Assembly (NCBI GenBank): GCA_013375475.1 | Contig: JABXKD010000002.1 | Span: 32,001 to 96,000, forward strand | From: Promethearchaeota archaeon | GTDB taxonomy: Archaea; Asgardarchaeota; Lokiarchaeia; Sigyniarchaeales; SOKP01 | Length of the DNA stretch: 64,000 bases | Reading direction: 5' to 3' | Shown here: piece by piece, positions 1 to 64,000 of the stretch | Layout of the letters: every line of letters begins with the position of its first letter | Numbering within the stretch: the first letter of the stretch is position 1 | The notes under the pieces: model-generated | Databases searched by the model: none | What the model saw: the letters and a program-made list of their open reading frames with translations, nothing else | Told to the model about the DNA's origin: nothing | Translations under genes and position numbers: made by a program

Positions 1-20
1 AAAAACTAAATTCTTACTTA

Positions 21-1196
21 TTATAATTTTAGTTTTTTTACAATTTTTTCTAAATCAATAGCAAAATTAGATAAATGGTCTCTCTTTACATGAGGCATTA
101 TCACAACTCTAATTAAATTAAAATCTAGGAATTTCCCTAACATCCAATTATTATTACGTAATGTTTTTTCGAGTTCACATATACTATCTCCATTTTCCGT
201 GGTGATCCCAACCACATTCATAACGGGATCCGCAGCTAATTTTACACCGCGAATTTCAGAGATCCTTTGTGCTAAATATTTAGTTTTATCCATACATTTC
301 GAAACAATCTCATTAAAACCTTTAATTCCTAAATACTTTAATACTACCCAAAAGGCTATGATTGAAGCTCCTGGTCTAGTCCCAACAATATGAAAGTGTT
401 TAAATGATCCTCCCGCTAAATATGGAATTTCAAAACCTGTTTTCTGTAATATTGAAGAGTCTTTAACAAAATAACCACCAGAAGGAATTATTCCTAAACC
501 CATTTTATGAGGATCAGCAGTAATTGAATCTACAGAGTTTATCGAAAAATCCCATGGAGGAACCTGATAACCTAACCTTTTAAGAAAAGGCAAAACAAAA
601 CCTCCGAATGCGGCATCAATGTGAAAAAAAATATCTTTACCTTCAACAATTGTACCTATATCTTCAATTGGGTCAATTAAACCTAATGAAGTTGTGCCCG
701 CAACTCCAACAATAGCACAAGTATTTTTATTAATTAATGTTTCAAGATGATTTAAATCAACTTCGTAATTCTCTAATAATTTTACCTTTCTCAGTCTAAG
801 GTTTAACAAATCAGCTGCTTTATCAAAAGAAATATGAGCAGAAATTGGAACTACAACTTCCGGATTTTTAATATCAGATCGCAAATTTCTGGCAATCCTC
901 ATAGCTATCAAATTTGCTTCAGACCCGCCAGTAGTAAATGTTCCTATAATGTTTTTATTTCCAAATAAATCCCCAATTTCAGAGATTAGTTCATCCTCCA
1001 ATGCAGCAGTACCTGGGAATAACCCGGGATCTCCTAAATTCTTAGAAATATATTTAAGATAGATTTCTTTAGCAAAATCTAATGGCTCTGTGCACATTGA
1101 TCCCAAAATTGAGCCTGAATCGTAGGAAAAATCTTTCTCAAGCTTTTTTTCCAACAAATGAAGTATATCTCGTTTCTCTAGACCGTCTTCTTCCAT
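21..1196 (-). CDS. mfnA: PLP-dependent group II decarboxylase (tyrosine/aspartate decarboxylase)
   Basis: ILGSMCT, TTGGSEAN, HIDAAFGG and DPHKMG (PLP lysine) motifs. Confidence 0.9.
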   Translation of the reverse strand: MEEDGLEKRDILHLLEKKLEKDFSYDSGSILGSMCTEPLDFAKEIYLKYISKNLGDPGLFPGTAALEDELISEIGDLFGNKNIIGTFTTGGSEANLIAMRIARNLRSDIKNPEVVVPISAHISFDKAADLLNLRLRKVKLLENYEVDLNHLETLINKNTCAIVGVAGTTSLGLIDPIEDIGTIVEGKDIFFHIDAAFGGFVLPFLKRLGYQVPPWDFSINSVDSITADPHKMGLGIIPSGGYFVKDSSILQKTGFEIPYLAGGSFKHFHIVGTRPGASIIAFWVVLKYLGIKGFNEIVSKCMDKTKYLAQRISEIRGVKLAADPVMNVVGITTENGDSICELEKTLRNNNWMLGKFLDFNLIRVVIMPHVKRDHLSNFAIDLEKIVKKLKL

Positions 1197-1327
1197 TTTT
1201 GAAAGTGAATACTTAATTATTGTTATAGTTTCCTATAATTCTAAAAAAGATAAAGCTTAAAAAAATAAAAGTTTTACAAATCAGATTTGTATAAGTAGTA
1301 TTCTAATAAAAATGGTAAAATTGATGC

Positions 1328-1645
1328 TTAAACAAATCTTTTTGAATCTCTTTTAGTATATTTTTCAATTACAAGGTTTAATTCGTTGTTCAAGTCAATT
1401 TCATAATAATTTGCGATGCAAAGGATGGCAAAAATTACATCTGCGAGCTCTTCGCCTATTCCTGTTGAACTATCGTTAGGCTTTTTTGGTTTAATTCCCT
1501 CCAGGAAATTTAACTCCTTAGCTAATTCACCTACTTCTTCCACTAATGCACTAAACATAGAAAGAGGAGGCCAGTAACCACCATGATTTATAATCCATTT
1601 ATCAATTTTTTTTTGAAACTCTTTGAGCGATAAATCTTCTTCCAT
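1328..1645 (-). CDS. MazG-like nucleotide pyrophosphohydrolase
   Basis: LVEEVGELA and GEELADV acidic motifs, 105 aa. Confidence 0.88.
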   Translation of the reverse strand: MEEDLSLKEFQKKIDKWIINHGGYWPPLSMFSALVEEVGELAKELNFLEGIKPKKPNDSSTGIGEELADVIFAILCIANYYEIDLNNELNLVIEKYTKRDSKRFV

Positions 1646-1683
1646 AAATAAAGTAAGACACTGGTATATTTATTATCAGTGAA

Positions 1684-4600
1684 TTAGGAAAATAAATTAT
1701 ATCTTTTTCTAGATTCCCATTCTGCTTTCTTACCGGAATTGTATCTATTTACTTCACTGTAATACCCGGTAATTCTTGAATACACCTTAACATCTCCAGA
1801 GTAACATTGAGGACAAATAAAATTTCCACCTCGAAACATCTTCCTACAATGAGGACAATAAGTAAAATCGGTCGTATAAGCAAAATAAGCGGTATTAGTA
1901 TTGAGACAAATATTCTTAGTCAGTTCCCATAACCCATTAATATCTGGATTTTGCTCACCAAGCCAGATATGCGTTATTACTCCTCCTTCAACAACGGGGT
2001 GATAATCTCCTTGCTTTTTAATTCTTTCAGATAAAGTAATGTCAGCATCATATCTAAAATGACTAGAATTTGTGTAGTAGGCAGAGTTACCGGATGATTG
2101 TGGAATTGCTTTTTTGGGGAAATGTTTTAAATCTAGCCTTGCTAACCGGTTACTTGTCGATTCTGCAGGTTGCTCCCAAAGTGAATACGAAATTCCGTCT
2201 CTTTCGGTCATCGAATTACACTTTGCTACCATATATTCTAACACTTTTTTACCAAAATTGTATGCAGTGTCGTGTTCGTGCAATTCATACCCAATCAGAC
2301 TTTTTAAGGCTTCGTTTAAACCAGTAAAACCAATAGAGAGATTCTGATCTTTTAGGTTAAAAATTGGCTCTCCGTCTATTTTACCGCTACATAAGGGTAG
2401 ATGACCCGATCTTAAGCGTTTTTCCATTAATTTCCATTTTTTTAGTAGCACTCTTGCAGAGAGCTCCATATTCTTATCTAAAATCCTAAAGTAATCGTCT
2501 TCGTTAGCAGACATGTACGCATACCTAGGTAAATTAAGACTGACGCTTTGAAGCGAACCAATTGAGACGTAATTTTCCCAGGCATTGGCGATTTTCCTCT
2601 TTTCGGGGTCTAATTCACATCTGCTTATAATCTGATTGCCACTTAAAAATTTACGGCAACATTGACTATGAATTTCGTCGGGCATCCATTCTGGGCACAT
2701 ATTGAGAAAATATGGAGTGCCCATCTTAGCAACTTCTTCCATTAATTTAATGTAAGACGGTTCGAACTCTTTGAGCCACTCTTTTTTAATCTTTATTTCG
2801 TGTTTTGGGAATGCAAATAACTTTCCATCGTAGTCTCCATGGATATAAACATCAGTTAGAGCGTCAAAAAGCTTTAAACACTCGTCTTTATAATCACCAT
2901 ATTTACCAATAATTTTACCGTGGGGACCAATAGCCTTAATGGATAACAAACCTTCAGGTATTGTAGGAGTACAAGAAATTGAAGTGAAGGGTACTTGCCC
3001 TCCTCTCGCTGCAAAAATCTGGTTTGTTTCGTATATTAAACATTGCATAGATTGTTCGATTTCTCTGGCGGAAAGTCCTTTAGCATAAGGAGCGAGGAAC
3101 GATGTTATGTAATCGTAACCTTGACCTCCACTAAATTCACCTTGTATTGTCCCTAACCATTTGGCTAGATGAGTTACAGCAACCCGTAAACTCCCAGCTG
3201 GACCAGACCTACTGCAATGTGCCCAACTATTTACCGGGGGAAGTCCATGCTCGAGAATCATACGAGGATCCCACTCTTGACAATTATGAATGAGGATGGA
3301 ATTTGCATAAAATGTATGATTGGGCCAGTCTCCATTACCCACTAAAGTGAAATCATATAGATATGGATGAGTAGGTTGTATTTTTTTAATATTAGTAACA
3401 ACATCGTATGGTTTTCTTTCAGAAAATTTAGGTGAATGGGTTTTAAGATATGAATTTAGTTTTTGCTGCTTTTTTACCTGGAAAAATTCAACTAACTTTG
3501 AGAATTTAAGAATATTATCGCCACCAAATATTTTTAGTCTATACATCATACCCTCGCCCTTATATCCCTTAATATCATACTCATAATTCTCTTCTTTAAT
3601 ATAATGATAAATAGAGTGCGTCGCAAATATAAAACTCAAGTAATCTATAAGTGATTTTGATTTTGAAGTATAAGTTATATCGCAATCAGATCTTTTCGGT
3701 CTATAGATTATATGTCCATCTCCACTATAAAGGGCAGATAATAATGGTTTTAATTTCTCATCAGACAAATTCAAAAAAAAGTTATTAACCTGTTTTTTGT
3801 GGCTAAGGGGTTTAATCCCAAAAACATACCTGAATAAGAGATAAATCATTTTACCTCCAAAGTATAATTGAGGAGCTTTATTCTCAATTAAAGTATGTGT
3901 GATATATGTATCAAAACTGTCTCTAATAGACTGCTCCATATCCTCAAGTATAAAAGGATCTTTACTGGTTAATACAAGATTATAACTCAGATTATCTTCT
4001 ATATTATAAATTCCCTCAGATAAAAAGTATCCAATCAGTCTTAAGATTGGTTCTTTAATATTTAATATTGCTGGAATTGAGAGAGAAGAACCAACAACAC
4101 CAATTTCTAAATTAGAATATGGAACATTGTATATTTCAATTATTTTTATTGCCTCCAGAATAGGAAGACTGCCCCGTTCCCAACTTCTTGGATAACTTAG
4201 GACTTCTGCTTTACAGAAAACATCGTCCCAAGACAGTGAGTTCCTCTCTTTCTCTGCAATTAAGAAATTCCTTAGATTTTTTACATAAACATTCTTTAAC
4301 AAATCTGATGGACATTTTTTAATCAATTCTTCAATGATATTTAATTCATAATGATCTCCTTTTATTACACTATTATTTAAAATCATCAAAGAATCACCTA
4401 TGCAAAGGTTCTTAGCAGGTATTTCTTTTGGAAATAAATCATTAAAAGTCATTATGCGATGGTCATCGCTAAGGAGAATTTCTTTTCCACTTTTGGTTGT
4501 TATTTTATTAATATAATCATCTGATGGTCTTCTTGAAACAAATTTCAGTTTTTTTATTCCAGTAGGTGTATATAATGAGAGAGATTTTCTTGATAAATCA

Positions 4601-5244
4601 ATCAATTCTTGATTTTTATCGAAAAACTCATCAAAATCTTTTGCTTTATTTAGTGATAAATTTTTCCCATCATATACCGGTATTTTGGTACTACCATCTA
4701 CGCAAAACGGTCTTAAATCAAAATATCTTAGCATATGTACATGAATGTCTCCATATAAATGAGCATGCGCTTCTTCTGAGTCTAAAATCCTTAAGAGAGC
4801 GTATTCATCAGAAATCCTATTTGCAGCCCAATGATGGATGCTTTCTGGGTTTAAATCTTGATTGGCGTTTTCGTTAACGCCTTTCTCCAATATCGCTTCA
4901 TAATCCATTAATGGCATACCTATTCTTGTATATAGTTTACGCTCGTCTTCGTAGTGTTCTTCTGATAATATTGAGCAAACTATTTCCCTAATATGTGGTC
5001 CAGAAAGAAAACTAATATTGGAAGATATAATTCTTCTCACAACAAGCTCAGTAATTTTGCCAGCAGATTTTAAATCTAATCCCGTTTCTTTAACGATGCT
5101 TTCTTTTATTTTATCTAGCTCAAAGGGTACAACATCGCCTTCCGTCCGTGAAACACTTGGAAGTAAATTTTTTAAAAACCCACTTTCTAACATTTTTTTT
5201 CCTTTAATTGTTTCAAACTTTGGAGTTAAAACCATATTAATCAT
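1684..5244 (-). CDS. nrdD: Anaerobic (class III) ribonucleoside-triphosphate reductase with N-terminal ATP-cone, intein-containing
   Basis: ATP-cone N-terminus, RGGQVPF, SQCCR finger loop, C-terminal CPHC/CPQC and SRITGYY glycyl-radical motif. Confidence 0.95.
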   Translation of the reverse strand: MINMVLTPKFETIKGKKMLESGFLKNLLPSVSRTEGDVVPFELDKIKESIVKETGLDLKSAGKITELVVRRIISSNISFLSGPHIREIVCSILSEEHYEDERKLYTRIGMPLMDYEAILEKGVNENANQDLNPESIHHWAANRISDEYALLRILDSEEAHAHLYGDIHVHMLRYFDLRPFCVDGSTKIPVYDGKNLSLNKAKDFDEFFDKNQELIDLSRKSLSLYTPTGIKKLKFVSRRPSDDYINKITTKSGKEILLSDDHRIMTFNDLFPKEIPAKNLCIGDSLMILNNSVIKGDHYELNIIEELIKKCPSDLLKNVYVKNLRNFLIAEKERNSLSWDDVFCKAEVLSYPRSWERGSLPILEAIKIIEIYNVPYSNLEIGVVGSSLSIPAILNIKEPILRLIGYFLSEGIYNIEDNLSYNLVLTSKDPFILEDMEQSIRDSFDTYITHTLIENKAPQLYFGGKMIYLLFRYVFGIKPLSHKKQVNNFFLNLSDEKLKPLLSALYSGDGHIIYRPKRSDCDITYTSKSKSLIDYLSFIFATHSIYHYIKEENYEYDIKGYKGEGMMYRLKIFGGDNILKFSKLVEFFQVKKQQKLNSYLKTHSPKFSERKPYDVVTNIKKIQPTHPYLYDFTLVGNGDWPNHTFYANSILIHNCQEWDPRMILEHGLPPVNSWAHCSRSGPAGSLRVAVTHLAKWLGTIQGEFSGGQGYDYITSFLAPYAKGLSAREIEQSMQCLIYETNQIFAARGGQVPFTSISCTPTIPEGLLSIKAIGPHGKIIGKYGDYKDECLKLFDALTDVYIHGDYDGKLFAFPKHEIKIKKEWLKEFEPSYIKLMEEVAKMGTPYFLNMCPEWMPDEIHSQCCRKFLSGNQIISRCELDPEKRKIANAWENYVSIGSLQSVSLNLPRYAYMSANEDDYFRILDKNMELSARVLLKKWKLMEKRLRSGHLPLCSGKIDGEPIFNLKDQNLSIGFTGLNEALKSLIGYELHEHDTAYNFGKKVLEYMVAKCNSMTERDGISYSLWEQPAESTSNRLARLDLKHFPKKAIPQSSGNSAYYTNSSHFRYDADITLSERIKKQGDYHPVVEGGVITHIWLGEQNPDINGLWELTKNICLNTNTAYFAYTTDFTYCPHCRKMFRGGNFICPQCYSGDVKVYSRITGYYSEVNRYNSGKKAEWESRKRYNLFS
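3283..4704 (-). mobile_element. Intein (474 aa) with LAGLIDADG homing endonuclease in nrdD
   Basis: Begins CVDGSTKI (aa 181), block B SDDHRI, LAGLIDADG-like LIGYFLSEG and LSALYSGDG, ends YDF...ILIHN followed by +1 Cys (CQEWD). Confidence 0.93.
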
Positions 5245-5651
5245 TTTATTAATTTAATTTGCAATTCCTATCGAAGTGATAACAGTATATAACTTGTATG
5301 AAAATTAAAAATTTATGTCGTTTTTATTAACCTAAGTAATAGCTTTAATTGTTATATATTCTCGTTAATACTTTGCCTCTTTTGATATAAAAATGTATTT
5401 TTTTTTCCAATTTAAACTTATTCTATTAACCTTCTATTCATAATCTAATAAACCAGTTTAGAAATCCACAGAAAATTCCATAGTTTCACCTAAAAGTCCA
5501 GTCGTATTACCTATATCCTCGTTATTTTACTAGCAAACTTAAAATTGTCGTCTTTACTGGTTTTGTAATTTTCAAACGATTAATGTAAAATTTAAAAATT
5601 ATCAACTACGAGAATATTTAAATAAAAAACAGATGAAATCAACTTATATAA

Positions 5652-5990
5652 ATGCTTGAAATTAAAAAAAATCCCGTAAATAAAAGCTCTGTCAATTCTA
5701 TAGAAACTTTGCCAGGAATTTATCGAAAAACTCTAATTTTTAATGAGAACATGATGTTATGCCATTTTATCCTCAATAAAAATTCTGAAGTCCCCCTTCA
5801 TTCGCATAAGGAACATCAAATCGGATATGTAATTAAAGGAAAATTACAATTTTTTACCGATAATGAAGAATTTTTGGCTAAAAAGGGAGATAGTTATGTT
5901 TTTGAATCAAACGAAAAACATGGGGCAAAAATATTGGAGGATTCAGAGGTTATAGACGTGTTTAATCCTCCAAGAGAAGATTATAAATAA
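5652..5990 (+). CDS. Cupin domain protein
   Basis: HSHKEHQ and EKHG metal-binding cupin motifs, C-terminal DVFNPPREDY. Confidence 0.9.
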   Translation: MLEIKKNPVNKSSVNSIETLPGIYRKTLIFNENMMLCHFILNKNSEVPLHSHKEHQIGYVIKGKLQFFTDNEEFLAKKGDSYVFESNEKHGAKILEDSEVIDVFNPPREDYK

Positions 5991-6024
5991 ATCTGCGCAG
6001 TTACAAAAGGAAAATAAAAAGTAA

Positions 6025-6378
6025 TTACCATTGATAAGCGGCAACAACAAAAACTGCAATCATACAAAAAATAAATTGACCTAAAAGCCAATCTATAAAC
6101 AATTTCCTTTTTTGATCTCTGTTTTTCTTAACGCGAGTTGCTAAGGCAAAGCTAATTGCTGCATTAGTGCCAGTGAAAATTATTAATGTAAATGTTGATG
6201 CATTTAATGTTAGTTCAATCAAGTCGAGTATCATGTCAAAAATAAAAAACGCGCTTATTAAAGCTAATAAAGCAATTAAAAACATCCAACCTGAAAAATT
6301 GATAACTTTCTCAAATACTATTTCTTCTTGGGATAATCCTCCCGGCGACCGAGTGGGCTTTTTCTTTACTTTTGACAT
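6025..6378 (-). CDS. Small membrane protein (about 3 TM), unknown function
   Basis: Three hydrophobic segments in a 117-aa ORF co-oriented with the nac/pan run. Confidence 0.7.
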   Translation of the reverse strand: MSKVKKKPTRSPGGLSQEEIVFEKVINFSGWMFLIALLALISAFFIFDMILDLIELTLNASTFTLIIFTGTNAAISFALATRVKKNRDQKRKLFIDWLLGQFIFCMIAVFVVAAYQW

Positions 6379-6461
6379 ATCTTTCTACCGTACTAATTAT
6401 AAAAAATTGAATGGTCAATGATTCTTAATTCTTATTTTTTCTACAAATACAATTCAAGATA

Positions 6462-6953
6462 TCAAGGTTTATTTTTTAAAAATAAAATGGCTTTAGCAAT
6501 ATCTCCTTCACTATCAATCAACGCAGCATTCGCTTCTTCTTTATCTACATTCGCTTGAGCTGCCACTAACATTATATCATTTTCAGTAATAACCGTTTTA
6601 GCTTCAGATTCTACTATAGCGTCCTCTCGTTCTCCTACTTCCCTATCCCCTATTTGAACCTCCCCTACAGAATATTCTTCTGCATCCCCTATTATTTGAT
6701 AAATCTCTTGTCCCATTTGTTTCATTAAAACGACTTCGGGTTGATCGATTACAAGAGTATTTTCAGGACCTTCTATTATTACTCGCGTAGCGTTAATTGG
6801 TTCCATATCAATTCCTTGCTGTTGCATTCGACGGCGCATCTGTCTTGAAGCAATTTGTTGTCCTTCTCTCTTCTTTGTTGCTTGTGGTCGCGTTGGTTTA
6901 CTTTTTTCCTTTTTTTGCATTTCCTTTGGTAATTTAACCATTTTTTTCAACAA
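6462..6953 (-). CDS. nac: Nascent polypeptide-associated complex protein
   Basis: MRRRMQQQGIDM...ATRVII NAC domain; C-terminal UBA-like DIMLVAAQANV...GDIAKAIL. True start may be a downstream Met. Confidence 0.92.
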   Translation of the reverse strand: MLKKMVKLPKEMQKKEKSKPTRPQATKKREGQQIASRQMRRRMQQQGIDMEPINATRVIIEGPENTLVIDQPEVVLMKQMGQEIYQIIGDAEEYSVGEVQIGDREVGEREDAIVESEAKTVITENDIMLVAAQANVDKEEANAALIDSEGDIAKAILFLKNKP

Positions 6954-6991
6954 CTCTAAACTATATATATATTATAGTTATCTATTAATTT

Positions 6992-7483
6992 TTATAATTT
7001 TGATTTAGCTGTACCTTTTCGAACTTTAATCGCAATTCCAGTTTTAAAACTTCGAACATAAGGGACTGGGATCAATAATTTTCCAATTGCTAAAATTTCG
7101 TTTTCTTGATTAACAACAATAATCTCGTCGGAGGGTCTTAAACTATCATCTATGTCTATAACATGTTTACAAAAGACATTACGCCCTTTTCTAATGAATT
7201 CTGATATTTCATTCATTACTATCGCTCTTAATTTTAGCGGTGGAATGCTTTTAATTATTTTAACAGCGGAAAATAAACTCAATGTAAAAAATCCATTAGT
7301 TGGTCTTAAATTTAGGATTAGCTTGTCTTTGTCATACACATGTTTAATTTTACCAGTGTTTTTAGAAAATTCAAAATTAATTTCATTTTCATTTTCAAAC
7401 AGAATATCAGTTATCGACTGACCAAATTGGTAATCAGATATAGCCCTTACTTTTCTTAAAGCAAAAAGCAGTTTAGTTTCCAT
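6992..7483 (-). CDS. PUA-domain protein resembling the C-terminal domains of archaeosine tRNA-guanine transglycosylase
   Basis: SDYQFG, SKNTGKIKHV, GRNVFCKHV, LRPSDE, AIKVRKG. Confidence 0.82.
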   Translation of the reverse strand: METKLLFALRKVRAISDYQFGQSITDILFENENEINFEFSKNTGKIKHVYDKDKLILNLRPTNGFFTLSLFSAVKIIKSIPPLKLRAIVMNEISEFIRKGRNVFCKHVIDIDDSLRPSDEIIVVNQENEILAIGKLLIPVPYVRSFKTGIAIKVRKGTAKSKL

Positions 7484-7545
7484 ATTAATTTGATTTCTGT
7501 ATCAATTAATAATAAAATAAAGGTAAAATTTCGTAAAAATGATGG

Positions 7546-8760
7546 TTAGGAATACATCCGTGATTGAATAGCCTTATCTTTCATTTTATTCATTACTTTA
7601 TTGACAGCTTTGATAAAATCATCTTTAACTATTTGCTCCGCATCTTTTCTTATTGCAAACATTCCAGCTTCAGTACATATGGCTTTAATATCTGCTCCAG
7701 TAGCACCCTCAGTTAACTCAACTAGTTTTTTAAAATTAACATCTCCTTCAATGGTTAAAGATTTGCTGTGGATTTTAAAGATCGATAATCTTGCTTCTTC
7801 ATCAGGGATTGGAAAGTCTATCATTCTGTCAAACCTACCAGGCCTTAGCAAAGCAGGATCTAAAATATCAATTCGATTAGTCGCACCAATTATTTTTACG
7901 TCTCCCCTTTGTTCAAATCCATCTAATTCGCTTAATAATTGCATTAAAGTCCTTTGAACTTCTCTATCTCCTGATGTTGCGATTTTTAATCTTTGAGACC
8001 CAATTGCGTCTAATTCATCAATAAATAAGATAGTAGGGGCTTTTTGTTTTGCCAAATTGAATATTTCTCGCACTAATCGAGCACCTTCTCCTATAAACTT
8101 TTGAACCAACTCTGAACCGATTATTCTTATAAATGTAGCTTCGGTTTCATGCGCAACTGCTTTCGCTACTAGCGTTTTACCCGTACCTGGAGGGCCATAA
8201 AGTAAAACACCTTTAGGAGGATCAATTCCAATTTTTTTAAACAACTCTGGTTTTAACAAAGGTAGTTCCACAGTTTCTCTCACCTCTAGTATTTGGTCAT
8301 TTAATCCGCCTACATCCTCGTAAGAGATATCTGGAATTCCATCTATGACTTCCATTCCTTTAACAAATGGATCTAATTTAGTTGGTAGAATTTCCATTAT
8401 TGCAAAAGTTCTTTGATTTAGAGCGACTCGCATTCCTGGAGTCAAGTTTTCATTCTTGACTTTTCTGCTGGGGTTAACAACAAAACTAGGTCCAGTGGAG
8501 CTTTTTACTATAACTTTTCCCGTATCTTCTAGCATATCAATTACAGTTGCCGAAACTAATGGAGGTTCTCTTAATCTATCGATTTCATTTCTTAAACTGT
8601 TTAATTCTTGCTCTAATCTTAAACGTTCAGCATCTAGTAGCTGCTTTTCTGTTTCTAGATTTCTTAGTCTTTTTTCTAAATGCCTTGTATAAGTGATTAA
8701 ATATTCTTCATCTTTAGTTTCTTCCTGTTTCTTCCTTTCTTTTCCTTTAATCGTAGTCAA
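7546..8760 (-). CDS. pan: Proteasome-activating nucleotidase
   Basis: N-terminal coiled coil and OB fold, [22 protein letters not shown]-terminal HbYX (MYS). Confidence 0.96.
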
Positions 8761-9002
8761 GTATTAAATTCCCCAACTTTTACTTATTTCAATATTAAGA
8801 TACTAAATTAATTTAATAATAACAATTTATTCATTTAAACTTAAGGTAATACGCTAATATCAGAAAGCAGTGTAGTTTTAAAAAATTTTTGGATTATATT
8901 TTATAACGAGTTGTAGCTAAAAACCAAAAATTATAAGAGTTCTATATCCCGATCTTATTCATAGTGCTTTTCCTTTGAAAATTTTGAGTGTAATGTTATT
9001 TT

Positions 9003-9539
9003 ATGTCGAAAAAATTAACAGATGAATATGAGAAGGAATGTCCCATATGTGGTGGAAAAATATGGGGGAGAGGAGAAAAAGTCTTAATAGAAGGGGCAAA
9101 AATCGTTGTTTGTCAAAGTTGTGCCCAATTTGGAGTTAAAATCAAATTAAAGACTAAAATTGCACCTAGTAACAAAGGATTATATCCTAAACCTAAATCG
9201 TCCGTGACAAAAGTAGTCCGGCCTAGAGAAATCGAAGAGAGCGTAGAAATTGTCAGTGATTATGTCACAAAAATAAGAAAAGCTCGTAATTCTCGCGGAC
9301 TGAACCAAGATCAATTTGCTCAAAAACTAAACGAAAAACCTTCACTTTTAAGAAGAATTGAAGCTGGGAAAGTTGAGCCTACAATAAAGTTAGCGAAAAA
9401 AATAGAAGATGTCTACAATATTAAACTTCTTAAACAAGTCGACGAAATTGAACCAACTGCTAAACAAAGTCAGTATATGAAAAAAGCTAACGGTTCTTCT
9501 TTAGGTGATATCGCCTATGTTAAAAAGAAAAAGAAATAA
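9003..9539 (+). CDS. mbf1: Archaeal multiprotein bridging factor aMBF1
   Basis: CPICG...CQSC zinc ribbon, Cro-like HTH, C-terminal SLGDIA; divergent from pan. Confidence 0.92.
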   Translation: MSKKLTDEYEKECPICGGKIWGRGEKVLIEGAKIVVCQSCAQFGVKIKLKTKIAPSNKGLYPKPKSSVTKVVRPREIEESVEIVSDYVTKIRKARNSRGLNQDQFAQKLNEKPSLLRRIEAGKVEPTIKLAKKIEDVYNIKLLKQVDEIEPTAKQSQYMKKANGSSLGDIAYVKKKKK

Positions 9540-9653
9540 ACACTAATAGAATTAAGAGATTTGCAAAAATATTACGTCAGATCGTAGTAACCCATAAAAT
9601 TAGACACTAAATTTTTTTTAGAACGAATCTCTTAGCCGAAATATGAGATGTAA

Positions 9654-10244
9654 TTAAACTATTGTATCTATAGATAAATCTATATTTTCGATTAGAACTA
9701 TTTTTTCCATTAGAAAATGAATTAAATCCTTATTTTCTTGAGCCTCTAATGGACCTCCACAATCAGGGCATCTGAAATTTAATTCAAACCCTCTATCAAA
9801 ATTGAATTGGTTATTTGAATCTTTACAATCTTTACAAACAAAGAAGTAGTTATTTTCCTCGAATTTTAATCTATCTCTTAGCTTATTCTCCATTACTCTC
9901 CTTTTTTCTAGTAAAATTTCTTCAAACAAGTCAAATTCATGCCACCAATAATATATAAACCAGCCTGTAGATTTATCACGAATTCTTCTAAATTGAGCTA
10001 ATTTTCCACTATATAACTTATATAAAGTCTTTCGTACGGTATTTAATTTTAAGAATTCTCCATCATTTTCTTCAAAACTTATGTCCGGGTTTTCGCCTTT
10101 AAAGCGGTCTTTAATATTTTCAGTAATACCCTCATCAGTTATATCATCTTCTTCTGAATTCAATAATTCATTTCCAACTTCTATAGCTATATCGCCACCT
10201 AATATATATAAAAAAGACTTTAATAGAGGGTTTAATTCCTTCAT
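9654..10244 (-). CDS. tfe: Transcription factor E alpha
   Basis: LNTVRKTLYKLY, RIRDKSTGWFIYYW, FRCPDCGGPL. Confidence 0.93.
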   Translation of the reverse strand: MKELNPLLKSFLYILGGDIAIEVGNELLNSEEDDITDEGITENIKDRFKGENPDISFEENDGEFLKLNTVRKTLYKLYSGKLAQFRRIRDKSTGWFIYYWWHEFDLFEEILLEKRRVMENKLRDRLKFEENNYFFVCKDCKDSNNQFNFDRGFELNFRCPDCGGPLEAQENKDLIHFLMEKIVLIENIDLSIDTIV

Positions 10245-10346
10245 AATCCTTGATCTTCTTATTCTCTTCTATTCGTTGTCCAAGTAAAACATTCATTAAA
10301 ATTAAATTTTTTGAATTTCAATTTATTAGAATTTGTGTGCTTAATA

Positions 10347-11129
10347 TTAAACTACAATTGAGTATTGCTTTTCTATTAATTCACCGTTAATGTCAATTGA
10401 TCGAAACATTTTTCCTTTTCGTATAGCCATGATTCTTAATAAACGAGAATCCTTAATATTTGTAGGAATCTCAATCTCTTTTATTTTATAATTATTAAAT
10501 ACGGTAAAGGTCTTCCAATTTGCAGGGATATCAGATATAAAATCAGGAATAGTTAAATCTAGCACCATCTTTAGATTAGCATCTGTATTACTAAGTACAC
10601 CAGTACAAAATTGAATTCTTTTGCTCACATCGTCGTCTTCAACTTTTTTTTTGGATGGTTGTGGTATGTTTTTTTTGGTCGTAACCTTACAATTGGGATT
10701 AATCACGAAAGACAACAGCAGATAGCTGTTTTCTCTAAATAATTCTAGGGCTTGAAGTAACAGGCTTTTATTGATTTGGTCCACTATTTCAGCTTTGTAA
10801 TTTTGCGTTTTACCTGTAGATTTTTTCAAATCCCAGTTTAAACCTAGATTTGATATCGTATCTTTTAAATCTCTTCCAGTAATCAATTTTCCTTTAATTT
10901 CAATATCAGCTTGAGCATTTGATAAGGATTTCACAACAAGCTCTAAGATTAAATCTTCGTATTCATGAGTTCCTTTAAGTGTTATTTTTCCACTTGTTTT
11001 AGTAATTTTTAAAGCAGGACCGATAAAATCTCCTTTAGAATATCTGTAGAAATGTCTATGGATTCTCATGTGTTCTTTAGCAGGATCGTCTAATTTTGGC
11101 GTTTCGATTAACTTAGTTATAAAATGCAT
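10347..11129 (-). CDS. Archaeal hypothetical protein
   Basis: 260-aa ORF with HRHFYRYSKGDF N-terminal and AIRKGK C-terminal segments; function not recognised. Confidence 0.7.
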   Translation of the reverse strand: MHFITKLIETPKLDDPAKEHMRIHRHFYRYSKGDFIGPALKITKTSGKITLKGTHEYEDLILELVVKSLSNAQADIEIKGKLITGRDLKDTISNLGLNWDLKKSTGKTQNYKAEIVDQINKSLLLQALELFRENSYLLLSFVINPNCKVTTKKNIPQPSKKKVEDDDVSKRIQFCTGVLSNTDANLKMVLDLTIPDFISDIPANWKTFTVFNNYKIKEIEIPTNIKDSRLLRIMAIRKGKMFRSIDINGELIEKQYSIVV

Positions 11130-11223
11130 TTTAACTCGTAATATTATTTCTCTAATAATATAAATCTAAATAATGATATTATAAATAGAACATAACTTTA
11201 AATTTTAATTTAAGCAATAAATT

Positions 11224-12111
11224 GTGAACAAAATTAAAACAAAAGATAGTATAATTTCAAAGATCATCGCCTACTTAGAGGATAGTTTTAAAGAGAGCAT
11301 CATTAGTGTGTTCGGTATAGGAAGCTGTTTCGATATAACACTTCCATCTGATTGGAAAATCACTGATATTGATGTAATTGTTATAGTTAACTCCTTCGAT
11401 AAAATCCCTAAACTCGAATGGACAGAAGTTCGACACGAAACTAAAAATGTCGATAATTTTAATGTTTGGTTAGGATATAATACATTACAAGGATTAAAAG
11501 AAAAGGAGCTGTTTATCCACCAATCATTTGCTAATTATGAGTGGAGTATTTTAGACTTGAAATTTCAAGAAAACTCCCAACTCCTATATGGTAAAGACAT
11601 AAGAAATCAGCTTCCTAAGATTTCTGAACTTAAGTATGATTTCGACGATATTTTCGTGAGAAGCCTTTACCATCTAGATAAAAGCCTAAAAGAAAGTAAA
11701 TCTCCCCAAAAAATTTTAGATTCCATGAGAGAATTTACTAAGGCTGTGTTCAAATTCGGATTCTATTTTTGTAAATATTTCGATAAAAGCTATTATTTAA
11801 CTTCTGTTCTTAATATATCAAATCATATAGAATATTTACATATTGAAGATAAAATAAAAAAAAATATACTGCATTTTATGAGGGAATCTATAAATTTTAG
11901 GAGAACTAATAAGTTTTCTATTGAATTTAAGATTCTAATAAAAAACTTTATCTTTTTTATTTTTTCTTTACTTAGAAACGGATATCTTCATAGAAAATTA
12001 GAATTTCAAGAATTCGTTAATTTTCTTGAAAAAAAGTTCAATGGTTTACCATACCTCATAAAATACCTAAAAACCGCAAAAAAGATCTACGATTCTTCAA
12101 AATTTCTATGA
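11224..12111 (+). CDS. Pol-beta superfamily nucleotidyltransferase domain protein with helical C-terminus
   Basis: GIGS...TDIDVIV motif. Confidence 0.7.
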   Translation: MNKIKTKDSIISKIIAYLEDSFKESIISVFGIGSCFDITLPSDWKITDIDVIVIVNSFDKIPKLEWTEVRHETKNVDNFNVWLGYNTLQGLKEKELFIHQSFANYEWSILDLKFQENSQLLYGKDIRNQLPKISELKYDFDDIFVRSLYHLDKSLKESKSPQKILDSMREFTKAVFKFGFYFCKYFDKSYYLTSVLNISNHIEYLHIEDKIKKNILHFMRESINFRRTNKFSIEFKILIKNFIFFIFSLLRNGYLHRKLEFQEFVNFLEKKFNGLPYLIKYLKTAKKIYDSSKFL

Positions 12112-12221
12112 AAATTATTAACAATTTTATCCCATGGCGACATATATGAAATCAGATTAATAAAGTTAAAAAAAAATAAAAGATAAGATATTACTTAAAC
12201 CATAAAAACAAGTTACGATTA

Positions 12222-12452
12222 TTGATGTTATTTTTATATCTGCAGATCGATGATTTTCAAGTTCCCTCAATAACTATTTGGGTCTTAGCGTGGATTTTTC
12301 TTTTCATAGGATTCTTTTCTTTGGCTATTTTAATCGTTTATACGAGATATGGAAGAGAATTATCAATAAAACTCTCGATTATATCAATTAGCATTGCTGC
12401 AATTTTATTAGGGTTTGCGTTTCACTTCTTCCTTATTACATTTGGGATTTAA
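12222..12452 (+). CDS. Small two-TM membrane protein
   Basis: Two hydrophobic helices around YTRYGRE. Confidence 0.65.
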   Translation: MMLFLYLQIDDFQVPSITIWVLAWIFLFIGFFSLAILIVYTRYGRELSIKLSIISISIAAILLGFAFHFFLITFGI

Positions 12453-12656
12453 TAAAACTCGTAAAAAATTTTACTCAAACTATGGGTAAAATCGGATTTC
12501 ATTTTCTCCTCTCTTATATTATTGACACTTTTTACCGTTCTCCTAATTTCCAATAAATTCAATAAAAAATATGAAAAATATTTATAAAAGAGGGAGAATA
12601 TGTCTTTCTTAATTTAAATATAAACTTACTTAATATATCTAACTGGAGCAATAAAA

Positions 12657-13076
12657 ATGTTATTTCAACTAGACCCTACTATAGAGTTTATTCTATGGTT
12701 AATTTTAGCAACTGTACTTGTCGCATTGATACTATACATTGCGGTTTTACTTATAGCATCGAAAACTAAAGCTTCTGATAAAAAGTTTGTTATCATCATC
12801 TTAGCCCTGATCTTTGTTTTGATATTACCAATAATCTTGGGCGCCGTGAATTCAGTGCTCTCAGTCGTCGGTGACCTTGTTGCTTTTAGTGGTTCAAACC
12901 ACTTAACTCAGTTAACACCAATCATAGGATTTCTATTAATTTTAGTATTAGCCAAATTTTTCATCAGTATTCCGTGGGATCAGGCAGTATGGATAGCCTT
13001 ATTGACCCTATTTTTCCTGTTCCTTCTCTATACTATGATACCAGAGTTGTATAACTTCTTGGGATTTGGAATTTAA
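12657..13076 (+). CDS. Four-TM membrane protein, unknown function
   Basis: Hydrophobic ORF, upstream GGAG, downstream T-tract. Confidence 0.72.
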   Translation: MLFQLDPTIEFILWLILATVLVALILYIAVLLIASKTKASDKKFVIIILALIFVLILPIILGAVNSVLSVVGDLVAFSGSNHLTQLTPIIGFLLILVLAKFFISIPWDQAVWIALLTLFFLFLLYTMIPELYNFLGFGI

Positions 13077-13161
13077 AATTTCTTTTTTTTTTTACTTCAC
13101 AAATGTAATCTAAGCTCGTTTTTTTAACCAATAAAAAAGAACGTAAAAAAGAGAAATTAAC

Positions 13162-16100
13162 TTATATTTTTTCTTTTAATTTAAGTCTCGGAGCTAATCC
13201 AAGAGACATCATTTCTTGCAATAAAAGTTTAAAGGCATAAGAACATACTACTTTAGATATCACAGTGCTTTCTCCACATACAGGGCAGTATCTCTTATCT
13301 CTGTTGCGATCGTACACAGCTAAAAGCCCACATTTTTCACAAACTAAAATCACTGTTCGATCAGACTCATCGAGTAGTCTCTCCTTTAATAATAGTGCCG
13401 ATCCATGGCCAACTAAGCAATCTCTTTCCATCTCACCAAAACGTAATCCCCCTTCTCTTGCTCTACCTTCTGTAGGTTGTCTCGTTAAGATTTGAACGGG
13501 TCCTCTCGCTCGAGCATGAAGCTTATCTGCAACGAGATGATGTAATTTTTGATAATAAATAGGTGCGCAATAAATCCCGGCTTCGTATTTTTTACCGGTA
13601 ATACCGTTATACATAACCTCTCTGCCATTAAATTCAAAGCCTGCTTCTACTAATTGCTCTTGAAGTTTCGTGATATCTTTCCACTCGAACGCCGTAGCGT
13701 CGCCCAACTTCCCCGTTGTGCAAGCGATTTTACCGCTAATGCCCTCAAATAATTGTCCTAAAGTCATTCTCGATGGCATAGCATGAGGATTTACGATAAT
13801 ATCTGGAACTACTCCATTTGAAGTGAAGGGCATGTCTTCTGCGGGTTGGACGAGACCAAGTACTCCCTTCTGACCATGCCTGGAAGAAAATTTATCTCCC
13901 AACTCTGGAATTCGTAAATCTCTAACTTTAATCTTAACTAATTTATTTCCATCCACAGTCTCAGATATGATTACTGTGTCCACAATCCCTTTTTCATTGT
14001 GACGCATATTTTTTGAGGTTTCCCGTCTATTTGGTTGCATCAATTCAAATTCTTCGTAAGATTTAATAAATCGTGGGGGAGATGTACGACCAATAAGAAC
14101 ATCACCGCCGTTAACAGCCGTTTCGGGTTCGATAATTCCATCTTCTTCAGAAAGTAACCTATAAGATTCAGCAGATTTGAATCCTCTTACTCCTCTCTCT
14201 GGAATCTCGAATTTGTCTAATTCTCCTCCTGGATATTTCCTCTCTTCAGCATCGTAAGTTCTAAAGAAGTGAGAACGTGCTAATCCGCGTTCTATTGACG
14301 CTTTGTTTATAATAATCGCATCTTCAATATTATATCCTTCATAACTCATCATTCCTACTATGAAATTTTGACCCGCTGGCCGACGATTAATACCAATGAT
14401 TTCCATTGGGCTTGTTTTCACTAAAGCTTGTTGAGGGTAATGAAGGGTATGACCGCGGGTATCGAGTCTTAAATGCATGTTTGCAGCAAACAGACCTAGT
14501 GCTTGCTTTACCATTCCTGCTTCGTAAGTATTTCTTGGAGACTGATTATGCTCAGGAAATGGAATAATGGAAGCGCAAATGCCAAGAATTGCTGCCGGTG
14601 AAATTTCTAAATGAGTATGTTCAGGGGTAATTTCTTCTTCGAACATCGCAATAAATGCGTTTTCTTCTTCTTCAGCGTCTAAATACTCTATAACACCTTT
14701 CTGAATCAAATCAGACCAAGTATACTTACCTTGCTTTAATTTCTCTATATCCTCATTTGTGGTAAGAATTTGGCTATTTTTTATTATAAATAGTGGTCTA
14801 GTTGCTCTTCCAGCATCGCAATTTATCTGAATTTCTCTTGAATCGTGATAATAACCAATATTAACGTGCTGACCAATCTCACCCTTCCGCCTTTTCTCTC
14901 GAAGTTGATTCGTGAAAGGATTGTATTTTTGATGAATGCCAACTAATTTACCATTAAGAAATATGTTTACTTTTTCCCCCTTTATGTTTTTCACTTCGTT
15001 AATAGGAATTACTCCGAGATCGATTAAAATATTCTCGATAACTCTCTCGTCTGTACCTACTGAGATAATAGAAGCCAATCCTAAATTTTTAACTAAACCA
15101 CAATTTGGTCCTTCTGGGGTTTCTGCAGGACAGATCTTCCCCCACTGGGTAGGATGTAAATCTCTTGCTTCAAAATGAGGTTGACTTCTACTTAATGGAG
15201 ATATAACTCTTCTTAAATGACTTAATGTTGCCACATGGTTAGTTCTGTTTAATAATTGACTAACTCCTGCTTTTCCACCAACCCAATTACCCGTTGCTAA
15301 AGCGTGCCTTATTCTTTCAGTTATTACATCTGCTCTCACAGCAGTTTTAATATTAGGTGCTCTTCCTCGAACGGCGGTACGTTCTAACTGATATTTTATG
15401 TCTTTTACAAGATTTAAAAACGCTACTCTGAAAAGTGATGTAAATAATTCACCAGCTAATTTCAATCTTTTGTTAGCGTAATGATCCTTATCATCTGGCT
15501 CACGAAACCCTAAAGCAAGTTCCATAACCTTCTGAGCCATTTGTCCTAAATAATAAGCTTTTTTAATGCGGTCTTCCTCCGCATTTCCAACATGAGGTAA
15601 TAGGTATCGATCTAAAACTTGAAGCGCTCTTCTAATACGATAGTCTTTTGTTTGTCCTATTGCTACTCTTTTTCCTATATAGTCTAAAGAGTTTTGTTGA
15701 GATTTCTCAGGATCTTTTAAAACTTGGATTTCAGAAGCAACATCTATGACGGGGATTAATTCTTTTTGAATATCATCATTTTCGGAGATGGCTTCAAAGA
15801 TTTCTCTATCAGAGTGTAATCCCAAGGCACGCATCAAGATTGCTAATGGTATTTTACCAGGAACTGAAGGAAAAGAAACTCTTAGGTTTCCATCTTTTTT
15901 TCTTTCTATTGTTACTGGTGCTCGAAAACCACTTCTTGTTGAAAACACTTTTGCTTGGTGCGTTGCACTGGAACTTCGGCTAGCTTCTTCAGCTAGAATT
16001 CTATTAGGTGCTAAATCTTCTTGCGTTACTAGTACCCGTTCTGTTCCATTAATAATAAAATATCCACCAGGATCGAGTGGGTCTTCCCCTCTATTAATTA

Positions 16101-16533
16101 ATTCTTGTTCAGATAAACTTTCCAAAGGACAACGGCAACTTTTTAGCATAATTGGTATTTTACCAATATAGATGTCAAGGATTTCTTCCTCCTCTTCCCT
16201 TTGAGTTCGTTCATCAATAGTTATAGGGGTCATTTCTAAGGTAATATCGGCTGCGTAGCTTAACTCCCTTATCCTAGCTTCAATAGGTGTAATTTCCATT
16301 GTAGCACCATCTGCTTCTCTAACTTTTGGAACCCCAACTTTAATTTTACCAAAATTGATTTTAAATCCGGGAATATCCGGTATTACTTCATTCGATTCAT
16401 CAACTATGCTTTGCATCTCTTCTTCTATAAAATTATTATAAGAATCGAGATGTTGGCGTACTAAACCTTTTTCGTCAAATAAGCTTTTTAACACAACCCA
16501 TTTACTACTATTAGATAATTTTTCAGAACTCAA
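13162..16533 (-). CDS. rpoB: DNA-directed RNA polymerase subunit B (Rpo2), unsplit
   Basis: GYFIINGTERV, ETPEGPNCGLVKN, GDKFSSRHGQKG, GGLRFGEMERD, C-terminal Zn finger. Confidence 0.98.
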   Translation of the reverse strand: MSSEKLSNSSKWVVLKSLFDEKGLVRQHLDSYNNFIEEEMQSIVDESNEVIPDIPGFKINFGKIKVGVPKVREADGATMEITPIEARIRELSYAADITLEMTPITIDERTQREEEEEILDIYIGKIPIMLKSCRCPLESLSEQELINRGEDPLDPGGYFIINGTERVLVTQEDLAPNRILAEEASRSSSATHQAKVFSTRSGFRAPVTIERKKDGNLRVSFPSVPGKIPLAILMRALGLHSDREIFEAISENDDIQKELIPVIDVASEIQVLKDPEKSQQNSLDYIGKRVAIGQTKDYRIRRALQVLDRYLLPHVGNAEEDRIKKAYYLGQMAQKVMELALGFREPDDKDHYANKRLKLAGELFTSLFRVAFLNLVKDIKYQLERTAVRGRAPNIKTAVRADVITERIRHALATGNWVGGKAGVSQLLNRTNHVATLSHLRRVISPLSRSQPHFEARDLHPTQWGKICPAETPEGPNCGLVKNLGLASIISVGTDERVIENILIDLGVIPINEVKNIKGEKVNIFLNGKLVGIHQKYNPFTNQLREKRRKGEIGQHVNIGYYHDSREIQINCDAGRATRPLFIIKNSQILTTNEDIEKLKQGKYTWSDLIQKGVIEYLDAEEEENAFIAMFEEEITPEHTHLEISPAAILGICASIIPFPEHNQSPRNTYEAGMVKQALGLFAANMHLRLDTRGHTLHYPQQALVKTSPMEIIGINRRPAGQNFIVGMMSYEGYNIEDAIIINKASIERGLARSHFFRTYDAEERKYPGGELDKFEIPERGVRGFKSAESYRLLSEEDGIIEPETAVNGGDVLIGRTSPPRFIKSYEEFELMQPNRRETSKNMRHNEKGIVDTVIISETVDGNKLVKIKVRDLRIPELGDKFSSRHGQKGVLGLVQPAEDMPFTSNGVVPDIIVNPHAMPSRMTLGQLFEGISGKIACTTGKLGDATAFEWKDITKLQEQLVEAGFEFNGREVMYNGITGKKYEAGIYCAPIYYQKLHHLVADKLHARARGPVQILTRQPTEGRAREGGLRFGEMERDCLVGHGSALLLKERLLDESDRTVILVCEKCGLLAVYDRNRDKRYCPVCGESTVISKVVCSYAFKLLLQEMMSLGLAPRLKLKEKI

Positions 16534-16578
16534 TTTTAATTAACCTATTGGAATATTATTTTTAATAAAAGAGATTTA

Positions 16579-16836
16579 CTAAACTTTTTCTTTTTTGATA
16601 TAGCGATAATAATCTATATTTTTTACAGTCGTATGGGATTCCCGAACAATTTTTACAATATCTCCCTCTTTTGCACCAATTGCTATCGACACCGGGTCCT
16701 TTTCATCCATTTGAGGTAAGTCAGAAATATTTATCTGATATTTCTCTAATAAATTTTGTGATTCTTCTTTTGTCAGAAGGTAATGTTTAGGGACTAGTTC
16801 ATGAAGTAGCACATCTATTTTCCTTTTCTTAGTCAA
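16579..16836 (-). CDS. rpoH: RNA polymerase subunit H (Rpo5)
   Basis: HELVPKH, LPQM..KDPV, GDIVKIVRES, YYRY. Confidence 0.96.
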   Translation of the reverse strand: MTKKRKIDVLLHELVPKHYLLTKEESQNLLEKYQINISDLPQMDEKDPVSIAIGAKEGDIVKIVRESHTTVKNIDYYRYIKKEKV

Positions 16837-16973
16837 AAAAAAATCCTCTTTCCTCGCTAATTATTGCATGAAATATTCGATTTCTAAAAAAATTTACCCT
16901 TTTTACTCATAATCTCTTTTATTATTCTAGTTGGAAAATTGATAATAAATACAATTCTAACACTTGAGAAAAT

Positions 16974-17612
16974 CTAGAATGATGTCAAACAGAAAATCCA
17001 GTATCCAGATCTCTTAAAAGTTACCTCAATTATTTCAAACAACTCTGAAAGATGCTTTTTCAAATAGATATGTATATATTCTGCTCCCATTTTTTTTTTT
17101 ATAACGAATTGAAATAAACCCTTGGAGTTTAAATATCTAGGTATGTCCTCACACAAAGTGAGAAATTCTCGTCTACCACTACGTAAGGGGGGATTCATAT
17201 ATATCCCATCAAATTTAACGCTCTTAGCTTCAAAGGGTTTAAAATAACTTCCCTCCAAAACTATAACTTTGCCTGATCTCTCTGACAAATTATATTTAAT
17301 GTTTTCCCTAACACACCAGAGCGCTCTTTTATTAATATCGGTTAAATATATGGTACTTTGGGGCGTTAAATATGCTAGTACAATCCCAATCGGGCCATAT
17401 CCGCATCCCAGATCAAGTAATACGCACTTTTCTTCTGGAATTTTCATGTGTTCTATAAAAACTTTAGTTCCCAAATCTAGTTTTTTGAACGAGAATACTC
17501 CTGTAATCGTTTTAAAGAGATATAAGTGGTGTTTCAGACTTTCTGAAACGGAATGTACTTTAACTCTTACATCAGGAAATTGTGTTGAGTAGTGTTGATT
17601 CTTTTTATCCAT
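16974..17612 (-). CDS. RsmC-like small class I SAM-dependent methyltransferase
   Basis: GVFS..KLDLGT, LDLGCGYGPIG, MNPP. Confidence 0.88.
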   Translation of the reverse strand: MDKKNQHYSTQFPDVRVKVHSVSESLKHHLYLFKTITGVFSFKKLDLGTKVFIEHMKIPEEKCVLLDLGCGYGPIGIVLAYLTPQSTIYLTDINKRALWCVRENIKYNLSERSGKVIVLEGSYFKPFEAKSVKFDGIYMNPPLRSGRREFLTLCEDIPRYLNSKGLFQFVIKKKMGAEYIHIYLKKHLSELFEIIEVTFKRSGYWIFCLTSF

Positions 17613-17629
17613 ATCTACTGAGCTGATTC

Positions 17630-18655
17630 TTAATTATTTTTGATTTCATTCCATCTTGGATATACTCCCCGTTCCATAAACACCTTATTTGTTTTTGCTA
17701 CAATACCCGACTTCGCTTTGTAAATCTTCATTGCATCCAAACTTGCTACGCCAAATCCAATTAATTCTTTCTTGAGAGACATATATACAATCTGTAGTTC
17801 TGGTTTAATTCTTGCATCAATATAACAAACTCCAGCAGCAGCTAAATCAGCACCATGGCATAATGCATCAACGGCAGTGTCTCTCACATAAATTTTTGGC
17901 AAATGGGAAACAATCTTTTCCATAGGTGAGATAATTTTTCTTAAATAGAACTCTTCACCCTCATCCTTGTATAAAGAATATGAGTCTTTTAGATTTTGAA
18001 GGCTTATTAAACTCTCATCTTCTTTAAAATGCCCAACTCTAGTTCTCCTTAGTTCCAACATATGGGCTCCAGAACATAAGGCTTCTCCTATGTCAAAACA
18101 TAACTTTCGAATGTAGGTTCCTGCTTCGCACCCAACTTTAAATAACACATGATTGCTATTAACTTCAAGCACGCTCGCATAATATACTTCCCTTATTCTT
18201 AATTTTCTTACTACTGACGATTTTATGGGAGGAGTCTGATAAATTTTGCCTGTAAATATCTTAAATACTTTCTCTATTTTTTTTGGCATCACAGGTTCGT
18301 GCAAATACATAACTCCAACATATTCTTTACCTGCATTTAATAATGCTGACAAAACCCGAGTAGCTTTGCCAAGAGCGCAAGGCAAGATTCCTGTTACTTT
18401 TGGATCTAATGTTCCTCCGTGCCCAGCGTTATCAATATCTAAAATTTTACGCGCCCATGAGACTACTTCGTGACTCGTTGGACCACTAGGTTTGTCTAAG
18501 TTTATAACTCCATACTTTAATAGATCTTTAATATCTCTATTATTAGGATCGCATCCATAACTTACATTTGCTGTATCTTGAGACTTCACTAACAATTGCT
18601 CTGATTCGTCAGAGGGTAATTTAAATTCTAAATCGGGCATGAAACTTAACTTCAA
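17630..18655 (-). CDS. cbf5: H/ACA RNA-guided pseudouridine synthase Cbf5
   Basis: DKPSGPTSHEV, GHGGTLDP, GTYIRKL, C-terminal PUA. Confidence 0.96.
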   Translation of the reverse strand: MKLSFMPDLEFKLPSDESEQLLVKSQDTANVSYGCDPNNRDIKDLLKYGVINLDKPSGPTSHEVVSWARKILDIDNAGHGGTLDPKVTGILPCALGKATRVLSALLNAGKEYVGVMYLHEPVMPKKIEKVFKIFTGKIYQTPPIKSSVVRKLRIREVYYASVLEVNSNHVLFKVGCEAGTYIRKLCFDIGEALCSGAHMLELRRTRVGHFKEDESLISLQNLKDSYSLYKDEGEEFYLRKIISPMEKIVSHLPKIYVRDTAVDALCHGADLAAAGVCYIDARIKPELQIVYMSLKKELIGFGVASLDAMKIYKAKSGIVAKTNKVFMERGVYPRWNEIKNN

Positions 18656-18777
18656 AAGAGTATTATTATAATTATTAATTTTCAGCGAAATTAATTTTTA
18701 TCGTTATGATATTTTAGAAAAAATTGAAATATCCTTTAAGCTCTAAACTCAAAACCTATACCAATTATTGAAAAATA

Positions 18778-18881
18778 CGGGCCATGTGGGAATTTCGCAT
18801 CAATTCTAAACGATTGAGTGTATCGAACCCACGACCTTCAGGTTAAAAGCCTGCTGCGCTACCTGCCTGCGCTAATGGCCC
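18778..18881 (-). tRNA. tRNA-Lys(UUU) with a 30-nt intron in the T-loop (59/60)
   Basis: GGGCCAT/ATGGCCC acceptor, GCGC D-stem, CT-TTT-AA anticodon loop, GTGGG/CCCAC T-stem enclosing 37 nt instead of 7. Confidence 0.92.
18792..18821 (-). other. Non-canonical BHB tRNA intron
   Basis: Central helix TTCG/CGAA, bulges ATA and ATT, intron helix CA/TG plus TCAAT/ATTGA; removal gives T-loop TTCGATT. Confidence 0.88.
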
Positions 18882-19029
18882 TTACTAAAAAATTTTATTA
18901 AGATCAAATGTTTTTTTCTGTGAAAATGATACTTAAGTAAAATTGTAATAGATCAAATCTAGAATAATTTATAACTTTTTCTGTGATTATGTATGTTCTA
19001 CATACATAGAGTGATTTCCTTGAATCAAA

Positions 19030-20046
19030 TTATCTGAAATGTTCATATCCTTGATTTTTTAGTTCAATCCTTTTACCTTCTTTTAAATAATAGATTTTTT
19101 CCTCAGGAATAACTTTTCCAACTTTAAATAATTTCCCACCTTTAGAAGAAACTAACTTTTGAGCGACTTCAAAGTTTTTTCTATCAATTGTAAAAAGATG
19201 AATAAATTCTTCTCCCGCGCTAAAGACTAATTTTTCAAGCGAAATTGGGAAATCTTTGGAATATCGTAAAGCGTCTGGATGGATTAAACTTTCATCGAAT
19301 TCGATTTCAAAACCCAAATCAGATATTGACAACATTAAATCTTTCAAAGATTTCGATAAGCCATCTGAAGAATCAATACTACCCGTAGCTAATTCGTTGT
19401 CGGCCAGAATAATTCCCTCTATTCCTATTTCGTTTGGTTCTAACACACTTTTTATTGCTCTCTCATATTCAGAAAAATCTTCTAATCGCCCTTTCTTGTT
19501 TAAAATTATATCAAACCCTACACCTGTTAAACCAAATTTATTGTTTATTGTTACTATATTACCTGGTTTTACACCTTTTCGGTAAATTATTTTATTAGGC
19601 TTCTTAAAACCAAAAACTGTTGGATTAATGATAAGATCATGTGTAGAATTAATATCTCCACCAATGTAATTTAAATTCCATGCTTTAGAGTAATCAACGA
19701 TGCCCTCCATTAACCTAGTAAAATCTAGGACTTTTAATTCTTCCGGGAGCCCTAAAGAAACAATAATCCCTTCAGGTTTTACACCCTTAACGACGAGATC
19801 ACTAATATTCATGAGAACAGATTTTCGTCCCATCTGATAAAAATTCATTTGGATAGGGGCGTCCGTTGTGGCATTAAACATATCCGAGTTAAGAACTAAA
19901 TCTTCCATATCTTTCCTAGTTTCAATTTTAAAAAAAAAGGAATCGTCTCTAACTAATTCTTTACCCGTCTTTTTTAGAATTATATCTTCTATTATGTGGA
20001 TTAGTTTTACTTCTCCGATTGCACTAACGATATCGTTTTCATTCAT
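19030..20046 (-). CDS. thiL: Thiamine-monophosphate kinase
   Basis: GEVKLI, MNISDLVVKGVKP, IGGDIN, IDSSDGL, AGEEF, GYEHF. Confidence 0.9.
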   Translation of the reverse strand: MNENDIVSAIGEVKLIHIIEDIILKKTGKELVRDDSFFFKIETRKDMEDLVLNSDMFNATTDAPIQMNFYQMGRKSVLMNISDLVVKGVKPEGIIVSLGLPEELKVLDFTRLMEGIVDYSKAWNLNYIGGDINSTHDLIINPTVFGFKKPNKIIYRKGVKPGNIVTINNKFGLTGVGFDIILNKKGRLEDFSEYERAIKSVLEPNEIGIEGIILADNELATGSIDSSDGLSKSLKDLMLSISDLGFEIEFDESLIHPDALRYSKDFPISLEKLVFSAGEEFIHLFTIDRKNFEVAQKLVSSKGGKLFKVGKVIPEEKIYYLKEGKRIELKNQGYEHFR

Positions 20047-20097
20047 TAGAAAATTTTATAATTTTTTAAAATTTATATTTATAATATTCATTTACTA

Positions 20098-20191
20098 GCC
20101 TTTGTGGCTTAGTCGTAGAGCAACTGATTCGTAAAATTAATTGATTCGAATCATCAGTAGATCGGGGGTTCAACTCCCCCCAAAGGCTCCA
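20098..20191 (+). tRNA. tRNA-Thr(CGU) with 19-nt canonical 37/38 intron (20134-20152) and encoded CCA
   Basis: GCCTTTG/CAAAGGC acceptor, ACTGA/TCAGT anticodon stem, BHB (TTCG/CGAA, bulges TAA and TCA), GGGGG-TTCAACT-CCCCC T-arm, U73. Confidence 0.93.
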
Positions 20192-20192
20192 T

Positions 20193-21209
20193 TTATATAT
20201 CTTGCGTTTCTATATACCTTTTAATAATTTGTAGAGCAAGCATTTTGAAAGCGTCATTTATGTTCTCTCCCGTCTTAGCAGATGTTTCAATATATATTAA
20301 CTGTAATTTCTCTGCTAGTGATTCCCCCTCTTTGCTTGAAACAACTCTATCTTCTGTTAAATCTATCTTATTCCCTACCAATATAAGTGCGATATTAGGA
20401 GAACTTTTTTTAATCTCGATATACCAATTTTTATCTATACTTTCAAAACTAACTCGATTAGTTACGTCATAGACCAAAATTCCTGCTTCTGCATTTGCTA
20501 AATATGACTGTCTTACCAGTTTGAACTGAGCTTGACCTGCCAAATCCCAAATTACAAACCTAACAGTGCTATCGAGCTCTTCAAAAGAACATTCCTTTTT
20601 CATTATTGAAGTCCCTATTGTAGATTTATAGTCTTTAGCAAAAACATTCTCTACATATCGATGTACCATACTTGTTTTACCAACAGCTCCGTCTCCTCCA
20701 AGAATTAATTTAAAAGCGTATTCCTTAGATTTAATTTTAACTTTTTGAACTTTATCTACTTTTCGCTGGATTTGGTTCCCACCGGGTTCTGAAATTAATT
20801 TAGGAATAACAGGGCTCACAGTTCTTCCATCCATTATACGCGCAATCTTCTCAGCTGCTAAATACGCGTAAGGGAAAACCGCGTCTACTCCTGATAAAGA
20901 ATTTAAAACTGTAACTAGAACAGCTTCTGGTCCAGATTCACAGAATATGAATCTATATTCTTCAGTATCAAATGTACCCGTTCCAAACGATCCTGAACTA
21001 AATTCTTCCGTGATTCTAGTTAATACCGGTTCAACTAAAGCACTTACACCCCCAATGATTTCTTCATCAAGCGATTTTTCTGAAGCCCCTACTAAAGAAT
21101 CCATGATCAAACCGTCTCTATTTACAACAAGCACTGCAACTAAATCTTCACCCAAGCTCTGTTTATACCATTGGAGTAAAGCCATCAACTTTTTTGTATC
21201 AACCGACAT
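20193..21209 (-). CDS. Roadblock/LC7 domain fused to a Rab-like small GTPase
   Basis: N-terminal AVLVVNRDGLIM roadblock pattern; GDGAVGKTS, YKSTIG, WDLAGQ, NKID, ETSAK. Confidence 0.9.
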   Translation of the reverse strand: MSVDTKKLMALLQWYKQSLGEDLVAVLVVNRDGLIMDSLVGASEKSLDEEIIGGVSALVEPVLTRITEEFSSGSFGTGTFDTEEYRFIFCESGPEAVLVTVLNSLSGVDAVFPYAYLAAEKIARIMDGRTVSPVIPKLISEPGGNQIQRKVDKVQKVKIKSKEYAFKLILGGDGAVGKTSMVHRYVENVFAKDYKSTIGTSIMKKECSFEELDSTVRFVIWDLAGQAQFKLVRQSYLANAEAGILVYDVTNRVSFESIDKNWYIEIKKSSPNIALILVGNKIDLTEDRVVSSKEGESLAEKLQLIYIETSAKTGENINDAFKMLALQIIKRYIETQDI

Positions 21210-21472
21210 TCCTTCTCATCTTCGTTTTTCTTGTTAAATCAAAATCTAAACAAACCAATTATATAATTATTTAAAACTTATGAATAAAAATTTTGTTAAA
21301 TAAATACCATTATGAAACTCGCAAATATCTTCTAATAAAGTCAGTGTCTACTCCTTTCACTATTTTCTAATCAAAGAAAATAAAAAAAAAATTTTTTAAT
21401 GGTTCTATTCTTTAATGCTATTAAGTTCAAGAAAATTGATAAAAAACTATCCGCTTTTTATTTAGAATTTTT

Positions 21473-21557
21473 GCAGGAGTTGCCAAGCCTGGTCAACGGT
21501 GCTAGACCGAGGCTCTAGTCTCATAGGAGTTCGAGGGTTCGAATCCCTCCTCCTGCA
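21473..21557 (+). tRNA. tRNA-Leu(GAG)
   Basis: GCAGGAG/CTCCTGC acceptor, A73, CTAGA/TCTAG stem with loop CCGAGGC, long variable arm, GAGGG-TTCGAAT-CCCTC. Confidence 0.9.
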
Positions 21558-21634
21558 TTTTTTATTTTGTCTGTAATTTGCTTTAAGACTAAATAGTATC
21601 AGAGATATAAAAAATAAAACAATATATTAAAAAG

Positions 21635-22861
21635 TTGACATGTATTGAGAAAGTTATGAACACTATTTTAAGCTTAAATATAAATCAAATTGATACCTCA
21701 ATAAATCACGTTAAGGCTTTGGCTTTTTCTCGTTCACCTTCTTCCACGGGAGAAACTAAAGCAGCTTTGTATATCAAAAGTGAGATGAATAACGAGAATA
21801 TAAAATGTAATATGGACTATTTCGCCTTTACTGGAGCTAAAAGGATATTTATGAGGCTTACTTATATTATTTTATTTACTTATCTGATAGTATTTCGTTT
21901 GTTATTAGTTATTGTTGCTTATTTTGCAGTCAAATATGTTTTTCCACGCCTGCGAAATTACTCGTTAGTAGGAAGGGAGGAATCAAAAAATGTAGTTGCA
22001 AAAATTAAATCAGTTAAAAAACAGAAGAAAAAACCAGTTATAATATTAAGCGCCCATTACGATACTTTTTCCGCAAACTTTCCGTATGGCATACAAAAAG
22101 TTTTCTTTTTTTTCTTCAGAATTATTATTATTCCCTATGTCATATTCGCCATACTTATCGCAAACATCGCTTTTTTCCTTAATAGTACAGAAGAGACAAC
22201 TCAATTGATGGTTACTTTTACGCTAATTGAATTTGCTATGACAACAATCATCTTTTTACTTATATACGATAATAACCGTTCTAAGGGGTCTATTGATAAC
22301 GCTAGTGGAGTTGCCATTTTAATTGAACTGGCAAAATTAATTAAAAGGAATCCCCTTGAAAATTACGATGTAATAATATTATGGAGTAGCGCTGAAGAAT
22401 GGGGTTTAAAAGGATCGAAAGCTTATTGTAAGAGTAACCGCGCTTACTTAAGAAAAAAGTATGATTTAAATAGTTCTTTCAATATAAATGTAGATATGGT
22501 GGGATCTTATATAGGACTTGAAACAAAAAGTTCATTGCATTTAAGACGTCGGAAAGCTCCGTTTGACTTAAATAAAAAACTTGAAGAAACCGCAAATGAA
22601 TTGAATATTCCAATAACTGTGTATGATAGAGTTTTAGGATCTAAAGCAGATCACAAAAGTTTCCGATCTTTAGCTAGAAGAACTAAATCATCATTTCAAG
22701 TGGCATACTTTCATTCCGCAAATGATTCTAAATTCATTCATTCCTTTAAAGATACTCCCGATAAATGCAACCCTGAAAATTTGAACGGTTGTATAGAAAT
22801 CTGTTATACATCAATAAGATCCATTGATTCATTATATTCTTCTTCAAAAGAAGTTAGATAA
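21635..22861 (+). CDS. Membrane-inserted M28 family zinc peptidase
   Basis: SAHYD, DNASG, AEEWG, NVDMVG, ADH and FIHS motifs with inserted TM helices. Confidence 0.85.
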   Translation: MTCIEKVMNTILSLNINQIDTSINHVKALAFSRSPSSTGETKAALYIKSEMNNENIKCNMDYFAFTGAKRIFMRLTYIILFTYLIVFRLLLVIVAYFAVKYVFPRLRNYSLVGREESKNVVAKIKSVKKQKKKPVIILSAHYDTFSANFPYGIQKVFFFFFRIIIIPYVIFAILIANIAFFLNSTEETTQLMVTFTLIEFAMTTIIFLLIYDNNRSKGSIDNASGVAILIELAKLIKRNPLENYDVIILWSSAEEWGLKGSKAYCKSNRAYLRKKYDLNSSFNINVDMVGSYIGLETKSSLHLRRRKAPFDLNKKLEETANELNIPITVYDRVLGSKADHKSFRSLARRTKSSFQVAYFHSANDSKFIHSFKDTPDKCNPENLNGCIEICYTSIRSIDSLYSSSKEVR

Positions 22862-25800
22862 TTTCTGTTGCTTTATCTTAGGATTATTAGTAAGACTTTC
22901 GACATATTCTTCTGTTAATTCCATTCTTTGAATTGTATATTCATCTAAATTAAAAGATTTGCATAGTTTCAAAGCTTTAGGGATATATTTTCCGATACCT
23001 CCTCGATTGACTGTCAAAATTACTTTATTACCACATTTTGGACACTTTCCCGCATTTGAAAGTGGTGGACGTGAGAATTTTTCATTACATTTTACACATC
23101 TAAAAGTCTGCATAGCAAATTTTCTTAAATTTCCTAAGATATCAGGGTTGAAATGAGTAGATAAAATCTTTTCAGCAACCTTTTTCTCGTTCACAGCTTT
23201 AATAATTTTTGCAAGGTGCAATTGAGCGTCGATTTTTTCTTCCATTGTAATATAAGTTTTATATGCTGTAGTAATAGGACCTTCGTTAATATTTTTGGTA
23301 GGGATGTTAAAACCAAGATTTATGTATTGATCGATCGTTCCTAATCGTTTTTTTACTAAATTCATTTTATCTTCTATTTCTATGGGCATAACATAGTTCA
23401 GAGTTGCCTCATAAAACTCTAACGGGTATTTATAAAGAGTATCTATATTATGAGCTTCGCTATCTATTTCGTTTGGATCTAATACAGAAGATATTACGAG
23501 GGTAGCGTCCATTCTTCCACCGATTTTACTTGGTAAATAATATCTAGAGAAATTTAGTAGAGGATCTAAAAGAAGCATTACACCATCTTCATCTCCGTCG
23601 CAATTTCTGCGTTTTGCTGCGTGCCAAAATGGATGTGCATATATAGATCTCGCGTGGGTAAAACCAATTATTCTTCCTACAATTCCAGCACTGGTGTGAG
23701 GTGCTAGGCCTACGACTAGATGACCTACAAGATCTTCTCTCGTTCTAACTTGGTAAAACTTATCCATTTTATAAAAATGCTCAAGTTCGTCGTCAATAAA
23801 TTTAGCTACCCTCACGAAATAGTCAGCGCAATCATCTGACAATAGGACATCTTGCACTTGAAGTTCTAGTATCTGATCAGGATTGGTTAAAATGTTATTT
23901 TTAAAATCTTTTTCATATCCTAATTCTATTAATCTTTTTACTGGTGTCTTGATTTCTTTCGGTTTGAAATGAGTTAATGGGATATCAGTAGCATCATAAC
24001 GGATTTCAGCAGTTTTATAGACCATTAATCCATTTTTAGCTCTCAATATTCCCTTAACTATTGGTTCTGGAACTTTAAATTTATTAGTTAAACCAAGAAT
24101 CCCCTTAAATTTACTTGGCAAAGCTAGATTTAGCGAACTTGACATAGATTGTGTATAATTTTTTATGTTAAAGGAAGCTTCTTTAGAAAAATTAAGCAAT
24201 CCCCCGCACTGGTGACATTTTTCTTCGTTTTTAGGATAATATTTATTGCATTTAAGACATATCTTTTGAAATTCTGTATGCGTTCCACAATTAGGACATA
24301 AGTTAAAAGGAGTAATGGTGTCACATTTAGGACATTTCTTTCTACAAATGTCAATTTTTACTTTTTCAAGTTCTACCGCTTTCTCTACTAATCTTGTATT
24401 TCCCACCTTGTCACTAAGTGGAAATAAACTCTGAACGCCTTTCATGCTTTTTCTTTCGGATTTCTCAGGTCGGCCCATTCGAGTTCCCATGAAGATTGGA
24501 GCTTTATTCCTAATTTCTACAGGAGAAAACGCAGAAAAAAGTGTAAAGACATCATCATCTTTAGTTAGATCATGATCTTTTTTATTTTTCAAATCAAATA
24601 TAACTACAAAAATTTCTGTTGTAGGAACATCTAATAATATTTTAGCATCATTAATCGTATGAGAAACAAATGCTTTTTCTAAAATATCCTTAAGTTCTTT
24701 AGTATTTTTTAAACTGATTCTGTTGCTATTCTCGTTATAATTGGAAATCAAAGCTTTTCTTAGAATTAATAATTCTTCCCCTGAGATATTTCCCCAAAAG
24801 TCAATATATTTTGGATGAAGGGGTATATTGTATTTTTTCGCTATATCTAAAGCTTCTATTGTAGAAGGAATATTATTAAAGGGATCTTTTATATATTTAA
24901 CCAGCTCTGCGCTAGGATTTTGTAGACTATGTATCGCTTCCTCTAATTCTAGAGCCCACCATTCTTCTACGTAGCCCGAAGGAACTAATTTATGATTATT
25001 TTCAGAAAATTCACCAAATCCAAAAAGAATATCGCCCAAAAATAGAATTTTTTCTATGTTCTGAAAACATTCTTTTGCCATTTTCATATTTGAAATTTGC
25101 ATTACAGCCCCATTTTTCAACTTTACAATAGGGGGTTCTATTGAACTAACCGGACAGATACTAGCGCTTTTTCCTGGTCTTTCAATTCTTAATTGCGTTC
25201 CAATCGCAATAAAATCATCTAATAACGTCATTGTTATAGGGTTCATACCTGCCGCAGCTAATCCAGTGTTTCGGGATCTTCCATATCGAATTCTATGCCC
25301 ACCAATTTCAGAAGGGTGACTAAATACAGGTCTACCTGCGATAACATCAGAAACATATTTTGAATTAGGAGGAATAACAACCTTACTGTTTTTATCCATG
25401 GTATCAATATTAACTTTCTTTTCACCTTTCTGTGAGATGTCTTTTAATTTCGCTAACCAATCCCAGCCTTCCAAGTTCATGCTTTTTGCAATTTTTAAAA
25501 GTTTTGGAGCTTTGAGAAGAATACCGTCGTTTAGGACTAAGCAAGCACCTCCCCTTATCTTATTTGTTTCGATTCTCGGAAGTTTCCTAAAAGCTGAAAC
25601 TTCTTCATCTTCGGTGGAATCTCCGTTTATTTCCACGGGTAAATGCTCAACAGCAAATCTTATCTCATCATTAGAGGAAGGATATTGTAAATGTACTCGT
25701 CTGTCGTAAAGTTTTACTTCTTCTACGTACCTCCCGATTTCACCTTCAGTTGCTTCATACTTTGGTATATTTGACTTTTTCCTAACATAATCCGCTATTA

Positions 25801-26290
25801 ACACACATAAAGCGGCCGTCGTCCCTCCTGCAGCTCTAATAGGTCCCGCAAAATACAATGACAGATATTTATTGTGGTGGCGATCCTCTCGTATTAAAAT
25901 TTTGGAAATGCCTTCAAGTGGAGCGCTAACAACACCCATCGTTTTTATGGCAAGCCCAACTCGTATTGCTCTCTCAACTCTCTCTTCAAGGGAGTCAATA
26001 TTTCCAATTTTCTGTCCAAGTATGTCAGAAACTACTTGAAATACTATTTCATCTTCAGATTTACCTAAATTTTTTAACCTTCTTATTAATTTAGCTACTC
26101 CTAAAGGGCCCACGAGTTTTTCAACCCTTCCCGCCAAATCTTTAGCTTGAGGAGATTCTACGAAGATTTCAGGATCCAATCCTTTTTGCCGAGCATTTTC
26201 AGCAATTTCGTAACACTCATCTACATCTTTTTGCAAGTTAGAAAAATATTCCTCTGTTTCTTTGCTCATTTCTACCATAATACAGCTCAC
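22844..26290 (-). CDS. polC: DNA polymerase D large subunit DP2
   Basis: FAGPIRAAGGT, RYGRSRNTG, RMGRPEK, KRRNCDGDED, C-terminal PIP box QQKLSNFF. Confidence 0.97.
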   Translation of the reverse strand: MSCIMVEMSKETEEYFSNLQKDVDECYEIAENARQKGLDPEIFVESPQAKDLAGRVEKLVGPLGVAKLIRRLKNLGKSEDEIVFQVVSDILGQKIGNIDSLEERVERAIRVGLAIKTMGVVSAPLEGISKILIREDRHHNKYLSLYFAGPIRAAGGTTAALCVLIADYVRKKSNIPKYEATEGEIGRYVEEVKLYDRRVHLQYPSSNDEIRFAVEHLPVEINGDSTEDEEVSAFRKLPRIETNKIRGGACLVLNDGILLKAPKLLKIAKSMNLEGWDWLAKLKDISQKGEKKVNIDTMDKNSKVVIPPNSKYVSDVIAGRPVFSHPSEIGGHRIRYGRSRNTGLAAAGMNPITMTLLDDFIAIGTQLRIERPGKSASICPVSSIEPPIVKLKNGAVMQISNMKMAKECFQNIEKILFLGDILFGFGEFSENNHKLVPSGYVEEWWALELEEAIHSLQNPSAELVKYIKDPFNNIPSTIEALDIAKKYNIPLHPKYIDFWGNISGEELLILRKALISNYNENSNRISLKNTKELKDILEKAFVSHTINDAKILLDVPTTEIFVVIFDLKNKKDHDLTKDDDVFTLFSAFSPVEIRNKAPIFMGTRMGRPEKSERKSMKGVQSLFPLSDKVGNTRLVEKAVELEKVKIDICRKKCPKCDTITPFNLCPNCGTHTEFQKICLKCNKYYPKNEEKCHQCGGLLNFSKEASFNIKNYTQSMSSSLNLALPSKFKGILGLTNKFKVPEPIVKGILRAKNGLMVYKTAEIRYDATDIPLTHFKPKEIKTPVKRLIELGYEKDFKNNILTNPDQILELQVQDVLLSDDCADYFVRVAKFIDDELEHFYKMDKFYQVRTREDLVGHLVVGLAPHTSAGIVGRIIGFTHARSIYAHPFWHAAKRRNCDGDEDGVMLLLDPLLNFSRYYLPSKIGGRMDATLVISSVLDPNEIDSEAHNIDTLYKYPLEFYEATLNYVMPIEIEDKMNLVKKRLGTIDQYINLGFNIPTKNINEGPITTAYKTYITMEEKIDAQLHLAKIIKAVNEKKVAEKILSTHFNPDILGNLRKFAMQTFRCVKCNEKFSRPPLSNAGKCPKCGNKVILTVNRGGIGKYIPKALKLCKSFNLDEYTIQRMELTEEYVESLTNNPKIKQQKLSNFF

Positions 26291-26546
26291 TTTATCGTTA
26301 CTAAAATACAGTCTATACAGAAAACTAGATACATAAAATTAAATTCTTACTTCGAAAATAAAATATTTTATTAATAGGTTAGTTGAACAGTATTATAAGA
26401 ACTTGGGGAGATTTACAGTTTATAATGAAAGTATGAGAATTGATACACCCTCCTAATACTTAAAAAAATTTGTTTGTTCTTTAATAATAAACAATTTAAT
26501 TGTATCATTTCATAAATATAATAATTCTATTCTGGATAAGAGTGAT

Positions 26547-28310
26547 TTGAAGACCAAGATATCTGAGCAGAAACATGTAATTCTAAAAAAATTAGTTAAT
26601 TCTGGTATTAACATTAGCCCCAAAATGTTAGAGTGTGTGTTAAATCTCGACAATCCGATGAAAAATGTAAACATCCTTATTAAGGAAACTAGCTTTATTC
26701 CTTCATTTAAAAGCCATTTAACGGAAACCGTTGTTAATGAAATATCAAATGAAGAATTACAAAAAGCTTTAAAGCGAGCGTTAACTAAACATCTTTCTCT
26801 GCCTTTGAAAGAAGAAGCTCAAAATAAAATCAATGTTAGCCAAAATGAATCAATTGCAGAAAATTTCAAACAAGAATTTGCTCCAATGAAATTGGGACAA
26901 ATTGTCAATCCTTCCCTACCTGAAAAAATAAAGCATGCTATTCCTAAATCCTCGCCAGTAATAAAAAAACCATCGGAAAAAAAAAAAAAAAAAAATCACG
27001 AATCGACGGTATCAGCTTTTGCGTTTAAGCCTGTTGCAAAGGATTATGATTTTCAAATTGAGATTTTAAGTGATCCTACCGGAAGATTATATACAAACGG
27101 GGGATATGATGATTTTTACGAATTAACACTCGATAAATACAATAAACTCAGAAATCTCATGAGAAAAAGACCCGAAGCAAGCGCAGCAACGAATATTAAT
27201 AATATTTTTAGATTATCAAATAGTGCTGAAATCTCTACAGTAGGTTTAGTAGAAAATGTGCATCAAACAAAAAAAGGGAATTTTTTACTAACTTTAGAGG
27301 ATTTAACTGGAAAAATTAGCGTTTTAATTCAAAATAACTCTGATAATTTGGAATACATCAACATTATTGAGAGAACTTTTAACGATCAAATGCTTTTTGT
27401 CAAGGGTTCATATAACCCTGGTGAAGATGGAAGAAAAGGGATAATTTTTGCCAATTATATTACAAAAATCGATATTCCAACTGATTTTGAACCAAATTTA
27501 TCTCCTGATCCTTTGTCTATTGCATTAATCTCTGACACCCACATCGGTAGTAAAGAATTTGAGGAATATTTATTTAAAAGGTTTCTAACATTTTTGAACG
27601 GGAAGAGTAGTAATAAGATCTTAAGAGATAATGCTGCAAAAATAAAATATCTCGTCATTAATGGTGATTTAATTGATGGTATAGGTATTTATCCAAACCA
27701 AAAAGAAGATTTAATCATATCAGACATATTTAAACAGTTCAAAAAAGCTTCAGAACTATTATCAGAAATTCCCGATTACATTAAGGTGTTTTATGTATCT
27801 GGCAACCACGAACCCGTTAGAAACGCAATACCCCGACCAGCGGTACCCAAAAAATATTGTGAAGAATTAACAAATTTAGGAATTAAATGTTTGGGTAATC
27901 CTTCTCTTATCAAAACACACAATGTTAATACACTGATATACCATGGAGAAAGTATGCATGACATAAATAGATTAATTCATGATTTAGATATTAACAAACC
28001 TATTGAGACCATGAAAGAATTTCTTATTTGTAGACACCTTGCTCCAGTTTTTGGTGAAAAGACACAAATAGCTCCTATAAATAACGATCTACTTGTGTTA
28101 GATAAGATTCCAGATATTCTTCATACCGGACATATTCACATTAATGGAATGGGAAAATATCGGAACGTGACACTAGTTAATTCTGGATGTTTTCAAGCTC
28201 AAACTGATTTTATGAGAAGTTTTGGAATAATCCCTACTCCGGGTATTGTACCGATAATAGAACTTGACTCATTGAACTATTTCCAGTTAGACTTTAAGAA
28301 AATCGATTAA
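26547..28310 (+). CDS. polB: DNA polymerase D small subunit DP1 (proofreading exonuclease)
   Basis: OB fold LEDLTG; SDTHIGS, GDLIDG, GNHE, YHG, HTGHIH phosphoesterase motifs. Confidence 0.95.
   Translation: MKTKISEQKHVILKKLVNSGINISPKMLECVLNLDNPMKNVNILIKETSFIPSFKSHLTETVVNEISNEELQKALKRALTKHLSLPLKEEAQNKINVSQNESIAENFKQEFAPMKLGQIVNPSLPEKIKHAIPKSSPVIKKPSEKKKKKNHESTVSAFAFKPVAKDYDFQIEILSDPTGRLYTNGGYDDFYELTLDKYNKLRNLMRKRPEASAATNINNIFRLSNSAEISTVGLVENVHQTKKGNFLLTLEDLTGKISVLIQNNSDNLEYINIIERTFNDQMLFVKGSYNPGEDGRKGIIFANYITKIDIPTDFEPNLSPDPLSIALISDTHIGSKEFEEYLFKRFLTFLNGKSSNKILRDNAAKIKYLVINGDLIDGIGIYPNQKEDLIISDIFKQFKKASELLSEIPDYIKVFYVSGNHEPVRNAIPRPAVPKKYCEELTNLGIKCLGNPSLIKTHNVNTLIYHGESMHDINRLIHDLDINKPIETMKEFLICRHLAPVFGEKTQIAPINNDLLVLDKIPDILHTGHIHINGMGKYRNVTLVNSGCFQAQTDFMRSFGIIPTPGIVPIIELDSLNYFQLDFKKID
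26977..26995 (+). repeat. 19-nt poly(A) tract in frame in the DP1 linker (EKKKKKN)
   Basis: Counted directly in the sequence. Confidence 0.9.
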
Positions 28311-28381
28311 ATTTATCAAATTAACTAAATAATAGGTGTATTTAAATAAATTTCTCAATCCCGCGCAATAATAATTCTGAA

Positions 28382-29029
28382 ATGATTCTTTATATCTGGA
28401 AAATTATTGAACTTCCATATATATCTACAAGTGATTTAGCCTATAAAATATCTTTCGAACTATTTCTATTCTCCCCTAACGATGCAAAGAAATTCATTAA
28501 GAAGGCAATTCACAACGGTTTCCTAATAGTAGGCGATAATAACAAACTTAGCCTGTCAGATGATTTAGCTCTTGAGTTAAAGAATTGGCATAAAAAAAGA
28601 AGAGTAGAAATTTCAAAAAAAGTCAATAAAACTAAGAGTATAACACAATATTCAGATAAATTTAAAAAAAATGATTCGAATAAGTTCAATATATTATTAA
28701 AAGCTTTTTTAGATACAGGTACTATCAATAGAGCCGTGCTAGTCTCAGATAGTGCTATCACACTCCGTACAATTGAATCTCAAGGTAAAATTATTAAAGC
28801 TGAAGTTCAAGGTTCTCGAAAAATTCCCTATCTTATTGAAATCTCTACTAGTGAAAAGGTTTTAAAACACGATTGTCACGATTTTAAAACCAAAAGAGTT
28901 CAAAATAAAAAATTCTGTAAACACTTAGCCAAATTATTTCTACTACTTAAAGAAAGGGATGAAAAAGGAGCAACTACTCTTCTTGAAAATATAGCTAAAG
29001 ATATTAATAAATGGGAGTTTTTAATCTAA
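28382..29029 (+). CDS. Winged-helix-like N-terminus plus SWIM-type zinc finger protein
   Basis: AEVQGS..PY.I, HDCHDF...KFCKHL. Confidence 0.75.
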   Translation: MILYIWKIIELPYISTSDLAYKISFELFLFSPNDAKKFIKKAIHNGFLIVGDNNKLSLSDDLALELKNWHKKRRVEISKKVNKTKSITQYSDKFKKNDSNKFNILLKAFLDTGTINRAVLVSDSAITLRTIESQGKIIKAEVQGSRKIPYLIEISTSEKVLKHDCHDFKTKRVQNKKFCKHLAKLFLLLKERDEKGATTLLENIAKDINKWEFLI

Positions 29030-30345
29030 ATTAATTTTTTAAAAACGATATTCTTAATCTTAACCTTATCGGTTTGGAGTATTATGGGTTTATAATCTAA
29101 CAATTTATGGTCTTTTATTTTTTTAATTTGGGATAATACTCGTTCTACTACCCCAAGTTCGATATCAAGTGTTATGATTTTTGTTCGCCCGTAATGCCCC
29201 ATTGACCTCGTATTTGCAATAATTATTCCCGATAAAGTTAGTTCGTTAATATAATCGCTAATTCTTCTACGCGATAATTGTTTCAAGCCCGGAATTTTGC
29301 TAGATAGTTCTGAGTGAACTTCGTATATGTCTCCCGATGTGATTACATGTCCTTTGGTAAATCTAGATAATACGTAAATTGCTGTCAGAGTTAATTGGGT
29401 TTGAAGAGGCATTGAAAAGATATATTCAACAATGTGGTCTTTATCTATATCTTTTTGAGCTTTTTCTACATGATTTTCAGTAATTTTCTTACTTTGATTT
29501 CTTTCCGCAATCTCTCCTGCTTTTCTTAATAATTGAAGAGCTCTTCTTGCATCGCCGTGTTCTTTGGCAGCAAAACCTGCACACAACTTCACCACGCCAT
29601 TATCGATGACATCCTCAATAAATGCTATCTCAGCTCTTTGCTTGAGTATTTCTGCCAATTGATTTGCGTTATAAGGATGGAAAACGATAGGCTCCTCTTC
29701 TTCTAAATTAGAACTAACTCTCGAATCTAGGCACTCCATAAATTTCAACTTATTAGATATTCCGATAACACTTGTTCTACATAAGTCTAAATTTTCATTG
29801 AGCCTTGTTAAATTATAGAGGATTTCATTTCCTCCTTTCTTCTCTATTAAAATATCGATTTCATCTAATACAAGAAAACAAATGCTGTTTTTGATAAATT
29901 GATCCAAAAGTCCAAGTAATTTCTTCAGTATAACATCTTTGGGCAAACCAGTTGCGGGAATTTTCTCTTTTCCAACGATTGTATTATAAATATGAGCCAA
30001 AATTCGGTATGGGGTCGATACTACTGTGCAATTGATGTATACCCACCAAGGTGGATTGTTAGTACAGTGTTGAGCTAGTTTTTGAGAAATGTATCTTACA
30101 GTTGCTGTTTTCCCAGTGCCTGTCATCCCGTAGCATAAGAGATTAGGTGGTACATCTCCTTTTAAAGCACACGCTGTTATGCCTGCAATTTTTTCTATCT
30201 CGGAGTTTCGGTGTGGTAGTTCGTTAGGAATAAATGATGGTTCGAGTGCTTCCCTATTTTTAAAAAGTTTTGGACCCGCTAAATAGGTTTGATAAAATTT
30301 ATCAATGTTAAAAGAATACATGCCTTTATCATTTTGATTCGTCAA
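29026..30345 (-). CDS. cdc6: Orc1/Cdc6 replication initiator
   Basis: LPHRNSEI, GMTGTGKT, VLDEID, HGDARRAL, C-terminal winged helix GHYGRT. Confidence 0.96.
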   Translation of the reverse strand: MTNQNDKGMYSFNIDKFYQTYLAGPKLFKNREALEPSFIPNELPHRNSEIEKIAGITACALKGDVPPNLLCYGMTGTGKTATVRYISQKLAQHCTNNPPWWVYINCTVVSTPYRILAHIYNTIVGKEKIPATGLPKDVILKKLLGLLDQFIKNSICFLVLDEIDILIEKKGGNEILYNLTRLNENLDLCRTSVIGISNKLKFMECLDSRVSSNLEEEEPIVFHPYNANQLAEILKQRAEIAFIEDVIDNGVVKLCAGFAAKEHGDARRALQLLRKAGEIAERNQSKKITENHVEKAQKDIDKDHIVEYIFSMPLQTQLTLTAIYVLSRFTKGHVITSGDIYEVHSELSSKIPGLKQLSRRRISDYINELTLSGIIIANTRSMGHYGRTKIITLDIELGVVERVLSQIKKIKDHKLLDYKPIILQTDKVKIKNIVFKKLI

Positions 30346-30368
30346 CGCTTAATCCCACCATATTCATT

Positions 30369-30382
30369 GTTTCCACTCGAAA
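30369..30382 (-). promoter_or_regulatory. ORB-like element just upstream of cdc6
   Basis: Minus strand reads TTTCGAGTGGAAAC, close to the archaeal ORB core TTCCAGTGGAAAC. Confidence 0.65.
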
Positions 30383-30656
30383 TGATCACTAGAATAATAT
30401 TTCGATTCCGCAATATTTAAACTTGATTATTAATCGAAAAACTAAAGATAATTTGTTAAAGCTTTAATATGTTATTCTCAACTTATCAGATTAGCTACTA
30501 TTAGATCGATAGTTTATAATATTATTGTCGGAGCTTTAAAAGATAATTATTTAGGAAGCAATATTATTAAGGGTTTAGTAGAACTAATTATATTTGCAAA
30601 AACTTAATTTCAATCTAAAATTTACCAATCTAATTTTTATAATAATAGGAACTATT

Positions 30657-31430
30657 ATGTCAACGCATAATAAAAATGGAGATATTAATAGAAAAGATGT
30701 AAGACTTGCGATATTTTTGACGATATTTTTCATAAGTCTGCTCTTTTTTAACTTTCTGGTTATTTCTATCGTATTTAGCTGGGCTGATTGGTTAGCAACC
30801 CTTATTTTTAGTGTACTTTTTATCGTTCCCGCGTATTTTTCAAACGCAGGAATGGTTATTGTCGGAGGTGGTAAACCTATAGATGGGGGGAAGTTTTGGC
30901 GTGATGGACGCAGAATATTAGGAGGTCATAAAACCATTTCGGGATTTGTTAAAGGACCATTATATATTGGTATTCCATTGAGTTGCGGTTTATTTTTATT
31001 GTTTTTATTGTTATGGCCTGCTATACAACAGATTCCAATAGAAGGAGCTTCAACTGGAGTATATGTATTATACTCTGAGATATTTTATTATGAATATTTT
31101 TTTATAGGTGGACCAATTCCGATTGGAATGCTAATGATAGTGTTTAGAATTATATTTTGCTCATACGGTGCCGCGTTTGGAGATTTAGCAGGTTCATTTC
31201 TTAAAAGAAGATTTAACATTAAAAGTGGAGATCCCTTTTGGGTTGTAGATCAATTAGATTTTGCTGTAGGCGCTATTATTTTTGCTATAATTCCTGCTAT
31301 CTTTTTTCCAGCATTATATTTGATCCCTGATATTAATATTATAATATTCCTCCTAATCCTGACTCCCTCTGTTAGTCTTATTGCTAACACTATTGCTTAT
31401 CTCGTCAACTTGAAAGAAGTTCCCTGGTAG
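30657..31430 (+). CDS. carS: CDP-archaeol synthase
   Basis: PAYFSNAG, PIDGG..WRDGRRILG.HKT, GDLAGSFLKRR, DQLDF; start set at ATG 30657. Confidence 0.92.
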   Translation: MSTHNKNGDINRKDVRLAIFLTIFFISLLFFNFLVISIVFSWADWLATLIFSVLFIVPAYFSNAGMVIVGGGKPIDGGKFWRDGRRILGGHKTISGFVKGPLYIGIPLSCGLFLLFLLLWPAIQQIPIEGASTGVYVLYSEIFYYEYFFIGGPIPIGMLMIVFRIIFCSYGAAFGDLAGSFLKRRFNIKSGDPFWVVDQLDFAVGAIIFAIIPAIFFPALYLIPDINIIIFLLILTPSVSLIANTIAYLVNLKEVPW

Positions 31431-31435
31431 GTTTT

Positions 31436-31951
31436 TCACAAACTTACAACTTCACACTTAATTTTTACTTGAAATCCCTGGTAATCTGAGAATTTAACAT
31501 AACTTTCGAAGATGAAATTTATAGCTTTTATATAATCACCATTAATACCTACTGCGATTCCTCTTTCTTCGAAGGAGAGAAACCCTACAATAATTATAAT
31601 CTGCCCAGTGTTAAAATTTCTTTCTATCCTTATTCTGTGAATATATAGATCAGGGAAAAAACCAAAAACTAAATTAATTAAAACACTTTCTTCCCGAACA
31701 AACACAATTCTCCTATTTTGAAATTTTTTTCTTAGATATGGTAATTTAGATTTCGCTTCAAAATACCTTCCATTATCAAGAAAGAAAAACACAATATCTT
31801 TAACAATAATAACATTTTTCGGAAAAATTTTAGTAGAATCATAGAAGAAGTGAAAGAGTAAGAGTTCTTTATTCGAGAATTTCTTCCTTACGGATAATTT
31901 CTGATAAAAAAGCAAATCATCAATAAATGAATTATGAGTCGTACTCAACAT
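31436..31951 (-). CDS. Divergent NusA-like KH-domain protein
   Basis: ERGIAVGINGDYIKAI KH loop in the second half; first KH degenerate. Confidence 0.6.
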   Translation of the reverse strand: MLSTTHNSFIDDLLFYQKLSVRKKFSNKELLLFHFFYDSTKIFPKNVIIVKDIVFFFLDNGRYFEAKSKLPYLRKKFQNRRIVFVREESVLINLVFGFFPDLYIHRIRIERNFNTGQIIIIVGFLSFEERGIAVGINGDYIKAINFIFESYVKFSDYQGFQVKIKCEVVSL

Positions 31952-32071
31952 ATAATTAAGAATTCAGACCTATTATTTTAAACTCCTAAGAAATTTAAAT
32001 TGAACACCAAAAGTTTTATTTTTGAACAAGACTATTTTAAGTAAATCTAAAGTGAAAATAATACAATTCAT

Positions 32072-32509
32072 ATGAAAAAAGCTGGATTTGAGTTTAGAGA
32101 GCATACTGCCGATGTTCAAGTAAGAAGTTGGGGGTCATCATTAGAAGAAGCCTTTTCGCAGACTGCTTATAGTTTAATGACGACGATAACGCCTAATTTA
32201 GAAGTTATTGCTCCAGAAATCGAAAAAAAAATAACAGTTGAGGCTGAGGACAAAGAAGCCCTTTTATTTGATTTTCTTTCTGAATTTTTATATATTTTTG
32301 ATGTAGATGAGCTCGTTTTTAGTAAAATCTATGTTAGTAAAATCGAAAAGGTGAGTAATAGGTATAAACTCCATGCTATTTTAAAAGGTGAAAAATTCAA
32401 TTTGGACAAGCACGAAATAGGGATGGAAGTTAAAGCTATAACATATTCTTTCCTAAATATAGAAGAAAAACACGAATCTACCGTAATAGATATAGTATTT
32501 GATATTTAA
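32072..32509 (+). CDS. Archease (RtcB activator)
   Basis: EHTADV, EVKAITY, C-terminal VFDI. Confidence 0.95.
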   Translation: MKKAGFEFREHTADVQVRSWGSSLEEAFSQTAYSLMTTITPNLEVIAPEIEKKITVEAEDKEALLFDFLSEFLYIFDVDELVFSKIYVSKIEKVSNRYKLHAILKGEKFNLDKHEIGMEVKAITYSFLNIEEKHESTVIDIVFDI

Positions 32510-32791
32510 CTACAAAGCAAGTTTTGAAAAATAATATCATTCAAAATTTTACTAGATTCAAATTGATAGACTATTCCTTTCTCGAATTTAGTTGTGTTTA
32601 TAGAAATTTAAAATGATTAAATTTTAGATGAGATAGTTCTCAAGGTTAATAGTTTTTATATATAATTAAATTAAAAGGGGAATTTTATTGCCTAGAACTG
32701 CATCAATAATTCCGTTGGCATAAAACCACTCAATGTAGTCATATTTTTATTTTCATTTTTTATCAAAATCCATATTAGGAGAAAAGAAAAA

Positions 32792-34264
32792 TTAACCCTT
32801 TACAACCCCTATTGGAACCAATCTTACGATTTTTTCTACAATTCCAAGATCATGACTTACTTGCACTACTTGATCTATATCTTTATATGCCCCCGGAGCT
32901 TCTTCAGCAATAATTTTAGGAGAAGCAGCTTTTACCATAATTCCTCTATTTTTTAAATCTTCTTTGATTTTCGAACCCCAATATAGTTTTGTAGCCTTAG
33001 ACCTTGACATTACTCGACCAGATCCATGAGCGGTAGATCCAAAAGAAAGATCCATGGCTTTTGGTCTCCCAACGCACAGATAGGAAGCCGATCCCATAGT
33101 ACCTGGGATTAAAGCAGGTTGACCAATAGCTTTATAATCAATAGGCAGATCTGGATGCCCTGGTGGAAACGCTCTAGTCGCCCCTTTTCTGTGAACATTT
33201 AACTTCATTTTTTTTCCGTTTACTTCATGTTCTTCAATCTTTAAAATATTATGGCAAACACCATAAATCAAATTAAAATCCAGACCGTCTATACTCTTTT
33301 TAAAATGCTCTTGGAAAGATTCTCGTAGCCAATGCGTAATTAATTGACGATTATTAAAACCAAAATTTGCCGCACATGCCATGCTTTGTAAATATTTTAC
33401 TGCTTCTGGAGTATTAGCTGGAACACACGCCAATTCTCGATCTGGAACTTTAATTTTATATTTTTTCATTGCCTGCTCGACATTTCGCAAAGAATCTGTG
33501 CATACTTGATGACCAAGAGCTCGAGAGCCAGTATGAACCATGACTGTTACTTGACCTTTATTAAAAATTCCTAGTTTTTTAGCAATACTTTCGTTAAAAA
33601 TTGTATCTACTTTTTGAATTTCAAGAAAATGATTACCACTTCCCAACGAACCTAATTGCTTTATCGCTCTTTGTTTAGCTTTTTGGGATATTAATGTCGA
33701 ATCGGCGTTTTTCAAAAATCCATTTTCTTCACAATGTTCAATGTCTTCTTTAATTGCATAGTCATTTTCAAACGCCCAATTTAAGCCATTATCCAAAACT
33801 TCGTCTAACTCTGAATAATTTATGTTCAATTTTCCCTTACTTCCTAATCCTGATGGAATATTGTGAAAAATAGTGCTTAATAAACTCGGAATCGATTTTT
33901 TTACTTCTTCAAATTGAAGATTTGTTCTTAACAATCGTACACCGCAATTTATATCATAACCTACTCCTCCCGGTGAGATCATGCCTGTCTCGGCATCTGT
34001 TCCAGCAACACCTCCTATACAAAACCCATAACCTTGATGAGCATCAGAAAGAGCGATAGCGTGCTTCTGAATGCCGGGGAGACACGCAACATTACAAATT
34101 TGATCAAGCGTTCTGTCATTTTTAATCTTTTCTAAGATGTAATCGTTAGCATAAATATGCACAGGCACATTCATTTGAAATTTTTCGATTTTACCTTCTA
34201 CTCGCGCCATTAATGCTTTTTGCGGAATTTCATAGATGTTATCGGCAACTTTATTCACATTCAT
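32792..34264 (-). CDS. rtcB: RNA-splicing ligase RtcB
   Basis: DAHQGYG, GYDINCG, GSGNHFLE, HTGSR, HRKGAT, HGSGR. Confidence 0.97.
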   Translation of the reverse strand: MNVNKVADNIYEIPQKALMARVEGKIEKFQMNVPVHIYANDYILEKIKNDRTLDQICNVACLPGIQKHAIALSDAHQGYGFCIGGVAGTDAETGMISPGGVGYDINCGVRLLRTNLQFEEVKKSIPSLLSTIFHNIPSGLGSKGKLNINYSELDEVLDNGLNWAFENDYAIKEDIEHCEENGFLKNADSTLISQKAKQRAIKQLGSLGSGNHFLEIQKVDTIFNESIAKKLGIFNKGQVTVMVHTGSRALGHQVCTDSLRNVEQAMKKYKIKVPDRELACVPANTPEAVKYLQSMACAANFGFNNRQLITHWLRESFQEHFKKSIDGLDFNLIYGVCHNILKIEEHEVNGKKMKLNVHRKGATRAFPPGHPDLPIDYKAIGQPALIPGTMGSASYLCVGRPKAMDLSFGSTAHGSGRVMSRSKATKLYWGSKIKEDLKNRGIMVKAASPKIIAEEAPGAYKDIDQVVQVSHDLGIVEKIVRLVPIGVVKG

Positions 34265-34412
34265 ATTATCTGTACTAGTGATAACATTTTCATAAATCTT
34301 ATGATTAATCGTCTTAACACGATTTTAATCAATAAACTGAGAAAAAAGTGAATTTCTTTCTTATATCACATTAAAACTTTAAAAAACAAACTAAAAAACG
34401 CAAAAAGGGTGT

Positions 34413-35138
34413 TTATTTAATATCGATAAACTTTAAAAGACCTAGATCGTCCAAATCGTCAATGATGACATTAATCTCTGCCTTTGGTACGCCCGCTTCC
34501 TCAGCTATATCCGCTACGGTGTGAAATCCATCTGCTAAATGCGCGATTTTATATTGCTCCTTGTTTAGAAAGCCTTGTATAATCACTTGAGAGGGAAGGC
34601 GCTTCGATGTCCATACGGGCTTCTGGTTCTGAACCTTTCGTATATCTTCTTCCGAAAGAACTAATCCTTTCTTCTCAAGGAGCTTCTGGGATTTGAGAAA
34701 ATCCTTCTCAAAAATCTTCAATATAGGTATTTTTAGTGGAACCTCAGCAATTCTGCCATCTTTTAGAACTTTATCTATGAATTGTTCGAATCCCTTAAAA
34801 ATTCTAACATCCCCTGACCAATTGCTTATTATTTCACTAAAATTTACCGTAAACTTATCAATGATGTCACTCAAAGCTTTGTGTGTAATTTTTGCATCAT
34901 CATTCTTGTCTGCTGCTGCCGTACACAATATGCCATCTTTAAAAACCAACAATAAATAGAAAATTTGCATATCTATCACCTTCAATTCACCTGATCCTTT
35001 CGAAAATTCCACTGAGAAATCTTTAAGTGCCGTTAAAAATCCAGATACAAGATCTTGATTAAATTCAATTGTTCCATACTTTCTATGAATAAGGCAAATG
35101 CCTGTATGCTGATGAATAAGGTAAACATTGTGTAAAAT
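34413..35138 (-). CDS. Longin-domain protein with C-terminal winged helix; extended 42 codons beyond the ORF track to an ATT start
   Basis: In-frame upstream ILHNVYLIHQHTGICLIHRKYG...DLVSGFLTALKDFS is a typical longin N-terminus; C-terminal ADGFHTVADIAEEAG...LDDLGLL wHTH. Confidence 0.8.
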   Translation of the reverse strand: MLHNVYLIHQHTGICLIHRKYGTIEFNQDLVSGFLTALKDFSVEFSKGSGELKVIDMQIFYLLLVFKDGILCTAAADKNDDAKITHKALSDIIDKFTVNFSEIISNWSGDVRIFKGFEQFIDKVLKDGRIAEVPLKIPILKIFEKDFLKSQKLLEKKGLVLSEEDIRKVQNQKPVWTSKRLPSQVIIQGFLNKEQYKIAHLADGFHTVADIAEEAGVPKAEINVIIDDLDDLGLLKFIDIK

Positions 35139-35407
35139 AGTTCCTATAACACCTTTGAATGAGTATTTTTTTGGTATTTTTTACTAGTAAGATATTTTTA
35201 TTTATAATAACACTATAAATATTTATTAATTTGCTTTTAGGGAAATATAAAAATTTCTTTCTTTAGCTTCATTATTAATCGTACTTTTTGATAATTTATA
35301 CATAAATATTAAGAAATTTATATTTAGGAGTAAGAGCTGATTTCTTAAATAAATTGAAATTCATAATTGCATTATAAATTATTATTGAATATTATTAAGG
35401 GAATTAA

Positions 35408-35722
35408 ATGGATTATTATATTTTTTTAGTTACGGTTCCAAATATTGAAGAAGGTAAAAAAATAGCAAATCTCTTGGTTGAAAGTAAGTTAGCGGCGTGC
35501 GTTAACATAATTCAAAATGTAATTTCAATTTATAGATGGAAAGGAAATATAGAAAGAGAAAATGAAATGCTATTAATTATTAAGACCACTGAAAAAAAAT
35601 GCGATTCGATAATTCAAAAAGTCAGAGAAATTCATAGTTATTCGAATCCTGAATGTGTTGCTTTCAAAATCGAAAAAGGATCAGAAAAATATTTAGATTG
35701 GATTAAGGAAGTTGTAGATTAA
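35408..35722 (+). CDS. cutA: Divalent-cation tolerance protein CutA
   Basis: LAACVNI, SIYRWKG, HSYSNPE, YLDWI. Confidence 0.95.
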   Translation: MDYYIFLVTVPNIEEGKKIANLLVESKLAACVNIIQNVISIYRWKGNIERENEMLLIIKTTEKKCDSIIQKVREIHSYSNPECVAFKIEKGSEKYLDWIKEVVD

Positions 35723-35745
35723 TATAAAACCTATGTTTAAATATT

Positions 35746-36555
35746 ATGAGATTTAATATATTTCAAGTAGATTGGATTACCGTTGATATCATCATAATTA
35801 TATTATTACTTCTGCTGCTAATCGGAGTGAAGGTGTTTAAAGAGGCATATAGATGGAGATTTTTTTTTTCAAATGCTTCTACCATTCAGAGAGTTGATAA
35901 ACATCCGTATTTCAACGCTCAAATATCTCCTATTTTTATAAAGAAGTGCACATTGACCAAATCTAGCGTTTTTCAGCAAGATGATTTAACAAAACCAACA
36001 ATAGTCATGATAAGAAAACATCGAAAATTCATGCTTTTAAAAGCACTCACAGAAGCTTTTTGTTCTTTTGGATACGCTGTAATAAACATACAGCTAAAAA
36101 CTATACCTAATAATGAAACGAATAGAATAACTTCGAAAGCTGAAGAAGATTTCCATCAAACCATTCCCAATATTATAAAGTTTTATAATCACGATATTAA
36201 AACCGTGAATCAAGAATACAATATTATTGAATTTAGTAAAAATTTTTTTCCGTACAATCTTCTTTTAAAGGACTCAGCCTGTAAGAATCTAATTTTAATT
36301 AATCCTCGTTTAAAATCTAACGATTTAGAAGCAATTAAAACTTTAATAATGGATTCAAACAAGTATCCTCAATTAATTACTATATATAGTGAGAAATTAA
36401 ATCCAATATTAAAAAACAAGAAAGCTAAAAAAAATTTACTTAATAATGAAACATTTAAGAACACTAAACATACAATTATTCAAAAAGCTAAAAGTACTTT
36501 CAAGTATTACGAAACTATACTCTTAAGCATAATAATTGGATATATAGAGAATTAA
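35746..36555 (+). CDS. Membrane-anchored hypothetical protein, possibly a degenerate alpha/beta-hydrolase fold
   Basis: N-terminal TM; FGYAVINI and NLILINP strands without a GxSxG. Confidence 0.55.
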   Translation: MRFNIFQVDWITVDIIIIILLLLLLIGVKVFKEAYRWRFFFSNASTIQRVDKHPYFNAQISPIFIKKCTLTKSSVFQQDDLTKPTIVMIRKHRKFMLLKALTEAFCSFGYAVINIQLKTIPNNETNRITSKAEEDFHQTIPNIIKFYNHDIKTVNQEYNIIEFSKNFFPYNLLLKDSACKNLILINPRLKSNDLEAIKTLIMDSNKYPQLITIYSEKLNPILKNKKAKKNLLNNETFKNTKHTIIQKAKSTFKYYETILLSIIIGYIEN

Positions 36556-36576
36556 TATCAAAATTATTAAAATCTC

Positions 36577-37284
36577 ATGAAAAAAACCAAAATTTTAAGA
36601 GATTATTCTAATATCGTTGTATATTCTAAAATTCACTTGAAAATATTACAGGAAAAAAGAGAACGCTCTAAATTTCTTTTGGATATGTTCGTTAAAGAGG
36701 GTTTGAATCCATTTATATATGGTAGTATTGCTCGAGGCGATATTCATAAAGATAGTGATATAGATATTGTTCTTGTACAATCAATAGCTCCATATCAAGT
36801 CGAGATTATACTTGATAGACATGGTTACAATAATTATTTTAGAGAAATTATAATGGCAACACCTGCTGATACCGTAAAACTCTACATATACTTAAACGAG
36901 TTAGAGAGTATTACAATTCCATTATCTAAATTTGACAAAAAATCAAAAGAATTTTATGATTTTGGAGGGAAAATCAACTTAGACCAAATATATAATAATA
37001 TTAGAGTGCCTGGAATCGATAAAAGGTTAGTATTGATTCAACCCATTAGTAACGGATATAAAGAATCTTCGATTATTGGAAACGAACATTTAGCAGCAAG
37101 GCAATTAAATGTTAGCATTGATTTGATTAATGAAAGAAAAAGAGTCCTATTAAAGAGAGAAAAATTCGGAAAAACTGGTGTATTTTTAAAGAGACAAATT
37201 GAAATGAACGAAAGTACCGAAGATGTGTTAAAAAAATTAATTAAGAAAAATTCGATTGCGAGAAAAAAGTTGATATCACGATGA
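36577..37284 (+). CDS. Archaeal nucleotidyltransferase domain protein
   Basis: YGSIARGDIHKDSDIDI, EFYDFGG, RVPGIDKRL, GKTGVF. Confidence 0.85.
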   Translation: MKKTKILRDYSNIVVYSKIHLKILQEKRERSKFLLDMFVKEGLNPFIYGSIARGDIHKDSDIDIVLVQSIAPYQVEIILDRHGYNNYFREIIMATPADTVKLYIYLNELESITIPLSKFDKKSKEFYDFGGKINLDQIYNNIRVPGIDKRLVLIQPISNGYKESSIIGNEHLAARQLNVSIDLINERKRVLLKREKFGKTGVFLKRQIEMNESTEDVLKKLIKKNSIARKKLISR

Positions 37285-38432
37285 GAGCGCCAGTGATTGT
37301 AGAATCGAAAGCAAACACATTTTACTTAAAGAAGAAAGGAATTTCTAAAGGATGTCAGCAGTGTTTAAGGGGTACTAAAGCAGTATTATTTCTTAATGGA
37401 ATCTGTCAAAATCCAAGACATTGTTGGTGGTATTGTCCGATCTCTAAAAAACGAAAAGGAAAGAAAGATACTTACATAAATGAGATCAAAATATCTTCTA
37501 AAGAACAGATACTACAAGAACTCAAAGCTATTAACGCCAAAGGAATTAGTATTACGGGCGGGGACCCATTATTTGAGCCAAACTTAAAAAAGACATTGGA
37601 ATACATTAAGTTTATTAAAGAAAACAAAGGTAGTAAGTTTCACATTCACTTATATACTAACGGTCTTAATTTTAACGAAGAAATTGCTAAAAAACTCGCT
37701 CAAGCGGGTTTAGACGAAATTAGGTTCAACCCATCAAAAGAAAATTGGGATGTGATAAAATACGCCTTAAATATGGGTATTTCTGTAGGAGCTGAAGTTC
37801 CTGTAATTCCAGAAGTGGAATATATTGACAATTTGAAAAATAAAATTGTTTACTTGAATGAAATCGGTGCAGATTTTATTAATTTGAATGAATTTGAGTA
37901 TTGCTCACCAAACAGCCAAAACCTCAAGGATCGAAATTTTAAGTTAGAGTCAGGCACAATTGCATCCGTGGAGAATAGTAAAAAATGCGCAATTCAACTT
38001 GTTAAAGATGTCGCTCCAAAAGTTTCAATAAAAATTCACTTTTGCACGATTAAAGCTAAGGACTATTGGCAGTTGAAAGAAAGATATTTAAGGCGAGCAA
38101 AAACGATTAAATTGCCGTATGAACAAGTTACGAGTGAAGGTTTACTATTATTTGCTCAAATAGAAGGAGAGAAAAAGGACATTAAAGAATTTTATACTAT
38201 TTTATTAAATGAAATAAATATCCCGAAGAAATTTTTATCCTACCAAGAAACGAATATTAAATTATCAATAGCATTTGCTATTGAGGAAACATTAATAGAT
38301 TTATTAACTCAAAAAAATTTAAAAGGATACGCTGTAGAAATGACCCCGTTTCGAGAAGAAAAACACCAACAAATAACGGAAAAAACACCAATTATGTTAT
38401 TCAAAGAAGAGATGGGCTTAAATGAGAATTGA
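37281..38432 (+). CDS. Radical SAM protein (conserved archaeal family)
   Basis: KGCQQC, CQNPRHCWWYC, ITGGDP, HLYTNG, GLDEIRF, FINLNEFE. Confidence 0.88.
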   Translation: MRAPVIVESKANTFYLKKKGISKGCQQCLRGTKAVLFLNGICQNPRHCWWYCPISKKRKGKKDTYINEIKISSKEQILQELKAINAKGISITGGDPLFEPNLKKTLEYIKFIKENKGSKFHIHLYTNGLNFNEEIAKKLAQAGLDEIRFNPSKENWDVIKYALNMGISVGAEVPVIPEVEYIDNLKNKIVYLNEIGADFINLNEFEYCSPNSQNLKDRNFKLESGTIASVENSKKCAIQLVKDVAPKVSIKIHFCTIKAKDYWQLKERYLRRAKTIKLPYEQVTSEGLLLFAQIEGEKKDIKEFYTILLNEINIPKKFLSYQETNIKLSIAFAIEETLIDLLTQKNLKGYAVEMTPFREEKHQQITEKTPIMLFKEEMGLNEN

Positions 38433-38868
38433 CACAGTTGAACTTAAAGACTTAGATGAAATTTACAATTTGGAAAGAAAATTTTTCAAGAAAGATGCTT
38501 TTTCAAAAGATTTAATTTTTAATTTGATTATGAAGAATTTTTTTTTTTTTAAGCTGATTGATGGAGAATTATCAAATGAAATTATTGGATTCATCATAAT
38601 TATTCAGGATCGAGAGGATAGAGTAAATTTGATTAATTTTTTAATCAGAAAACGCAACCAAAATAAGGGCTGCGGAACTTACCTTTTGAGCTATACAATA
38701 AAGAAAGTTAAAAAAATGCCTAATATAAAAACAATTGTTTTGAACGTGAACTCCAAAAATAAAGTAGCTATAAAATTGTATCAGAAATTTAACTTCCGAA
38801 TCGTTCAGAAAATTGAAAACTACTATCGGCAAAAGGAAGGCGCCTACTTAATGGTTTTGAACATTTAA
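38422..38868 (+). CDS. RimI/Ard1-like GNAT N-acetyltransferase
   Basis: QNKGCG, NKVAIKLYQKFNF, NYY...AYLM. Confidence 0.88.
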   Translation: MRIDTVELKDLDEIYNLERKFFKKDAFSKDLIFNLIMKNFFFFKLIDGELSNEIIGFIIIIQDREDRVNLINFLIRKRNQNKGCGTYLLSYTIKKVKKMPNIKTIVLNVNSKNKVAIKLYQKFNFRIVQKIENYYRQKEGAYLMVLNI

Positions 38869-38977
38869 TCTTTTTCTAAAAACCAAGACTTATAAATAAA
38901 TTCTATTATAAATTTTGTACAGAACGCATTGATAATGTGCTCAAAAAAGGAAACAAAATTATAAATATTGAGTGATT

Positions 38978-39133
38978 ATGATGTCCTTAGGTGACGAATT
39001 AAAAGAACAAATAAAAAAAGGTGTGACTCTCCAAAAGGTTGACGAGGCAGACATGAAACAACGTGAAGAAGAGAAAAAGAAACGAATGGAAGAATTAGAA
39101 AAAGTAAAAGCAGCCTTAGGAGCAAAAGATTAA
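38978..39133 (+). CDS. 51-aa micro-protein with a WH2-like motif and charged helix (below the ORF-track cutoff)
   Basis: MMSLGDELKEQIKKGVTLQKVDEADMKQREEEKKKRMEELEKVKAALGAKD; fills an intergenic gap, upstream TTATAAA and GTGA, downstream T-tracts. Confidence 0.75.
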   Translation: MMSLGDELKEQIKKGVTLQKVDEADMKQREEEKKKRMEELEKVKAALGAKD

Positions 39134-39279
39134 ATTTTTTATGTTTTTCGTATTTTATTATTTTTTTTCTTTATATTTTGTAAGAAGACAGACTTAGATA
39201 CTATTTATCTTCTTGTTTATACTATACTTATTTATACAAGTTAATTATGCAAATTTGAAATTGGGAGTCTGTTATACCG

Positions 39280-40353
39280 TTGAAAATTCTGGAAATAGAT
39301 AAAAAGAACGAAAAAGTGTCTGTAAGGACTGAAGATTTAAACGATTTATGGACGCTATATAATCTTATTGATAAAAATGACGAAGTTTCAGCAAGAACTA
39401 ACAGAAGGATTGTGTTAAAGGAAGGCTCTAAGGGAGAAAGAAAACAAATGAATTTAATACTAAATGTTGAATCTGTCTCTTTCCACGAATTTACAAGTAG
39501 ATTAAGGGTAAAAGGAACTATATTAGAAGGTCCAGACGATTTCGTCACTTATGGGACATATCATACGTTCAATATAGAACCTGGACAAAAGTTAACAATA
39601 AAGAAGACTAAGTGGTTAAAGAGCGAAATAAAAAGCCTTAAAAAACCATCCACTTTCAAAGCAGATTTTAATATGTTAATGATAGCAATCGAAACTGGAC
39701 TAGCCACTATAGCTCTAATAACAAATTTTAGTCATAATAGGATTGCTACTATTAAAAAAAATATACCTGGTAAAAGATATGAGCAATCATTTAGAAATAA
39801 AGCTTATGAAGAATTTTTTAGTGATATAAATAGAATTTTAATCGAAAATATAAAAAGCGTTAAGATAAATACTATAATAATTTGTGGTCCTGGAAGCACG
39901 AAGGAACGTTTTAATCAATTTATTATCGAGAAAGCCCAAATTCCCAATCTTCCAAAAATTTATTGCATTCAAGCTAGCTCTGGAACAGAAAGTGCTATTT
40001 TAGAAACCTTGAAATCGAAAGAACTAAAAAGCTTAAAGGAAAATGTAAAGGTTCTGCTGGAAACTGAGAAAATTGAAGAAATAATGCAATTATTTGCTAC
40101 AAATTCCGACCTTATAGCTATTGGATTTAACGAGATCTCTCACGCAATTGAAAAAGGTGCTGTAAAAGATTTGTTTTGCGCCGATATTTTAATAAGAGGA
40201 GCTTCGAAAGAAAAAAAATTACAAATCGAGAGTATTTTAAACGGAGTTGAAAAAGTAGGTGGAATTATTCACATCTTAAGTAGTGAACACCCAACTGGGC
40301 AACAGATAATTGATTTGGGGTCTCTCGTTGCAATTTTAAGGTATAAAATTTAA
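39280..40353 (+). CDS. pelA: mRNA surveillance protein Pelota
   Basis: DLWTLYNLI, RLRVKG.I..GP, GTYHT, HPTGQQI...AILRY. Confidence 0.94.
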   Translation: MKILEIDKKNEKVSVRTEDLNDLWTLYNLIDKNDEVSARTNRRIVLKEGSKGERKQMNLILNVESVSFHEFTSRLRVKGTILEGPDDFVTYGTYHTFNIEPGQKLTIKKTKWLKSEIKSLKKPSTFKADFNMLMIAIETGLATIALITNFSHNRIATIKKNIPGKRYEQSFRNKAYEEFFSDINRILIENIKSVKINTIIICGPGSTKERFNQFIIEKAQIPNLPKIYCIQASSGTESAILETLKSKELKSLKENVKVLLETEKIEEIMQLFATNSDLIAIGFNEISHAIEKGAVKDLFCADILIRGASKEKKLQIESILNGVEKVGGIIHILSSEHPTGQQIIDLGSLVAILRYKI

Positions 40354-40383
40354 AACACCTAAACATATAATATCTCTCTAATA

Positions 40384-41421
40384 ATGAATGAAAACATTGA
40401 ATACATAGATGCTAAATCAGATATACCCTTAATGGGGGTAGATTTTCTTGGTGTAATTGATAGAGGGACTAATGTTATAGAGCTTAAACCTCTTACGATG
40501 TGCAATTTGCGATGCAAGTATTGTTTTGTCAGTTCTGGTGATTATAACACTAATTTTGTCGTTAATTCATATCACTTAGTTGAAAAGGTTAAAGAAATTG
40601 TTAAAATAAAGGGAAATCATGACCTCGAAATTCATCTTGCGCCGTATGGTGAAATGCTCCTTTATAATGAATTACCTGAACTACTAAAAAGCCTTTCAGA
40701 AATCACAGGTGTGTCGACTGTATCTATGCAAAGCAATGGTTTGTTGCTTTCGAAAAATATTATTGAAAAATTAAAAAAGAACGATCTTACAAGAATTAAC
40801 ATCAGCCTAAATAGTTTAAAAGAGGAAACTGACTGTTATCTTTGTAATTGTACACATTACGATGTGAATAGGCTTTTAGGAAATATATATACTCTTTTGA
40901 ATAGCAACATTCAAGTTCTGATTGCACCAGTTTGGTTTCCAGGAGAAAATGAAAAGGACATTGAAGAAATAATAGAATTAGTCCTAAAATTAAGACGTGA
41001 GGGCTTTTCTAAACAGCAAATTCAAATTGGCATTCAAAAATATTTAATCTATAAGACGGGTAGAACATTAAAAAAAATAAAACCAAAATCGTGGGGTTAT
41101 TTTTATTTACAATTGTCAAGGTTAGAAAAAAGGTACGGAATCAAATTGAAACTTGGACCAAAAGATTTTGGCATTCATAAGAGACCTCAAGTTTCCACTT
41201 TCGGTCTTAAAAGAGGAGACCTGATCAAAATCAAAATCGTCTCAAGGGGAAGATGGATGAATGAGTGTATAGGAAAAATCAACGGTAGTCATGGAATTAA
41301 AGTTTTATTGAGAAAACCAATAATTTTTTCCGAAGAACTAATAGGAAAAGTTATAGTAGCAAAAATTATTAAAGCAAATTATCGAGATAATATACTTACT
41401 GCTCTATTTCCTTATAATTAG
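40384..41421 (+). CDS. Radical SAM protein with C-terminal beta domain
   Basis: GVIDRGTNVIE, CNLRCKYC, MQSNG, RINISL. Confidence 0.88.
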   Translation: MNENIEYIDAKSDIPLMGVDFLGVIDRGTNVIELKPLTMCNLRCKYCFVSSGDYNTNFVVNSYHLVEKVKEIVKIKGNHDLEIHLAPYGEMLLYNELPELLKSLSEITGVSTVSMQSNGLLLSKNIIEKLKKNDLTRINISLNSLKEETDCYLCNCTHYDVNRLLGNIYTLLNSNIQVLIAPVWFPGENEKDIEEIIELVLKLRREGFSKQQIQIGIQKYLIYKTGRTLKKIKPKSWGYFYLQLSRLEKRYGIKLKLGPKDFGIHKRPQVSTFGLKRGDLIKIKIVSRGRWMNECIGKINGSHGIKVLLRKPIIFSEELIGKVIVAKIIKANYRDNILTALFPYN

Positions 41422-41507
41422 CTAGCAATTAAAAAAACTAAATATTATAATAATGAATTTACATAAGAATTATATCCTTAATTAACATTAATCATTTGTA
41501 AGTTGGT

Positions 41508-42140
41508 TTGATTATTATGAGCCCTATAATTACGCATGAAGACGAACTAGAACTTGCCAGTATGGAGAAGGAACTAGTATCCCAAATAAAAAAATTAGCG
41601 AAAGCTCAGAGCACTCTAATTGATTCTCAAAAAAGTTATGCTGACAATTTAAGAAAAGCAAATTTAGCTCGAGATATGTTGAATAGAACTTTTAGAGATG
41701 TATTGAAACAAATGCAAACTCTAGTAAGAGAAAGAAGGTCTAATATTAAAGACGAGGAAGTAAAGTTTTTTCAAGACATAATCCACAAAAACGACGAATA
41801 CATAATTACAAATAACAAATATATCGATTCGATTAAAGATCTTGCTATTAAAAAAGATTATTTAGTAGTAAAGAAAAATGAATTTGCTTCAGCATTAAGT
41901 GATGTAGCAAGTAAGCGAAGTGTGGTCATTAAAAAAGCCTTATCTGTCGAAAAAAAGAAGAACGATTTAATTGAAGGAGAAAAAATTAAAATCTTAGAAT
42001 CCGAATTGAATGATCTTCAGAGAGATTTTGATCGCGCACGGGATGTATTACTAAAAAAAATTAGTCAATTTTTGCAAGTTAAAAACGAAGTAGATGATCT
42101 CTGGATTAATTTAAAAAACTCCGTTAATAAATCTAGCTAA
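41508..42140 (+). CDS. All-helical coiled-coil protein, possibly BAR-like
   Basis: About 205 aa of three long amphipathic helices with a Lys-rich turn. Confidence 0.65.
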   Translation: MIIMSPIITHEDELELASMEKELVSQIKKLAKAQSTLIDSQKSYADNLRKANLARDMLNRTFRDVLKQMQTLVRERRSNIKDEEVKFFQDIIHKNDEYIITNNKYIDSIKDLAIKKDYLVVKKNEFASALSDVASKRSVVIKKALSVEKKKNDLIEGEKIKILESELNDLQRDFDRARDVLLKKISQFLQVKNEVDDLWINLKNSVNKSS

Positions 42141-42275
42141 GAGTAATCTTTTTTTTTTAATTTTATTTTTTAATTCATTGTAATGTATGAGCTTAAATTT
42201 ATTAAATAGGTCAAATATATAATTATTAGAAAATTTTCTAGGATAAATCGTTTTAATTAAAATCGAGAGAGTAAA

Positions 42276-42716
42276 ATGGCAGAAGAATTCGCAAATTTCA
42301 TGCAAGAAACTAAAAAAGCTCCACTTGAAGAAAAATTAAACGCTTTTGGAGATATAGTTGAAAGGATGATGTCTGTAATCTTAAGGATACCCGATTTAGT
42401 AGATCAGTCATTAGCAGGCGTCGCACAAAGAATATCAACATTAGAATCACGAATTACTACTATGAATAATGAAGTTTCTGCACTAAGAACACGAGGGACG
42501 GGAGCGTCTCCCGTTATCGCAGCACCTTCAGCCCCTGCTAGCGCACCGCCTCCATCAGCAGGACCCCCTGGTGGACCCCCTGGTGGACCCCCTGGTGGAC
42601 CCCCGTCTCCGCCTGGAGGACCTGGAGGGCCACGTCCAGCAAGTCCAGTGAGTTTGAGAGGCGCTATAATGGGCGAATTAAAGCAGCTATTTTCAAAAAG
42701 AAATCAATCAGGATAA
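42276..42716 (+). CDS. Coiled-coil plus polyproline plus C-terminal amphipathic helix protein
   Basis: RISTLESRITTM coiled coil, (GPPG)n tract, SLRGAIMGELKQLFSKR. Confidence 0.8.
   Translation: MAEEFANFMQETKKAPLEEKLNAFGDIVERMMSVILRIPDLVDQSLAGVAQRISTLESRITTMNNEVSALRTRGTGASPVIAAPSAPASAPPPSAGPPGGPPGGPPGGPPSPPGGPGGPRPASPVSLRGAIMGELKQLFSKRNQSG
42561..42604 (+). repeat. 12-bp tandem repeat GGACCCCCTGGT, about 3.7 copies, encoding GPPG
   Basis: Three perfect copies plus 8 bp. Confidence 0.92.
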
Positions 42717-42892
42717 TAACCCTGAATTCTTTATTAGACTTAATGTAATTTACGCTATTAAATTGAAACTGCTTCGATTTATTACTAATTATTCAATTAA
42801 GTTTCCTAATTTCTGTTAAAAGAATTTTTGAAATCAATTAAGATTAAAATTAAAAGACGAATATATCATTATAAGAAATAATTTGTTTTAAC

Positions 42893-44641
42893 TTGGTATA
42901 TTCAGTGCAGCAATCATCAATTAAGGACTCAGCAGTCACTCACGTAAAAATTGCTCATGATTTTCAAAAACAAATATTAGAAATCCCCTCTCTCATTAGA
43001 GTCATAAATAACTACTATTATAATAAATCTGTTGTACAAGCGAAATTGAAACCTTTAAAGCTAAAAAGGTTTAAAGAAGGGATAACAACTATAGAAAATG
43101 ATAAGCAAAGGCTTAATATTCTTCCCACTGCTTTAAATGCATTAAGAGGAGACTTACTACATAAAAGAGATACTTTTCGATTTCCTGATAGCATGATATT
43201 ATTTGAAGCTTGGATGAATTTGGGAATTGATGCATTGTATCCTAGATTAGCATTACATTATAAATTTCCCGGACTCTTAAAAGGTGAAAAAACACGACAT
43301 GTTTTCCAATTCACATTTTCGACATCTCGAGGCTTTGGTTTCCCCATTTATTTTGGACCCGAATTTTATGGGTATTTCTTAACTATTGGTAAAATATTAG
43401 AATCATTATTTAAATGGAGCCATACAATCTGTCATAGAGCTAATCAAGCAATATTTTTAGTTGGTAAGAGATATGGGATTAAAAGGCACCATCCCGGAGA
43501 ATTTGAATCAGTGATTATTTCAGAATACGAAAATCATATGTTTAAAGGAACCGATACTCTTTTACACGGTTACTTTACTCAAGATCCAAAAAATCTCGGT
43601 ATCTACTCAAATTTAGATGAGACTCTTAAAAATATAATGTTTTCATATTCTATCGGAGATCATGCCATGAATATCGACAAAAAAATTCAGGAACCGTCAA
43701 TAAAAATCCCTCTAATGACTCACGATTACATAGTAAAGACCTACAATGTCAATTTTTATAAATATTTAAAGAACCTAATATCGATGAAAAACCTTTTAAT
43801 TAAGAAGATTCTACTATACAAAAAACTAAGAAAAGAATATATTAATAATCTGAAAAGAATTGAAAGAATAAAATTCAGAATTGATCAATCTAAAACTGTT
43901 TCTATTCCAAAATTGAAACTTTCTCAACGCTATTCCAAGATTCAAGAATATTCCCTTCACATTAAGCTTATGGAACAACTTATAGAGATGTTATGGACTT
44001 CACCGCTCTATTCTCATACTATTCATTATACCATAAATGAGGATCCTGATCTTAAAAAGACTACAGTAAACAGCTCTACAGCCAATTTTGATAATAAATC
44101 TATAAATTCAATATTTTTATCATATGTTACACATTTTGAGGAAAATAATAAATTTATTTTTAAAGAATTTGAAGTCTTAGATGAGTTGGAGAAAATTAGT
44201 GATACTATGGGAACGATGTGGCTATATTTTAAAGAAAAACATTTTAACTTTGCCTTAAATAAATTGAACGAGCTTTCAACATTATCGTTAGTAAATCAGG
44301 ATTATAATAAGATCGTAAACGATTATGTTAATAATCTTATCCCAATTTTCTCAATTTATGAGATTTTTAATAGATCTCTCTCAGAGTCTGTTTATCCAGA
44401 ATCCATTCCTCAAACCAAACGATTAGGAGCTTACATAGCAAGTTTTCTTACTTCGAGATTTAACCCTTTTGGTGTGAATTTAATGAACCTTTTCAATAAA
44501 TTAGCGTTTTACAACTGGAGCTACTTTATTGTAAAAAGAGACCTTAATCAAACTCGATTTTTCAATATTATCTTTAAACTTCCAATATGGAAGTATATCC
44601 CTAATAATATTACAAAAAAAATATTAGACTCTAAAAATTAA
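42893..44641 (+). CDS. Hypothetical protein, 582 aa
   Basis: Long ORF, no motif recognised. Confidence 0.7.
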   Translation: MVYSVQQSSIKDSAVTHVKIAHDFQKQILEIPSLIRVINNYYYNKSVVQAKLKPLKLKRFKEGITTIENDKQRLNILPTALNALRGDLLHKRDTFRFPDSMILFEAWMNLGIDALYPRLALHYKFPGLLKGEKTRHVFQFTFSTSRGFGFPIYFGPEFYGYFLTIGKILESLFKWSHTICHRANQAIFLVGKRYGIKRHHPGEFESVIISEYENHMFKGTDTLLHGYFTQDPKNLGIYSNLDETLKNIMFSYSIGDHAMNIDKKIQEPSIKIPLMTHDYIVKTYNVNFYKYLKNLISMKNLLIKKILLYKKLRKEYINNLKRIERIKFRIDQSKTVSIPKLKLSQRYSKIQEYSLHIKLMEQLIEMLWTSPLYSHTIHYTINEDPDLKKTTVNSSTANFDNKSINSIFLSYVTHFEENNKFIFKEFEVLDELEKISDTMGTMWLYFKEKHFNFALNKLNELSTLSLVNQDYNKIVNDYVNNLIPIFSIYEIFNRSLSESVYPESIPQTKRLGAYIASFLTSRFNPFGVNLMNLFNKLAFYNWSYFIVKRDLNQTRFFNIIFKLPIWKYIPNNITKKILDSKN

Positions 44642-44670
44642 AACATCTTAAAGACGAGGAAATGTCTATA

Positions 44671-45282
44671 TTAAAATTCAAGGAAGCCAGGGTCATCAAA
44701 GATATCTTCAATTTTCTTTTCTTTCTTCATATCGCTTTCGTCGTGTTCTGTAAATAAAGATTCATCGTCAGTTTTAATTCCCTTTTCCAATTCTAGAGAA
44801 TCTAATTGAAGTAATGCGTTTTTCTCTAGCCTTTTATATCCTTCGGCTTTCATTTTCCATTTATTTACTTCATCAATATTTACTTTATCTTCGTCTTCTA
44901 AGGCTTCAGCAGCTTTAGCTTTACAAATGTCAGTTAATATTGAATAAGATAAAGCTAATTCTCCCCATTCGTTCTTTTTTTTTAACTTTTCGACACGTTT
45001 TTCTAATCTTTGAAGTTCTTGATCAGCATAATGAATATCGATGAAATCTCCAAACGCATCAACAGGTTCTGATATCGAATTAACGAGTACTTCCTTTACT
45101 AAACCGCAATGACCGCATTTTACGGTAGCAATTGCGCTCTTTCTAATATTTTCCACTTTTACCGATTTTTCACCGCAATCCATATTGAATGGGATATCCA
45201 TTTAATTATTTGGGCAGGTGAAAATCTTAGGTACTCTCTTAACGCGTTTATAAGTTTGTTGTTTTCTTTTTCTTCTTCCCAT
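44671..45282 (-). CDS. elf1: Transcription elongation factor Elf1 with acidic C-terminal extension; two exons (45282-45208, 45177-44671), 193 aa spliced
   Basis: MGRRKRK...PKIFTCPN joined to CGEKSV...VKCGHCG...EPVDAFGDFID restores the Elf1 basic N-tail and C4 zinc ribbon. Confidence 0.85.
45178..45207 (-). other. Candidate 30-nt BHB-type intron in elf1 mRNA
   Basis: Contains in-frame TAA; bulges ATA and ATT, central CCAA/ATGG, intron hairpin ATTAAATGG/CCATTCAAT, exon helix TTTTCACC(T)GC/GCGGTGAAAA. Confidence 0.8.
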
Positions 45283-45626
45283 TATTCAAACACCATCAGC
45301 TAAATATAATTAACAAAGCATAACAAAAAAGTTTTGTCATATTTAAAAATAGATTAAAGTAACAGAAAAATTAAATGAGTTCTTTAAAACTCACTTCCAA
45401 AGTAAAAACTTTATTTTTATTAGATAAAATATATTTATTTAAAAGAAAAAGAACCCTAAGAATTTACAGAGAAATAAAACTATATTTTAAGAAAACAAAA
45501 AAATAAATTTTCGCTTTTCTAATTGTAGAATAGAGGAAACCGAAAGATTTTTTAGGAATGATTAATTAATTCAATTACTCTTTTTAGCTGAAATAAATGA
45601 TTGATTTATAATATTGTTAGTGGATT

Positions 45627-46733
45627 TTGGGTATGGAGCACACGAATTTGTCAATTGAACATGATAAAATCTTGATAGAGAAGGTTCTTGACGATATCGA
45701 TATGAGATATATCGTTTTATTTCTCTATATCATTAGAAACGATTTATTTAGGGATTTAAATAATACAGAACTAATTGAATCATACGAGAAAGTACTAATT
45801 TTAGATGAAATTTTTAAAGATAATATCCTAAACTTCTGGGATAATGAATTTATAGAAGTAGCTGTTGATTTAGGCTTATTTAAAAACATTCGAAGTATGA
45901 GAGAGTTTCAACAAAAAGAGGACGATTTCATAATTCGGTTAGGAGAAGAAACAGTAACTATAGAAAATGACACAATATCCGTACCAGATCATTCATTATT
46001 CTTAATGATAAATAAGAAATTTAAGTTTCTTACACGACGGAATTTTAACTCAGCTTTAATAAAATTGAAGGGAGTAAGGTGTCAAACAAGTAATATAATC
46101 CACCCGTTTGTCTCTGAAATAGGAGATAATGATTTCACAATTCCCGATGATATTTACTACATTTTAGATCAGTATGGTAATATTTATCAAGCAATTAAGA
46201 TAGAAATTACAATCGAAGGGATCTATCAAAGATTTTTGGAAATCCAAGAAAAAATTAATGAATTTATCGATATTTTCGAGCCTAAATTAAGAACAAAACC
46301 GGTTTTAAAGAAAGTACATGAAGCTATAAATGACAAAAAAGATATCATCAAATATTTGAAAGATGAAAAAATAGAACTCCCTGATAAATTTGCCTATAAT
46401 GAAAATGATATCGAAAATTTAACTTTTAAAGATTGGAATTCTAAATTGATTCTATTATTGAAATATACATTTGAAATACAGCAAATAGAGACTAAACTTT
46501 TAGAAATTAAGAAATATTATTCAGGAAAGAGTAAAAACTTTAATTATCTTGAATTTATTGAGAAAGTGTCTTTTAATGAAGATAATATCGTAAATTCTAT
46601 TCAAAGTGCTTTAATAAAACTTAGAGAAGAACTATTAGAAACTAATAATGAACTTGAACAACTAACGAAAAAAGATTTAAAATTATTAAATTTAGATTTT
46701 GAAAGATACTTAATAACGAGTCGTGATGATTAA
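45627..46733 (+). CDS. Hypothetical protein with C-terminal helical/coiled-coil region; first gene of an 8-gene cluster
   Basis: Long acidic ORF, 2 nt from the next gene. Confidence 0.7.
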   Translation: MGMEHTNLSIEHDKILIEKVLDDIDMRYIVLFLYIIRNDLFRDLNNTELIESYEKVLILDEIFKDNILNFWDNEFIEVAVDLGLFKNIRSMREFQQKEDDFIIRLGEETVTIENDTISVPDHSLFLMINKKFKFLTRRNFNSALIKLKGVRCQTSNIIHPFVSEIGDNDFTIPDDIYYILDQYGNIYQAIKIEITIEGIYQRFLEIQEKINEFIDIFEPKLRTKPVLKKVHEAINDKKDIIKYLKDEKIELPDKFAYNENDIENLTFKDWNSKLILLLKYTFEIQQIETKLLEIKKYYSGKSKNFNYLEFIEKVSFNEDNIVNSIQSALIKLREELLETNNELEQLTKKDLKLLNLDFERYLITSRDD

Positions 46734-46735
46734 TC

Positions 46736-47692
46736 ATGAAATGCACAGCATGTAGCATCGAAATGGAAGTTTTAGTTCCTGGAATTTACCAATGTCCTCA
46801 ATGTAAAAAAATACAAAAACAAAAAGATGACAAACGCGAGGAAGACGAAGAAAAGAAAGTTGAAAGTGGTCAATTTCTTGACGGAGAATACTTCCATAAG
46901 AACGCAAGTCTTAATAAAAAATATGAAATATCTGAAAAGGGAATAATCATCAGTAAATCTGAAACGCGTTTATTTGCTACCTTGATTTGCCATAGTGCTT
47001 ATTTAACAGATGAAAAATACGTAAGACTGTCATGGTGGAAAAGTTATCAACATGCTGGTATGTTTAAAATCTACGATAAAGAAGTTTTGAAAAATGTTAT
47101 TACAGCGTTAGAAAAAGTTAATGAAAGCTTCGACGATTTTTGGACGTGGAGTGGAAAGTACGGAAAACAGGAACCTAAGTCAAATGAGATCATAGAAAAA
47201 GAGAAACATTTAGACCTTCTCAAATACCGGATAATTGAAAACCGAACATGTCCAAAATGTCAAAAAAAAATGAAGAAAGAAAAATCTCATTACGAGTGCC
47301 AAAACTGTGGCGAGATAGTTATCCTCGAAGGTTACAATCAACCTATCTTCAACATATCGTCTGAAGAACTTGAATTAACTTTTCAAACTAACTTCCCTAT
47401 TAATTATTATATGCCAGTAAGCGGTATTACTGTGAAATGGCTAATGGGGGAATGGAAGGCATTAGCAGTTATTCATTCTAAAGATAACCCCAATAAAAAA
47501 TGGCTCAGGTTTTATTGGTGGATAAGAGATTTAAGTAATGTTTTAAAATATGGGCAAAGAGAGATAGGAGAAGGTACACAAATGGGCTGGAAAACACAAA
47601 GAGGAGTAGCTTCTCCAAATATTTATGACAGAAAGGTAATAATTCCTTTAATTAAAGCGCTACAGAAAATACAGGAAGATTTAAATTGGTAA
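46736..47692 (+). CDS. Protein of two repeats, each a zinc ribbon plus a Trp-rich beta domain
   Basis: CTAC...CPQC and CPKC...CQNC; KYVRLSWW versus KWLRFYWW. Confidence 0.75.
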   Translation: MKCTACSIEMEVLVPGIYQCPQCKKIQKQKDDKREEDEEKKVESGQFLDGEYFHKNASLNKKYEISEKGIIISKSETRLFATLICHSAYLTDEKYVRLSWWKSYQHAGMFKIYDKEVLKNVITALEKVNESFDDFWTWSGKYGKQEPKSNEIIEKEKHLDLLKYRIIENRTCPKCQKKMKKEKSHYECQNCGEIVILEGYNQPIFNISSEELELTFQTNFPINYYMPVSGITVKWLMGEWKALAVIHSKDNPNKKWLRFYWWIRDLSNVLKYGQREIGEGTQMGWKTQRGVASPNIYDRKVIIPLIKALQKIQEDLNW

Positions 47693-47717
47693 CAAATAAA
47701 AATAAACGGAATCTTTA

Positions 47718-48866
47718 GTGATGATAATGGAAATTGGTCAAGATAATACATGGAAAGAATTACTTCAAAACTTTGAAACAGGATTAGAAAAAGCCGTAGA
47801 AGAAGTAGAAAAAAGAGATGTAGAAACCATTCCAGGGGCAAAAGAAGCTTTAATTCAAAGATTAAAAAATATGAAGCTCCATTTTCCTAAGAATAACGGT
47901 GAAATATTTCTAAAATCTATTAACGATACAATTCAAAATACATTTTTTCCAAATACAAAGGATTTTACTGAAGCATTTAAAAAAATAATAAAATCTAGAA
48001 CCCATGAACAAGATTTCATTATAAATGAGTTATTAAATGGATTTGTGACATCAAAAGCGAAAGCTATTGCTTCAGGAACTCAAGGACCGATAATAGATAG
48101 GATGGTAGAAGCTTTTAGCAAAAGAAATGATTTTCATATTGTCGATTATCAGTTTTATGCAATGTTTGGAGATCCTAATAAACCTCGTCATTATATTAAA
48201 AACCAGCTTGAAGAGCTTGCTAAATTGTTTGGTTTGGTTTCCAGGGAACTCGTAGTTGAAAAAGATATTAGGAAAAGTGAAGAAAAAGTTTACACATTTT
48301 ATACCTTTCCGGAAAGCATTATTAAAATTCTTGAAGAAAAATATTTAATAATTGATGAAGAATTAGGTTATGCATATGTATCTGAAGCCTTTGATCGAAA
48401 TGTGTTCATTTGTATGTTTTTAGCTAACATCGCAATTAATAGAGATAATCTTGATAAAATTGGAGGATCCTTCACTCTCAATGGCATCTCAGCAATTTTT
48501 GCTTTGATTTTATTATTGAGTTTTTTACCTAAATTATCCGTTGATGAAACAAGCCCTATATTAAACGATCCTAGTTATGATCCAGATAACATGAGCGTGA
48601 TTCCAAAATCGTGGATGATGAGGCAAGTTTTAGAACCCCTCTTCGAACCCTTGATTAAAATTATCGCTTACAGGTTAGGAGGAGGTTTGTGGCTATCAAA
48701 AATAATAGATTCCGAAATCAATAAAAAAATTCACAACCAGATACGCTTTTTGATTAAAGATGTTAATAAGTGGGTGTTAGGGCAATTAGTTAGAGTTGAA
48801 ATTCCCATTTTCGTGGAAATTTCAAATATCTTTACAGAAATTTTAGTAGGATATGATGACAGTTAA
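47718..48866 (+). CDS. Hypothetical protein, 382 aa
   Basis: Long ORF in the operon. Confidence 0.7.
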   Translation: MMIMEIGQDNTWKELLQNFETGLEKAVEEVEKRDVETIPGAKEALIQRLKNMKLHFPKNNGEIFLKSINDTIQNTFFPNTKDFTEAFKKIIKSRTHEQDFIINELLNGFVTSKAKAIASGTQGPIIDRMVEAFSKRNDFHIVDYQFYAMFGDPNKPRHYIKNQLEELAKLFGLVSRELVVEKDIRKSEEKVYTFYTFPESIIKILEEKYLIIDEELGYAYVSEAFDRNVFICMFLANIAINRDNLDKIGGSFTLNGISAIFALILLLSFLPKLSVDETSPILNDPSYDPDNMSVIPKSWMMRQVLEPLFEPLIKIIAYRLGGGLWLSKIIDSEINKKIHNQIRFLIKDVNKWVLGQLVRVEIPIFVEISNIFTEILVGYDDS

Positions 48867-48871
48867 AATTA

Positions 48872-50200
48872 ATGATTAATTTGGTGAACCTTATGAGTTA
48901 TAAAAAAAAAGGCACAAGAAATGTGAAACCTGGTAGAAAGAGGGAAAAATGGACTGATATACTCCCTAGATATCTTACATTCTTAACTCATATGCGACCT
49001 ATCCTCAGAGAAACGAGGAGAGTAATAATTGGTCTAGATGCGGATCTTTTGCTAGACACTGAAATTCTAGATAAAATTCGAGAAGAAGAAGAAAAAAGGA
49101 ATGTAAGGAAGGTAAGAGCTTTAACAGAATTTTCAGCGATGTATAGATCAAATATATACGAAATCATAAAAGATTTTTTAGTAAAATATAGAGATCGGAT
49201 TCCAATCCTAGATATTAAAGATTATATTATTGAGTTCTTATACGAATCCGTAGGTGCACTTAATGTTTTACAACACATTACTAATCCAGACGAACAAAAC
49301 TTAGAAAACACATATTTGTATGTTTTAGTTAAATTTATTGAAGAAAAACTTCTCCCGCGAGGAAGAAATTTAAAGGTCATATATAAAAAATTACTAGAAG
49401 TATCGCCCGATTTTTACGATTGCCAACGGCATATCCTCCAACCCCATACATATTATCGAGAAAAATTAGAAGATTCAGATTCCTTTGAGATTCCCGGAAT
49501 CTCTCCAAAAGTTTATCAAGTATTTAATAATATAACTTCTCTTTTTAATCTTGACCCAAACTTTGGAAATTTCCCTGAAAAAGAAAATCAAGAACTTCCA
49601 ATGATTTTAAAGACAGAGATTTTTAACCCATACATTGATTCCGTTGCAAATGCAGAAGAAGAAGCAATAGACCAAATTTCTGAACGCATTGGACTCCGGA
49701 TATTGGACGAAATTTTTCTCGCTCCAAGTGAAAATTTAGTAGAAATCATGATAGAAAATAATTTCATACGTAGCAATACACAATCGGACGGAGTAATAAG
49801 ATTATTACCGCAATTGAGTAATGAAACATTGTATTTACATTACTTAGCATTCGCATCCCAAAGAAGAGGTTTTTTATCAAAAGAACTAATAAACTGGATT
49901 TCAATGAATTTCGCTTTTTTGATTTATATGGGGATTTTGAAGTGGAAATTATCAGATCAAAACATTTTTTATCCCATTTTTAAAGATTTACAAACAAATG
50001 AGAAAATATTACCCTTCTTAATGAAACTTATCTGCTTTCCTAACTACTTAGGGTTAGATAAGATGAAAATTAGGGATTCCCCGCAATATAGAAAGGAAAT
50101 TTTTAACTTTATAGGTTCTCAAATTGATAATCTTAAAGAATTTATTAATGAAATAGCTATATATTGTGAAAAATTTGATAAAGAAAGAAAAAATAAATAA
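48872..50200 (+). CDS. Hypothetical helical protein, 442 aa
   Basis: Long ORF in the operon, basic N-terminus. Confidence 0.7.
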   Translation: MINLVNLMSYKKKGTRNVKPGRKREKWTDILPRYLTFLTHMRPILRETRRVIIGLDADLLLDTEILDKIREEEEKRNVRKVRALTEFSAMYRSNIYEIIKDFLVKYRDRIPILDIKDYIIEFLYESVGALNVLQHITNPDEQNLENTYLYVLVKFIEEKLLPRGRNLKVIYKKLLEVSPDFYDCQRHILQPHTYYREKLEDSDSFEIPGISPKVYQVFNNITSLFNLDPNFGNFPEKENQELPMILKTEIFNPYIDSVANAEEEAIDQISERIGLRILDEIFLAPSENLVEIMIENNFIRSNTQSDGVIRLLPQLSNETLYLHYLAFASQRRGFLSKELINWISMNFAFLIYMGILKWKLSDQNIFYPIFKDLQTNEKILPFLMKLICFPNYLGLDKMKIRDSPQYRKEIFNFIGSQIDNLKEFINEIAIYCEKFDKERKNK

Positions 50201-50216
50201 ATTACAATAAAATGAG

Positions 50217-51335
50217 TTGAGAAAAATTAACAGTTCGAAAGATAAAGTGGAAGATGAAATAACATTTTCAGACGAAGTTATTAAAAATAGAATAGGTAAA
50301 TATGGTGCAGTGTATTTTCCTTCCAATATTCAAGAGTCTATTGAAGACATCTTAGGTAATGAGACTAAAAAAGAAATTTTACATGATTTCTTTAAAGCTT
50401 TAAAGAAATATAATGAATTTACCAAACAGTTAAAAGGGTCAAAACTTAATCCCAGCTTAACTGTTCTTTTGTACGGACCACCTGGAACAGGCAAAACTTC
50501 TCTTACTCGAGGATTTTCAAAAGAATATGACATACCTTTGTGCGTGGTTGAAACTGATAGACTTGTATCTCCTTTACTAGGAGATACAATTAAACAAATT
50601 AGAAATGTTGTAGAACTTGCAGCTGAAATTGCTAAAGAGAGAGGAAGTTTTATTTTGTTTTTTGATGAAATTGATGCTATAGGGTCTGAGCGATCAAACA
50701 TTCACGAAGTTGGCGAAATTAAACGTGCTGTAATCTCGTTTTTACAAGTTATTGATAGGATCAATTATGAAGGAGTACCACTAGCCATTTTTGGAGCTAC
50801 AAATCATCAAAATCAATTAGACTCAGCTATATGGAGACGTTTCACCTTCCATTTTAGCTTTGAATTCCCTGATTATCATTTAAGAAAAAAAATAATTGAA
50901 TCGTTCCTTGATAAGGTTAAAAACGCAAAAATTGGGGTTGATGAATCAATTTATACCAATCTAAACGATGAATATGGAAGAATTCAAGGAATAAGTAATA
51001 ATTTAGAACACAAATTAGGTTATATTGTTTCAGAGTTTGAAGGCAATATATTATGGGACGAGCTTCATAAAAAAAGCGAAATGAAGGGGTTACTCGAATT
51101 ATCCAAGGGTTATTCAGGCTCAGATATAGAGAGAGGTACAAAAGTATCTCTGCTGAAAGCTATTAATACTGAACGTTTAACTTACGAACTTTTTTATAAT
51201 TCGCTAAAGTTAGTAGGAGGTACAGCAATCCATGTGGAAAGACAAGATGTGTTAAGCGATCGGAGGAATAAGGAAATAAACTCTAAAAGAATGGGAAATC
51301 GTAGTTCTAATTTTTCTGGTCCGCCAGAAATATAA
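50217..51335 (+). CDS. Classic-clade AAA+ ATPase, single domain
   Basis: [40 protein letters not shown]. Confidence 0.92.
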   Translation: MRKINSSKDKVEDEITFSDEVIKNRIGKYGAVYFPSNIQESIEDILGNETKKEILHDFFKALKKYNEFTKQLKGSKLNPSLTVLLYGPPGTGKTSLTRGFSKEYDIPLCVVETDRLVSPLLGDTIKQIRNVVELAAEIAKERGSFILFFDEIDAIGSERSNIHEVGEIKRAVISFLQVIDRINYEGVPLAIFGATNHQNQLDSAIWRRFTFHFSFEFPDYHLRKKIIESFLDKVKNAKIGVDESIYTNLNDEYGRIQGISNNLEHKLGYIVSEFEGNILWDELHKKSEMKGLLELSKGYSGSDIERGTKVSLLKAINTERLTYELFYNSLKLVGGTAIHVERQDVLSDRRNKEINSKRMGNRSSNFSGPPEI

Positions 51336-51384
51336 CATTTTGATATAATAAAATTGACAGTTAAAAATTATATATACCCTAACG

Positions 51385-52419
51385 ATGGAAAATCAATTAT
51401 TTAACCTTAAAAAAATTAGAGAATTAACTTCTCCTATTGAAAACCTTCAAAGTAAAGTTAACCAGATAACTAATCTCGTTGTTCTGTTTGAATCAGAAAA
51501 GCTAAAAATTACAGATTATTCTGAAAACGAATCCTTTCTTAAGCAAATAACAGATATCGCTACTATTTTAGATAGTATCAATAATAATTTAAAAAATACA
51601 TTTACCAACAACATTAACGAATTTCTTAGGTTTAATAATAAACTGATTAATAAATACAAGACCGATCTAAAAAGTAATTTAAAAATTGTTAATATAAACG
51701 GTGAAAACACGAGAATAATAGGCCAGTCTTTAATAGAAAAGAGAAAGATCAGTAAAATTATAACTCAAATATCAAATACTCCCTCCATTAGTATAAAACA
51801 ATGGTCAGAATTAATTGACGCTTTAAATCAAAATACAATTTTTTTAGCTTCTGCTCAAAAACTTCAAAAAAGTTATCTAAAAATTGTGAAAAACCGCTTA
51901 GACTCCGAATTAAAAAAAATACCAATCAATACCCCTTCTTCTATTATTGAAGAGTTTAAACAGCAGTTTAATTTGTATCACGACCTAACTTATGTAAGAT
52001 TTCTAGATGCAATGAAGAGTAAACTAACTCAAGAAGAATTACAAGCTAAAAAAGAAATATTAACCAAAAGTAAACAAAAACAAGAAATTGAAAAGTTAAA
52101 AAAAAAGCAAGAAGAACAAACAGAATCTTATGAAAGCTATTTGAAGTTATCAGAAAAAGAATTTGAAAGAAAACTACGAAAAGGGAAGAGAGAAAAGTTA
52201 ATCGATGTAATAGAAAGTAAAAACCAAAAGAAATTAGAACTCTCAGATGAAGTTTCAGAAAAAATTGAGAAGTTTAAAATGAAATTTGATAAGCATTCTA
52301 ATGAAGACTATTTAATTAGAGAAGATATTGACGAAGATCCATTAAAAGTAATCAGGGAAAGAAAAAAAAAGAAAGATAAAGAGTATAAAAAGTTTAAAGA
52401 TCATTTTGAATCTGAATAA
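51385..52419 (+). CDS. Coiled-coil protein with highly charged C-terminus
   Basis: K/E-rich helical ORF. Confidence 0.7.
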   Translation: MENQLFNLKKIRELTSPIENLQSKVNQITNLVVLFESEKLKITDYSENESFLKQITDIATILDSINNNLKNTFTNNINEFLRFNNKLINKYKTDLKSNLKIVNINGENTRIIGQSLIEKRKISKIITQISNTPSISIKQWSELIDALNQNTIFLASAQKLQKSYLKIVKNRLDSELKKIPINTPSSIIEEFKQQFNLYHDLTYVRFLDAMKSKLTQEELQAKKEILTKSKQKQEIEKLKKKQEEQTESYESYLKLSEKEFERKLRKGKREKLIDVIESKNQKKLELSDEVSEKIEKFKMKFDKHSNEDYLIREDIDEDPLKVIRERKKKKDKEYKKFKDHFESE

Positions 52420-54046
52420 TAAAGAAAGCGATGTGAATTTATCTATTAGCCTTAAAAATCTTGAAATAAACATTGGACCTAGGAAAATTACGATTAAGGA
52501 TAGATTTACTTTAATTTTAGGAAAATTTAAGCGTGATTTGTTTAAAGAATATCAAAATCAAGAATTTTTACAAGTTATAGAAAAAATAGATTTAATTCCC
52601 GCTAAGAAATTAATAGACTATTTCCAAAATCAATCAGATAAATTAAAGGGATTAGAAGGTTCTCTTAGAATATTAGAGTATCTAACTAATTATCGGAAAA
52701 TCGTGGAAAGTAATTTAGAGGTTTTTACAAAATTTAATGAAATTATTGAAATCATTTTATCGACATTTAGATATATTTACTTGTCAGAAAGAAAAAATCA
52801 ACTTGTAACAGAATTAGAATTGGCAAAAAAGCACAAAAAATCTAGTGAATTATCTGCGATTGTAGACTTGATTAATAAGTTAAAGGAGTCCATAAAAACC
52901 AATCAGAGTAAATTAAATTACATAAAAGAAGACTATTTTAAACGCAAAAATCAAATAGAGCAAATAGAGGGAAATGTATCTCTTTTAGATGATAATATTC
53001 GGGAACTTAAGCAAATCAAGAAATCTTGTTTCAACCAAATTAATCGAATTACTAGACAAATAGAAGGTTCGACTAATAAACAAGAAAATGACTCACTGTT
53101 AAAATTAGGTATTATTGATAATCTGACTAACTCAGAAAAGATTAGAGCTCTCCAGAAAAAAGCAAAAGAGACTCAATATGAAATTAATCAAATTAAGTCA
53201 AGATCAAAGCAGATCAAAGAAGAACTAGGGAGATTAACACCTCATTACGATATTTACAAAAATGATTATGAGGAAATCTTAACCTCGATTAAAGACGACG
53301 AGAATAGAATAAGAATGCTGCAAATTGAATACGAAAAAGAAATTAGCGATAATGATGAAACCCGTTTTAAAGAGATTAAAGATATACTAAAAACTCCCGT
53401 AAGACTTTCACGAGAAATTGAGAAGGATATTTCAAGAAAAAATTCAGAATTAGAAGCAATTTCTATTCCAGATAAATTCTTTAGTGCAGATAATCCTAGA
53501 AATCTAAAAGAAAGTATTGAAAAATTGAAAGAAATCGATGAACTCCTAAGAAACAGTAATGAAAACTTTAATATTCCTAAAAATGAAAAAGAAATTACAC
53601 TAATTTTTGAGAAGTATAATTTTTTTGAGGACATTGTCAAAGATCTTGAAGGAATTTTAAATAATTTTTTAAAGGAAATTAACGTTGAGATGAATTTTCT
53701 TCTCTTTATTAATGATACCAATACTTCTCTTTTTCTAAAAACAAAATTCATTAGAAATAACAAAGAAAACGTAAGCTTTGAAGAACTAACCACTCCTGAG
53801 AAAATTTTTTTTATTGTTAGTTTTTTCATCTCAACTGGAGTACTCTTAGAGCATGATAATATTTTTTTCTCAAACCTGTTTATTCCTAAAATTTACAATA
53901 AAGGTGGTTCCATTTATAGAACTATTAGAAAAATTCTACCAATATTTGAAGCAAACGATAAATTGACTAAGTATAAATTAATTTTTCTTATGTCAAATTT
54001 AGAATTAAAAAATGAGATTAATAACCTAAAACTAATTAAAGTATAG
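52406..54046 (+). CDS. Small SMC/Rad50-like coiled-coil protein with a degenerate ABC head
   Basis: N-terminal ISLKNL...FTLILG strands, long coiled coil, C-terminal SFEELTTPEKIFF, IFFSN and LIFLMSN at the signature, Walker B and H-loop positions. Confidence 0.6.
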   Translation: MNLNNKESDVNLSISLKNLEINIGPRKITIKDRFTLILGKFKRDLFKEYQNQEFLQVIEKIDLIPAKKLIDYFQNQSDKLKGLEGSLRILEYLTNYRKIVESNLEVFTKFNEIIEIILSTFRYIYLSERKNQLVTELELAKKHKKSSELSAIVDLINKLKESIKTNQSKLNYIKEDYFKRKNQIEQIEGNVSLLDDNIRELKQIKKSCFNQINRITRQIEGSTNKQENDSLLKLGIIDNLTNSEKIRALQKKAKETQYEINQIKSRSKQIKEELGRLTPHYDIYKNDYEEILTSIKDDENRIRMLQIEYEKEISDNDETRFKEIKDILKTPVRLSREIEKDISRKNSELEAISIPDKFFSADNPRNLKESIEKLKEIDELLRNSNENFNIPKNEKEITLIFEKYNFFEDIVKDLEGILNNFLKEINVEMNFLLFINDTNTSLFLKTKFIRNNKENVSFEELTTPEKIFFIVSFFISTGVLLEHDNIFFSNLFIPKIYNKGGSIYRTIRKILPIFEANDKLTKYKLIFLMSNLELKNEINNLKLIKV

Positions 54047-54062
54047 AAGAGAGGATGAGAAT

Positions 54063-54572
54063 ATGGAAAATGATAATTTTGAAGAAGCAGTAAGAAACAT
54101 AGCAAAAATAGTATTAACTAGCCCTCAAAAAATGATTCGAGAGGAAGATTTGAGGATACTAAGTAAAAATTTCGAATTTGAAGAAATTATAAGTGCTGTT
54201 TACTTTAATCTACAAAATATTGGCTTTGAATTTATTAAATCGAAGTTTTTAGATCAAGTTTTTTATGTTTTAACATCTGAAGGTAAAGACGATAACGTAT
54301 TACCCTCTCAATATGGTACTTTAGCACTAATTCTGGCACTCAGCAAAGAAATAGATGAAAATTTAGAAATCAAGGATTTGGAAGAGATTTTTAAGGAAGT
54401 TTGGACATCCGATGTAGAATTTTTAATCGAAAATGATTATTTAAGAAAATTTGAAGATCAGAAAATTCTACGAGTTACTCCGTTGGGAAAAGCACTGTTA
54501 AAAAATGTACTTCAAGATTTAGATTTAAAAAACCTCTTAGAAGCATTTTCTGCAAAAAACCATGTCGATTAA
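54063..54572 (+). CDS. Tandem winged-helix protein, KITE-like (MAGE/Nse1/Nse3/ScpB-type)
   Basis: LQNIGFEF...FYVL, YGTLALIL, FLIENDYL, RVTPLG. Confidence 0.6.
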   Translation: MENDNFEEAVRNIAKIVLTSPQKMIREEDLRILSKNFEFEEIISAVYFNLQNIGFEFIKSKFLDQVFYVLTSEGKDDNVLPSQYGTLALILALSKEIDENLEIKDLEEIFKEVWTSDVEFLIENDYLRKFEDQKILRVTPLGKALLKNVLQDLDLKNLLEAFSAKNHVD

Positions 54573-54594
54573 ATAAAAAAAAAAGGTATCAAAA

Positions 54595-55014
54595 TTATTC
54601 CTTTTCTAAATCAATTTTAAATTGTTCGTAAATCTTTTTTACGCGATCAGCTGAAGGGCCAGTACCTCTCACTCCATCCTCATTTACTATAATTTTCCCG
54701 TTTAAAATGGAAATAATATTTTGATCTTCAATATAATTTACATGTCCTTTAGAAAATATGGTAGCAATTCTATCCGCTAATCCTTGCATTGGAAAGGGTT
54801 CTTCTTCTACCGTTACATAATGATAATAGGAACTCCTAATCAAAATTTTAGGGAAAATTTTGTTTTTTTCATTTTTAACATTTGTTAAAATAAGGTTAGA
54901 ATCTTCTGAAACTCCTTTTAACTGACCAACAAAGAATTTGTCTTTTTCTAGATAAACTTTAACAATCTTATCAATAAGTAATCCTAATTCTGTATTATAT
55001 TGTCTTAAACTGAT
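54595..55014 (-). CDS. SmAP3-type Sm/Lsm protein (Sm fold plus C-terminal domain), 139 aa from an ATC start
   Basis: In-frame upstream extension LIDKIVKVYL..KFFVGQLKGV..SNLILTNV...ILIR gives Sm1/Sm2 motifs; C-terminal GTGPSADRVKKIY. Confidence 0.85.
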   Translation of the reverse strand: MSLRQYNTELGLLIDKIVKVYLEKDKFFVGQLKGVSEDSNLILTNVKNEKNKIFPKILIRSSYYHYVTVEEEPFPMQGLADRIATIFSKGHVNYIEDQNIISILNGKIIVNEDGVRGTGPSADRVKKIYEQFKIDLEKE

Positions 55015-55111
55015 AAATCAACACCTTCACTAAAAATATTATTTTATTATTAATATTATCTTCATTTGCTTTTATTTTTAATTTAACCAATCTATTACTA
55101 ATTTATATTTG

Positions 55112-55780
55112 TTAATCGGAGAATAACTCGGTTATTAATTCGGGTATGTTTTCTTCTGTTACTGCACTGGTTGTAAATATTTTCATATTCGGATTTATTT
55201 CTAGTGCATCGCTAATCATCTCTTCAACATTTACGTCTATAACATCGATAAGATCAACTTTGTTAATAACAGCTATGTCGGAAAATTTGAATAGCATCGG
55301 ATGCTTTCGAATAACCCAAGGTCCTTCCGTAATAGACACGACAACTATTCTCTTATCAGTGCCTAAGATAAAATCTGAAGGGCATATCAGATTCCCTACA
55401 TTTTCTATAAAAATTACATCAAACTTACTTAAATCGGAATTCTTTATTACTTGAGATATGTGATAAGAATTTAAGGCACATTCCCTTCCGGTATTTACCT
55501 GGATGGTTTTTACACCATGTTTCTCTATACGATCCGCGTCGATTCTCGTAGTTACATCTCCATTTATTACTAATACTCTCTTATTTTTAGAAATCCTCTT
55601 AGAAATTGATTCTAAAAGCGCTGTTTTTCCAGCTCCAATAGCACCAACAATGTCAAAAGAACTAATATTATACTTTAATAGTATATCCTTATTTTGAGCT
55701 GCTAAATTCTCGTTGTTTTCAATTAAATCCTCATTCAATTCAATAATTTTAGATAATTCTTCTTCCGGCATTTGTATCAC
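55112..55780 (-). CDS. hypB: Hydrogenase nickel incorporation GTPase HypB
   Basis: GAIGAGKT, NTGREC, IENVGNLICP, SITEG, INKVD. Confidence 0.92.
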   Translation of the reverse strand: MIQMPEEELSKIIELNEDLIENNENLAAQNKDILLKYNISSFDIVGAIGAGKTALLESISKRISKNKRVLVINGDVTTRIDADRIEKHGVKTIQVNTGRECALNSYHISQVIKNSDLSKFDVIFIENVGNLICPSDFILGTDKRIVVVSITEGPWVIRKHPMLFKFSDIAVINKVDLIDVIDVNVEEMISDALEINPNMKIFTTSAVTEENIPELITELFSD

Positions 55781-55871
55781 TTAATTAATAAATTAGTCAT
55801 AATAATAAAAAAAATAGCTTTTATTCGTTGATATTTTTTTCGGATTTAAGTTATAACAAAATTACAAATAA

Positions 55872-56771
55872 CTACCGATTTTTAAATTTATAATTATAAA
55901 CAAGATATGAAGCGAAGAGTCCTCCCAAATCGGGAAGATAAATTATTAAGGCAGAAGGATCTCCAATTGCAAACAATAATCCTGGAATTAGTTTTATGAG
56001 TATTAAAAATATTATAATGGTTCTTCCTTTCATCCTTATTGGTATAAAAAAGATTAAAAATGTCATTACACGGTTCCAATTCATAAATATCGTAAAACAT
56101 ATAACGCCTAATAAAGCACCCGAAGCTAATCCATAAGGAACAATTATAATATATCCAGAAGGTATTAAGAACATCTCCGATATAAGCCATAAAATAAAAT
56201 AAACTAATCCTGAAAATAAAGCACATATCAAGTACAATTGAATTAAAAATTTTGTTCCAAAAGCCCTTTCAAGGTTTTTAATTAGAACGTAAAAGAAAAT
56301 CATAAGGAGTAATAAAATGAATAATCCAAATATACCAGGTGAGTAATTTACAAAAATCGATGTAAGAAATGTCCACAACCAAAAATCTAAAAAACTGAGT
56401 CTACTTAAGGTTAAATACAATGGAAATACCGTACCAACAATAGACATTACAACAATAGTAATAAGTAAATAAGTCGTTGTATTATTTTGTAATCGTTTGA
56501 CATTATCATTTTTATAAAGTTTAATGGTTTTCTGCTTTTGCTTGTCCTGTCTTTTCATGTATTTCTTAAAACTTCTTGAAGTTCCACGCGAATAACCTTT
56601 TTTTGCTGGCGCTTCTCTTAGATTTGAAGTTATTCTCGGAATATTTTTTAGTTCAAAAGTACACTGATGATTTTCAGGTAAACGATGCTCTTTACAATAC
56701 GATCCACCGCAATACTTACATTTGAACGGTAAAAAATTTATTTTTTCACCACAATGTTCGCAAAATGTCAT
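55872..56771 (-). CDS. AN1 zinc finger plus rhomboid-like membrane domain
   Basis: CEHC...FKCKYCGGSYCKEHRLPENHQC; WTFLTSIF, LERAFG, ASGA, DLGGL. Confidence 0.85.
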   Translation of the reverse strand: MTFCEHCGEKINFLPFKCKYCGGSYCKEHRLPENHQCTFELKNIPRITSNLREAPAKKGYSRGTSRSFKKYMKRQDKQKQKTIKLYKNDNVKRLQNNTTTYLLITIVVMSIVGTVFPLYLTLSRLSFLDFWLWTFLTSIFVNYSPGIFGLFILLLLMIFFYVLIKNLERAFGTKFLIQLYLICALFSGLVYFILWLISEMFLIPSGYIIIVPYGLASGALLGVICFTIFMNWNRVMTFLIFFIPIRMKGRTIIIFLILIKLIPGLLFAIGDPSALIIYLPDLGGLFASYLVYNYKFKNR

Positions 56772-56919
56772 GGATTATACTTATAGTTGGGAATACTAAT
56801 TATTTTTTATTGCTTTTTTTCCTAAAATCTTCAATATTATTCTCAATAAACTTTGATCCTTCATATTTTTTTTTAATATTTTCTACCCAAATTTAAAATC
56901 ACATCAAATTTCAAGAGAA

Positions 56920-57900
56920 TTAGAAATATATTCCTACGGGTGAATTAGTTAAAAACAAGGTTATTACTAATAATATCCCCAATGAAGCTATTAAGCCAAT
57001 GTAAACTCGTTTATTCCACTTCCAAATATTTTGTCCGTCCAATATTCCAACTGGAATCATGTTGAATGCTCCCAGCATAAAATTGAAATATGCAGCATAA
57101 CCAATAAAATAGTTCAATGGGTAAAACATTTTAGGTATAAGAAGTGATACAATTAATAAAATCGAACCATAAACCAAATTAACTGACGGCCCCGCAGCTT
57201 TACAAAGTCCAGTTTTTTTGTTTATTTTGTCTAATCCTAAAACTACAACAGCACCGGGTAAAGCTAACATTGGAAAAGTAGCTGAAGAACTAACTAAACT
57301 TATAAAACCCATTATTAGACTCAACACTGTCAAAAGCATCCCAAAAGTAAGTAATCTAAACTTCGTTTGAAGTCCAAAATGTACCGCTACTTGACGATGT
57401 CCGAATTCGTGGAAAAGAAAAGCCGTCATATAGAATCCTGCAATCATGAAAAGAGCCCATATGTAACCAGAACTAATAATTTGATTGTAAAAAGAAATTA
57501 GCCCTATTAAGAAAATTAATGTGCATCCAATTATGAAATGAAGAAATTCTGATTTATGCGCTAATAAAATGCCTTTAAAATTAATACCTGAATCTGGATC
57601 GAAAGCATTTTCTGGGACTGCTTGTTCTTGTCGATACCAGGTATAAGTTCCATCGCTGGTTCCTCGAATCAAACCGTCTTGCATTGTGCTTTGTGATATA
57701 TCCTGAGGTATAGCTTGAGTTGGAGTAATATATGATGGTGACATTTCCATTGTTTGTTGCGGTCTGAAATTTATACTTTCAATAACAATATTACACTCAT
57801 GATCAATAGGATCTTTATGGAACGAACAATAAGATTGACCACACTTAGTACAATGGAACGACTCGGAGACTTCAGTTCCACAATGATAACATATTGGCAT
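56920..57900 (-). CDS. AN1-like zinc finger plus M50 (site-2) intramembrane metalloprotease
   Basis: CYHC..CTKC..YCSFH..HEC; HEFGH, AAGP, FNMIPVGILDG. Confidence 0.88.
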   Translation of the reverse strand: MPICYHCGTEVSESFHCTKCGQSYCSFHKDPIDHECNIVIESINFRPQQTMEMSPSYITPTQAIPQDISQSTMQDGLIRGTSDGTYTWYRQEQAVPENAFDPDSGINFKGILLAHKSEFLHFIIGCTLIFLIGLISFYNQIISSGYIWALFMIAGFYMTAFLFHEFGHRQVAVHFGLQTKFRLLTFGMLLTVLSLIMGFISLVSSSATFPMLALPGAVVVLGLDKINKKTGLCKAAGPSVNLVYGSILLIVSLLIPKMFYPLNYFIGYAAYFNFMLGAFNMIPVGILDGQNIWKWNKRVYIGLIASLGILLVITLFLTNSPVGIYF

Positions 57901-58090
57901 TATTATTTGACCTATTCAATTTTAATATAATTATTTTTAAGAAGATATTACATATGATATAAAACTTAACATTAATAATTTTTAGTCTAAAAATTAGATC
58001 ATTCGTCTATTAGCCACACTTTCCTAAATAACAAAAAATAAATAAATAACAAATGACCTATTTAATTATCATAGAAATAATAAATTTCAG

Positions 58091-58345
58091 TTGATAGAAA
58101 CGGGGAAACATACGGTTTTTTGTCCGACTTGTGAAGCAGAAGTCATACTTAGAAGGAAAAATTTTGAACATCGCTACCATGAGTTACTCTGTTTTGCAGT
58201 GATCTTAACTGCGGGTATTGGATTTTTCCTTTATTTAATCTTGAAATACAGTAAACCTGAAAACACTTGCCCAAATTGTGAAAGAGAATTCGATATTCAG
58301 AATCTTCCAGATAAGAAAATTCGTGAACAAGATATCTCTAATTAA
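58091..58345 (+). CDS. LITAF-like zinc-ribbon membrane-associated protein
   Basis: CPTC, hydrophobic segment, CPNC. Confidence 0.7.
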   Translation: MIETGKHTVFCPTCEAEVILRRKNFEHRYHELLCFAVILTAGIGFFLYLILKYSKPENTCPNCEREFDIQNLPDKKIREQDISN

Positions 58346-58348
58346 TTT

Positions 58349-58588
58349 TTACTTGATTTTCATTTCCATTTTACATCTAGGACAAACTTTATCTTTTTCT
58401 GATAATGTTTTCTTCATTATTGTCTTTTTATATTTACATTTTGCGTTTGAACAAGTAAGATCGAATTTCCTAATTTTTGATATTTGTTTATCTATTTGTT
58501 CATCCTTCGGCTTAGAATCGTTTTCTTGTTTATCAATCTTCTTTTTAGATTTTGTTTCCTCGGGTTTTATCCACTTGTCTAATCCCAA
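58349..58588 (-). CDS. Small basic zinc-ribbon protein
   Basis: CSNAKC...CPRC, N-terminal GLDKWI. Confidence 0.7.
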   Translation of the reverse strand: MGLDKWIKPEETKSKKKIDKQENDSKPKDEQIDKQISKIRKFDLTCSNAKCKYKKTIMKKTLSEKDKVCPRCKMEMKIK

Positions 58589-58717
58589 ATTCGGTTCACT
58601 TTTATTTATTTAGTTCAAATTCTTTAATGAAAAAAAAATGTTAACATAAACAATAAATGATTCTTAATACTTAATACAAAAAGAATAAAAAAAATTTTAC
58701 TAATCAATTCTAAAAAC

Positions 58718-59959
58718 TTAAAAAGTTTGAACTTCTCCCGCGATTAGCCGCTTTCTAAGGTCAATAGTATACTCCTTGCTTAACATTTCTGCAGATACTT
58801 CCGTTGCTATTTTTTCAATGCTAGCAAAATTTACATTATCAGCAGGGATTAATTCTATTGAATTCACCCAAGGATCCGTAATAGGGCGTCCAATCTGGGA
58901 TAAAAGCTTTACATGCACTTCTAAAATGTCTCCTTCTCCTCTTTTGTAGATTTCTCTGCTCATTTCAGTACCTAAGATGTTATATAATTTACCTACGTGA
59001 TTTATCGGATTTTTTCCACATACTGCTTCCAGACTCATTGGTCTACACGGGGTTATTAGGCCGTTTGATCTATTTCCTCTTCCAACCTCGCCATCGTCTC
59101 CTGCTTCAGCGGATGTTCCCGTTATAGTAAGATACACTAAACCCTTCTCTACATTATCTCCAACATTTACTTGACAAGAAACTTCGCGTTCTGGGATTAC
59201 TTTTGCTGCTAAATCTAAGATCGCGTCCTTAATTTGAGTTGTGTAGTTAATATATTCATCAGTATCATTGATATATTTACTAACCATCGCAGCTGCAACA
59301 GTAATTCCTACCTTATTCCCTAACCGCTCAGTCATAACTTTGATGTCCTCTCCCGATCCTTTACATTTAGCCTTAAAGCTATCGGAATTTAATAAGTATT
59401 CGGCTTCTAATGTAATTTTTTCTACATCGGAATAAGGTGCGTATCCTACACCAAAACTAGTATCGTTCGCAAGAGGTATATCATCTGTGTGGTGTGATTC
59501 ATCAAAAACTCCGGTCAGATCAATAGAGCCTGGCCTGACAGCATAATCAAATTGTATGTCCCTATTTAGATCGAGGTTTCTAAAGATTTTAGAAAGCTCA
59601 ATTCTTTGAGTATCTAGACATATAGTCGCAACTGGGACATACTCTAATTTATTTTCAGTTCCGCATTCGGTGAGTATTTGATGTATTGCTCTACCTACAA
59701 TTAAAAAATATTGAGGTTGAATTATCATTCCTCCACCAAACTGTGGTTTAGCTGTTCCTCCAACCAATGCTGCTTTATCAACATTATGATGGTAAACGCG
59801 ATCGAAGTTTTCTAAGTAGTACACACAAAGTGCTCTGGAACACGCATCAGCAACAGCGTCACACACACTATCTGGGTGGCCAACACCCTTTCTTTCGCAA
59901 ATTTCTGGAAATTCACTTTTTTCAATAGGTAAAAAATTCGCTTGTGAAATTATCAACAT
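58718..59959 (-). CDS. metK: Archaeal S-adenosylmethionine synthetase
   Basis: [40 protein letters not shown]. Confidence 0.96.
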
Positions 59960-60111
59960 TTTGAATAAACTCTATGTTAATTATATAAATAGTTATTTTA
60001 ATTATGTATCTTTAAATTAATGGTATTTATAAATAATTATTGATAATAATATGCATACTTTGCATGAAATATGCTCTTAAATTATACTAAATAAGTTTTA
60101 CGCATTTTAAA

Positions 60112-60678
60112 ATGGAAGTACTACCAGATTTTTCTCAGATCAAAAATCTGCGAAAAAGCCTAAACATAAGTCAAAAAGAACTGGGAGAAGAATTAAAATT
60201 ATCCCAATCTACGATATCGAGAATAGAAAATGGAACGATGGATCCTCCATATTCCAAGTTTAAAATGATTTACGAATTCTTAGAGAACGAAAAAAGATCC
60301 AGAAAAAGATCTAAAAAACACGCGAAAGATATATTAACTCCCAAGATTATATTTATTAAGCCGCAATCAACTGTAAGAGATGCTGTGGAACTTATGACAA
60401 AATATAACATCTCTCAGTTACCAATTTTAGAAAACAACCAAAATTACGGAAGTATTACTTCAAAAAGAATTCAAAAGTACATAACTGATGATCCTGTAAT
60501 ATTAAATTTAAAAGTTACCGATGTTAAAGAACTGCCTTTTCCAGAAGTAGATAAAAATTGGAACGTAAAAGATATTTCTAGTTTACTTTTAAATTATCCT
60601 GCAGTTTTAGTTAAAGAAAATAAAGTATTCATAGGAATAATTACAGATTCTAATTTCCTTAATCTTACAATCGAATAA
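60112..60678 (+). CDS. XRE-type HTH plus CBS-pair transcriptional regulator
   Basis: SQKELG..LSQSTISRIENG.MDP; ISQLPI, IGIIT. Confidence 0.9.
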   Translation: MEVLPDFSQIKNLRKSLNISQKELGEELKLSQSTISRIENGTMDPPYSKFKMIYEFLENEKRSRKRSKKHAKDILTPKIIFIKPQSTVRDAVELMTKYNISQLPILENNQNYGSITSKRIQKYITDDPVILNLKVTDVKELPFPEVDKNWNVKDISSLLLNYPAVLVKENKVFIGIITDSNFLNLTIE

Positions 60679-60804
60679 AGAAGTAGGAACGCTTTACATT
60701 TATCAAATGAATCCTTTCTAGCGATTTAATTAATTTTTTCTATGCTTAATTTCAAAATGAAAAAATTTTATTAGATTATATATCTTTTAAAATAATGGGA
60801 ATAT

Positions 60805-61815
60805 ATGACTGGGACTATACTTGAAAGAATTGATAATTTGTTAACAAAAAACAATTATGAAACATTTCTCCTAGACAATTTTACCGATAAAAAGAATAAA
60901 TTTTGTTTTGATTTATTGGTAAAAAAGAATGGCAATATTTTTAGTGTCAAAATTTTCAAAAATATTGATAACTTAAGCGCTGATATTATTGACGATATTA
61001 AATCCCTGTCTTTATTATTAAAATCAAAACCTCTACTGATTGGAATTAGAAACCGTTATCAAGAATTAGAAGATAATACAATTTATATACGAGAAGGGCT
61101 ACCGTTTATAACTTTAACAACTTTAGAAAACTTAGTTAGTAAAGATTTATATCCTCACATATTAGCGAGGAGAGGAGGCGGAGTAATGTTTATAAATGGT
61201 AATATAATGAAACTTTTGAGAGAAAAGCGCTCACTATCACGAAAAGAGCTTTCAGAATTGCTAGGTCTTGCAAAAAGAACAATCTGTGCTTATGAAAACG
61301 AAAGTATGCGCCCTTCAGAATCAATTGCAAATAAAATCTCAGAGATTCTAGACAATCAAGATATTTTCAGGAAAATAAATCTCTTTGAATGGAACTTCAA
61401 ATTTGAAATTGATAAGAAAGAAACTCGGGAAGAGATTGATTTAAATCCTTTTGAATCTCATCTTCAAGAAGTCTTAGACGATATTGGAATTAGTTCCTAT
61501 TGGTACAGAAAAAGTCCAATTCCGTTCAAATTGTCTCTCTATTCAAATACACCCGACGAGAAAGATGAACATAGTTTTTATCCACTTTTTTCAGGAGTTT
61601 CTGAAGAAGATAAAAAAATCAACGAACTTAGTTTTAAATGTTTGAAGATGTTTACAGAAGTATTTCACACAAATTCTCTTTTTATTGTAAATAATGACAT
61701 AAAAATACCCGACTCATTAAAGAAAATTAAAATTCCTATTGTAAAAATTAGAAATCTAGAAAAAGTTGACGACGAAGCGGAATTTATTGACCTCATCCAA
61801 GAATCAGGTAATTAA
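60805..61815 (+). CDS. Conserved archaeal HTH transcriptional regulator (endonuclease-like fold plus XRE HTH)
   Basis: CFDLLVKK, KIFKNIDNL, ARRGG, SRKELSELLG..KRTICAYE. Confidence 0.85.
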   Translation: MTGTILERIDNLLTKNNYETFLLDNFTDKKNKFCFDLLVKKNGNIFSVKIFKNIDNLSADIIDDIKSLSLLLKSKPLLIGIRNRYQELEDNTIYIREGLPFITLTTLENLVSKDLYPHILARRGGGVMFINGNIMKLLREKRSLSRKELSELLGLAKRTICAYENESMRPSESIANKISEILDNQDIFRKINLFEWNFKFEIDKKETREEIDLNPFESHLQEVLDDIGISSYWYRKSPIPFKLSLYSNTPDEKDEHSFYPLFSGVSEEDKKINELSFKCLKMFTEVFHTNSLFIVNNDIKIPDSLKKIKIPIVKIRNLEKVDDEAEFIDLIQESGN

Positions 61816-62485
61816 GCGAGAAATAATTTGTGGTATTGACGAGGCGGGAAGAGGGCCTGTCTTAGGTCCAATGGTTATCTGTGGTGTCTGTTTTATTGAA
61901 TCAAAATTAAAGATCTTAAGTGAAATAGGAGTAAAGGATTCAAAAAAATTATCAGCAAAACAACGCTCTAAATTAGCAAAATTAATAAAACAAAATTGTG
62001 AAAGTTATAAAACAATAATAGTTAATGCTCAAGAAATCGATGCAAGAGAAGAAAAAAGAATTACACTAAATAGACTTGAAGAAATTAAAATGGCAGAGAT
62101 CCTCAATGAGTTAAAGCCGGATGTTATATATATAGACGCTGCTGATGTCAATGAAGAAAGATTTAAAAAATCTATTTTAAAGCAATTAAATTATTCACCT
62201 AAGAAAATTATTTCTAAGCACAAAGCTGATGATCTATTCCCAGTAGTCTCAGCCAGTTCAATTATAGCTAAGGATTTGAGAGATAATATTATTGAAGATC
62301 TAAAAAAAAAATACGGAGAATTAGGCTCAGGATACCCTTCTGATATACAATCCATAGAATTTCTACGAGAATGGATAAGAGAAAAGAAGAAGGTCCCTCA
62401 TTTCGCAAGAAAATCGTGGGAAACTACCAAAAAGATCGTCAGAGAAGAATTATTTAACACTAAAATAACTGATTTTATGAATTGA
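61766..62485 (+). CDS. rnhB: Ribonuclease HII
   Basis: GIDEAGRGPVLGPM, DSKKL, SASSIIAK, GSGYPSD, C-terminal PIP-like TKITDFM; start uncertain. Confidence 0.95.
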   Translation: MTTKRNLLTSSKNQVIKREIICGIDEAGRGPVLGPMVICGVCFIESKLKILSEIGVKDSKKLSAKQRSKLAKLIKQNCESYKTIIVNAQEIDAREEKRITLNRLEEIKMAEILNELKPDVIYIDAADVNEERFKKSILKQLNYSPKKIISKHKADDLFPVVSASSIIAKDLRDNIIEDLKKKYGELGSGYPSDIQSIEFLREWIREKKKVPHFARKSWETTKKIVREELFNTKITDFMN

Positions 62486-62525
62486 GTTTAGTAACTAAAT
62501 GAGTAATAAAATTCTTTATACATAT

Positions 62526-63215
62526 TTATTTCTGAACCGTTAGAATAATGTGATTTGCAGCGAAATTGTGGATATTAATGCTGTCAATAATTATATAGCC
62601 CGCTTTTTCTATAATTCTTTTTTCTTGGCTGTAAATCTTTTCTGATTTTTGAACGCTGTTAATTGATTGGGATTTTATAGCGAGTATTAAAGTTCCATTA
62701 TCTTTTAGGTAGTAATTACAGTTTTCAATGGCTATTTCTGCTTGATTAGGTTGAGCGATGTCTTGATAAACGAGATCAATAAGAGTAAAAATACAATTAG
62801 CATAGCTTTCGGGAAAATTAGCATCAGCTAAGATAGGAATGATATTTTTTCTTTTATCGCTGTTTTGAATCAATTGTCTCATGCTACGCTCAGCGAATTC
62901 GACTCCGTAAATAACTCCATTGTAAACAATGTCCGAAAGATGAGATATTGTGGTTCCAGAGGATGCACCCAAATACAAGCAATTTAAATCCTTCGATAAG
63001 AATTCTAACGAAGGCTTTTCTAATATCATCGCAGCTAATTTGCTTCTAAAGGGGTCCCATTCTCGGTATTCTTCTCCTTTAAAAGTAATTAATTTCTCTC
63101 CATATACTTTATTACCTGGAACTAAGTTCTTAGAATAAAGTTTTAGATTATTGGGTACTCCTGAGATATAAACATTTGAAAATTTTGGATGGGCTCTTAT
63201 ATTAATATTGCTCAA
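62526..63215 (-). CDS. flpA: Fibrillarin (box C/D 2'-O-methyltransferase)
   Basis: VYGE, WDPFRSKLAA, LYLGASSGTT, DIAQPNQ; start set at TTG 63215 after GGAGG. Confidence 0.95.
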   Translation of the reverse strand: MSNINIRAHPKFSNVYISGVPNNLKLYSKNLVPGNKVYGEKLITFKGEEYREWDPFRSKLAAMILEKPSLEFLSKDLNCLYLGASSGTTISHLSDIVYNGVIYGVEFAERSMRQLIQNSDKRKNIIPILADANFPESYANCIFTLIDLVYQDIAQPNQAEIAIENCNYYLKDNGTLILAIKSQSINSVQKSEKIYSQEKRIIEKAGYIIIDSINIHNFAANHIILTVQK

Positions 63216-63222
63216 TTTACCA

Positions 63223-64000
63223 TTACCTCCTTTTTTTTTTATACATTTGTTTTTTACTCGAACTAATCTTACTTTTAGGTTCACTTTTTTTAAGTGGAGG
63301 GTTAGGATATTTCTTCTCAATTTCTAGAATTTTTTCGTTTATATCCTTTGAAAGCATATCAGCTACAAATTCTCCTCCAAAAAAATCTACTTTTGCTGAA
63401 ATTCCAATCTTTCCTGAGATCACTCGAGAAATTTTTCCGCGATTCCAGGGCTTACTTCCTCGGATTTGGTTCCATTGAAAAATCAATCCGTGTTTTGGGC
63501 GTTTTTCGCCAGTTTTAAGAAACCTATATAAAGCTTTCTCAGCTCCCAAGAGCTGAATCCTCGAAGCCGGCATAAATGCTAATTTTTTTAAACTTCCCGC
63601 CTTTGCTATTAGTTTCGCCCCAATTAAACCTCCAACTAAAGCAAAGAGATTTGGAGCAACTTGTTCCATCAACATATCTAAATGATCCTCTAACTCTTGC
63701 CTAAAATCGTCCAAGGATAGAATTTCATGAGCATATTTTTTAATTATACTAATTTCAATATCCGCTCCCATTGAACTGGATGCTAAATTTTGCAACAGAT
63801 TAATTCTCGATTCCTTAAAACTGAACTCCTGGTCGATCTTTTCATAAGTAAAATTATCTCGTTTTCCTAAAATTGTAATTAATTTTGCAATAAGGATATT
63901 TTCTTCGATAAATTTATCTGTTAATTCCGGAAAATGTAAACCATACCATTCTCTCATGCGACTTGAGAACAAACTTATAGATTTTTTAAGAATATCCAAA
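63223..64000 (-). CDS. nop5: Nop5 (Nop56/58) box C/D RNP protein, 5'-truncated by the window edge
   Basis: REWYGLHFPEL, APNL, IQLLGAEKAL, PKHG. Confidence 0.95.
   Translation of the reverse strand, partial: LDILKKSISLFSSRMREWYGLHFPELTDKFIEENILIAKLITILGKRDNFTYEKIDQEFSFKESRINLLQNLASSSMGADIEISIIKKYAHEILSLDDFRQELEDHLDMLMEQVAPNLFALVGGLIGAKLIAKAGSLKKLAFMPASRIQLLGAEKALYRFLKTGEKRPKHGLIFQWNQIRGSKPWNRGKISRVISGKIGISAKVDFFGGEFVADMLSKDINEKILEIEKKYPNPPLKKSEPKSKISSSKKQMYKKKRR

What the first reader, a model, noticed from the sequence alone, without database searches (positions are those of the whole stretch)
38978..39133. Unannotated 51-aa stand-alone WH2-like (actin-monomer-binding) micro-protein
Seen: SLGDELKEQIKKGVTLQKVD followed by an E/K/R-rich helix, in its own intergenic gap with a TATA-like box and T-rich tail. 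Established: WH2 motifs are an amphipathic helix ending QI(R/K)xG, then two residues and L(K/R)K(V/T), as in N-WASP ALLDQIREGAQLKKV; spacing here is identical. Inference: a thymosin-like actin sequestering protein, or, if the tail oligomerises, a minimal nucleator for Asgard actin. Gene callers would miss it.
Basis: partly seen in the sequence, partly recalled or inferred. Interest (0 to 1): 0.85.

Follow-up and report, generated by a model that had tools for sequence, protein, structure and literature searches.

The report
Conserved WH2-like micro-protein of Asgard archaea
A real, strongly conserved 50-residue archaeal gene encodes one copy of a small module that resembles the actin-monomer-binding WH2/thymosin motif of eukaryotes, and that elsewhere occurs as ten-fold arrays and fused to profilin, so it may be an unrecognised regulator of archaeal actin.

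Summary
It has its own conserved promoter and oligo-T terminator, is intact in 20 of 20 same-genus loci, has dN/dS 0.14, and matches 119 public proteins of 44-52 aa. These are already called as "hypothetical protein", so gene callers do not miss it. It is one free copy of a 46-residue module confined to one order of its phylum (f1 63/68, f2 7/7, all other families 1/225). The module also occurs as arrays of 2-10 copies and fused to Asgard profilin, Ras-type GTPases, LRRs and RHH domains. Pfam's WH2, thymosin and TMA7 models do not detect the window protein, so formal membership fails. In the other direction, the family profile ranks WH2-actin chains first among natural PDB sequences (N-WASP 5e-6, Spire 6e-4). 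Against 1.84 billion proteins it retrieves 20 proteins that pass Pfam's WH2 threshold, and one family member (P0275) passes it as well. Best reading (about 0.55): a WH2/beta-thymosin-like actin binder. Rivals: a generic charged helical adaptor, or a translation-linked protein (pelota synteny). None of five literature searches found a free-standing WH2-like protein reported in Asgard archaea.

The parts
38878..38911 (+). Conserved promoter element (BRE/TATA-like, core CTTATAAATAAA at about 38889-38900), roughly 65-100 nt upstream of the start codon
   Evidence: Present almost unchanged in all 20 same-genus loci, including the most divergent ones. The promoter role is inferred from its position and its archaeal TATA-like sequence.
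38970..38975 (+). Shine-Dalgarno-like GAGTGA (GAGGT in most relatives) just upstream of the start
   Evidence: Upstream sequences lined up. The function is inferred.
38978..39133 (+). Micro-protein gene, 51 aa plus stop (the start may be the second ATG at 38981, giving 50 aa)
   Evidence: 119 homologues. Intact in 20/20 loci with dN/dS 0.14. Scores 76.5 bits against the module HMM, the only strong copy in this genome.
38987..39040 (+). WH2-like part: amphipathic helix (residues 4-13; L4, L8, I12), G15, then an extended L18-x-K20-V21
   Evidence: The AF2 model has H4-13 followed by a loop at 14-22. I12, K14, G15, L18 and K20 are invariant. HMMER aligns it in register with N-WASP and Spire WH2 sequences.
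39044..39124 (+). C-terminal 27-residue charged helix (residues 23-49); REEEKKKRMEELEKVK-AL is nearly invariant and its end is amphipathic (M37, L40, V43, L47)
   Evidence: AF2 H23-49 with pLDDT 84-91. Conservation. It has no counterpart in the Pfam WH2 model.
39134..39175 (+). Oligo-T runs (T6, T5, T4, T8) directly after the stop: an archaeal terminator-like tail
   Evidence: Read directly. Conserved in 18 of 20 loci. The function is inferred.
38422..38868 (+). Upstream neighbour: GNAT N-acetyltransferase (context only, not shown to be functionally linked)
   Evidence: Pfam Acetyltransf_1, 48 bits. Syntenic in 20/20 same-genus loci and in families f2 and f3.
39280..40353 (+). Downstream neighbour: pelota (eRF1 domains 1-3) (context only)
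   Evidence: Pfam eRF1_1, eRF1_2 and eRF1_3. The synteny is kept in f1, f2 and f3 but not in f4.

Best explanation
The gene encodes a free-standing copy of a 46-residue module specific to one order of Asgard archaea. The module has three parts: a three-turn amphipathic helix, a Gly-capped extended segment with invariant L-x-K-V, and a long charged helix. I propose that it binds actin (the Lokiactin-type actin of this genome) in the way a WH2/beta-thymosin does. [quoted passage not shown] As a single unit it would buffer or sequester monomers. The 2-10x tandem arrays and the profilin fusions of sister lineages would gather or deliver several monomers, which is nucleator-like. SHOWN: the gene is real and under purifying selection; the module architecture and its distribution; a statistically specific sequence resemblance to WH2; fusion to profilin; conservation of the actin cleft residues. 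INFERRED: every step of actin binding and its consequences.
For: (1) Family profile A4 against 177,635 distinct PDB sequences: 7 of the 12 hits at E<=10 are WH2 chains solved with actin (N-WASP 3m3n_W 5.2e-6, Spire 3mn7_S 5.9e-4, N-WASP 2vcp_D 2.6e-3, Spire 3ue5_B 0.12 and 3mn5_S 0.25, MIM 2d1k_C 0.43, N-WASP 6uhc_H 2.9). They align in register, LleeIkkGvsLkKvde against LLDQIREGAQLKKVEQ. The profile built from single-unit proteins alone (A1) also puts 3m3n_W first, at 5.4e-4. (2) The same profile against 1.84 billion representatives gives 91 hits at E<=1e-3. I Pfam-scanned all 91, and 21 reach Pfam WH2's gathering score. Twenty of these are longer proteins that match only profile positions about 4-25, with WH2 scores of 27-107 bits. 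The 21st is a single-unit family member, P0275 (23.7 bits against a cutoff of 23.1), which also has the family's C-terminal helix. (3) Domain fusion: P0287, P0290, P0305, L041:3998-4753 and L043:3517-4293 carry an N-terminal Asgard profilin followed by 1-4 modules. P0305 matches 5zza_P at 9.6e-10, 7pbh_A ('Profilin') at 5e-8, and 5yed and 5zzb; entry 5zza also contains skeletal actin. (4) Tandem arrays of 2, 4, 6, 7, 9 and 10 units with an exact 46-residue period, whose units read LLEEIxxAPQLKKVD. AF2 gives the 10x protein no compact fold (pTM 0.17), only helices broken at each GxxLKKVD. (5) The genome has an actin scoring 442 bits. The residues that PMC10907219 names as the pocket for a WH2-like helix (Y143, I345, L346, L349; passages read) correspond, by my own offset mapping, to Y150, I352, L353 and L356, which are invariant in 30 Asgard actins. 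(6) AF2 monomer model: helix 4-13, loop 14-22, helix 23-49. (7) A lead only: the nearest cluster with a Pfam family in the ESM Atlas is 52% PF01290 thymosin, score 0.83.
Against: Pfam WH2 (PF02205) does not report the window protein even at E<=10, does not find it in the six-frame scan of its own genome, and matches only 2 of the 51 module sequences (best E 0.031). DUF3006 (20 of 51) and NPM1-C (7 of 51) are matched by more members, all below threshold. Pfam Thymosin also fails. A six-frame WH2 scan of 121 genomes of the order found nothing at E<=0.01, although it found nothing in the control genomes either. Each single motif match is worth only about 7-12 bits, and significance comes from summing repeats. 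Designed TIM barrels scored about the same with profile A1. The single-unit proteins of this family have K or Q where WH2 has its second Leu. The most conserved stretch, the C-terminal helix, has no WH2 counterpart. The module is also fused to RHH, Ras-GTPase and LRR domains, which are not actin-specific. The GNAT-micro-pelota synteny hints at translation. The module is confined to one order, so it may be a convergent invention. No binding data of any kind were obtained.
Confidence: 0.55

Rival explanations
1. The module is a generic charged helical adaptor or oligomerisation element (a short helix plus an ER/K-type single helix with an amphipathic end). It mediates self-association or binding to a non-actin partner, and its likeness to WH2 is convergent or coincidental.
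For: The C-terminal REEEKKKRMEELEKVK-AL is the best-conserved part and is absent from WH2. The module is fused to unrelated domains (RHH, Ras GTPase, LRR, coiled coil, a TM segment). Pfam WH2 and Thymosin do not recognise the window protein. E/K-rich helices attract weak matches to many families.
Against: The invariant positions I12, G15, L18 and K20 are not compositional. Every one of the 20 proteins outside the module family that the profile retrieved is Pfam WH2-positive, rather than a mix of coiled-coil proteins. The profilin fusions point specifically to actin.
Confidence: 0.28
2. It is a small translation-associated or ribosome-associated protein that works with pelota (ribosome rescue) and the neighbouring acetyltransferase, comparable to small E/K-rich eukaryotic ribosome-associated factors.
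For: The order rSAM-GNAT-micro-pelota-rSAM is kept in 20/20 same-genus loci, and GNAT-micro-pelota also in families f2 and f3 (L033, L035, L036, L037). The protein is very small, highly charged and apparently served by a strong promoter.
Against: The gene has its own promoter and terminator. The linkage is lost in family f4 (L032, L034) and in L031 and L040. Pfam TMA7 gives no match in this genome. Ten-fold tandem arrays and profilin, GTPase or LRR fusions are not expected of a ribosomal factor.
Confidence: 0.12
3. It is not a protein-coding gene on this strand: either the antisense frame is the gene, or the ORF is a chance product of AT-rich sequence.
For: One antisense frame is open in 19-20 of 20 loci, with dN/dS 0.24 and amino-acid identity 0.84 against 0.85 for the sense frame.
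Against: The sense frame has a conserved ATG and stop about 50 codons apart, a conserved upstream promoter and a downstream T-tail, and the lowest dN/dS of all frames (0.14). The antisense frame has no conserved start and variable length. The 479-497-aa proteins are repeats of the sense-frame sequence.
Confidence: 0.02

Closest known systems
WH2 (WASP-homology 2) motif, Pfam PF02205 (N-WASP, Spire, MIM)
   Same: A short amphipathic helix, a small residue (Gly), then L-[K/x]-K-[V/I] at identical spacing. HMMER aligns it in register with N-WASP and Spire WH2 sequences. It occurs singly, in tandem arrays and attached to many different domains, as I recall WH2 does. The profile retrieves Pfam-positive WH2 proteins.
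   Different: The window protein fails Pfam's threshold. It has K or Q at the second Leu position, and LQKV in place of LKKV. There is an obligatory, highly conserved 27-residue charged helix after the motif. The unit is 46 residues long and is specific to one archaeal order. Actin binding has not been shown.
Beta-thymosin family, Pfam PF01290 (small stand-alone actin-sequestering peptides and their multi-repeat relatives)
   Same: A stand-alone peptide of about 50 aa with the layout helix, LKK-type linker, second helix. Multi-repeat versions exist. The nearest ESM Atlas cluster with a Pfam family is a thymosin cluster (a lead only).
   Different: No Pfam Thymosin match. The C-terminal helix is much longer and more charged. 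That thymosins sequester actin through both helices is my recollection and comes from no call.
WH2-like LKKT-type linker motif inside Asgard two-domain gelsolins (LVDV, LKDV, LRRV)
   Same: It is the only 'WH2-like' element reported so far in Asgard archaea, and in crystal structures it contacts actin (PMC9433394, passages read; bioRxiv 10.1101/2025.11.30.690169, passages and section 9 read).
   Different: It is a four-residue linker within a gelsolin fold, not a free helix-plus-LKKV module, and it is unrelated in sequence context to the family described here.
Trypanosomatid profilin with an inserted WH2-like helix (Leishmania profilin)
   Same: It combines profilin and a WH2-like actin-cleft-binding helix in one polypeptide, and both contact the same actin monomer (PMC10907219, abstract and passages read). 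The profilin-module fusions found here combine the same two elements.
   Different: There the helix is an insertion inside the profilin fold. Here 1-4 complete modules follow the profilin domain and are themselves followed by a further conserved domain of about 50 aa.
Arcadin-2 on crenactin and ParR on ParM (prokaryotic peptides that bind the actin-fold hydrophobic groove)
   Same: These are prokaryotic precedents for a short helix docking in the same 'hot spot' groove that thymosin and WH2 use (PMC5173319, passage read). That ParR is an RHH adaptor is my recollection, not from the passage; if so it parallels the RHH-module fusions seen here.
   Different: No sequence similarity to either was tested or found, and they partner with different actin homologues.

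Membership tests
WH2 motif (Pfam PF02205) | Scores at or above Pfam's gathering threshold (23.1 bits) | tested here: not met
   The window protein gives no WH2 match at E<=10 and is not found in the six-frame scan of its own genome. Only 2 of 51 module sequences match, best E 0.031. Within the wider family, P0275 passes (23.7 bits); P0254 scores 16.5, P0243 16.8 and the L022 protein 11.3 bits.
WH2 motif (Pfam PF02205) | N-terminal amphipathic helix of about three turns that presents hydrophobic residues | tested here: met
   The AF2 model has a helix at residues 4-13 (block pLDDT about 70), with L4, L8 and I12 on one face. The repeat units have the LLxEI form.
WH2 motif (Pfam PF02205) | LKKT/LKKV-type motif at a fixed distance after the helix | tested here: met
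   L18 and K20 are invariant and V21 is predominant. The window protein has LQKV. Canonical LKKV occurs in family f4 proteins and in the array units. The register is identical to N-WASP in the HMMER alignments.
WH2 motif (Pfam PF02205) | Reciprocal sequence relationship to accepted WH2 domains | tested here: met
   The family profile puts WH2-actin chains at the top of the natural PDB hits. It also retrieves 20 proteins outside the module family that pass Pfam's WH2 threshold, among its 91 hits from 1.84 billion sequences. Significance depends on summing several motifs of about 10 bits each.
WH2 motif (Pfam PF02205) | Binds the actin monomer in the cleft between subdomains 1 and 3 | not testable with these tools
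   The one complex-prediction job was accepted but not folded. There is no biochemistry. The only supporting fact is that the cleft residues are conserved in the genome's own actin.
Beta-thymosin (Pfam PF01290) | Scores at or above Pfam's threshold (24.8 bits) | tested here: not met
   The ORF gives no match in the six-frame scan of its own genome, and Thymosin is not among the families matched by the A4 members.
Beta-thymosin (Pfam PF01290) | Stand-alone peptide of about 40-50 aa with helix, LKK linker and a second helix | tested here: met
   51 aa, modelled as H4-13, loop, H23-49. That this layout defines thymosins is my recollection.
TMA7 (Pfam PF09072), a translation-machinery-associated small protein | Match to the family model | tested here: not met
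   0 matches at E<=10 in the window's genome, and no match in the Pfam scans.

The most novel reading that the evidence does not exclude
One order of Asgard archaea has a whole, so far undescribed layer of actin regulation built on a WH2/beta-thymosin-like module. Free 50-aa copies would buffer Lokiactin monomers. The 10x tandem arrays would nucleate or template filaments, as I recall Spire and Cobl doing in eukaryotes. Profilin-module fusions would hand monomers over. Ras-GTPase, LRR and RHH fusions would couple signalling or DNA to actin. The module would be either the archaeal ancestor of the eukaryotic WH2 motif or an independent invention of the same solution.
Probability: 0.3. Interest if true: 0.92.

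Novelty: new variant of a known kind. Interest (0 to 1): 0.8.

Why it matters
The literature I read names only profilins and gelsolins as regulators of Asgard actin. [quoted passage not shown] In eukaryotes, WH2 motifs are the common element of monomer-binding nucleators and nucleation-promoting factors (my general knowledge). A conserved WH2-like module that exists in free, tandem and profilin-fused forms in an actin-bearing Asgard order would provide a concrete candidate for a further class of Asgard actin regulator. It would also bear on whether WH2 predates eukaryotes. The idea can be tested directly: the peptide is short enough to synthesise, and family f2, which carries both the single-unit gene and the 10x array, includes complete single-contig genomes.

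Tried and rejected
The job was accepted and returned 'NOT FOLDED', because the tool does not pair a eukaryote-like chain with a microbial one. There is no verdict and I sought no other route.

RNA evidence: no RNA holder was listed for window:38400-40400.

Pfam scans for WH2, Thymosin and TMA7 on the ORF and on the genome gave no match. A six-frame WH2 scan of 121 genomes of the order gave 0 matches, but it also found nothing in the control genomes, so it is uninformative.

I considered a compact helical-repeat (solenoid) reading of the 10x protein. AF2 gave pTM 0.17 and mean pLDDT 58 with an 8-sequence alignment, which neither supports nor excludes it.

Gene neighbourhoods of the 10x arrays (YggS-like, Lrp-like, thermosome and zinc-ribbon proteins) and of the f4 single-unit genes (a longin-like 130-aa protein by eye, a MoxR-type ATPase plus VWA protein, and HypF) gave no actin link.

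I did not run an HHalign comparison against a WH2 alignment built from the retrieved hits, because those hits had been selected with the same profile and the test would be circular.

Full report
THE OBSERVATION. The + strand ORF at 38978-39133 exists as described and encodes MMSLGDELKEQIKKGVTLQKVDEADMKQREEEKKKRMEELEKVKAALGAKD. It lies between a GNAT acetyltransferase gene (38422-38868) and pelota (39280-40353), and radical-SAM genes lie outside those. The start may be the second ATG (38981). In 5 of 20 related loci the codon aligned with 38978 is ATT or ATA.

IS IT A GENE? Yes. A word-indexed search of 5.8 billion proteins returned 119 proteins of 44-52 aa (E from 8e-21 to 1e-7). Several are named 'hypothetical protein' in NCBI MAG records labelled Lokiarchaeota, Promethearchaeota, Thor-, Hermod- or Hodarchaeota. 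So gene callers do find this gene.

In whole genomes, 35 of 36 same-genus genomes have a match with no internal stop. In the 20 loci I fetched, the frame is intact in 20/20. The gene order rSAM-GNAT-micro-pelota-rSAM is kept in 20/20, and the micro-protein (73-100 % identity) is at least as conserved as GNAT (43-100 %).

Differences by codon position, pooled over all pairs of the 20 sequences, are 741/406/2196, and dN/dS is 0.14. These genomes are kin and not independent. One antisense frame is also open in 19-20 of 20 loci with dN/dS 0.24, because its third codon position coincides with the sense third position. It has no conserved start and varies from 55 to 70 codons.

The sense gene has a nearly invariant upstream element, AAAACCAAGACTTATAAATAAATTCTATTATAA, in 20/20 loci. 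Most loci also have a GAGGT-type Shine-Dalgarno-like site, and 18/20 have conserved oligo-T runs after the stop. No RNA run was listed for the locus, so expression is not shown.

WHAT IT IS MADE OF. In 33 aligned homologues, I12, K14, G15, L18, K20, K33, R36, E38, E39, K42, A46 and L47 are invariant, and the block REEEKKKRMEELEKVK-AL is nearly so. AlphaFold2 run with this alignment gives helix 4-13, a loop at 14-22 that carries G15 and L18-x-K20-V21, and helix 23-49, with mean pLDDT 78.

THE MODULE AND ITS ARCHITECTURES. In family f2 of the same order, open frames of about 490-505 aa matched the 51-aa query many times. Two of them (L021:2309-3748, 479 aa; L022:2361-3827, 488 aa) consist of about ten units with an exact 46-residue period. 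Each unit spans essentially the whole micro-protein profile and reads, for example, LLEEISQAPQLKKVDEDDLKKYQKEKQ.

A profile of single units plus repeat units (A4) was searched by HMMER against 1.84 billion representatives and found 91 proteins at E<=1e-3. They include forms with 1 unit (42-77 aa) and with 2, 4, 6, 7, 9 and 10 units.

Other architectures are these. Asgard profilin plus 1-4 modules plus a conserved C-terminal domain of about 50 aa occurs in P0287, P0290, P0305, L041:3998-4753 and L043:3517-4293. A Ras-family GTPase (99-113 bits) plus module plus RHH occurs in L045 and L046. LRR (130 bits) plus module occurs in L044. A coiled coil plus module occurs in L042. P0326 has a hydrophobic N-terminus, a module and the same C-terminal domain.

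The profilin assignment is below Pfam's threshold (16.6-21.6 bits against 25) but is confirmed against solved structures. P0305 matches 5zza_P at 9.6e-10, 7pbh_A 'Profilin' at 5e-8, and 5yed_A and 5zzb_A. Entry 5zza also holds skeletal actin.

The window's own genome has only the micro-ORF (76.5 bits) and a weak relative, an RHH-like protein with a module-like tail at C241:9755-10159 (E 1.2e-3).

DISTRIBUTION. With A4 over 301 genomes of the phylum, matches at E<=1e-3 occur in f1 63/68, in f2 7/7, and in all other families together 1/225 (one hit at 6e-4). Families f3 and f4 of the same order also have the gene. The module is therefore specific to one order in the genomes searched. The varied phylum names in NCBI records are the submitters' labels.

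IS IT WH2? Forward tests fail. Pfam PF02205 reports nothing for the window protein at E<=10, does not find it in the six-frame scan of its genome, and matches only 2 of the 51 A4 members (best E 0.031). DUF3006 (20 members) and NPM1-C (7 members) are hit more often, all below threshold. Thymosin and TMA7 also fail. A WH2 scan of 121 genomes of the order gave nothing, but it found nothing in the control genomes either.

Reverse tests succeed. Profile A1 (single units only) against the PDB puts the N-WASP tandem-WH2 chain 3m3n_W first (5.4e-4). MIM (0.29) and N-WASP 2vcp_D (0.89) come lower, interleaved with designed TIM barrels. With the broader A4, 7 of 12 hits at E<=10 are WH2 chains (N-WASP 5.2e-6, 2.6e-3 and 2.9; Spire 5.9e-4, 0.12 and 0.25; MIM 0.43), all in the same register.

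Of the 91 representative hits, all of which I scanned with Pfam (30, 61), 21 reach the WH2 gathering score. Twenty are longer proteins matched only over profile positions about 4-25, often in 2-10 stretches. The 21st, P0275 (73 aa), is a true family member whose ELMNEIQQGVKLKKVDPDE scores 23.7 bits and is followed by the family's REEEKRKRSEELKKIAERI helix. The ten proteins that lack WH2 are all module-family proteins as judged from their sequences.

So the N-terminal 20 residues of the module are, in a statistically specific way, a WH2-like motif. But each motif match is worth only about 7-12 bits, and homology cannot be separated from convergence. The ESM Atlas gives a thymosin cluster as the nearest cluster with a Pfam family (score 0.83, a lead only).

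THE PARTNER. The genome encodes four actin-family proteins, and the best scores 442 bits. This 381-aa actin aligns end to end with eukaryotic actins. Y150, I352, L353 and L356 are invariant in 30 Asgard actins. By my own offset mapping they correspond to Y143, I345, L346 and L349, the pocket that PMC10907219 describes for a WH2-like helix.

Actin binding therefore remains untested.

STRUCTURE OF THE ARRAY. AF2 on the 479-aa protein (8-sequence alignment) gives pTM 0.17 and mean pLDDT 58. The model is a run of helices of about 37 residues, interrupted exactly at each GxxLKKVD segment, with no confident packing. This fits a string of linear motifs but cannot exclude a helical-repeat fold.

LITERATURE. 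Five full-text searches found no report of a free-standing or tandem WH2/thymosin-like protein in Asgard archaea. What is described is a four-residue WH2-like linker inside gelsolins (PMC9433394, passages; 10.1101/2025.11.30.690169, passages and section 9). [quoted passage not shown] The review PMC12050087 (passages) lists only profilin and gelsolin homologues for Asgards. PMC5173319 (passage) notes that thymosin, WH2, arcadin-2 and ParR all use the same hydrophobic groove of actin-fold proteins. The library does not include most subscription-journal papers.

VERDICT. The gene is real, conserved and already called in public records. Its product is one copy of an order-specific 46-residue module whose N-terminal half is WH2-like by reverse profile statistics and whose occurrence in profilin fusions and tandem arrays points to actin.

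I rate 'WH2/beta-thymosin-like actin binder' at about 0.55, 'generic charged adaptor unrelated to actin' at about 0.28, 'translation-linked small protein' at about 0.12, and 'not a gene' at about 0.02. It should not be filed as a Pfam WH2 member. It may well work like one.

Noticed in passing
L041:3998-4753 (-), L043:3517-4293 (+); proteins P0287, P0290, P0305, P0296, P0326: The profilin-module fusions end in a conserved domain of about 50 aa (consensus roughly I-x-I-K-x-K-F-x-T-D-Y-I-Y-D-D-F-Q-L-L-x-V-K-x-x-I-E-x-L-I-x-K-E-F-Q) that has no Pfam match. The same domain follows the module without profilin in P0296, and after a hydrophobic N-terminus in P0326.
   Followed up: partly
L045:3724-4782 (-), L046:3885-4838 (-), L044:2961-4013 (+): In the window's own family, Ras-family small GTPases are fused to the module and a ribbon-helix-helix domain, and a leucine-rich-repeat protein carries the module at its C-terminus. 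This would be a possible link from signalling to actin if the module does bind actin.
   Followed up: partly
G000 contig C241:9755-10159 (= L025:1259-1663, +): The window's genome has a 134-aa protein with an RHH-like N-terminus (Pfam RHH_1, 14.6 bits, below threshold) and a module-like tail, NYLEKPSEDTLKKREEEKKKR (E 1.2e-3). It sits downstream of a 280-aa ORF that I did not annotate. As I recall, ParR is an RHH adaptor that binds the ParM groove, which would be a parallel.
   Followed up: partly
window 38976-39125 (-) and the same place in L001-L020: An antisense frame stays open in 19-20 of 20 loci, with dN/dS 0.24. This is a side effect of the GAA/AAA-rich sense codons and of the shared third codon position, and it could mislead codon-based coding tests.
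   Followed up: yes
window 37281-41421: A five-gene block (radical SAM, GNAT, micro-ORF, pelota, radical SAM) is conserved in 20/20 same-genus loci, and most of it also in families f2 and f3. Why pelota is flanked by two radical-SAM enzymes is unexplained.
   Followed up: partly
L032:1276-1665 (+), L034:4907-5305 (+): In family f4 the single-unit gene lies tail to tail with a protein of about 130 aa (MLEAFFIFNKAGAVLFHH...) that looks longin- or roadblock-like by eye, and next to a MoxR-type AAA ATPase plus VWA protein pair. None of these was scanned against Pfam.
   Followed up: no
P0277, P0298, P0302: Several Pfam-positive WH2 hits end in an acidic tail containing a Trp (for example ...DDDFWND...ESDWD). 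From memory, this resembles the Arp2/3-binding C-terminus of WASP-type factors. Which organisms they come from could not be established.
   Followed up: no

Follow-up and report, generated by a model that had tools for sequence, protein, structure and literature searches.

BRK1 (HSPC300), CCDC53 (WASHC3) and HSBP1, coiled-coil components of the WAVE and WASH complexes, are small proteins built on a single long oligomerising helix, to which CCDC53 adds a proline-rich stretch after the coil. The WH2 consensus comprises an amphipathic helix, a short linker and then an LKKV-type motif, and baculovirus P10 consists of a coiled coil, a proline-rich part and a basic end. The bacterial division proteins MinD, FtsA and FtsZ carry a C-terminal membrane-targeting helix or a linker plus peptide. 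To our knowledge, the route by which the small GTPases of Asgard archaea reach membranes or effectors is largely open. PMC12583498 describes Asgard proteins tethered by amphipathic helices at their termini and by C-terminal tails, including examples of C-terminal helix or linker arrangements.

We compared with these systems a 146-aa protein encoded on the + strand at 42276..42716 of the window, i.e., the whole stretch of 64,000 nucleotides that was analysed. An initial annotation had likened it to a miniature WAVE/WASH protein and proposed an oligomeric, profilin-recruiting precursor of nucleation-promoting factors. This reading is attractive but unsupported, and the present analysis corrects it: the protein belongs to an Asgard-specific family that has so far gone without a name.

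The open reading frame begins with an ATG, and a word-indexed search of 90% clusters returned 197 relatives at E ≤ 0.01. Among the 120 matches listed of these 197, all source names read "hypothetical protein", from Lokiarchaeota, Thorarchaeota, Hodarchaeota or Promethearchaeota. An exhaustive search of 50%-identity representatives yielded 95 at E ≤ 0.001, and a family profile built from 47 diverse members found matches in 316 of 400 Asgardarchaeota genomes, including 77 of 90 in a high-quality set. Given these numbers of relatives, representatives and genomes, the gene is real, far beyond chance. Neither Pfam nor NCBIfam assigned the 146-aa protein to a family, a search of the protein Atlas returned unnamed Asgard clusters only, and our literature search found neither a description of the family nor, among the 15 papers listed of 182 matching ones, a mention of Asgard archaea together with BRK1, CCDC53 or HSBP1. 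Short metatranscriptome contigs from four runs of three studies lie on 42246-42602, with DNA carry-over being possible; this evidence consists of contigs only, and parts left uncovered carry no meaning. No such contig bridges the gene to its upstream neighbour. In two genomes of the same class (G126:C93:50703-51535 and G123:C457:2809-3590), the family gene is duplicated in tandem. Two contigs carrying the Asgard family gene (L005 and L128) are filed as 'Nanopelagicaceae bacterium' and 'bacterium', probably a binning or labelling error; one of the two also displays Loki-type synteny.

AlphaFold2, supplied with a 47-sequence alignment, predicts helices at residues 2-14, 17-74 and 127-145, the long central one (58 residues) with a pLDDT above 90, and leaves residues 77-124 disordered (pLDDT below 50). 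The prediction and the invariant alignment columns delimit the parts of the gene, all on the + strand. A short N-terminal helix with the conserved residues A2, E4, F5 and F8 (aa 2-14; 42279..42317) precedes aa 16-45 (42321..42410), the highly conserved first half of the long helix, which contains the invariant residues P16, K20, F24, G25, D26, I27, E29, M32, L36, I38 and D40 and is likely a docking surface. The remainder of this helix forms a variable heptad coiled coil (aa 46-74; 42411..42497, heptads assigned by eye), which is the coil that had been called 'SHD-like'. There follows a disordered spacer of Pro, Gly, Ala and Ser (aa 75-126; 42498..42653), recognisable by its low pLDDT and its composition, with 20 P, 12 G, 8 A and 7 S among the 51 residues of aa 76-126. 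The protein closes with a conserved basic amphipathic helix (aa 127-145; 42654..42710), whose core reads E-L-K-x-L-F and then K/R.

The elements named in the initial annotation are thus all present: the coil string covers aa 52-70, the Pro/Gly tract (given there as ~45 aa) comprises the 51 residues of aa 76-126, and the C-terminal helix string covers aa 127-142. The three-part layout is borne out, with a coil predicted to oligomerise, then a Pro-rich spacer and finally a conserved helix at the C-terminus, and there is indeed no acidic-Trp motif, the protein having no Trp and no acidic tail but a basic one. Judged by eye, hydrophobic residues between L17 and L70 recur every three to four positions, interrupted by a single four-residue stutter near aa 42-46, so that the coil singled out earlier is the second half of one long helix.

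Where the family is constrained was read from an alignment of 34 orthologs (A1). Its near-invariant N-terminal block (aa 2-43) has invariant columns at A2, E4, F5 and F8 and at each of the long-helix positions from P16 to D40 given above. The C-terminal block is invariant at P121, P124, L127, R128, G129, A130, I131, E134, L135, K136, L138 and F139, the helix as a whole (aa 127-142) being near-invariant. From aa 44 to 96, N64 alone is near-invariant, which makes the coil likened to the WAVE homology domain the least constrained segment. Across the 47 diverse members, down to ~25% identity, K136 is invariant and E134, L135 and F139 are each kept in at least 90%. The same layout recurs in other GTDB families of the phylum with spacers that are ~40 to 130 residues long and enriched in P, A, S, T or Q, and spacer length and composition vary across the family. 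Conservation of the C-terminal helix equals that of Lokiactin, whose columns average 81% identity. The pattern of constraint therefore runs opposite to the WAVE reading, the coil being variable and both ends conserved. A poorly conserved C-terminal helix would have told against the initial annotation, but this helix ranks with the best-conserved segments; what does tell against it are the profile searches, which return generic coiled coils only.

Run against all PDB sequences, the family profile gave 117 matches at E ≤ 10, headed by trimeric adhesin and GCN4-fusion coils (best E 1.8e-4). Its top matches thus lean to trimeric coils; beta-branched residues at a and Leu or Met at d, positions read by eye here, would suit dimers. 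BRK1 (3p8c_E; E 0.37, 14 bits) ranked behind some fifty generic coiled coils, and the best 60 of the 117 matches included neither a WAVE nor a WASP chain. A Foldseek comparison with the PDB, one of the checks suggested at the outset, returned no match at E ≤ 10. When the 47 members were scanned with Pfam at E ≤ 1, the most frequent matches were to the C-terminus of baculovirus polyhedron envelope protein (Baculo_PEP_C, PF04513; 29/47) and to baculovirus P10 (NPV_P10, PF05531; 15/47), followed by CCDC53 (7) and HSBP1 (4; best E 0.0075). The two baculovirus matches are below the curated cut-offs and cover the coil only, and the likeness is one of composition, not kinship.

Could the protein nevertheless be genuinely homologous, if highly diverged, to the BRK1, CCDC53 or HSBP1 subunits or to the WAVE homology domain? 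The CCDC53 and HSBP1 matches and the presence of BRK1 in the PDB search would fit such descent. The best CCDC53 (PF10152) match, in P0211, reaches 24.6 bits, which is exactly the cut-off, and spans both the coil and the proline region. However, when the first 72 residues of P0211 were searched alone, CCDC53 was lost and fourteen generic coiled-coil families were left, HSBP1 among them at E 0.076; the CCDC53 match hence depends on the Pro-rich region. Likewise, BRK1 ranks below generic coils, the baculovirus families are matched more often than CCDC53 or HSBP1, the segment that would have to be homologous is the least conserved one, and Foldseek is silent. More generally, the matches to BRK1, CCDC53 and HSBP1 are no better than those to generic coils, depend on low-complexity proline and offer no counterpart of the conserved N-terminal segment and C-terminal helix of the Asgard family. 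The genome, estimated to be 100% complete, also yielded neither of two Arp2/3 subunits: the best ARPC2 match (19.9 bits) falls in a frame with three stops, and ARPC4 gave no match, although this model was silent in every control genome as well. We consider descent from these subunits highly improbable, and at the level of sequence the idea is largely refuted.

The more specific claims fare no better. No profile search supports aligning the coil 'position by position' with the WAVE helix, nor the resemblance of the tail to the WASP central helix or a WH2 helix. The WH2 model (PF02205) matched neither the 146-aa protein at E ≤ 1 nor any of 46 relatives at E ≤ 0.003, and the best 25 of the 121 Pfam families matched by the 47 members do not include it. 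Searched over the whole genome at E ≤ 1, it left the locus unmatched, its sole match being an unrelated frame on C255. Inspection by eye found no LKKV-type motif after the C-terminal helix; the conserved L-K lies inside the helix and is followed by x-L-F and K/R. With the coil least conserved, coiled-coil matches generic, WH2 unmatched and ARPC2 and ARPC4 not found, the proposed kinship with WAVE and WASH as an NPF precursor is not supported, and the 146-aa protein has no detectable relative in WAVE, WASH, BRK1 or CCDC53.

More informative are the proteins in which the family module is joined to other domains. While the family is present in most Asgard genomes, in some lineages it is fused to Arf/Rag-like GTPases, Ras-like GTPases or gelsolin domains. 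In P0146 (426 aa) and P0200 (399 aa), an Arf/Gtr1-RagA-like GTPase domain is followed by the entire module, i.e., helix, coil, spacer and C-terminal motif. The genome of the 146-aa gene itself encodes a 416-aa paralog of this kind on C244, in which a motif scan found the GTPase (Gtr1_RagA 78 bits, Arf 75.6 bits) and then the whole module. A genome scan with the 28-residue C-terminal peptide returned almost exclusively standalone orthologs and one 459-aa open frame, in G266, that ends in the C-terminal motif of the family. The N-terminal module alone stands behind Ras-like GTPases in P0158, P0182, P0214 and P0215, those of the latter two being 72-76% identical to the 146-aa protein, and a copy is also present in the gelsolin-bearing P0145. 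A search for longer homologs retrieved two Ras-fused proteins only, which counts as weak evidence. In P0215, P0145 and P0165, the N-terminal module is joined to a gelsolin domain; Pfam Gelsolin scores sub-threshold here (14.6-16.4 bits), and P0145 matches the solved Lokiarchaeota 2DGel structure 7whg_G at E 9e-11. Further combinations pair the module with leucine-rich repeats (P0172) or a winged helix (P0153).

A lineage-specific set of mosaic proteins (P0215, P0145, P0165, P0214, P0182 and P0133) combines Ras-like GTPase, N-terminal helix module and gelsolin domain, and these proteins have in common a C-terminal proline-rich peptide and a Cys4 Zn-ribbon tail. By tblastn, no Ras-gelsolin mosaic fusion was found in the genome of the 146-aa gene.

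The genomic surroundings of the standalone gene differ between close and distant relatives. In 80 related Loki-type loci, it sits within a long syntenic block together with a coiled-coil gene (upstream, 78/80) and genes for radical SAM (76/80), Elf1-like (72/80) and Pelota/eRF1-like (70/80) proteins, with GTPase or Roadblock neighbours in none of the 80. Since these neighbours are housekeeping genes, they tell little of function. Among 34 loci from more distant genomes of the phylum, assigned to other GTDB families, GTPase or Roadblock neighbours were found in six. In L187, the adjacent upstream gene is a Ras gene, and L085 and L182 have GTPase genes at a distance of two genes; V4R+Roadblock genes adjoin the family gene in L088 and L159 and are one gene further in L087. 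Genes connected with membrane lipids recur as well: the nine loci of family f31 all have the family gene between PIG-L and PGM/PMM, and in the four loci with that ORF scanned, a GT4 glycosyltransferase lies beyond PIG-L. A DedA/VTT gene is present within two genes in five scanned loci from four GTDB families, UbiA, PAP2 and BacA genes recur around distant orthologs, and PAP2 adjoins the fused GTPase paralog on C244 and is also near L087. As related genomes share synteny, none of these neighbour counts are independent.

Paralogs add to this picture. One of them, 115-136 aa long and encoded on C47, is built in the same way, and the gene immediately after it encodes a Roadblock/LC7 protein (59 bits). 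A class-wide search with this paralog found the main ortholog and no orthologs of the paralog itself; a related-locus search found its sole close relative elsewhere, on L128 (310-2167), where the paralog is followed by a Ras GTPase and then Roadblock. Fusion to, or adjacency with, GTPase or Roadblock genes is thus recurrent, being seen in the fusion proteins and at C47, L128, L085, L182, L187, L087, L088 and L159.

Several observations accompany these paralogs. On C47:3284-4079 (L125), the paralog and the Roadblock/LC7 gene form a tight same-strand cluster, and the Roadblock protein of L128 has a Zn-ribbon tail in common with the Ras-gelsolin fusion proteins. A more distant look-alike of 234 aa (C218:789-4614, L127) comprises an N-terminal helix, a ~150-residue proline-rich stretch and a similar C-terminal helix, and the next gene downstream encodes a PIG-L deacetylase. 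An actin-family gene 2 kb downstream of the look-alike encodes a 370-aa protein with 43% identity to Lokiactin.

The reading that we tentatively prefer, at somewhat less than an even chance, is that of an oligomeric tether or adaptor tied to small-GTPase systems, with the basic C-terminal helix as membrane anchor. The coil would assemble into parallel dimers or trimers, and the invariant N-terminal segment would dock a partner from small-GTPase or cytoskeletal systems. The spacer would act as a flexible leash, and the C-terminal helix would anchor the assembly, most likely on an acidic membrane surface. In the fused Arf/Rag-like GTPases, this helix might serve in the way that lipid or polybasic tails serve eukaryotic small GTPases. 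Support for a tether comes from the GTPase fusions of the whole module (P0146, P0200 and C244), from the Ras-like GTPase and gelsolin fusions of the N-terminal module and from the Ras and Roadblock neighbours of the paralogs and of some distant orthologs; against it count the low frequency of GTPase or Roadblock neighbours in the distant loci (six of the 34) and the housekeeping neighbours in the 80 Loki-type ones. The spread of the family and its GTPase and gelsolin fusions make it a candidate missing link between GTPase switches, membrane and cytoskeleton in the closest archaeal relatives of eukaryotes.

A tether of this kind resembles known ones in outline. With the helices of MinD and FtsA and the linker plus peptide of FtsZ, the family shares the sequence of a folded or oligomeric part, a variable disordered linker and a short conserved basic terminal helix; it differs in that there is no sequence relation and that its own helix has a modest hydrophobic moment and an invariant acidic residue. 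The hypervariable region of eukaryotic small GTPases is paralleled in the fused Asgard paralogs, where a flexible tail and a basic terminal helix come after the GTPase domain. In contrast to the eukaryotic proteins, a coiled coil intervenes between GTPase and tail and there is no lipidation motif, and the 146-aa protein lacks a GTPase domain altogether.

Two kinds of contact are conceivable for the C-terminal helix. On the Fauchere-Pliska scale, its hydrophobic moment is 0.32 in an 18-residue window, a value that 22% of shuffles of the same residues reach; the family means are 0.35 for the moment and +3.3 for net charge, the charge in the 146-aa protein being +3. A helical wheel drawn by eye places L127, I131, L135, L138, F139 and M132 on one face, flanked by K136, E134 and K141, with the variable positions (G/S/A, Q/E/T and S/A/N) opposite. 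Such a pattern fits a membrane-surface helix and a one-sided protein contact alike. For a membrane anchor count the position of the helix at the extreme C-terminus after a flexible linker, its charge, its hydrophobic face of L/I/L/L/F and the DedA/VTT, PIG-L and PAP2 neighbours; against it count the modest moment and the near-invariant E134 and K136. These two residues are better explained by a specific protein contact than by lipid binding. Lipid is favoured by the polybasic end, by the placement of the helix at the terminus beyond a leash and by the membrane-lipid genes nearby.

It is possible, if rather unlikely, that the helix is instead a peptide ligand of a conserved protein, with a Roadblock/longin dimer or a GTPase as candidates, and that the spacer works like the C-terminal linker of FtsZ with its terminal peptide. 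The retention of E134, L135, K136 and F139 across the 47 diverse members while the small polar face varies, the Ras and Roadblock genes in the paralog operons and the merely modest moment would all agree with a protein ligand, and there is an Asgard precedent in the recruitment of OdinFtsZ2 by SepF via its C-terminal tail, as described in PMC12583498. Yet the partners named are candidates only, and the polybasic end and membrane-lipid neighbours fit lipid binding equally well.

The relation to actin was considered separately from descent. With WH2 and Ena/VASP proteins, the family has in common a coil predicted to oligomerise and a short amphipathic helix that is conserved, to which many close homologs add proline runs; it differs from them in the missing WH2 profile match, the missing LKKV-type motif and proline runs that are not family-wide. 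Relative to VASP, moreover, the order of parts is reversed. The longest proline run in the 146-aa protein is three, and runs of at least five occur in 98 of 117 close homologs versus 15 of 54 distant representatives with the C-terminal motif, which makes polyproline a lineage trait and not a family trait. As for the profilins themselves, PMC8410842 reports those of Loki and Odin as non-binders of VASP polyproline and gives millimolar affinities for those of Heimdall and Thor. Given the patchy occurrence of proline runs and this report on the Loki and Odin profilins, the profilin recruitment envisaged in the initial annotation is doubtful. The one remaining connection to actin is indirect and comes from the N-terminal modules fused to gelsolin domains.

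These fusions nonetheless lend some colour to the idea of an actin assembly factor, functionally like an Ena/VASP or WH2 protein and unrelated by descent, in which the coil would oligomerise, the prolines would recruit profilin-actin and the C-terminal helix would bind actin. The proline runs of close homologs and a C-terminal helix as conserved as Lokiactin would suit such a factor, as would a Lokiactin co-immunoprecipitation in L. ossiferum that enriched an unnamed Arf GTPase, reported in 10.1101/2025.11.30.690169; according to the same work, profilins and gelsolins are the mainstay of actin regulation in Asgard archaea. Speaking against it are the silent WH2 model, the helix without a subsequent LKKV-type motif (by eye), the shortage of proline runs here and in distant members, the non-binding reported for Loki and Odin profilins, and the 80 Loki-type loci, in none of which the main ortholog has an actin, profilin or gelsolin gene as neighbour. 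We regard the idea as unlikely, and it would amount to a functional analogy only, with no sequence kinship. An elaborate version, namely an ancient, Asgard-wide and GTPase-coupled actin assembly factor whose oligomeric coil presents several proline-rich leashes and actin-binding C-terminal helices at the membrane, seems quite improbable. If true, such a factor would foreshadow Ena/VASP or WH2-type factors in function without being related to them in sequence, and the fused Arf/Rag-like and Ras-gelsolin versions would be its switchable forms.

Turning to the surroundings of the gene within the window, the coiled-coil gene upstream (41508..42140, + strand), which is next door in the 78 loci mentioned above and is given as context only, encodes a 210-aa protein that belongs to no Pfam or NCBIfam family. 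It was considered as a distant paralog and rejected (hhalign probability 2.5%). Further upstream, a block at 32792-41421 encodes an RtcB ligase, a MarR-like protein, a nucleotidyltransferase, two radical SAM proteins, a GNAT acetyltransferase and a Pelota/eRF1-like protein, all syntenic with the family gene in most Loki-type loci. Directly downstream lies a 582-aa ORF (42893-44641) with no Pfam or NCBIfam match, present in 58 of the 80 related loci; in loci without it, the Elf1-like gene follows the family gene after ~1 kb. At 45627-50200 and 50217-51335, four consecutive + strand genes (368, 318, 382 and 442 aa) precede an AAA ATPase. The four have no Pfam or NCBIfam family bar a weak Zn-ribbon match, and are syntenic in 64, 61, 56 and 25 of the 80 loci, respectively, the last count being limited by the available flanks. 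The best NCBIfam likeness of the AAA ATPase is to the anti-phage ATPase IteA (173.7 bits against a cut-off of 510), with CdvC at 82 bits.

Follow-up and report, generated by a model that had tools for sequence, protein, structure and literature searches.

A candidate BHB intron within the coding sequence of elf1 in a Promethearchaeota archaeon

An interrupted elf1 gene and the fold at its junction

The elf1 gene described here lies on the minus strand of a 64,000-nucleotide window, by which we mean the whole stretch of DNA that was analysed (positions 32,001 to 96,000 of contig JABXKD010000002.1, assembly GCA_013375475.1, from a Promethearchaeota archaeon). Its coding sequence is divided by a short insert as follows.

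45282-45208, minus strand: elf1 exon 1, the ATG and 24 codons, ending in F-T-C-P-N; it encodes a basic tail at the N terminus and, from the first CxxC knuckle, the first Cys
45207-45178, minus strand: predicted elf1 intron, BHB-type, 30 nt, with an in-frame TAA at 45204-45202
45177-44671, minus strand: elf1 exon 2, stop codon included; it holds the second Cys of knuckle 1, the remaining Elf1 zinc ribbon and a coiled/acidic C-terminal extension of ~110 residues

The start ATG occupies 45282-45280, and the codons that directly follow exon 1 are AAT and then TAA, while exon 2 resumes in the frame of exon 1 with C-G-E-K at 45177 and extends over 168 codons before the stop at 44671. A preliminary description of the window had proposed the ATG at 45282, a split of 30 nt containing the TAA and a resumption of the frame, and every coordinate of that proposal is correct. 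The insert is located between codons 25 and 26, separating both cysteines of the first CxxC. The exon-1 peptide matches positions 1-27 of the Pfam profile PF05129 (Elf1) and the downstream ORF matches positions 28-76 (37.1 bits against a gathering cut-off of 29.8), so that the two matches adjoin at the insert and the 30 nt constitute a single-point insertion in the Elf1 domain, in keeping with the earlier claim that the first Elf1 zinc knuckle is split. In a profile search of the whole genome that allowed read-through, the locus scored 47.8 bits to PF05129 with one internal TAA, and it was the only Elf1 match above the cut-off. The first CxxC of the zinc ribbon is present only once the insert is removed, upon which all four cysteines are in place; of the four zinc ligands, exon 2 by itself provides only three.

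The RNA around the junction is predicted to fold into the following elements.

45224-45167, minus strand: whole hBHBh' motif, equal to the minimum-energy (MFE) fold
45224-45214 / 45176-45167, minus strand: outer helix, composed of 45224-45217 / 45174-45167, a bulged T at 45216 and GC/GC at 45215-14 / 45176-75
45213-45210 / 45183-45180, minus strand: central helix, CCA/UGG (3 bp) and an A.A mismatch
45209-45207 and 45179-45177, minus strand: 5' bulge AUA and 3' bulge AUU, respectively
45206-45184, minus strand: inner intron hairpin, including one A.C mismatch
45208/45207 and 45178/45177, minus strand: predicted cuts, each following nucleotide 2 of its bulge

Folded without constraints, 45232-45160 adopts the proposed BHB structure as its minimum-energy state, with two 3-nt bulges on opposite strands, a helix of ~4 bp between them, and an outer and an inner helix (-17.2 kcal/mol, z = -2.48; 3 of 200 shuffled sequences folded equally well). 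This is the fold that had been drawn in the preliminary description, to which the A.C mismatch in the hairpin is an addition. Application of the EndA rule, under which each bulge is cut after its second nucleotide, removes 45207-45178 exactly, as had also been claimed, and yields C-P-N/C-G at the joint.

We scanned both strands of the 3.92 Mb genome (32.5% G+C) for BHB elements with a loose geometry, which returned 1,250,345 matches, corresponding to 0.16% of the ~7.8e8 (position, length) pairs. Removal of the insert would fuse two ORFs, both closing at the insert, in 14,925 of these candidates. The elf1 insert ranked first among the 14,925 and was the sole candidate in which the BHB-constrained fold was both within 1 kcal/mol of the MFE and at or below -8 kcal/mol, the difference between the constrained fold and the MFE being 0. 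A chance origin of the elf1 BHB geometry is ruled out by this genome-wide null.

Two tRNA genes in the window are interrupted by introns that follow the same cutting rule.

18881-18778, minus strand: tRNA-Lys(UUU), with a 30-nt BHB intron at 18821-18792, at T-loop position 59/60, and bulges ATA and ATT
20098-20191, plus strand: tRNA-Tyr(GUA), with a 17-nt intron at 20135-20151, at position 37/38

Excision of the tRNA-Lys insert after the second bulge nucleotide produces a perfect cloverleaf, while the unspliced call made by ARAGORN is a 75-nt tRNA with a mispaired acceptor stem. Splicing of tRNA-Tyr in the same way leaves a normal tRNA of 77 nt, and its central helix consists of 3 bp and a U.U mismatch adjoining the 5' bulge, a relaxation like that of the A.A mismatch in elf1. 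The elf1 and tRNA-Lys introns agree in length (30 nt) and in both bulges (ATA and ATT), as the preliminary description had observed; beyond the bulges, no homology between the two introns was seen by eye.

The insert in related genomes

An elf1 ortholog was held by 38 of the 41 genomes of relatives. The insert was found at the same elf1 site in 26 of 64 distinct loci, distributed over four genera of one Promethearchaeota family, and was exactly absent from the other 38. The genus of the window genome comprised 42 genomes, 40 of them with an Elf1 match and 37 with a readable junction; the insert was present in 16 of these 37 and absent in 21. It was also found in all four genomes of genus g16, in one genome of g21 (G212), and in all five fetched loci of g22 (4 new and 1 a duplicate of locus L086). 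In a search of 400 genomes of the phylum, 17 of the 49 matching g22 genomes had low scores, like those of the intron-bearing loci. The presence of the insert in 26 independent assemblies rules out an assembly artefact.

Low Elf1 scores had other origins elsewhere. Those of genus g12 and of family f5 reflect Elf1 domains arranged in tandem within a single open frame and not introns, the genes of G186 and G187 are uninterrupted, and that of G326 is cut by a contig end. Outside family f1, no interrupted elf1 was found at the nucleotide level among five f2 loci and the five lowest-scoring fetched genomes, the latter consisting of two intact genes, two with tandem domains and one cut by a contig end.

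The inserts measured 28 nt (1 locus), 30 nt (13 loci), 31 nt (6 loci) or 32 nt (6 loci), so that 13 of the 26 are not multiples of three, and their inner sequences could not be aligned between groups. The fixed cutting rule nevertheless gave C-P-N, C-P-Q or C-P-E followed by C-G-E-K in 26 of 26, identical to the 38 intron-free orthologs. Without splicing, the exon-1 frame reached a stop within ~15 codons in all 26 loci. In G014, which has 98% protein identity to the window, the insert differs by two 1-nt deletions; as a result the A.A mismatch is lost, the central helix becomes a perfect 4 bp, and the insert shrinks to 28 nt, breaking the frame, which means that only excision keeps the frame in this genome.

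The pairing of the motif has been retained through compensatory changes. In a covariation alignment of 16 sequences from the genus, 91.3% of the cells were standard-paired and four pairs had changes on both sides. The observed covariation values were reached by 0-1 of 500 shuffles, and sliding the partners by 1-3 columns left 35-55% paired. The preliminary description had proposed aligning the elf1 loci of relatives for an insert at the same site with compensatory pairing, and both were found, at the 26 loci and in these four pairs, respectively. Across the 26 loci, the third central pair was A-U in 19 and G-C in 3, while the fourth was A-U (7), C-G (4) or G-C (4) and a purine-purine mismatch in the remaining loci. 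The first inner pair was formed in 26 of 26: A-U (13), G-C (11), U-A (1) and G.U (1). The central helix was a perfect 4-bp helix in 7 of the 26 intron-bearing loci and contained a mismatch in the remaining 19, among them the elf1 locus of the window, indicating that the motif is relaxed and not canonical. In the five 32-nt loci with an ACA 5' bulge, the unconstrained MFE was a fold other than the BHB. Group I and group II introns possess a ribozyme core of hundreds of nucleotides and spliceosomal introns have GU-AG boundaries and a branch site; the inserts are only 28-32 nt long, start with A or T and end with AT, AA or AC, and we rejected all three classes.

We compared exon 1 among nine representative intron-bearing loci (36 pairs) and obtained a pS of 0.63 and a pN of 0.074. 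The resulting pN/pS of 0.12 indicates that exon 1 is still read as protein in that frame. A start codon (ATG, GTG or TTG) inside the insert in the frame of exon 2 was missing in 7 of the 26 loci, and an ATG was missing in 11, so that translation of exon 2 alone from a start within the insert is not conserved.

These observations bear on the possibility that the mRNA is not spliced at all, the gene being broken or decaying, or else giving rise to a 26-residue peptide and a truncated Elf1-like protein that starts within the insert. ORF calling with Table 11 does return two ORFs, of 26 aa and of 176 aa, the latter beginning with ATG 45201, and a contig (record 2, 217 nt, 4 differences) of run X1, a run that is probably DNA, spans 45088-45282 with the insert unspliced, although it carries no information on splicing. 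More generally, the three runs labelled as metatranscriptomes, which were flagged as probably DNA and contained 5-10% of the sampled words, gave 17 short contigs and no joints. We nonetheless regard the absence of splicing as very improbable, because exon 1 is under purifying selection, the BHB geometry has been maintained by compensatory changes across 26 loci whose insert sequences are unalignable, and in 7 of these loci the frame of exon 2 contains no start codon ahead of that exon. In addition, a product of exon 2 alone would miss a zinc ligand, and the genome encodes no second Elf1.

The two halves might instead be joined by a ribosomal bypass or hop, by read-through combined with a frameshift, or by removal of the insert from the DNA in part of the population. 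Intron-free alleles do exist as DNA in close relatives. Ribosomal bypassing requires matching take-off and landing codons, as in T4 gene 60, but the codon before the insert is AAT and the last codon of the insert is GAT, and these do not match. Inserts of four lengths (28, 30, 31 and 32 nt) that contain between one and three stops would moreover demand a different recoding in each species, and conservation is seen in an RNA motif that a known nuclease recognises. We find joining by any of these routes scarcely credible.

The history of the insert was followed in an elf1 gene tree of 56 loci, constructed without L026, whose exon 2 runs into a contig end, and without L020, which has a short upstream flank. 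On this tree the intron state must change 7 times, and well-supported branches force at least 4 of the changes; the mean for shuffled labels was 16.6 changes, and none of 500 shuffles needed as few as 7. The intron-free locus L015 is nested within the clade of 32-nt inserts (SH-aLRT 100), where we compared it with the intron-bearing L040, and L086 has the intron-free L082 as its sister, the distances being 0.02-0.03. The changes of state count gains and losses alike. The putative elf1 intron is old: it is found in four genera of one family, and its inner sequences are too diverged to be aligned. It was gained or lost on several occasions.

Splicing enzymes, a proposed pathway and a second candidate in uppS

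The window also encodes a ligase and its cofactor.

32795-34102 (G000:C211:64795-66102), minus strand: RtcB RNA ligase, PF01139, E = 2.4e-168; single-copy in the genome
32087-32506, plus strand: archease (RtcB cofactor), PF01951, E = 3.7e-41; single-copy in the genome

The distance of 11-13 kb between these genes and elf1, which had been pointed out in the preliminary description, is confirmed by these positions. The nearness of RtcB to elf1 is probably incidental and provides no evidence of a link, because the two genes are the only copies in the genome and would serve all tRNA introns. Two genes of the EndA family are present in the genome (L047:1453-2055 and L048:1435-2043, both on the minus strand), with products of 200 aa and 202 aa. 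What we take to be the EndA catalytic pattern, Tyr/His/Lys, is present in the 200-aa product, while its His is missing from the 202-aa product, and by these patterns the two genes look like the alpha and beta subunits. Both a host endonuclease and an RtcB-type ligase are thus encoded, and a broad specificity of the endonuclease would be expected from the accessible text of PMC5829648, the reference list of which cites RtcB and HAC1.

Taken together, the fold, its conservation and the restored protein suggest that elf1 carries a BHB intron and that its mRNA is spliced by the tRNA-splicing enzymes, a reading to which we assign a probability of about 0.85. The elf1 pre-mRNA would fold into the slightly relaxed hBHBh' motif, and a heteromeric (alpha-beta) EndA would cut each 3-nt bulge between its second and third nucleotides. 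RtcB, together with archease, would then join the exons, with the intron probably being circularised. We infer in this way both a cleavage and a ligation on elf1 mRNA. Only the spliced mRNA would encode the four-cysteine zinc ribbon of Elf1, and translation of the unspliced mRNA would stop at the TAA after 26 residues. The BHB motif lies 75 nt past the start codon, which implies that splicing must outrun or tolerate trailing ribosomes.

The genome scan also identified an insert in uppS, which ranked fourth among the ten candidates whose constrained fold was within 3 kcal/mol of the MFE.

Contig C66, 1620-1591, minus strand: 30-nt insert in uppS (cis-prenyltransferase), phase 1, splitting the D-G-N-R-R-W-A motif

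Exon 2 of uppS matches positions 6-219 of the 219 positions of PF01255, and the gene is single-copy in this genome. The insert was present in 12 of 29 readable loci of the genus, in each case 30 nt long with an in-frame stop, and was exactly absent in 17. Its hairpin shows compensatory changes, while the central helix is weaker, with only 2 Watson-Crick pairs in 8 of the 12 loci. The uppS insert is a second candidate BHB intron validated by sequence comparison. The sets of genomes that carry the elf1 intron and the uppS intron overlap to a large extent.

Among the other candidates of the scan, that at hisH (C259) was rejected, as its putative intron contains the start of the gene itself and the arrangement consists of two adjacent genes. 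An 85-nt candidate (C255) had no Pfam family common to both flanks, and no recognisable split motif was found among 22 further weak candidates judged by eye. The cbf5 gene is uninterrupted in this genome.

Mode of the proposed splicing and relation to known mRNA introns

Splicing of elf1 would most simply be constitutive. The preliminary description had gone further and had proposed that splicing gates this elongation factor, by analogy with XBP1. According to such a scheme, splicing would be conditional and the activity of EndA and RtcB would set the level of Elf1, as that of IRE1 and RtcB does for XBP1. In its favour, the intron is located in the sole copy of elf1, where the zinc ribbon is abolished unless the intron is removed, it has persisted in four genera, and in this genome the in-frame ATG inside the insert could yield an N-terminally truncated product. 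That start is, however, not a conserved feature, being missing in 7 of the 26 loci (11 if only ATG is considered), no observation points to regulation, and sister genomes are precisely intron-free. The dispensability of the intron in many close relatives argues against an essential role of the intron itself. A second intron in uppS, a housekeeping gene for a lipid carrier, is suggestive of neutral spread and not of a dedicated switch; along with the intron-free sisters, it favours a constitutively spliced and near-neutral element. We therefore consider regulated gating quite unlikely. Of the earlier interpretation, the BHB intron in the coding region of elf1 is strongly supported, whereas the gating found no support, given close relatives that lack the intron (L015 compared with L040, and L082 compared with L086).

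The comparison with XBP1 holds in one respect. In HAC1/XBP1 splicing, a short intron in the coding region is removed independently of the spliceosome, and the exons are joined by a tRNA ligase, which is RtcB in animals. The ligase RtcB is thus common to XBP1 and to the pathway proposed for elf1, but the endonuclease acting on XBP1 is IRE1 and not EndA/TSEN. IRE1 acts on twin stem-loops and the process is regulated by stress, in contrast to the action of EndA/TSEN on a BHB motif, so the two systems are analogous and not homologous.

A BHB intron in crenarchaeal cbf5 pre-mRNA was reportedly described by Watanabe et al. in 2002 and by Yoshinari et al. in 2006. The available text of Yokobori et al. 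2009 (PMC2738675) describes the crenarchaeal cbf5 BHB intron and its lineage-specific loss, and the pattern of presence and absence of the elf1 intron resembles the one given there. Like the elf1 intron, that of cbf5 is a short intron in the coding region that is bounded by a BHB motif, occurs in hosts with a hetero-oligomeric EndA, is presumed or shown to be an EndA substrate and has been lost in particular lineages, and genes of both kinds are mis-annotated by gene callers. The two cases differ in the host gene and in the lineage, Crenarchaeota as opposed to Asgard for elf1 and uppS, and splicing of cbf5 was demonstrated by experiment, while for elf1 it is inferred. Archaeal tRNA introns in hosts with (alpha-beta)2 EndA share the geometry and the cutting rule of the elf1 motif; in an mRNA, unlike a tRNA, the reading frame must be kept and the motif competes with ribosomes.

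In the accessible text of Schwarz et al. 2020 (PMC7714728), cbf5 is given as the only other reported archaeal mRNA BHB intron besides their own case, which lies in a 5' UTR. That case, HVO_1309 of Haloferax volcanii, is, as far as that text describes it, an EndA substrate in an mRNA, as we propose for elf1, although its BHB is situated in the 5' UTR and not in the coding sequence, and the organism is a euryarchaeon. A 2026 preprint (10.64898/2026.10.13.758758) reports, in its accessible part, that certain Asgard lineages have gained tRNA introns heavily and more than once; it describes no mRNA intron, and mRNA, Elf1 and cbf5 are mentioned zero times in it. No BHB intron in elf1, in uppS or in any Asgard mRNA was reported in the full-text literature that we searched, which consisted of main texts available outside subscription journals, in agreement with the earlier statement that no elf1 intron is known. 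The elf1 intron would accordingly belong to a known kind, that of crenarchaeal cbf5, and what is new are the host genes elf1 and uppS and the Asgard lineage.

If the proposed splicing of elf1 takes place, mRNA splicing by the tRNA machinery would not be a crenarchaeal oddity. Both host genes would be Asgard, and elf1 encodes a eukaryote-like transcription elongation factor; the subject should be of high interest to specialists in archaeal RNA and in eukaryogenesis. The two genes would offer concrete mRNA substrates for Asgard EndA and RtcB, with a bearing on splicing of the HAC1/XBP1 type and perhaps on the tolerance and the origins of introns. It is a more doubtful proposition that mRNA splicing by EndA and RtcB is a recurrent and overlooked process in Promethearchaeota, with at least elf1 and uppS depending on it in this genome, that these introns derived from the abundant tRNA introns of the lineage, and that the process affects the amount of Elf1; in that case the closest archaeal relatives of eukaryotes would already have linked mRNA maturation to the enzymes of tRNA splicing, as in eukaryotes is still the case for HAC1/XBP1.

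Sister genomes with and without the intron provide natural material on intron gain and loss. Introns of this kind would also account for genes that are called as truncated or "missing" in Asgard MAGs: elf1 is called as the 176-aa ORF, which lacks the first zinc ligand, and uppS is called without its start and without the D-G of its D-G-N-R-R-W-A motif.

A second coding-region insert and a further candidate

Two stretches of the window's own genome (G000) outside the window bear on BHB-type introns in coding regions:

L091:1591-1620 (contig C66), minus strand: predicted BHB-type intron of 30 nt in uppS
C255:57445-57529 (locus L092), minus strand: 85-nt BHB candidate

The uppS gene, which encodes a cis-prenyltransferase (PF01255), is split in phase 1 within its D-G-N-R-R-W-A motif, and the insert is probably a second coding-region BHB-type intron after that of elf1. 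Among the 29 readable congeners, 12 carry the insert and 17 precisely lack it. The candidate on contig C255 has a perfect central helix of 4 bp and a BHB-constrained fold lying at most 1.5 kcal/mol from the MFE, and its excision would join open frames of 109 and 328 codons. Since no Pfam family was common to both flanking frames, these may represent two adjacent genes.

The elf1 insert itself was also found in a public sediment run (X1, labelled metatranscriptomic but probably DNA):

45088-45282: contig of this run (record 2) aligned to the window

This contig carries the 30-nt insert as in the window, while the sequence upstream of the ATG is that of G014, the close relative with a 28-nt insert; this combination marks it as a third strain-level variant.

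tRNA introns and cbf5 in the window

18778-18881, minus strand: tRNA-Lys gene (gene end 18778) with a 30-nt intron at 59/60 (18821-18792)
20135-20151, plus strand: tRNA-Tyr intron at 37/38
18110-18451, minus strand: cbf5, adjoining tRNA-Lys

ARAGORN called tRNA-Lys as an intron-less gene of 75 nt with a mispaired acceptor stem, a model that we rejected in favour of the intron-containing gene. The central helix of the tRNA-Tyr intron comprises 3 bp and, beside the 5′ bulge, a U.U mismatch, and such a relaxed helix is presumably tolerated by the organism's own endonuclease. Cbf5 is the classical host of archaeal mRNA introns; the window's cbf5 is uninterrupted, an open frame of 355 aa with zero stops.

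Architecture of the Elf1 protein

44671-45010, minus strand: Elf1 C-terminal extension

The Elf1 open frame spans about 195 aa in the window's family (f1) and in family f2, whereas most other Asgard families have about 80-115 aa. In the window's family the N-terminal tail is basic, and the C-terminal extension of about 110 residues is rich in charged residues with an acidic stretch at its end, features that resemble the tails of eukaryotic Elf1. In some relatives (genus g12, L153-L162; family f5, L175-L182), two or three Elf1 zinc-ribbon domains are arranged in tandem within one open frame, and these proteins of 253-320 residues replace the single-domain Elf1.
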